Shown one piece after another: positions 1 to 11,377 of a DNA stretch of 11,377 bases. Every line of letters starts with the position of its first letter. Within the stretch, counting starts at the first letter, position 1. Below the pieces are notes generated by a model, which worked only from the letters and a program-made list of their open reading frames with translations, had not been told where the DNA came from and searched no databases. The position numbers and the translations under genes are program-made. The DNA is from Alphaproteobacteria bacterium (GTDB taxonomy: Bacteria; Pseudomonadota; Alphaproteobacteria; CAAHEQ01; UBA3637). The stretch spans positions 1-11,377 of the forward strand of contig JAZUQR010000023.1 in NCBI GenBank assembly GCA_045605805.1. The letters run 5' to 3'.

Positions 1-177
1 GTGGATGAATTGGATGATGAATTTTGTAAAATTCTCGCAGAAACATCTTTTGAAGGGAATGATTTTAGCCATATCCGTGCATACAACGGGTACAGCGTGC
101 GCAAAGATCTTTTGCCGAACCACGATTGTGGTCCGACAAAATGGTGGGATTATAGAAAACGTCGCTTCCTTGACTAA
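1..177 (+). CDS. 3' end of a CDS entering from the left edge; unknown function
   Basis: Frame 1 is open from base 1 to TAA at 175-177 (VDELDDEFCKILAETSFEGNDFSHIRAYNGYSVRKDLLPNHDCGPTKWWDYRKRRFLD*). Composition is protein-like. Not in the ORF track. Confidence 0.65.
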   Translation: MDELDDEFCKILAETSFEGNDFSHIRAYNGYSVRKDLLPNHDCGPTKWWDYRKRRFLD

Positions 178-178
178 A

Positions 179-322
179 TTATTCCCAAAAACCGTAGTTT
201 TCTTTCCTCTGCATTTCACGTTCAGCATCATCATACAATTTTTCAATAGCCTTATATCTTCTGTCTTTCATATTTTCTCTATGGCTTTGTTTATGGGCCT
301 CTGTATAGTCTCTTTGTTTCAT
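179..322 (-). pseudogene. 47-aa hydrophilic ORF, probably a C-terminal gene remnant
   Basis: MKQRDYTEAHKQSHRENMKDRRYKAIEKLYDDAEREMQRKENYGFWE*. The frame is open upstream into the T-run ending the 331-681 gene, there is no clear RBS, and the stop abuts the convergent stop at 175-177. Confidence 0.4.
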
Positions 323-330
323 GCCATCAT

Positions 331-681
331 CTAAAAAAAACAATCAGTGCTGTAAAATCCCCAAACCTCACAAACAACTATAATGGAGAAACATAATAAC
401 AACCACAACAGAAAGTATATAAAACTATATAGCAAAATCTTTAATTTTCTCTTGATATCACCATATAATACATTTTTCCAAGAACTCTTTACAAACAATC
501 CTGTTAGTAAGGCAAAAGATACTTGTGCAACTGTCCATATATAGATATCTATATTTAATTTATCGGGTGGTAAACAACCAGTTATAATAGAAGTTCCTAA
601 AGCCTTTAATTCTACATAATAAAATATCCCCCATCCGAGGAAAAACAAAACACTTAAAAGAATGCTGAAAATTTTTTTCAT
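331..681 (-). CDS. 3-TM membrane protein, putative immunity protein (family A, copy 2)
   Basis: RBS AAGGA before ATG and three hydrophobic segments. Clear paralog of 1165-1521 (shared LSVLFFLGWGIFY, GC, IW...Q, LFVK, KLKIL, C-terminal CF). The immunity role is inferred from position. Confidence 0.8.
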   Translation of the reverse strand: MKKIFSILLSVLFFLGWGIFYYVELKALGTSIITGCLPPDKLNIDIYIWTVAQVSFALLTGLFVKSSWKNVLYGDIKRKLKILLYSFIYFLLWLLLCFSIIVVCEVWGFYSTDCFF

Positions 682-715
682 TTTAATTCCTTTGACTCAT
701 GCAAGGGAGCTCTCC

Positions 716-1060
716 TCAACGAAACAAATGTTTGATCCATATTTCTATCGGATATTTAAAAATCCATAGTAGATAACATAACATTAAAATAGCAATTCTT
801 CCAAAGTGCTTTCTGTGGTATTTTAAAACACAACACAAGCAAACGAGACAGATGATTGCATCTAAAAAAGCACGTAGACCGTAATATATTGGCGATTTAT
901 AATACCACCATTCACTAAAAGATTCACTTCCCCAATGCTCGAACGGGTGAACAAAAATCATATCCACTGCGTCTTCTAAATATAACAATTCAAAAAAACA
1001 CAAAATGATTATAAATAAAATAATTGTACTTTTTTTTAACATGACGTTTATGTTTTTCAT
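716..1060 (-). CDS. 3-TM membrane protein, putative immunity protein (family B)
   Basis: RBS GAGG and its own promoter at 1082-1110. Three hydrophobic segments with an aromatic loop (WGSE..WWYYKSP.YY). No evident similarity to family A. Confidence 0.8.
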   Translation of the reverse strand: MKNINVMLKKSTIILFIIILCFFELLYLEDAVDMIFVHPFEHWGSESFSEWWYYKSPIYYGLRAFLDAIICLVCLCCVLKYHRKHFGRIAILMLCYLLWIFKYPIEIWIKHLFR

Positions 1061-1081
1061 GGGATACCTCTTCTATATCAG

Positions 1082-1110
1082 ATTATGGTCTACATTTACT
1101 CAACTGTCAA
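1082..1110 (-). promoter_or_regulatory. sigma70-type promoter for 716-1060
   Basis: TTGACA (1110-1105), 17-nt spacer, CATAAT (1087-1082). Confidence 0.75.
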
Positions 1111-1169
1111 TATTCACACCAATCTGGGTATTTTACAATTAAGTCCATGTCTTCGCCACGAGAATCAAA
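1107..1169 (-). pseudogene. Orphan C-terminal tip of a paralogous Tlde1-like toxin
   Basis: FDSRGEDMDLIVKYPDWCEY* versus the toxin end FESHEEDIELIVKYPDWF*. 1118-1170 matches 1577-1629 at 44/53 nt, and 7 of the 9 differences are at third codon positions. Confidence 0.85.
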
Positions 1170-1521
1170 AACACTCAATGTGTGAAATTCTAAACTGAAT
1201 TGATAACAGCACAATTCCAAAATACAATAATATCCATACAGTAGAAAAGACAAAACTGAAGAATAAAATTTTTAATTTGAATAAAATGGAAGAATTGCAC
1301 ATCTTGCGAATCCATTTTTTTACAAATAACAACGAGATTAAAATAAAAAGAACTTGACTGATAAACCACAGCCAAATATTCATGGGGATGCCACCTTTTC
1401 CATCCGTAAAAAAACAACCATTTTTTAATACCCTCAATAGGCAAAAGAACTCTAACACATAAAATATGCCCCAGCCAAGAAAAAACAAAACACTTAGAAA
1501 AATATTCAATACTTTTTTCAT
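1165..1521 (-). CDS. 3-TM membrane protein, putative cognate immunity protein (family A, copy 1)
   Basis: RBS GAGGA. Lies directly downstream of the toxin gene and is a paralog of 331-681. Confidence 0.8.
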   Translation of the reverse strand: MKKVLNIFLSVLFFLGWGIFYVLEFFCLLRVLKNGCFFTDGKGGIPMNIWLWFISQVLFILISLLFVKKWIRKMCNSSILFKLKILFFSFVFSTVWILLYFGIVLLSIQFRISHIECF

Positions 1522-1542
1522 TTTAATTCCTCTGACAGGGGC

Positions 1543-1571
1543 AATATACTATATTTGCTTCAAAGTGTCAA
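1543..1571 (-). promoter_or_regulatory. sigma70-type promoter for 1165-1521
   Basis: TTGACA (1571-1566) immediately after the toxin stop, 17-nt spacer, TATATT (1548-1543). Confidence 0.75.
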
Positions 1572-2237
1572 TCAAAACCAATCTGGGTATTTAACAATTA
1601 ACTCTATATCTTCTTCGTGAGATTCAAAATAACTAATAAAATTATCCATACCTTCTGCTAGGTCAATACAGCCTTTTGATCCCATATCTACTCCACCATG
1701 AATAGATAGATTTGTGCGCCCTTGAGTATTTGTTTTCTTATCTGGTTCTAACCAAATTCTATCATTGCCCCATGAAATGTTACCGCCTGGTCATTTCCCT
1801 AAGGGATAATTTATATGTTTTGTTAGCCCTCCAACATAACTTATTATTTGATCGTCCCAAGATAAATCATCAAATTTTTGATGATTTTTTTGTCTGACAT
1901 GCCATTTACTCTCTGGGATAGGTCCAGCACCAGACACCCCCATATATTTCCTACTTTGAAAATTCTCCTTTCCAGACATAGCAGGCCATTCCTTTACTTT
2001 TTGACCGTTTTCATACCACATCAGTTTTTGTCCATCAAATAATAAATAGGTCTTACCCTTATTTTCTTCCTCTATTGGTTCGGCCCAACAGCGACAATTA
2101 GGGGCTTCGCCTGGATTACCTCCTTCTGGTGGGTTATCAAAGTCAAATATTTGTCCGTTTCGGGCGGCATGTTCGGAACGCACTTTACTATCACCCATTG
2201 TGTGCCATATATATTTTGTCATTTTCTTTCCTTTCAT
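1572..2237 (-). pseudogene. Minimal MuF (gpF minor head) domain fused to a DUF2778/Tlde1-like L,D-transpeptidase-fold domain; one internal TGA at 1791-1793
   Basis: N-terminal YIWHTMGDSKVRSEH...PGEAPNCRCWAEP is the MuF C-terminal motif. It is followed by LLFDG...AMSG...GPIPE. The frame continues past the TGA as PGGNISWGNDRIWLEPDKKTNTQGRTNLSIHGGVDMGSKGCIDLAEG...KYPDWF*, with His and SxGC catalytic-type residues. Likely start is the ATG at 2222 (RBS AAGGA). Confidence 0.8.
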
Positions 2238-2242
2238 TTAAT

Positions 2243-2307
2243 AAAAAAAGCCCGCAAGGGTCATTCCTTACAGGCAACAAAAAACAGGGCATAGTTTTCC
2301 CTGTTAA
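2243..2307 (-). promoter_or_regulatory. Double-hairpin leader (two terminator-like stems), copy 1
   Basis: AACAGGG-N9-CCCTGTT followed by Ts, then GCCTGTAAGG-AATGAC-CCTTGCGGGC followed by T7. Lies between the promoter and RBS of the toxin gene. Repeated at 6718-6772. Confidence 0.65.
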
Positions 2308-2316
2308 CCGTTTGAG

Positions 2317-2344
2317 AGTATAGCATAAATCCACAAAAAATCAA
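2317..2344 (-). promoter_or_regulatory. Promoter for the MuF-Tlde1 gene
   Basis: TTGATT, 16-nt spacer, TATACT with an extended -10 TGn. Confidence 0.55.
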
Positions 2345-2558
2345 GGATTATTTTCCTATTCTATCAGTTTGAAGTCAATTCTGAAGCCGATGAACATGAC
2401 AAAACTGTACCTTTACCTATCCATCTGAACCAAAACTAAAGTTCCCCAGAGGGGTTTTGTTATAATAAAGTTTGTAGCCACCTTTTGGCAAGTGGGCGTT
2501 TTGAAGATCGACGTTTTGTCAGAATGTACAGTATTTAGATGCAATTTCTTATTAAAAT

Positions 2559-3806
2559 TTAAAATATATTTTGTGCCATGTGGGCTAATCCCAATGCAAC
2601 ACTTTCTATGCGCTGATTATCAGAGATTTCTGCGTCAGGAAATAACTTTCTTATAGCTTGGTGAACCAAAGGAATTTGACTTGTTCCTCCTGCTAAAATT
2701 AGCATGTTGACTTGGTGAGGCTTGATTTGAGCAGACGCAAGACATTGCTTGATTGTGTCAATGATATGGTTACATTCCTCTTGCGTGCATTTTTCAAACG
2801 ATGTTCGAGTAATCTCAAAAATCATATTTCTATTAAGAGCATTGAACATTGTTTTTACATTCTCTTGCTGGGTTAAGTGTATTTTGCATGATTCAACTAC
2901 TTGTAATAGATGATGAGCTTGTTGTGTTTCCAATAGTTCCAATAGATTTTCTATTAATAATACCTCATCTGCTGTTTGAAGTATTTCCTCAACAATACGT
3001 ATATTTTTTGGTGTATACATAAAGTTAATTCTACTCCATTCACATAAACCGGTGAATAAAAACTCAGGAACACGCAAATGTTTCAGACCATAATGAGTTC
3101 CTCGTCCAAATTGTCCCATAAAGGAATGCAGTGCCAAATCACGATCAAAATCATTACCTCCTACACGAATTCCTGCCGTTGCTAAAATATCGTTTTTCCG
3201 ATCTTTCTTATGTAGAAATGACGGTCCCAAATGAATAAGTGTAAAATCAGAAGTACCGCCCCCTAAATCTGCAACCAAAGCTATTTTATTTTCTTCTAAC
3301 ATTTGCTCATGTGCAAAAGCGGCAGCAATAGGCTCATACTGAAAAACAATATTTTTAAATCCAATTAACTCTGCAATTTTTCGCATTTCTTGTTCTGCAC
3401 GTATATCGGCAATACTGTCATTAAGCTGATAATGCACAGGACGGCCCAAAACAACGGAATCTAGTTCTGCATTTATTTGATTTTCTGCCCGAATTTTAAT
3501 TTCTCTTAAAAACGAGGCAATAATAAGATCAAAAGGAATTATTTTATTTCCTATAAGTGTTCCTGTTTTCATCAAATCTGTGCCAAGAATTCGTTTCAAA
3601 CTACGCAAAAATCTGCCATCTTCACCATTGATGTAAGAATTAATAGCCTTATGTCCAAATTGACGCTCTTTTTTAGAATAAAATATAGCAGAAGGCAAAA
3701 TCGTATGTTCTTCATCAATTTTAATCAGTGAACTACCCTTTTCATTACAAATTGCTAAAAGAGAATTTGTTGTTCCAAAATCAATGCCACAAGAAATATG
3801 CTTCAT
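2559..3806 (-). CDS. yegD: Hsp70-family chaperone, YegD-like (no substrate-binding domain)
   Basis: Motifs GIDFGTTNS, VVLGRPVHY, FQYEPIAAA, DLGGGTSDF, GGNDFD, LAGGTSQIP; about 415 aa. Start placed at ATG 3806 (RBS AAGGTG). Confidence 0.9.
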   Translation of the reverse strand: MKHISCGIDFGTTNSLLAICNEKGSSLIKIDEEHTILPSAIFYSKKERQFGHKAINSYINGEDGRFLRSLKRILGTDLMKTGTLIGNKIIPFDLIIASFLREIKIRAENQINAELDSVVLGRPVHYQLNDSIADIRAEQEMRKIAELIGFKNIVFQYEPIAAAFAHEQMLEENKIALVADLGGGTSDFTLIHLGPSFLHKKDRKNDILATAGIRVGGNDFDRDLALHSFMGQFGRGTHYGLKHLRVPEFLFTGLCEWSRINFMYTPKNIRIVEEILQTADEVLLIENLLELLETQQAHHLLQVVESCKIHLTQQENVKTMFNALNRNMIFEITRTSFEKCTQEECNHIIDTIKQCLASAQIKPHQVNMLILAGGTSQIPLVHQAIRKLFPDAEISDNQRIESVALGLAHMAQNIF

Positions 3807-3838
3807 ATCATAACACCTTTTGTGTTGTATAGGATTGT

Positions 3839-3912
3839 ATGGTACTATATTTATTCTCAATTGTCAAGAAACAAGAAATTGATTGACGTCTAAAACTAGT
3901 ATTGTATATATT
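3839..3912. promoter_or_regulatory. Divergent sigma70-type promoters
   Basis: Minus strand: TTGACA (3867-3862)-N17-TACCAT. Plus strand: TTGACG (3883-3888)-N18-TATATT. Confidence 0.5.
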
Positions 3913-3931
3913 AAAGGAGAAGGAGATAAAC

Positions 3932-4405
3932 ATGGTAGACAATATTTTTAGATATTCTATGAAAGCTATTATCATTAAAGATGGAAAATTTTTGGTTGAG
4001 CAAGTAGACCAAGGGCGTGGTCAATTTTATAAACTTCCAGGAGGTGGTCATCATTTTGGAGAAACTATTCACCAAGCGCTACTTAGAGAACTCAAAGAAG
4101 AGTTAGGGCTAGATGCCAATATTGGAACTTTGTTATTTATACGTGATTACATAGCCAAGAATCACGACATGGAGTTTGATGATCCCAATTTTCAGCAAAC
4201 GGAGTTGATGTTCCTTTGTGATGTAAAAGATTTCTCAAACCTTGGTAAAGGATTAGAACCGGATAAGAACCAAATTATTTGTTGGAAAACAGCAGAAGAA
4301 TTGGGACGAATTAAATTCCTTCCCCAAAAGCTCGTTCCTTACTTGAAAGATTTGAAGAAGCTACAAGAACAAAAAGAAACAATTTATTTGGGTGATATTA
4401 ACTAA
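3932..4405 (+). CDS. Nudix hydrolase
   Basis: Nudix box GGGHHFGETIHQALLRELKEELG. ATG 3932 follows the RBS AAGGAGAAGGAG. Confidence 0.92.
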   Translation: MVDNIFRYSMKAIIIKDGKFLVEQVDQGRGQFYKLPGGGHHFGETIHQALLRELKEELGLDANIGTLLFIRDYIAKNHDMEFDDPNFQQTELMFLCDVKDFSNLGKGLEPDKNQIICWKTAEELGRIKFLPQKLVPYLKDLKKLQEQKETIYLGDIN

Positions 4406-4488
4406 TATCACTTCTCGGTTTTGTATTTGTCTTTTATTGAATTTTTTTTCAGAAGTATTTTTATAATGCTATACACAAAGAAAAGCAA

Positions 4489-4896
4489 ATGAGCAAAATT
4501 AAACTATCTGTTTGTGGTGTCATTGTACATCAGAACAAGTTTCTAATCGTCAAACGATCTGAAACAGATGACTTTTTGCCAAATTGTTGGGAATTCCCTG
4601 GTGGTAGTGTAGAAGATGGTGAAACAATATCCGAAGCCTTGAAACGAGAAATAAAAGAAGAAATAGGTTTAGATATATCAAATGAACATCCCCAACTAAT
4701 TGGTATTTCTGAAGAGTTTATGAATGAAGAAAAAACAGAAAGATATTTACAATTAAATTATAAAATTGTTATGGACACAGAACCCAACATGACACTCAGT
4801 TCCGAACATGTCACTTTTGATTGGGCGGACACGACCGATTCCAGATTGGACGATTTTCTAAAAGAGATTATTAGGCAAGTGGAGACAGACAAATGA
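4489..4896 (+). CDS. Nudix hydrolase (MutT-like)
   Basis: WEFPGGSVEDGETISEALKREIKEEIG and the LSSEH motif. Confidence 0.92.
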   Translation: MSKIKLSVCGVIVHQNKFLIVKRSETDDFLPNCWEFPGGSVEDGETISEALKREIKEEIGLDISNEHPQLIGISEEFMNEEKTERYLQLNYKIVMDTEPNMTLSSEHVTFDWADTTDSRLDDFLKEIIRQVETDK

Positions 4897-5363
4897 GTTT
4901 ACCGACTTGCTATCTTATTTGTGGGTTTTTAGGGGCGGGTAAAACAACTTATTCCCAAAAACTCTCCAAAGAAACGGGAGCCATCCATCTGAATCCTGAT
5001 GAATGGTGTATGAAATTGTTTTCTAAAAAAGAGTACGAGCAAAATTGGAACAAATGTTTTTCTGAAACTATAGAGTATTTGTGGAAAAAAGCAGAAGAAT
5101 ATGCCAAAAATGGAAAATCTGTTATTTTTGACATGGGATTTTGGACAAAACAAAGTCGGGATGAAGCAACACAAAGGGCAAAGGATTTGGGGTTCAATTC
5201 TGTTATACATTTTTTGACTGTGCCAGATGAGATTTTGAAACAACGTATTTCAAAACGAAGTGGGACTATAGCAGATTATAATTTACAGCATTTTAATGCA
5301 CTTAAACAGCAATTTGAAGAACCCAGCACAGATGAAGAATATGTTTTGATAAAAAATTACTAA
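4893..5363 (+). CDS. P-loop kinase (AAA_33-like)
   Basis: Walker A GFLGAGKTT, VIFD, R...R lid, FEEP. ATGA overlap with the upstream gene. Confidence 0.88.
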   Translation: MSLPTCYLICGFLGAGKTTYSQKLSKETGAIHLNPDEWCMKLFSKKEYEQNWNKCFSETIEYLWKKAEEYAKNGKSVIFDMGFWTKQSRDEATQRAKDLGFNSVIHFLTVPDEILKQRISKRSGTIADYNLQHFNALKQQFEEPSTDEEYVLIKNY

Positions 5364-6199
5364 CTCTTTAAAAATGAAATAACCGTATCGGATAGGGCTT
5401 TTTCCTGATTTTTGAATACATGGTTTGCCTCAGGAATTACTGCAGATTGCCCCGCTGGTAAAGTATTTGCAATTTTTTGCATATATTCATCCGCTTTTTC
5501 ATCTTCCTTGGATCCAATGATTACCAGAGTGGAATAAACAATTTTTTCCAAGGCACTCATATCTCCATTCGGTGTCTTATAGGGAATATTATTGATTTTG
5601 GGATCTGTAATGAAATCATAATAGGTTTGAGAAGAAATGACACATCCCCCTAATAATTTTTTGGTTAGAAGCTTATCCGGTTGCCCCGTCTTGATATTTT
5701 TAGTGGCCTCATCCAACATTCCCTCATGCATGGGCAATTTGGGAAAATTCACATTATCCTGAGGGGCAAGCAACACCACTTTTTTCAGATGCGCTGGCTG
5801 ATGATTTTGTAAATAATGAACGATTTTATTGCATCCCAAACTGTGTGCAATCACATAAACATCCTCATAATCTTTAAGAAAGGAAAACCAAGCATCCAAG
5901 TCATAAATGCAATCTTCAAAGTGTTCATAAGCTGCTCCTTTCATGATATTGGACAACTTTCCATCCTCGTTTAGGTAAGGGAAACTGATGGTTTGAAAGG
6001 AACCTTGATTATGGGCAAACAGGAAATCTATTTTGTTTTCAAGGCACGCTCTGGCTAATTCCCGTGCAAATTTACTTTCCATAAAACTGCCAGCTAGTCC
6101 CGGAATAAATAGAGCACAAGATTTATGCTCCTCTTTGGCATGAAATCCATTGAGGAAGATATTTTGTTCTGTTTTTACTTCCACATATTCATAATGCAT
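5360..6199 (-). CDS. Alpha/beta hydrolase (DUF1749-like)
   Basis: FIPGLAG oxyanion loop, AHSLG nucleophile elbow, EANHVF catalytic His. Start is ATG 6199 or GTG 6202. The stop overlaps the convergent stop of the kinase gene. Confidence 0.88.
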   Translation of the reverse strand: MHYEYVEVKTEQNIFLNGFHAKEEHKSCALFIPGLAGSFMESKFARELARACLENKIDFLFAHNQGSFQTISFPYLNEDGKLSNIMKGAAYEHFEDCIYDLDAWFSFLKDYEDVYVIAHSLGCNKIVHYLQNHQPAHLKKVVLLAPQDNVNFPKLPMHEGMLDEATKNIKTGQPDKLLTKKLLGGCVISSQTYYDFITDPKINNIPYKTPNGDMSALEKIVYSTLVIIGSKEDEKADEYMQKIANTLPAGQSAVIPEANHVFKNQEKALSDTVISFLKS

Positions 6200-6288
6200 C
6201 ACAATCTTCTTTGATAATATGAAATAAAAATATCAAAAGTTATGTTAAAAGTCAAGATTACTCACCATTTTTCCCTTTTTGAGGAGAT

Positions 6289-6358
6289 AAATACACCTTT
6301 TAGTTGTATTTTTAGGGGGTTGTTATTTTTTAGTTGCATTTTAGCAAAAATACAGCTA
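6289..6358. promoter_or_regulatory. Operator-like direct and inverted repeats (TAGTTGTATTTT)
   Basis: Copies at 6301-6312 and 6331-6342, an inverted copy at 6347-6358 and a partial inverted copy at 6289-6295, all upstream of the RHH gene. Confidence 0.45.
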
Positions 6359-6399
6359 TAAGTATAGGTGAAAAAACTTTAACAAAGGATTGAAAAAAA

Positions 6400-6639
6400 A
6401 TGTTGATATGCAAAAATGTAATTGTGAACGGCAGACGCACCAGCATGAGATTAGACAAAGAAACTTGGCTCTCGCTGAGCGAAATCTGCAAAACAGAAAA
6501 TACAAACCTACACGCTCTGTGTTCAAAAATTGAAAAAAGCAAAGGCGAATGCGGCCTGTCCGGTGCGGTCAGAAGTTTTGTCCTTACCTACCTGCGCCAA
6601 CTGTTGCAACAATACCGCCAACACAGCCCCCGCATTTAA
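6400..6639 (+). CDS. Ribbon-helix-helix protein (RHH_4 type)
   Basis: KNVIVNGRRTSMRLD..W..L.EIC...LSGAVR.FVL.Y is the typical alphaproteobacterial RHH_4 signature. RBS AAGGA. Confidence 0.9.
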   Translation: MLICKNVIVNGRRTSMRLDKETWLSLSEICKTENTNLHALCSKIEKSKGECGLSGAVRSFVLTYLRQLLQQYRQHSPRI

Positions 6640-6645
6640 CTAAGC

Positions 6646-6676
6646 CCTTGCTCGGCAAAAGCCAGCAAGGATTTTT
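6646..6676 (+). terminator. Probable intrinsic terminator of the RHH gene
   Basis: CCTTGCT(C)GGC-AAAA-GCCAGCAAGG followed by ATTTTT, just after the stop. Confidence 0.6.
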
Positions 6677-6717
6677 GGGGGAAATCATTTGTGAATTTAG
6701 GTTCTGCCCTCTGGTGT

Positions 6718-6779
6718 TTAGCAGGGCTAACTATACCCTGTTTTTTATTGCCCGTATGGAATGACCCTTGCGTTTTTTT
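6718..6779 (+). repeat. Double-hairpin leader, copy 2 (inverted relative to copy 1)
   Basis: 6718-6772 matches the reverse complement of 2253-2307 at 48/55 nt without gaps, and is followed by T7. Confidence 0.85.
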
Positions 6780-6800
6780 AACCCTATAACAGGAGTTTAT

Positions 6801-6848
6801 ATGCCAGATAAAGCAACCTTAGTATTTCATGGGCAAAAAGTGGTTGTT
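6801..6848 (+). pseudogene. 5' stub of a second, MuF-less Tlde1-like gene
   Basis: RBS AGGAG, then MPDKATLVFHGQKVV, which resembles GKTYLLFDGQKLM of the toxin (2019-2057). It runs into the 3' end of the convergent glycosyltransferase (in-frame stop at 6879-6881). Confidence 0.55.
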
Positions 6849-8909
6849 TTAGTATTTTTGAATTTCTTTGATATCCAGTAATGGACAGCCAAAAATCTTG
6901 ATGCTCATGGTATATAAGCCTATCTTTTTGATTTGGATTTCTATTATGGGGATGGCAAACAGTTTTATTTTGAAAGTCGGCCCTTTTTGATATTCTAACA
7001 ACGGAATAGTATAATGATTTTTAAAAAACTGGGAATACAGCCAATAGAATTGGAAAGTCAGTTTTTTCTTGAACTTTTTGGATTTCAAATATACATGTAT
7101 CCACTCCAGTAATTCCTTGGAATAGTGCAAGTGATATTTTTTCAGCATGTATAAGCAAAAGTTATATATGGTTGTTGTTTCTTTTTCTTTGCTCTGTATA
7201 TCCAAATGCAAATAATTTTGGTAAACTTTATTAAAAAAAACATCCGCATATGCACCGATTATTGGATTTGAAACATTCATTCTTTTCAGCATTTTCAAAG
7301 TATGTTTATAGATGAAAATTAAATCATGAAAATAAGTTGACATATTTTGTGTTGTGGCTTCAGAATGGATTCTGCGATGGTAAAAGGGCAGTTTTAATGT
7401 TCCCATTCTGGCATCCTTAAATACTGCTTCTGTGAAAAATGGAGTATCTTCAAAAACCACTTTTTTGTTCATCCACGTAATATCGTTTTTTAACAAAAAC
7501 ATCCGGCGATAGAGGGTTAAACAGGCAGTCACAGACAGTTTTGCCATATCTGTTGCCATTATTTTCCAGTTAAAAACAGAGGGGAACTTTTCAGGCAACC
7601 AAGAAAGAGTGTGATAAGGTTCTTCAAATTCGGCTTTTGTTTTATGATTAAACTCTATTGCCGAGAATGAGAGCATATCCAAAGCATATAGTTTTGCATA
7701 GGTGTATAGCATTTCACAGGCGTTTGATTCCAAATAATCATCTGCATCTAAAAATTGGATAAAAGTGCCAGAGGCAACTTCCATGGCATTATTTCTAGCA
7801 ATTGTGCGTCCTAGATTTGCTTGATGCATTACTTTGATGCGGGCATCTTTTTGGGCATATTCCTTTAAGATATGCAAGCTGTTATCCGTTGATCCATCAT
7901 CCACGCAAATGATTTCAATTTCTTTTAAGGTTTGATTCAAACAGCTATCCAAACATTCGGGTAAAAACTCGGCTGCATTATAAACAGGAATAATAATGGA
8001 TATTTTTTGTTCGTATTTTGAGGGAGAAAGTATTTGCGCCACAACTTGTTGCGGTAAGTTTGTTAAAATTGATTTTAGGCCAATTCCTCTTTCGTTTGTG
8101 GATAGATTATCTAATCCTGCACAGAGGCACTTTTTCAACCATATGTAATAAGCCCCATCAAAGTCTTGGAGTAAAGAGGACTTTTCCATTTGATAGTACA
8201 GATTTGAAAAACTTTTAATTTTGTCTTCAAACTCTTGCACCGCTTCTTTTTTTTGATAAGGATTTATATTGATTCTGTGACAAAACAAGCACTCATCCAT
8301 TACGGAAATCTTGGTTGATGCAGCCAATACCATGGCGTTAAAAGCTTGATCAGTGCAATATTTTAATTCCTCCTCAAAGGTTAAGTTAAATTTGTGAATT
8401 AAATCAGCCCGAATCAGTTTATTCCAAACGACATTAGGAAAAGTTATAAATAATTCATCTGATAAATCTTGTGGAGTACACGGACTTTGATTCAAAAGTT
8501 TTTCATCTAATTTTTCTGAACCAGTGATTTCTTTGAATGTTTGATTCAAGATATTATAGCCTTCAATCACAATATCCGATTTATCTGTTTCGGCTTTTTG
8601 AACCATTTTAGCTAGCATGTTTTCATCAAATATATCATAGGAGTTGGCAAAATAAATATACTTTCCTTTTGCTTCTGACAAAGCTTTATTTCTGGCAACA
8701 GCAACACCTGAATGGGGTATAGAAATCACCTTTAAACGTGCATCCAAAAAAGCATACCCTTGCAAAGTGGATAAGCTATCATCCTGTGATCCATCATCTA
8801 CACAGATGATTTCAATATCTTCTAATTTTTGTGTTAACAAGGAATCTAAGCACTCTCCCAGATATTCTTCTGTGTTATAAACAGGTAAAATTACAGAAAC
8901 TGCTGTCAT
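6849..8909 (-). CDS. Glycosyltransferase family 2 with two tandem GT-A domains
   Basis: Two copies of S(V/I)I.PVYN...ECLDS...EIICVDDGS.D. The second domain has FLDADD. ATGA overlap with the upstream gene. Confidence 0.93.
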   Translation of the reverse strand: MTAVSVILPVYNTEEYLGECLDSLLTQKLEDIEIICVDDGSQDDSLSTLQGYAFLDARLKVISIPHSGVAVARNKALSEAKGKYIYFANSYDIFDENMLAKMVQKAETDKSDIVIEGYNILNQTFKEITGSEKLDEKLLNQSPCTPQDLSDELFITFPNVVWNKLIRADLIHKFNLTFEEELKYCTDQAFNAMVLAASTKISVMDECLFCHRININPYQKKEAVQEFEDKIKSFSNLYYQMEKSSLLQDFDGAYYIWLKKCLCAGLDNLSTNERGIGLKSILTNLPQQVVAQILSPSKYEQKISIIIPVYNAAEFLPECLDSCLNQTLKEIEIICVDDGSTDNSLHILKEYAQKDARIKVMHQANLGRTIARNNAMEVASGTFIQFLDADDYLESNACEMLYTYAKLYALDMLSFSAIEFNHKTKAEFEEPYHTLSWLPEKFPSVFNWKIMATDMAKLSVTACLTLYRRMFLLKNDITWMNKKVVFEDTPFFTEAVFKDARMGTLKLPFYHRRIHSEATTQNMSTYFHDLIFIYKHTLKMLKRMNVSNPIIGAYADVFFNKVYQNYLHLDIQSKEKETTTIYNFCLYMLKKYHLHYSKELLEWIHVYLKSKKFKKKLTFQFYWLYSQFFKNHYTIPLLEYQKGPTFKIKLFAIPIIEIQIKKIGLYTMSIKIFGCPLLDIKEIQKY

Positions 8910-10939
8910 TTTATATTCCTTTCTTTTTCAACAAAGTGGATCATTTGTTCTAAAGCATATTTTGCATCAATTTTATTAATAATAAGCCCTTTGGAATAAT
9001 TTTTTATAAACTCTGCTTGAGCTCCAAGATTAAAACAGGCGATGGGTAATTCCATTGATATAGCTTCAGCAGTCGTATATGAAAATGTTTCTGGAATTAT
9101 TGAAGAAATGAATACGATATCTATTTTATTTCTTTTCATAATCTCTGGTAGCTTTTCTCTTTCATATCTTCCCAATATACGAATGTTTTCAAGTTTTTTT
9201 TTCGCTGACCCTATAACAATACAATTTGTATTTGAATAGTTAGATATCAAATTGTCTATCTCTATTATAATATTTAAACTTTTTTCAACAGTCAAATTTC
9301 CTAAAATACCTATATTTATTTCAGAATGTTTTTCAAGTTTAACCTTATCAAAAGGTTTTATAATATGTGGTGTAATTTTTATTTTATTTTCTAACAAAGG
9401 ATAGAATTTTTTATATATACCAAAAGTTGATTGAGAAAAAAGAATTACCTCATCAACAACATTGTACAAAAAATTTTGCCATAGATTTTTATATTTTGAG
9501 ATAGATTTAACTTTCATTAATGGTTTTTTAATTCTTTTTATACAAGATTCGCATCCTTTAAAATTAGAACAATTACAGTATTCATCTTTACTGTTTTTCA
9601 TATGTATATTGGGACAGATTGCTTGAAAATCATGTCCTCTGAATGAAACGAAGCAATTTAAGTTTTGTTTTAAACGTTTTATTAGATTTAACACTTTTTC
9701 TAGACTAAAATAACACGCTAAATTATTTACAACTATTTTTTGAGGAGAAATTTGATTTATAAAAAATTCTGTGTTCTTATAATTAGAAATAAAAGAATCA
9801 GAATAGCTTTTATAAAAATATGAAATTTTTAAGGTATCTTTTGTATTAAAATCTTGAATCTCTATATATAAAATGGAATTTCTTTTTGATTCGATCTGTT
9901 CTCTAAAATACGCTTCTGAACCACCTCCCAGAGTATGACAAAACCACACCTCTGTAGATTCAGATTTTTCTCTATAAGAAAAAATTTCTGAAATAACGCG
10001 AAATGCCTCAAAATCTTCTTCAAATCCATTTAGGGATTCTTTTTCGTCAAATGTACTTTTTAATTTTGTACATTTTGGTAATTTAGTAAAAAAATTTTTT
10101 GAAGAGACGAAAGAGTAAAAAGGAATTTTATCAAACAGGTAATAAGTAATCTTTTGATTTTTCTTAATGAAAGACAAAAGTGGAATTTTTTTAAAAATAT
10201 ACGCAATTCTATGTTTTTCAAAGTGAGACAAAAATTTATAGAATAATTCAGGATGCTTTTTTCGTGCCAAATAGCGTAATTCTTCCCCAGTATAGGTCAT
10301 TTTTTCCAGCTGTTTATGAGTGGTATTCTTTTCGTGGTGACGATAGCGAAACAACACCTCTTGGATATTATAAAAATTGGTGTAATCCATCAATTGAAGC
10401 CACAGATGATAGTCCTCGGCAGGTGTATAGCGTTCTTCATACCTAATTTTATTTTCAATCAACACAGATTTTCTTATCATAGAGGCGGGATGTAAAATGG
10501 CGCAGCGACTGGTTAAAGCCGCTTTTATCTCTTCATCTTTTTCGGGATGGCATAAATCCAAATGTTTTGGAAAGGTTTCTGCCAAACACCCCACAACTCC
10601 CACATCTTTATGGCCGTCCAAATAAGCCACTTGTTTTGCAAAGCGGGTGGGCAACGAGATATCGTCATGGTCCATGGTTGCCAGATATTCGCCTTGCGCC
10701 ATTTCAATCAGTTTGTTTCGGCTTTGTGTGATGCCCATATTTTTCGGGTTTTGGATATATTTAATACGAGAATCTTTATATGATTTGACAATGTTTTCCC
10801 GAGTATCATTTGGACAATCGTCCAAAATTAAAAATTCAAAGTTTGTAAAAGTTTGGTTTAAGATGCTTTCAATGGCCGTCCTTAAATACGCTTCCTTGGT
10901 TTTATAAATCGGCATTAAAACAGAAACTTTGATAGTCAT
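8906..10939 (-). CDS. Glycosyltransferase fusion: GT2 N-terminal domain plus GT-B (GT4-like) C-terminal domain
   Basis: VSVLMPIY, ILDD, MDHDD and EDY motifs. C-terminal HTLGGGSE, HDF..ICP and PETFSYT..EA....LPI...NLGA..E. Start placed at ATG 10939 (RBS AAGGA, promoter upstream). Confidence 0.9.
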   Translation of the reverse strand: MTIKVSVLMPIYKTKEAYLRTAIESILNQTFTNFEFLILDDCPNDTRENIVKSYKDSRIKYIQNPKNMGITQSRNKLIEMAQGEYLATMDHDDISLPTRFAKQVAYLDGHKDVGVVGCLAETFPKHLDLCHPEKDEEIKAALTSRCAILHPASMIRKSVLIENKIRYEERYTPAEDYHLWLQLMDYTNFYNIQEVLFRYRHHEKNTTHKQLEKMTYTGEELRYLARKKHPELFYKFLSHFEKHRIAYIFKKIPLLSFIKKNQKITYYLFDKIPFYSFVSSKNFFTKLPKCTKLKSTFDEKESLNGFEEDFEAFRVISEIFSYREKSESTEVWFCHTLGGGSEAYFREQIESKRNSILYIEIQDFNTKDTLKISYFYKSYSDSFISNYKNTEFFINQISPQKIVVNNLACYFSLEKVLNLIKRLKQNLNCFVSFRGHDFQAICPNIHMKNSKDEYCNCSNFKGCESCIKRIKKPLMKVKSISKYKNLWQNFLYNVVDEVILFSQSTFGIYKKFYPLLENKIKITPHIIKPFDKVKLEKHSEINIGILGNLTVEKSLNIIIEIDNLISNYSNTNCIVIGSAKKKLENIRILGRYEREKLPEIMKRNKIDIVFISSIIPETFSYTTAEAISMELPIACFNLGAQAEFIKNYSKGLIINKIDAKYALEQMIHFVEKERNIK

Positions 10940-10967
10940 TGGTTTATCCTTGTTCTTTTTTGGTTGA

Positions 10968-10995
10968 ATTATACATAAAACAGTGTGAAAGTCAA
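10968..10995 (-). promoter_or_regulatory. sigma70-type promoter of the glycosyltransferase operon
   Basis: TTGACT, 16-nt spacer, TATAAT. Confidence 0.65.
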
Positions 10996-11377
10996 GGAAA
11001 AAACATTTGATTTTTTTGTTGTGGATGGGGGGGTGTTTGAACATAATTCTTAACGAAAGGTTAATTTTTGAAAAAAAATCATATTTATGTACTTTTTTTG
11101 ATTTTTTTTGCTTGATTTTGGAAAAAAAAACTGTTTAGATAGTTTTGTTAGCTCGTGGGCTTTTGGGGCTGGGTACATAATGTAAATTATGCGAACAAGG
11201 CTTCAAGGAAGGCAAACACAAGTTTAATATTAAACGAAAAAACAAACAAAACAAATGAAAGGAATTAAAATGAACTGGAACATAGAACAAACCATTGAAG
11301 GCCGGCGTAAGGCATGAAATGATGTTTTTGTTGTTCCAATCCATTGAGTATTCTTCTCAAAAATAAAAAAACTGAAA

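Follow-up and report, generated by a model that had tools for sequence, protein, structure and literature searches.

The toxin locus lies near the beginning of the window (the whole 11,377-nt stretch of DNA that was analyzed, contig C23), and its features are collected in Table 1. All but a lipoprotein gene are on the minus strand, where a promoter and a leader precede a putative toxin gene, three small putative membrane protein genes and two toxin 3′ ends. The window contains no phage genes, and no portal or terminase gene was found in it. The intact ortholog at locus L017 is preceded by recN-like and BamD-like genes (read from translations). Both observations agree with the earlier note's description of a stand-alone cassette.

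Table 1. Features of the toxin locus, in minus-strand order (window coordinates)
Feature	Position	Strand	Description and basis
Sigma-70-like promoter	2317..2344	-	TTGATT, 16 nt, TATACT, TG before the -10; sequence scan
5′ leader	2243..2303	-	Two terminator-like hairpins; terminator scan
Putative toxin gene	1572..2222	-	Mini-MuF fused to Tlde1-like domain; 216 codons + stop; broken in this strain
Mini-MuF module	2067..2222	-	Residues 1-52; Pfam PF04233 and alignment A10
Predicted Tlde1/YkuD-fold toxin domain	1575..2054	-	Residues 57-216; His175 and Cys185 in motif IHGG..GSKGC
In-frame TGA	1791..1793	-	Break at Trp codon; codon 144 from 2222, 149 from 2237
Promoter-like site for imm1	1543..1571	-	TTGACA, 17 nt, TATATT; 11/12 matches
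imm1	1165..1521	-	118 aa, 3 TM; Cys36 and C-terminal ECF motif conserved
Putative displaced 3′ end of another Tlde1-type toxin	1107..1175	-	..GEDMDLIVKYPDW..; repeat D2
Promoter-like site for imm2	1082..1110	-	TTGACA, 17 nt, CATAAT; 11/12 matches
imm2	716..1060	-	114 aa, 3 TM; sequence unrelated to imm1 and imm3
imm3	331..681	-	116 aa, 3 TM; imm1 paralog (40% aa identity; 5′ ends 81% identical DNA)
Putative displaced 3′ end of mini-MuF-lysozyme toxin	179..343	-	Similarity to C2 toxin P0035
3′ end of convergent lipoprotein gene	1..177	+	Gene continues on contig C27

The toxin gene had earlier been read from position 2237. We place its start instead at the ATG at 2222 (MTKY...), since homologs that bear the module start with MT(K)Y and since base 2237 has a differing reading in all four sequencing runs compared. 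The motifs described before are all present in the translation read through from 2237 to 1575, namely the EEENKGK linker, GPIP, SWGNDRIWL (SWG..RIWL), GRTNLSIHGG (GR....IHGG) and SKGCID, and the numbering of H180 and C190 from 2237 is correct. The predicted protein has no signal peptide.

Its N-terminus matches two MuF profiles, both at residues 2–52 and at no other part: Phage_Mu_F PF04233 at profile positions 60–110 of 112 (E 5.9e-13, 50 bits, cut-off 29.6) and TIGR01641 at positions 54–105 of 109. Thus about 50 residues of the MuF C-terminal region are present here without the MuF body, as had been proposed. Residues Y4, W6, D11, R15, H18, P31, P32, G35, P37, C43, R44 and C45 are invariant in the 107 sequences of alignment A10. 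The AlphaFold model of this mini-MuF (pLDDT 92.2) has three strands and a short helix; superposed on the corresponding region of minor capsid proteins predicted for viruses, it reaches TM 0.83–0.92. Compared with the PDB, the mini-MuF gives no profile-based sequence match and no fold match (best E 5.9).

The C-terminal domain had been assigned to the Tlde1 (DUF2778) family, and this assignment stands in fold, with mixed results from the family profiles. The Pfam YkuD profile matches the window toxin with E 3.7e-4 and 21.5 bits, under the cut-off of 23.4, and Tlde1_dom (PF10908) has no match to the window protein at E<=1 and none in the genome scan. PF10908 is present in the precomputed annotations of the close intact homologs P0003, P0004, P0006 and P0007, and the within-genus relative at L239 scores 42.7 bits for Tlde1_dom against a cut-off of 30.1. 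The model of the domain has pLDDT of about 77–95 in 15 of 16 ten-residue blocks (57 in the remaining one). In a Foldseek search of the PDB its ranks 1–3 are the Tlde1a structures 7uo8, 7uma and 7uo3 (E 3.2e-7 to 1.4e-6, TM by target 0.57–0.60), followed by Bd1075, LdtA, YcbB and YkuD, and its profile finds Tlde1a among PDB sequences at E 2e-4. By sequence and model, then, the predicted protein is a mini-MuF joined to a Tlde1/YkuD fold. His175 and Cys185 are invariant and align to Tlde1a H121 and C131. The catalytic motif of Tlde1a is described in PMC9638812 as His ... (S/T)-His-Gly-Cys, comprising H121, H129 and C131. The position of H129 is Lys in the window toxin (SKGC) and K, R, E, D or A among its relatives; with this second catalytic-pocket His replaced, the reaction catalyzed may not be the same as that of Tlde1a.

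The toxin reading frame is interrupted by a TGA codon at a position that is Trp in all 16 sequences of alignment A2. Base 1791 is C, giving TGG, in every covering contig of runs X1, X4 and X8 (three studies), which are three of the three metagenome DNA runs that cover the site, so this copy is either a strain-specific pseudogene or an assembly error. The best-matching sequencing run contains 0.42 of the sampled words, and the TGA of this strain is attested by the assembly alone. Recoding of TGA (code 4 or 25) was ruled out; the codon terminates 159 of 738 long ORFs in the genome, and the 686-aa and 712-aa ORFs of the window have none. A gene that is in fact intact and functional, with the TGA a consensus or assembly error or else read through, would fit the single base that separates TGA from the TGG of all three other DNA runs. 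It would also fit a remaining frame that is open throughout and 82–83% identical to the intact homologs P0002 and P0003 (217 aa). We nevertheless think this quite unlikely, given that TGA behaves as a normal stop in this genome. The toxin would then be dead in this strain because of the TGG to TGA change.

The promoter of the toxin gene recurs in conserved form in front of mini-MuF genes at various loci and in various genomes. From the −35 hexamer to the start codon the sequence is nearly invariant in eight upstream regions (those of the window, C2, L017 and five loci of relatives), and promoter, leader and first 50 codons are near-constant across eight loci with lysozyme or Tlde1 C-termini. 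In the leader, the first hairpin (CAGGG..CCCTG at 2303–2285) is followed by a T run, and the second (2275–2250, 10 pairs) by a T run at 2249–2243. RNAalifold on six leader sequences finds 28 pairs, of which three in the second hairpin have compensatory changes. The leader has no Rfam match (there is one chance-level hit elsewhere) and may be an attenuator that gates toxin expression. We also note a 201-nt contig over 2071–2271 in RNA run X20; this region is common to paralogs and contigs cannot show transcription, so nothing is drawn from it.

Three small genes encoding proteins with three transmembrane segments had been reported downstream of the toxin, and these are the ORFs imm1, imm2 and imm3 (Table 1); each product has three hydrophobic 19-residue segments with Kyte-Doolittle means of 1.8–2.7. 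For the genes downstream of the toxin, Pfam and NCBIfam give no match of meaningful score, and ESM Atlas look-alikes of imm1 and imm2 are unnamed small proteins only, with recognition values under the useful range. The family that includes imm1 and imm3 lies directly 3′ of a Tlde1-like toxin in five of the seven loci that hold it (the window, L017, L019, L239 and L240, where the toxins have three different N-termini), and this makes imm1 and imm3 good immunity candidates, imm1 being the candidate cognate protein. The imm2 family has only five proteins in a large protein database; neither the remaining loci fetched nor the rest of the genome yielded a member, and no toxin linkage was seen outside the window. 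The earlier idea of an array of membrane immunity proteins is supported for imm1 and imm3; imm2 is a candidate immunity protein of the displaced toxin variant. A complex prediction for the toxin domain with the imm1 family returned "no answer" (score 0.00, mark 0.32), which says neither yes nor no.

The coding remnants noticed earlier are the 3′ ends of other toxins. One of them, at 1090–1175 (repeat D2), is 72% identical to the toxin 3′ end at 1549–1634. Translated, the other (343..179) matches the C-terminal end of P0035, a toxin on contig C2, at 85% identity across 52 aa. Further toxin remnants lie on contigs C31 and C21. The convergent lipoprotein gene runs off the window: C23 overlaps the start of C27 by 141 nt from its base 1, and C27 carries a 164-aa ORF that opens with a lipobox-like LTAC. 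Homologs of this lipoprotein are convergent to mini-MuF genes with lysozyme-type or other cell-wall-hydrolase tails at 11 loci; the lipoprotein itself may confer immunity to the lysozyme-type toxin. The possibility that C23 is mis-binned (its GC content is 33.5%, against 35–45% in the other 30 contigs, 25 of them at >=39.5%) was considered and not kept. The contig is retained in the genome because its ends overlap C27 and C4 by 141 nt and because other genomes of the genus also contain related cassettes.

The search for other mini-MuF fusions that the earlier note had suggested found the module in 287 stretches of species-representative genomes (tblastn-confirmed scan), and about 75 of the 80 module loci kept are under alphaproteobacterial titles; cultured Rhodobacteraceae are among the hits. 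All 78 mini-MuF proteins scanned match Phage_Mu_F (Pfam), and at least 11 Pfam toxin or hydrolase families are found among their tails: PG_binding_1 in 14, VgrG3-like_C, CdiA RNase A, YkuD, GH46, Pesticin and Phage_lysozyme in two each, and Colicin_E5, Colicin-DNase, WHH and Tlde1_dom in one each. Across Alphaproteobacteria, then, the fusion partners of the module are lysozymes, nucleases, chitosanase-like domains and PG-binding domains. In the genus, 4 of 21 genomes have the module, and there its tails are cell-wall enzymes throughout (lysozyme, VgrG3-like/GH46 and Tlde1). The literature searched has no description of a truncated N-terminal MuF module, although supplementary tables may list such proteins, and no paper that joins MuF and DUF2778; papers that mention both "gene transfer agent" and MuF are, by title and abstract, unrelated to the module.

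The restriction to cell-wall enzymes within the genus would also be expected of a virion-associated enzyme that opens peptidoglycan at DNA injection, with the membrane genes unrelated or holin-like. Fusions of MuF to peptidoglycan enzymes have been proposed to aid injection (PMC5512222), and the T7-like gene cluster of these genomes (below) has no large internal core proteins with a hydrolase domain. We consider this reading very improbable: elsewhere the same module carries colicin-type nucleases and RNases, the partner genes co-vary with the tail (the lipoprotein with lysozyme, the 3-TM protein with Tlde1), orphan toxin ends next to an immunity array are what polymorphic toxin systems typically show, and the loci lie outside particle gene clusters.

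In a second particle-based reading, the mini-MuF is a minimal portal- or capsid-docking tag: phage or GTA-like particles whose genes lie elsewhere would take up the toxin through this tag and deliver it to neighbors. Capsid and portal genes do exist elsewhere in the genome, where the earlier note had proposed looking for them. Two SPP1-type prophages with full MuF genes lie on contigs C12 and C16, and a T7-like cluster of 13 genes in 10 kb is syntenic in all six relatives fetched, and all 21 genomes examined in the genus have its portal. We know of no T7-like phage that uses MuF. Virion MuF proteins have this motif as their conserved core, and the module has the fold of that subdomain. In phage contigs the same motif terminates MuF proteins of about 270 aa, after 193–285 residues of MuF body (38 of 43 regex matches), and 33 of 40 motif-bearing phage MuF genes adjoin a Phage_portal_3 portal, with terminase genes nearby too. 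Some mini-MuF toxins (L138 and L187) themselves lie within phage contigs. MuF has been proposed as a capsid-targeting domain (PMC3482391, PMC5576092, PMC11699363, PMC5512222). The rival route of a type VI secretion system found no support: VipB/TssC PF05943, the sole T6SS family searched, was found in none of the five mini-MuF genomes, including this one (98.85% complete), while an E. coli control was positive.

No type of portal tracks the module. The resident prophage MuF proteins are only 29% identical to the mini-MuF over the motif. The three portal families searched (MuF-associated or GTA-type) were not found in four of the five mini-MuF genomes, and HK97/GTA-type portals and TerL_ATPase were found in none of the five. 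Phage_portal_3, the portal of the closest phage MuF proteins, was rejected as the partner of the module in the genus (0/5 mini-MuF genomes, 2/41 relatives). Genome G015, 99% complete and with two mini-MuF genes, has no full MuF and no SPP1, HK97 or Phage_portal_3 portal. The T7-type portal is found in 19 of 50 mini-MuF genomes versus 6 of 20 relatives outside the genus and so is not required for mini-MuF; within the genus, 21/21 for this portal versus 4/21 for the mini-MuF makes the comparison uninformative. Profiles of one phage lineage for portal, scaffold, cement, capsid and sheath-like proteins matched none of 957 neighbor ORFs (within 7 kb of 77 mini-MuF genes), where the terminase profile gave two weak hits, and no delivery machinery linked to the toxin locus was found. 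On balance we hold loading of the toxin into particles encoded by the SPP1-type prophages or the T7-like cluster to be rather unlikely. A broader form of the idea, that the 50-residue mini-MuF is a self-sufficient docking module by which chromosomal genes load cell-wall hydrolases and nucleases into phage or phage-like particles, the cell's own or those of an infecting phage, also seems to us unlikely; one candidate carrier is the T7-like cluster of 10 kb, which every genome of the genus retains. If true, it would be a capsid-borne route of interbacterial killing for gut Alphaproteobacteria that lack a T6SS.

Tlde1a (a Salmonella T6SS effector, PF10908, formerly DUF2778) shares with the window toxin the YkuD-type L,D-transpeptidase fold, the His and Cys at the same spacing, the absence of a signal peptide and the pairing with a downstream gene, here a candidate immunity gene. 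The window toxin differs in its mini-MuF N-terminus, in the SKGC that replaces SHGC and in a genome where no T6SS was found. Tldi1, the Tlde1a immunity protein, is a soluble periplasmic protein of the DUF2195 family, unlike the 3-TM membrane protein that is the candidate here.

MuF polymorphic toxins are described as having a whole MuF body and as belonging to the head modules of prophages, next to portal and terminase genes (Zhang et al. 2012, PMC3482391; Jamet et al. 2017, PMC5576092; PMC11699363). The window gene resembles them (PMC3482391, PMC5576092, and Apk2 and Bxa in PMC11699363) in its MuF-derived N-terminus, variable toxin tail and small immunity ORFs, and its 160-aa tail followed by the 118-aa imm1 agrees with their definition by a C-terminal toxin of at least 100 aa and a small ORF. 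It differs in retaining MuF positions 60–110 of 112 only, at the extreme N-terminus, in being a chromosomal cassette with its own promoter and no head module, and in belonging to a group with cell-wall enzymes that act in the periplasm among its tails; the main text of PMC5576092 contains none of the words lysozyme, peptidoglycan and DUF2778. The orphan arrays of CdiA-CT/Rhs systems (PMC3482391) likewise combine a constant 5′ part with exchangeable toxin tails; displaced tails and their immunity genes are piled up downstream, and immunity genes are kept where no live toxin is left. Here, unlike there, the constant part is very short, with about 135 nt for promoter and leader and 150 nt of coding sequence, and it has neither repeats nor a stalk nor a known secretion partner. 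The genes show the hallmarks of polymorphic toxins: a constant N-terminus with many unrelated tails, a candidate immunity gene that co-varies with the tail, and orphan ends with extra immunity genes.

The locus is thus probably a polymorphic toxin-immunity island in the chromosome of a gut alphaproteobacterium with a small genome, an island where new cassettes displaced older ones and the toxin has been pseudogenized in this strain. The cassette proposed in the earlier note keeps its domains and its stand-alone character; that picture had missed the pseudogene and the displacement array with its orphan toxin ends. The shared promoter, hairpin leader and 50-residue mini-MuF would form a constant head onto which C-terminal toxins are exchanged, and recombination within this head would let newer toxin-immunity cassettes displace older ones. 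Such displacement would have left behind both orphan toxin 3′ ends and several putative immunity genes in succession, coding for three inner-membrane 3-TM proteins and one lipoprotein, each 3-TM gene presumably with its own promoter. By analogy with Tlde1a, the toxin would trim or exchange a D-amino acid of peptidoglycan stem peptides in the periplasm of a rival. Export would most likely proceed via the mini-MuF as a trafficking domain, and relatives in other samples carry the intact allele.

To our knowledge, MuF toxins are genes of phage head modules, and delivery of a MuF toxin has never been shown. Here MuF is pared to one small, confidently folding subdomain on apparently stand-alone chromosomal toxins. 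If the module suffices for export or capsid loading, it would be the minimal trafficking signal of the MuF route and a handy tag. Tlde1-like enzymes appear here to be used outside a T6SS, and with this locus peptidoglycan toxins of this type gain a candidate immunity family that is embedded in the membrane. For this strain the practical reading is a dead toxin with immunity genes kept; since those genes are still open, the strain is probably immune but unarmed.

The minus-strand toxin gene begins as an ORF that runs from 2237 to 1791 and ends at a TGA, and its frame is open beyond this codon to a stop at 1574–1572. The motifs listed in the earlier note were all found in the read-through protein. 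Residues were numbered there from 2237; homologs that carry the module open with MT(K)Y and all four runs compared read another base than the window at 2237, so the true start is ATG 2222, just 5′ of which lies GGAAAG. Counted from 2222, the TGA is codon 144 and is aligned with Trp in all 16 toxin proteins of our alignment, and plus-strand base 1791 is C (giving TGG) in all contigs that cover the site in three DNA runs from three studies, these runs representing relatives and not the strain of the window's genome, G000 (share of sampled words at most 0.42). TGA is an ordinary stop in G000, where it terminates 159 of 738 long ORFs, and what the window shows is therefore either a nonsense allele of recent origin or an error of the assembly, probably the former. 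In itself this copy is ordinary, a dead toxin whose candidate immunity genes have been retained.

Coordinates of the toxin locus and of related features (C, contigs of G000; L, loci fetched from other genomes or phage contigs)
Feature	Location	Position	Strand	Remarks
Promoter and leader	window	2243–2344	−	also upstream of mini-MuF genes in L005, L017, L059, L060, L062, L222 and L223
Toxin gene	window	1572–2222	−	mini-MuF, residues 1–52; putative Tlde1/YkuD-fold domain, residues 57–216
imm1	window	1165–1521	−	118 aa
imm2	window	716–1060	−	114 aa
imm3	window	331–681	−	116 aa
NUDIX and kinase genes	window	3902–5363	+	
RHH_4 gene	window	6400–6639		
RHH_4 gene and surroundings	window	6330–6764		
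Second copy of the RHH_4 segment	C27	3146–3880		
Immunity island	C31	1–2400		
Lysozyme-like ORF	C31	857–1474		without mini-MuF
Prophage MuF gene	C12	8420–9835		471 aa
Prophage MuF gene	C16	4592–6028		478 aa
T7-like particle cluster	C22 (locus L229)	149–10446		13 genes; outside the window
Toxin with His/Cys-rich module	L239 (genome G001)	1636–2394	−	
Toxin with His/Cys-rich module	L238 (genome G018)	72–1019	+	

The N-terminal module (mini-MuF) corresponds to the last part of the phage head-protein MuF domain only, with Phage_Mu_F matched at profile positions 60–110 of 112 (Pfam, E 5.9e-13) and TIGR01641 at positions 54–105 of 109 (NCBIfam). In the remainder of the protein the YkuD match is sub-threshold (E 3.7e-4) and the Pfam search gave no match to Tlde1_dom. 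Intact homologs of 206–217 aa in the big protein database are 67–83% identical, several of them have Phage_Mu_F together with Tlde1_dom or YkuD in precomputed annotations, and the within-genus relative in L239 exceeds the Pfam cut-off for Tlde1_dom and for YkuD alike. An AlphaFold model from 16 sequences is confident across most of residues 57–216; its best fold matches in the PDB are three Tlde1a entries, followed by Bd1075, LdtA, YcbB and YkuD, and Tlde1a also ranks first when the sequence profile is compared with the PDB (E 2e-4). Because His175 and Cys185 are invariant, and because Tlde1a H129 (the His before Gly-Cys, placed in the catalytic pocket in a passage of PMC9638812) is Lys in the window protein and variable in its relatives, the domain is predicted to have the fold and nucleophile of Tlde1 with a departure from the strict Tlde1 motif.

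From the −35 box to codon 50 the DNA is nearly identical in eight loci that lie at different sites and in different genomes, with either a lysozyme or a Tlde1 tail, and this constant head may be a recombination handle for tail exchange. The leader, for which no Rfam family was matched, has two terminator-like hairpins, the second with three compensatory-change pairs, and may be an attenuator.

Each of the three small genes downstream encodes three hydrophobic segments, as the earlier note had read them. imm1 and imm3 are paralogs that share FFLGW and FY as invariant residues, a first outside loop with a Cys, and CF at the C-terminus, and imm2 has no sequence kinship to them and only five relatives in the database; imm1 and imm2 are each preceded by a strong promoter-like site that has 11 of 12 matches. 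The coding remnants noticed earlier are real. The last 86 nt of the toxin region recur at 72% identity 3′ of imm1, and 3′ of imm3 are the final 54 codons of a different toxin, the source type of which is intact on C2 with the same mini-MuF head, a phage-lysozyme-like domain and a convergent lipoprotein gene downstream. The window end likewise falls within a convergent lipoprotein gene, which runs on into C27, and more toxin remnants and lipoprotein genes are present on C31 and C21. The further immunity island on C31 is made up of the 3′ remnant of a lysozyme toxin, a lysozyme-like ORF, and three lipoprotein genes from the candidate immunity family.

Genes of the imm1 family occur in seven loci (the window, L017, L019 and one each in genomes G001, G002, G013 and G018), in five of which they directly follow a gene that matches the toxin profile (E 1e-55 to 1e-83) and whose product begins with mini-MuF, no extension, or a different His/Cys-rich module. 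The family member in G002 stands where its contig ends, and the one in G018 is itself broken and stands beside a lysozyme-type toxin. This agrees with the check set in the earlier note, by which the membrane genes should go with toxin genes, for imm1/imm3 and not yet for imm2, and the linkage fits imm1 and imm3 as candidate immunity proteins. We also note that the His/Cys-rich module of L239 and L238, from the same genus, is ~95 aa long (motif ..HVPAHTR.GHPV.AYDRLCGQKH..) and has the same two tail kinds (Tlde1-like and lysozyme-like) and the same immunity families as mini-MuF, so that two or more alternative toxin heads are in use in the genus.

A module scan with one genome per species gave 287 tblastn-confirmed stretches, and 80 were kept, about 75 with alphaproteobacterial titles (counted by eye) and many from ruminant gut and marine MAGs. 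In these genomes 0–300 residues precede the motif and in most 90–440 follow it. Phage_Mu_F is matched by all 78 proteins scanned, among which other domains include PG_binding_1 (14 proteins), VgrG3-like_C, GH46, Pesticin, Phage_lysozyme, YkuD, CdiA RNase A, Colicin E5, Colicin-DNase and WHH. Phage contigs give the opposite picture: in 38 of 43 matches the motif closes an ordinary MuF protein of ~270 aa, and in 33 of 40 such loci a Phage_portal_3 portal directly precedes this protein, accompanied by terminase, DUF2213, cement and capsid genes. Phage-gene profiles built from one phage lineage found only two weak terminase matches among the 957 ORFs lying at most 7 kb from 77 bacterial mini-MuF genes, and clustering of these neighbors, some of which were annotated, returned candidate immunity families and housekeeping genes only. 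The exceptions are L138 and L187, where a mini-MuF toxin lies within a phage contig. The 54-residue module, modeled from 107 sequences (pLDDT 92), is predicted to form three strands and a short helix and superposes on the corresponding segment of minor capsid proteins predicted for viruses (TM 0.83–0.92); PDB sequence-profile and fold searches found no solved-structure counterpart.

One mini-MuF class (L075, L082, L094, L098, L101, L127, L128, L138, L187 and L195) has a ~35-aa N-terminal motif, Y(R/Q)KAFxxYLR(K/R)GT, and a ~200-aa tail in common; by-eye reading places its gene after head-tail-joining-like ORFs in the viral contigs L138 and L187, and in L187 also before a tape-measure-like ORF. 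Another, in the L058–L095 loci of Rhodospirillales-type MAGs, joins PG_binding_1, a GDT(V/I)LAH..NP.TGL.EF segment, mini-MuF and a ~140-aa coiled-coil tail, often with a convergent ~340-aa neighbor (found in 10 loci). A T7-type portal is present in 14 of 16 genomes of this latter class (assigned by eye), which may be mere shared ancestry.

The toxin has no signal peptide (N-terminus read by eye), and a T6SS sheath gene was not found in any of five mini-MuF genomes. Two SPP1-type prophages in G000 encode full-length MuF with a motif only 29% identical to mini-MuF; these proteins extend ~215 residues past the MuF domain and may be classical MuF toxins themselves. The T7-like cluster contains an S24 repressor, T7-type portal, scaffold, capsid, tail tube A and B, small internal virion protein, terminase and SleB-type hydrolase, and by-eye reading of its ORF list and family matches revealed no replication genes or large core proteins. 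It is syntenic in all six relatives fetched (four genomes of the genus and two other genera of the family) at 33–83% aa identity, three genes being without a match in one other-genus genome, and each of the 21 genomes of the genus has one copy of the T7-type portal. The cluster has the look of a domesticated phage-like (GTA-like) element maintained by vertical descent. Neither Phage_portal_3 nor an HK97/GTA portal was found in the five mini-MuF genomes, G000 alone among them has an SPP1 portal, and a T7-type portal is present in 19 of 50 mini-MuF genomes elsewhere versus 6 of 20 non-genus relatives. Because no head type tracks the module, we still treat loading of the toxin into capsids as a hypothesis, and a rather unlikely one.

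By analogy, the locus would resemble polymorphic toxin systems in its way of working, with a toxin domain like Tlde1. With a variant motif and no T6SS sheath gene found, it differs from classical Tlde1 effectors; it has neither the MuF body nor a head-module context, and therefore is not a classical MuF phage toxin. No account of a MuF module that is truncated and N-terminal was met in the main texts of the papers searched, and it is the architecture and the delivery question that make the locus of interest.

The window is the entire contig C23 (11,377 bp) of a 1.21 Mb assembly in 31 contigs (completeness 98.85%), and its two ends overlap C27 and C4 by 141 nt. A GC content of 33.5% sets it apart from the other 30 contigs, which have 35–45% (39.5% or more in 25 of them). 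Two NUDIX genes and, next downstream with an overlap of 4 nt, an AAA_33/Zeta_toxin-like kinase gene (Zeta_toxin E 3.6e-10) could be a small conflict module adjoining the toxin island. A second, almost identical copy of the RHH_4 gene with its surroundings lies on C27, near the C23 junction.

Follow-up and report, generated by a model that had tools for sequence, protein, structure and literature searches.

Two hairpins that precede a toxin gene of an uncultured alphaproteobacterium are real, and they lie within a conserved cassette, named R1 here, that combines a strong promoter, a short box and terminators. Its layout suggests that R1 probably holds toxin, tail-fibre and capsid genes off until a read-through factor acts. 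The window, i.e. the whole stretch of 11,377 nucleotides that was analysed, carries one complete copy (minus strand, 2357-2220) and one decayed copy (plus strand, 6688-6780). A covariance model built from R1 copies gives matches at 90 places (E <= 0.01), spread over 43 of the 80 genomes and 8 of the 16 genera of the family searched, which consists of uncultured gut and rumen Alphaproteobacteria. The first-pass annotation had described a conserved leader of Tlde1-like genes. The conserved, cis-acting cassette is there, but the Tlde1 specificity is not, since R1 heads at least five gene classes.

Anatomy of the leader and its neighbourhood

Every part that had been listed from the sequence, namely a promoter, hairpin 1 with its U-run, hairpin 2 (10 bp, AAUGAC loop) with U7, and a ribosome-binding site (RBS), was found again on the minus strand. 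Table 1 presents these parts together with the second copy and the neighbouring genes. The UP-like tract is kept as TAGGAAAATAWTC in most R1 copies, CTTGAC...TTTATGCTATAMT is almost invariant among 20 aligned copies, and an identical TGAAAGGAAAGAAAATG precedes different genes in other genomes. An alternative, upstream start codon (ATG 2237-2235) was rejected as not conserved. A leader peptide was also rejected, the AUG within loop 1 not being conserved, and an alternative antiterminator fold is impossible, given that only about 10 nt precede hairpin 1.

Table 1. Features of the two R1 copies and of adjoining genes in the window
Feature	Position	Strand	Remarks
UP-like tract, A/T-rich, AGGAAAATAATCC	2345..2357	-	abuts the -35 on its 5' side
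sigma-70-type promoter, near-consensus, extended -10	2317..2344	-	by inspection and promoter scan
-35, TTGATT	2344-2339	-	followed by a 16-nt spacer
Extended -10, TG and TATACT	2325-2324 and 2322-2317	-	also in the promoter-scan list
GTTAAC box	2303..2308	-	about +2 to +8 of the inferred transcript
Hairpin 1, ACAGGG / 9-nt loop AAAACTATG / CCCTGT	2304-2284	-	whole unit with U6, 2279..2304
U6 (T6) run of hairpin 1	2284-2279	-	first T doubles as stem-closing base
Hairpin 2, 10 bp (6 of them G-C), loop AATGAC	2275-2250	-	in the terminator-scan list
U7 (T7) run of hairpin 2	2249-2243	-	hairpin 2 with U7, 2243..2275
RBS, AAAGGAAAG	2234-2226	-	just 5' of the conserved start
Start codon, ATG	2222-2220	-	same start in the paralogue on contig C2
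Toxin gene, MuF C-terminal motif and Tlde1-like L,D-transpeptidase domain	1572..2222	-	
Immunity-like small membrane protein, 118 aa	1165..1521	-	paralogues at 716-1060 and 331-681 (repeats D2, D3)
Decayed R1 copy 2	6688..6780	+	promoter hexamers lost
Copy 2, hairpin 1	6722-6740, U6 6741-6746	+	
Copy 2, hairpin 2, shortened	6750-6772, U7 6773-6779	+	
26-codon remnant, Tlde1-type gene start (MPDKATLVFHGQKV...)	6801..6881	+	3' of copy 2

The whole leader folds at -31.3 kcal/mol (z -4.3) and hairpin 2 at -17.3 kcal/mol (z -5.5); hairpin 1 by itself reaches -6.3 kcal/mol with a z of -1.4, which is not significant. The window was scanned for intrinsic terminators, defined by a G+C-rich stem of at least 5 bp, a loop of 3-8 nt and at least 5 U within 8 nt. 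Hairpin 2 with U7 has all of these features and, judged from its sequence, is a canonical intrinsic (Rho-independent) terminator. Hairpin 1 has a stem of 5-7 bp and its U6, but its loop exceeds the limit, and it is missing from the terminator-scan list because that loop measures 9 nt. From U7 to the start codon there are only 20-odd nt, too short for a second promoter, so that the downstream gene would be expressible by read-through alone. A single RNA library (share 0.10, contigs only; the sole RNA run among the 20 sequencing runs found) put three contigs at the leader (2071-2271, 2242-2360, and 2242-2331). These contigs end at the edges of the repeated cassette, which are branch points of an assembly graph, and the single contig that crosses U7 extends only 22 letters beyond it.

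The 55-nt repeat reported earlier holds, with 48 of 55 positions identical between 6718-6772 (+) and 2307-2253 (-), against a best match of 27-31 of 55 in 10 shuffles of the window. Its seven differences fall where they had been placed: three in loop 1, one in the linker, and three in the stems (in stem 1 a basal A-U pair that has become G-U; in stem 2 a U-to-C change and an A-to-U mismatch). The similarity extends over 92 nt at 77% (2246-2337 / 6688-6779), and copy 2 scores 70.4 bits with the R1 covariance model. Its shortened stem 2 folds at -5.5 kcal/mol, compared with -17.3 kcal/mol in copy 1. The 26-codon remnant that follows resembles, by eye, the start of an intact 151-aa Tlde1 gene at locus L059. 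Both R1 copies of the window head broken genes, with an in-frame TGA in one and this remnant in the other.

The TGA in the toxin gene (1793-1791) aligns with a conserved Trp, and the frame continues to a stop at 1574-1572. A tblastn comparison with intact relatives gives 63% identity over 160 columns that span the TGA, and the gene matches Pfam Phage_Mu_F at profile positions 60-110. The toxin gene stands 3' of a co-oriented Hsp70-like gene. For the 118-aa immunity-like protein a Pfam search gave no match; ORFs similar to its gene sit 3' of other Tlde1-type R1 copies. The immunity genes had been proposed to own promoters, and a consensus scan shows strong promoter-like sites for two of the three immunity-like genes (1571-1543 and 1110-1082, with 11 of 12 matches each).

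Conservation, covariation and spread

The genome that harbors the window (1.21 Mb) contains 3 clear copies by BLAST, and weaker model matches are found on its contigs C25 (38.4 bits) and C22 (33.7 bits). One genus of the family has R1 in 0 of 21 genomes. A promoter-pattern scan of 185,579 species genomes returned 53 loci; 20 of these exceed 60 bits, with titles that name Alphaproteobacteria in 19 cases and Pseudomonadota in 1, and the best locus from another phylum reaches 37.1 bits. A phage origin of R1 was considered and rejected: two patterns searched in viral contigs found no R1, and three viral loci with relatives of the tail-fibre N-domain lack it. The whole window was scanned on both strands against Rfam 15 at E <= 1, and no family matches the leader region; two chance-level matches were obtained, both outside the leader.

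Both stems covary: 57 distinct copies, in alignments fitted to the model, show changes on both sides in 16 of 17 pairs, i.e. 6 of 7 in hairpin 1 and 10 of 10 in hairpin 2, where 93.3% of cells are paired. Overall, 90.9% of cells are paired versus 75.0% in shuffles. Cells with two-sided changes number 140 versus 42.2 +/- 6.2 in shuffles, none of the 500 shuffles being as high, and slid controls give 31 or fewer. The terminator helix of the portal-type copies, described below, is changed on both sides in 10 of 10 pairs, with 96.8% of cells paired (29 distinct copies). By the measure of compensatory change, R1 would rank as a conserved structured RNA element. Both U-runs are invariant in the 20 toxin-type copies compared; hairpin 1 of portal-type copies has no U-run. 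In some copies hairpin 1 or hairpin 2 is swapped for an unrelated hairpin, again with a terminal U-run.

The most conserved letters are RGTTAA followed, 15-16 nt on, by T(G/A/C)T(A/G)(T/C), as seen in 73 of the 80 copies having both parts located. A word of the RGTTA type was located in 80 of 82 distinct elements, as AGTTA or GGTTA in 69. This GTTAA/TGTAT box could be recognised in DNA just as in RNA, so that the label of cis-regulatory RNA given by the first-pass annotation is provisional. As to placement, the start of a co-oriented ORF lies within 45 nt in 52 of 57 distinct copies and within 150 nt in 56, the remaining copy being at a contig end.

Genes headed by R1 and a T7-like cluster

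A Pfam search of the 49 downstream proteins of at least 60 aa assigned 6 to the MuF motif, 10 to DuOB, 5 to Tlde1/YkuD, 9 to other types of the lysozyme, pesticin, GH108, or SleB kind, 11 to the T7 tail-fibre N-domain, and 1 to a SAA-like domain, leaving 7 without a match. Among the 90 R1 places, 14 are directly 5' of a portal gene and 24 directly 5' of a tail-fibre gene, which is of the T7 type and is unlinked to the structural cluster. The portal operon is headed by a one-terminator variant of R1, with an R1-like match directly upstream in 28 of 30 portal loci; these portal-type copies keep the box and have a different second half.

In the genome of the window, the cluster encodes a portal, a T7 capsid-assembly protein, a major head protein, tail tubular proteins A and B, a gp14-like protein, a large terminase, and an endolysin. 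It holds structural, terminase, and lysis genes only, with housekeeping genes on its flanks. The portal is present in 55 of 80 genomes, a count that takes in three weak matches at 27-33%, and as one match in 54 of those 55; among strong matches its identity goes from 79% within the genus down to 50% in other genera. The tail-fibre gene occurs in 48 of 80 genomes. ORF-A occurs in 53 of 80; it is a conserved helical protein of 118 aa, and its gene lies two genes 5' of the portal leader. Portal, tail fibre and ORF-A are found in every genus with R1, a co-occurrence that is confounded by shared descent. A gene transfer agent (GTA) or other domesticated phage-like element would have structural genes without replication or integration genes, a single copy, and a spread that follows host phylogeny; with its gene content, its mostly single-copy portal, and an identity that declines with distance, the cluster may be such an element. 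A GTA of the RcGTA type was rejected, as the genome of the window has no GTA_TIM domain.

Upstream of the portal leader lie an S24 repressor (27 of 28 loci), ORF-A (27 of 28), and a further gene, ORF-B (28 of 28), for which Foldseek gave weak papain-like or NlpC-like rows only (best E 0.29). Toxin-type copies of R1 retain, as non-coding DNA, the letters that code KKENNP*, the C-terminus of ORF-B, in portal-type copies. Since they keep these letters, the toxin-type copies arose by duplication of the portal-leader region. Other possible sources of a regulator were considered. DuOB as a universal regulator was rejected, being absent from the genome of the window. Two siphovirus-like prophages, on contigs C12 and C16, carry full-length MuF and their own two-hairpin late leaders; they were rejected as the source of an R1 factor, since just 1 of the 80 family genomes has their putative late regulator, and their assignment to this genome may be a binning error. 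On contig C28, a third prophage-like region has no R1.

A proposed late-type leader and the alternatives

We consider it slightly better than an even chance that R1 is a late-type leader whose terminators are bypassed by a Q/AlpA/GafZ-like antiterminator, so that the whole regulon is co-fired. Units of the Q/AlpA type consist of a promoter, one or more terminators, and promoter-proximal elements ahead of the regulated genes, and each of these is found in R1, which runs from the UP-like tract through a near-consensus sigma-70 promoter, an RGTTAA-TGTAT box within a small hairpin, and one or two terminators to the RBS. RNA polymerase would initiate efficiently at the start site inferred from this promoter and would by default stop in vivo at U6 or U7, so that the products would be leader RNAs some 35 and 75 nt long and the downstream gene would stay silent; the terminators would additionally block read-through arriving from upstream genes. 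R1 would serve a scattered gene set that belongs to a T7-like (podovirus-type) structural cluster passed on vertically: the portal-capsid-tail operon with its one terminator, the unlinked tail fibre, DuOB proteins, and peptidoglycan-attacking polymorphic toxins bearing short MuF-C or 'SGHC' N-terminal motifs, as in the window. Induction, possibly SOS-controlled, would act by way of the S24 repressor, a LexA/CI-like protein whose gene adjoins the cluster, and free a factor that recognises the box and makes polymerase terminator-resistant, as with lambda Q, AlpA, and GafZ. With ORF-A as the best candidate for this factor, the regulon genes would be activated together. A bypass seems needed because the capsid operon requires strong expression and yet has a strong terminator between its promoter and its first gene.

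The earlier proposal that two terminators in a 5' UTR silence the toxin until antitermination thus gains from comparison, through the conserved placement, the paired stems, the invariant U-runs, and the lack of room for a promoter after U7. It is less well served by the weakness of hairpin 1, and the known antiterminator families were not found in the genome of the window. That genome encodes one NusG and no paralogue, and has no match to AlpA (PF05930, Phage_AlpA); for Q (PF06530) it has a match of 14.9 bits, below the cut-off, inside an unrelated prophage.

ORF-A, the best candidate antiterminator for R1, has a predicted fold (pLDDT 79.6) with weak structural matches. Its top structural neighbour is a chain of the Q-engaged RNA polymerase complex 6jnx (Z 5.6, 90 residues aligned), a score tied with many sigma region 4 rows and below the caution threshold that the comparison tool itself sets for helical proteins (8 to 13). 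Further neighbours are domains of sigma region 4, at Z 4.4-5.5, and, at Z 5.0, a chain of the AlpA-loaded complex 7xyb; Foldseek returned nothing for ORF-A at E <= 0.001. ORF-A could equally be an ordinary activator.

This last option belongs to an account in which control is exerted at initiation only. The box would serve the S24 repressor as an operator, or else be bound by an activator such as ORF-A, and the terminators would be passive insulators or dampers, past which a constant leak suffices, with no antiterminator involved. The box spans +2 to +25, the usual position of an operator, and the S24 repressor adjoins the cluster in nearly all loci; the lack of known antiterminators (NusG paralogue, ANTAR, AlpA, Q) in the genome of the window fits as well, and insulation would be useful for a gene preceded by the co-oriented Hsp70-like gene. 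However, a near-consensus promoter with an extended -10 requires no activator, and the leak past two tandem terminators would be very small. A 10-bp GC-rich terminator with U7, as well paired as it is in portal-type copies, is moreover hard to explain ahead of a high-output capsid operon without a bypass. Initiation-only control is judged unlikely.

A lower probability is given to R1 being an sRNA gene. Its product, about 75 nt long, would have GUUAAC as its 5' seed, a U-rich stretch inside, and a poly-U tail, and the downstream gene would be a passenger. Hfq-binding sRNA modules consist of a strong promoter, a double hairpin, a U-rich linker, and a 3' poly-U, which R1 resembles, and the RNA-library contigs cover few parts of the window but include the leader, which points weakly the same way. 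Yet the genome of the window, which is 98.85% complete, has no match to Hfq (PF17209), the stems and loops vary freely or are replaced with structure and U-runs alone kept, and portal-type copies join the same box to another second half. The proximity of most copies to a co-oriented start codon with a conserved RBS also makes an sRNA gene improbable.

That R1 is a selfish or neutral REP/MITE-like repeat, or the shared 5' end of recent gene duplicates with no regulatory role, is very improbable, even if copy 2 in the window is a duplicate undergoing decay and the toxin-type copies derive from the portal-leader region by duplication. Copies scattered in random orientation, as expected of such a repeat, were not seen; orientation is constant, with just 1-5 matches per genome. 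The compensatory changes speak against it too, as does the retention of R1 ahead of unrelated genes in genera that share only 50-67% identity in their portal proteins. Finally, an ANTAR-type two-hairpin target, suggested by the tandem hairpins, the second a terminator, and by the A1 and G4 of the AAUGAC loop, can practically be dismissed, since such targets have a hexaloop with A1 and G4 in each hairpin whereas loop 1 has 9 nt, loop 2 elsewhere reads AAUAAC, AAUAAA, or UAUC or disappears with the replacement of hairpin 2, and the 98.85%-complete genome has no match to ANTAR (PF03861) at E <= 0.1.

Returning to the late-type leader, a more far-reaching version of it is tentative and, in our opinion, rather doubtful. 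R1 would mark an undescribed domesticated podovirus-like particle (viriform) of uncultured gut and rumen Alphaproteobacteria, whose scattered genes are jointly induced by a new, Q-like form of antitermination through ORF-A at the GTTAA-TGTAT box. Its cargo would be peptidoglycan-degrading toxins, loaded via MuF-C or 'SGHC' motifs that replace the missing gp15/gp16 core proteins, and the particle would be a capsid-based toxin delivery device rather than, or besides, a gene transfer agent.

With R1, a whole regulon becomes traceable by sequence in bacteria that nobody has yet grown in culture. One covariance model picks out the capsid operon, the tail fibre, and the toxin genes of a phage-derived element present in 55 of 80 species genomes of the family. 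If its terminators are bypassed by ORF-A or by another small protein, late control of the Q/AlpA/GafZ type would have been invented independently once more, and R1, at about 100 nt, offers a compact and reporter-friendly target. The link of 'orphan' MuF-motif toxins to a T7-like capsid also suggests a possible exit route from the cell, the means of export being one of the questions that MuF toxins raise.

Comparison with known systems

The R1 motif is new, and the type of control proposed for it is already known. A literature search, which covered the articles proper, found no description of the R1 leader, nor of a T7-like element in this group of bacteria. Short structured leaders containing terminators, such as R1, also occur among Rfam families and ANTAR targets, but R1 has neither an Rfam 15 match nor the ANTAR features.

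The lambdoid late units of lambda, 21, and 82 combine a PR' promoter, a tR' terminator, and a Q antiterminator. R1 shares with them a strong promoter, an intrinsic terminator within about 100-200 nt, a short abortive RNA as the default product (predicted for R1), conserved DNA elements at or just past the promoter, structural or lysis genes downstream, and a regulator gene (for R1 a candidate) just upstream (textbook accounts and excerpts of PMC11150451). It differs in having no sequence relationship to them, two terminators in 75 nt, copies at several unlinked chromosomal genes, and no evident -10-like pause element in the box; the likeness of ORF-A to a chain of the Q21 complex amounts to a Z of 5.6 only.

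The alpBCDE genes are under DNA-damage control through a repressor. AlpA of Pseudomonas aeruginosa is a small DNA-binding antiterminator that loads at a promoter element and bypasses the leader terminator of these self-lysis genes, and the excerpts of PMC11150451 describe Q, AlpA, and GafZ alike as loading at promoter elements and bypassing downstream terminators. R1 is found in another host, with other genes and another leader sequence, and the genome of the window has no Phage_AlpA domain.

The Caulobacter GTA combines a repressor, an activator, and an antiterminator (GafY/GafZ), with a binding element between -35 and -10, and it too is an alphaproteobacterial, domesticated phage-like cluster with unlinked accessory genes (PMC11150451, in excerpts). 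Its terminator, by contrast, is formed by three 150-bp GC-rich repeats after the first gene, and its UTR measures 229 nt. Furthermore, it is siphovirus-like, whereas the cluster described here is T7-like and without a GTA_TIM domain.

MuF polymorphic toxins of temperate phages were described by Jamet et al. (2017, PMC5576092), whose text contains none of the words orphan, truncated, promoter, and terminator. As in those toxins, the gene of the window fuses a C-terminal MuF part to a toxin domain and has immunity-like genes adjoining it, but only the last 50 or so MuF residues remain. Unlike their phage counterparts, the R1 toxin genes are chromosomal and solitary, and they come with a promoter-terminator leader of their own.

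Anatomy of the R1 leader

The leader cassette, hereafter R1, is read on the minus strand of the window. Its promoter, two hairpins with their U-runs, ribosome-binding site (RBS) and partial repeat had been described in the first-pass annotation, and each of these sequence details was borne out when the sequence was read again. Consensus scans alone carry little weight here, since the window holds no more terminator-like sites than shuffled sequences do (6 versus 6.6). The whole leader folds at -31.3 kcal/mol (z -4.3) and hairpin 2 at -17.3 kcal/mol (z -5.5), hairpin 1 reaching only -6.3 kcal/mol (z -1.4). Only 20-odd bases separate U7, the T-run after hairpin 2, from the start codon; the RBS is the sole feature among them, and no room is left for a second promoter.

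Features of the window, its genome (G000) and related genomes; unprefixed coordinates refer to the window, and C-numbers are contigs of G000
Feature	Position	Strand	Remarks
A/T-rich tract AGGAAAATAATCC	2357-2345	-	UP-like, 5' of -35
-35 TTGATT	2344-2339	-	followed by 16-nt spacer
Extended -10 TG-n-TATACT	2325-2317	-	promoter also returned by consensus scan
GTTAAC box	2308-2303	-	eight bases after -10
Hairpin 1, ACAGGG / 9-nt loop / CCCTGT	2304-2284	-	continues into T6
T6 (U6)	2284-2279	-	then GTT
Hairpin 2, 10 bp including two G-U pairs, loop AATGAC	2275-2250	-	also returned by consensus scan
T7 (U7)	2249-2243	-	then ATTAA
RBS AAAGGAAAG		-	after ATTAA
Start codon ATG	2222-2220	-	after RBS
Copy 2	6718-6772	+	matches 2307-2253 (-) at 48/55
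Toxin gene, MuF-motif/Tlde1-like	1572-2222	-	in-frame TGA 1793-1791; frame beyond it runs to 1574-1572
Promoter-like sites, near consensus (11/12)	1543-1571, 1082-1110	-	upstream of two of three immunity-like genes
Repeated 86-nt block	1090-1175 / 1549-1634		contains both promoter-like sites
Two very large multi-domain glycosyltransferase genes	6849-11044	-	686 and 712 aa
Repeats within first glycosyltransferase gene	7876-7994 / 8773-8891		internal duplication, two GT2 domains
Weaker R1 copy	C22:1708-1808		directly 5' of portal operon
T7-like cluster (L153, L154)	G000:C22:152-10643		
Siphovirus-like prophages (L139-L142)	C12:1-25800, C16:1-23800		Firmicute-like genes (YopX, DUF1064, Phage_rep_org_N)
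Prophage-like region (L151, L152)	C28:1-27182		low GC (36%)
SAA-containing toxin gene	L057:788-1474	-	R1-driven; C-terminal domain matches Pfam SAA (serum amyloid A), E 2.3e-16
MuF-domain match	G021:C76:29638-29985		genome of R1-free genus; five in-frame TGA codons
SGHC-motif genes	L021, L029, L031, L044, L052, L056, L057, L066, L069, L073, L075		
DuOB gene with 142-aa ORF	L020, L022, L024, L030, L043, L045, L047, L053, L054, L058

Conservation and distribution

A DNA query found R1 at 21 places in 13 of 61 genomes (the genome of the window and 60 related ones). Across 20 aligned copies there is little or no change in the -35, the extended -10, the GTTAA or either U-run, in contrast to the variable stem positions. 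The first-pass annotation had proposed a covariance-model search and a comparison with Rfam, and this check supports its view that the leader is conserved: with a model built from the 20 copies, 90 places score at E <= 0.01, spread over 8 of the 16 genera of a family of uncultured gut and rumen Alphaproteobacteria and over 43 of its 80 genomes. Rfam 15 holds no family for the leader region. At the same threshold, R1 was found in none of the 21 genomes of one genus. When one genome from each of 185,579 species was scanned for the promoter-plus-GTTAA pattern, 53 loci were returned, 20 of which score above 60 bits with the model; all 20 come from rumen, caecum or faeces, 19 under the title Alphaproteobacteria bacterium and one under Pseudomonadota bacterium. 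Loci of Bacillota, Saccharibacteria and others reach at most 37.1 bits, corresponding to the promoter part only.

Covariation was assessed on 59 matches, 57 of them distinct. In an alignment that favours pairing because it is fitted to the model, 90.9% of cells pair, against 75.0% after shuffling. Changes occur on both sides in 16 of 17 pairs, covarying pairs making up 10/10 of hairpin 2 and 6/7 of hairpin 1. Cells with both sides changed number 140, a value reached by 0 of 500 shuffles, versus 42.2 +/- 6.2 in the shuffles and at most 31 when partners are slid by 1-3 columns. Several copies (e.g. L028, L033, L025) have a different, unrelated hairpin in place of one of the two, and it too is followed by a U-run. 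Judged from these alignments, the hairpin structure of R1 is under selection, and keeping 'hairpin plus U-run' without keeping the sequence is the pattern expected of terminators.

Genes downstream of R1

A co-oriented ORF starts within 45 nt of the last U in 52 of the 57 distinct copies and within 150 nt in 56, the remaining copy lying at a contig end. Pfam searches with the 49 downstream proteins that reach 60 aa returned the T7 tail-fibre N-terminal domain (11), DuOB (10), lysozyme, pesticin, GH108 or SleB-type hydrolases (9 besides those that follow), the MuF C-terminal motif (6, several with a lysozyme domain), Tlde1/YkuD (5) and an SAA-like domain (1). Seven had no match; inspected by eye, most of them share 'SGHC...CGQKH' at the N-terminus and have a core resembling lysozyme. 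The first-pass annotation had placed the leader in front of Tlde1-like genes, a specificity that does not hold among these mixed classes; R1 is thus not a Tlde1 leader but the mark of a phage-flavoured gene set.

The fuller motif, SGHC..(4)..H..(6)..G..V..Y.R.CGQ(K/D)H, is unmatched in Pfam and stands before peptidoglycan-hydrolase domains of various kinds; it could be, next to the MuF C-terminal motif, a second module for trafficking or packaging. Behind the R1-driven DuOB genes (PF22557, 219 aa) comes, in 10 loci, a conserved ORF of 142 aa; DuOB is absent from the genome of the window.

The T7-like cluster and its leader

A regular-expression scan of the genome of the window, followed by the R1 model with its filters off, revealed a weaker copy (33.7 bits) before a compact operon encoding a T7-type portal, a T7 capsid-assembly protein, a major head protein, tail tubular proteins A and B, a gp14-like protein, the large terminase and an endolysin. 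No replication or integration genes were found in this cluster, which is flanked by housekeeping genes and may be a domesticated podovirus-like particle. The portal protein occurs in 55 of the 80 family genomes, three weak matches (27-33% identity) being counted among them, and is single in 54 of the 55. It is present throughout the larger R1-bearing genera (20/20, 5/5, 4/4, 3/3, 10/10 and 6/6), with one weak match in the 21 genomes of the R1-free genus, although such co-occurrence counts are not independent, the genomes being kin. Among the strong matches, identity is 79% inside the genus and declines to 50% outside it. The tail-fibre gene, unlinked to the cluster (on C25 in the genome of the window), is found in 48 of the 80 genomes with the same distribution.

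An R1-like match (18.7-40.5 bits) lies directly upstream in 28 of 30 fetched portal loci, and of the 90 R1 places 14 lie just before a portal gene and 24 just before a fibre gene. These portal-type copies retain the GTTAA box as well as the promoter and UP-like tract. A short hairpin comes next, whose loop contains TGTAT and which lacks a U-run, and then one strong terminator with covariation in 10/10 pairs and 96.8% of cells paired. Of 82 distinct elements, 80 have an RGTTA-type word (AGTTA or GGTTA in 69); 15-16 nt further on stands T(G/A/C)T(A/G)(T/C), usually TGTAT, in 73 of the 80 in which both were located.

Upstream of the portal leader, 28 loci share a neighbourhood of three genes: a divergent repressor of the LexA/CI kind with HTH and peptidase-S24 by Pfam (27/28), ORF-A (about 118 aa, 27/28) and ORF-B (about 132 aa, 28/28). 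ORF-B stops inside the -35 of the leader, and its last codons, KKENNP, are the UP-like tract. Toxin-type copies carry the same letters as non-coding DNA, and so arose by copying of the portal promoter region. The R1 genes form a common set, tied to a conserved T7-like cluster with a repressor and two small proteins beside its leader.

Neither ORF-A nor ORF-B has a Pfam or PHROG match. ORF-A occurs in 53 of the 80 genomes, in the same genera. Its AlphaFold model (pLDDT 79.6) has four helices, and Foldseek returned nothing at E <= 0.001. With VIA-align the Z values are low and tied; the top rows are 6jnx, the Q-engaged RNAP complex (one chain, Z 5.6, rmsd 4.3, 90 residues aligned), 7xyb, the AlpA-loaded complex (one chain, Z 5.0), and sigma region 4 domains (Z 4.4-5.5). 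They point to a sigma-4-like helix-turn-helix protein, nothing more specific. The ORF-B model (pLDDT 84.4) gave only faint papain-like rows.

Copies in the genome of the window

Of the 16 rows returned by BLAST of the 108-nt unit against this genome (1.21 Mb, 31 contigs), three are real matches: both window copies and one on C2 with 90% identity. The remaining 13 are fragments of at most 28 nt (E >= 0.0175). The C2 copy precedes a 283-aa protein with the N-terminal MuF motif of the window gene and a lysozyme-like C-terminus. Copy 2, whose 48/55 identity compares with 27-31/55 in 10 shuffles, resembles copy 1 over up to 92 nt at 77%. Both of its promoter hexamers are gone, its stem 2 is three bases short (-5.5 kcal/mol), and only a 26-codon gene remnant lies downstream; it is a relic. 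In the toxin gene behind copy 1, the in-frame TGA aligns with a conserved Trp of intact relatives, and the catalytic part SIHGG...GSKGCID is still encoded beyond it. TGA is an ordinary stop in this genome, since it ends 109 of 498 long ORFs, and here it looks like a nonsense mutation. Within the window, the system is thus in decay.

The window contig has a G+C content of 33.5%, where most contigs of the genome are near 41%; two other short contigs with R1-driven genes are also low (C2 35.4%, C25 37.4%), but the portal-cluster contig C22 is not (42.4%). Both siphovirus-like prophages carry full-length MuF, fused on C16 to an ADP-ribosyltransferase domain; the late genes of each are preceded by a promoter, two hairpins and 3-4 direct repeats. 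Their contigs may be mis-binned, as the regulator occurs in only 1 of the 80 family genomes. The region on C28 encodes an integrase, large terminase, portal, ClpP-like protease, capsid and endolysin, with many ORFs lacking a PHROG match; no R1-like element was found in it. The MuF match with five TGA codons in the R1-free genus is a pseudogene, or else it belongs to a phage region that uses a different genetic code.

Control of the R1 genes

R1 combines a promoter of predicted maximal strength, a conserved box at fixed phase, and one or two conserved terminators. Polymerase would start a few bases before GTTAA and halt at U6 or U7. Induction, plausibly through SOS cleavage of the S24 repressor, would yield ORF-A and ORF-B, one of which, at the box, would let polymerase read through the terminators, as Q, AlpA and GafZ do (PMC11150451). 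We somewhat favour this bypass by a dedicated factor acting at the box. The strongest argument for active bypass is that a capsid operon needing high output has a strong terminator between promoter and first gene in 28 of 30 portal loci. The fold evidence for ORF-A as the factor is weak, and known antiterminator families were not found in the genome of the window. The decay of the system in the window, the kinship of the genomes behind the co-occurrence counts, and RNA-run contigs that end where the repeat does also count against this reading.

The main rival, control at initiation only with passive terminators, faces that same terminator and is rather unlikely. That R1 is a small-RNA gene is improbable, given its fixed position before start codons and the lack of a detectable Hfq in the genome of the window. 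A neutral repeat is very improbable, being contradicted by the copy counts per genome, the covariation and the fixed placement; the REP/MITE-like scatter that the first-pass annotation had named as a refutation is not seen in the three real copies of this genome or in the placement of the 57 distinct copies. Its suggestion of an ANTAR target, drawn from loop 2, can practically be dismissed: loop 1 does not fit, the loops vary, and no ANTAR protein was found in the genome of the window.

Comparison with known systems

Neither Rfam nor the literature searched contains the R1 motif, its box, its spread as a multi-copy cassette over a chromosomal regulon, or the T7-like element with which it goes. 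The underlying principle is known already: ahead of phage late genes, a dedicated factor carries polymerase past a terminator close to the promoter, and Q, AlpA and GafZ are described in PMC11150451 as making polymerase read through.
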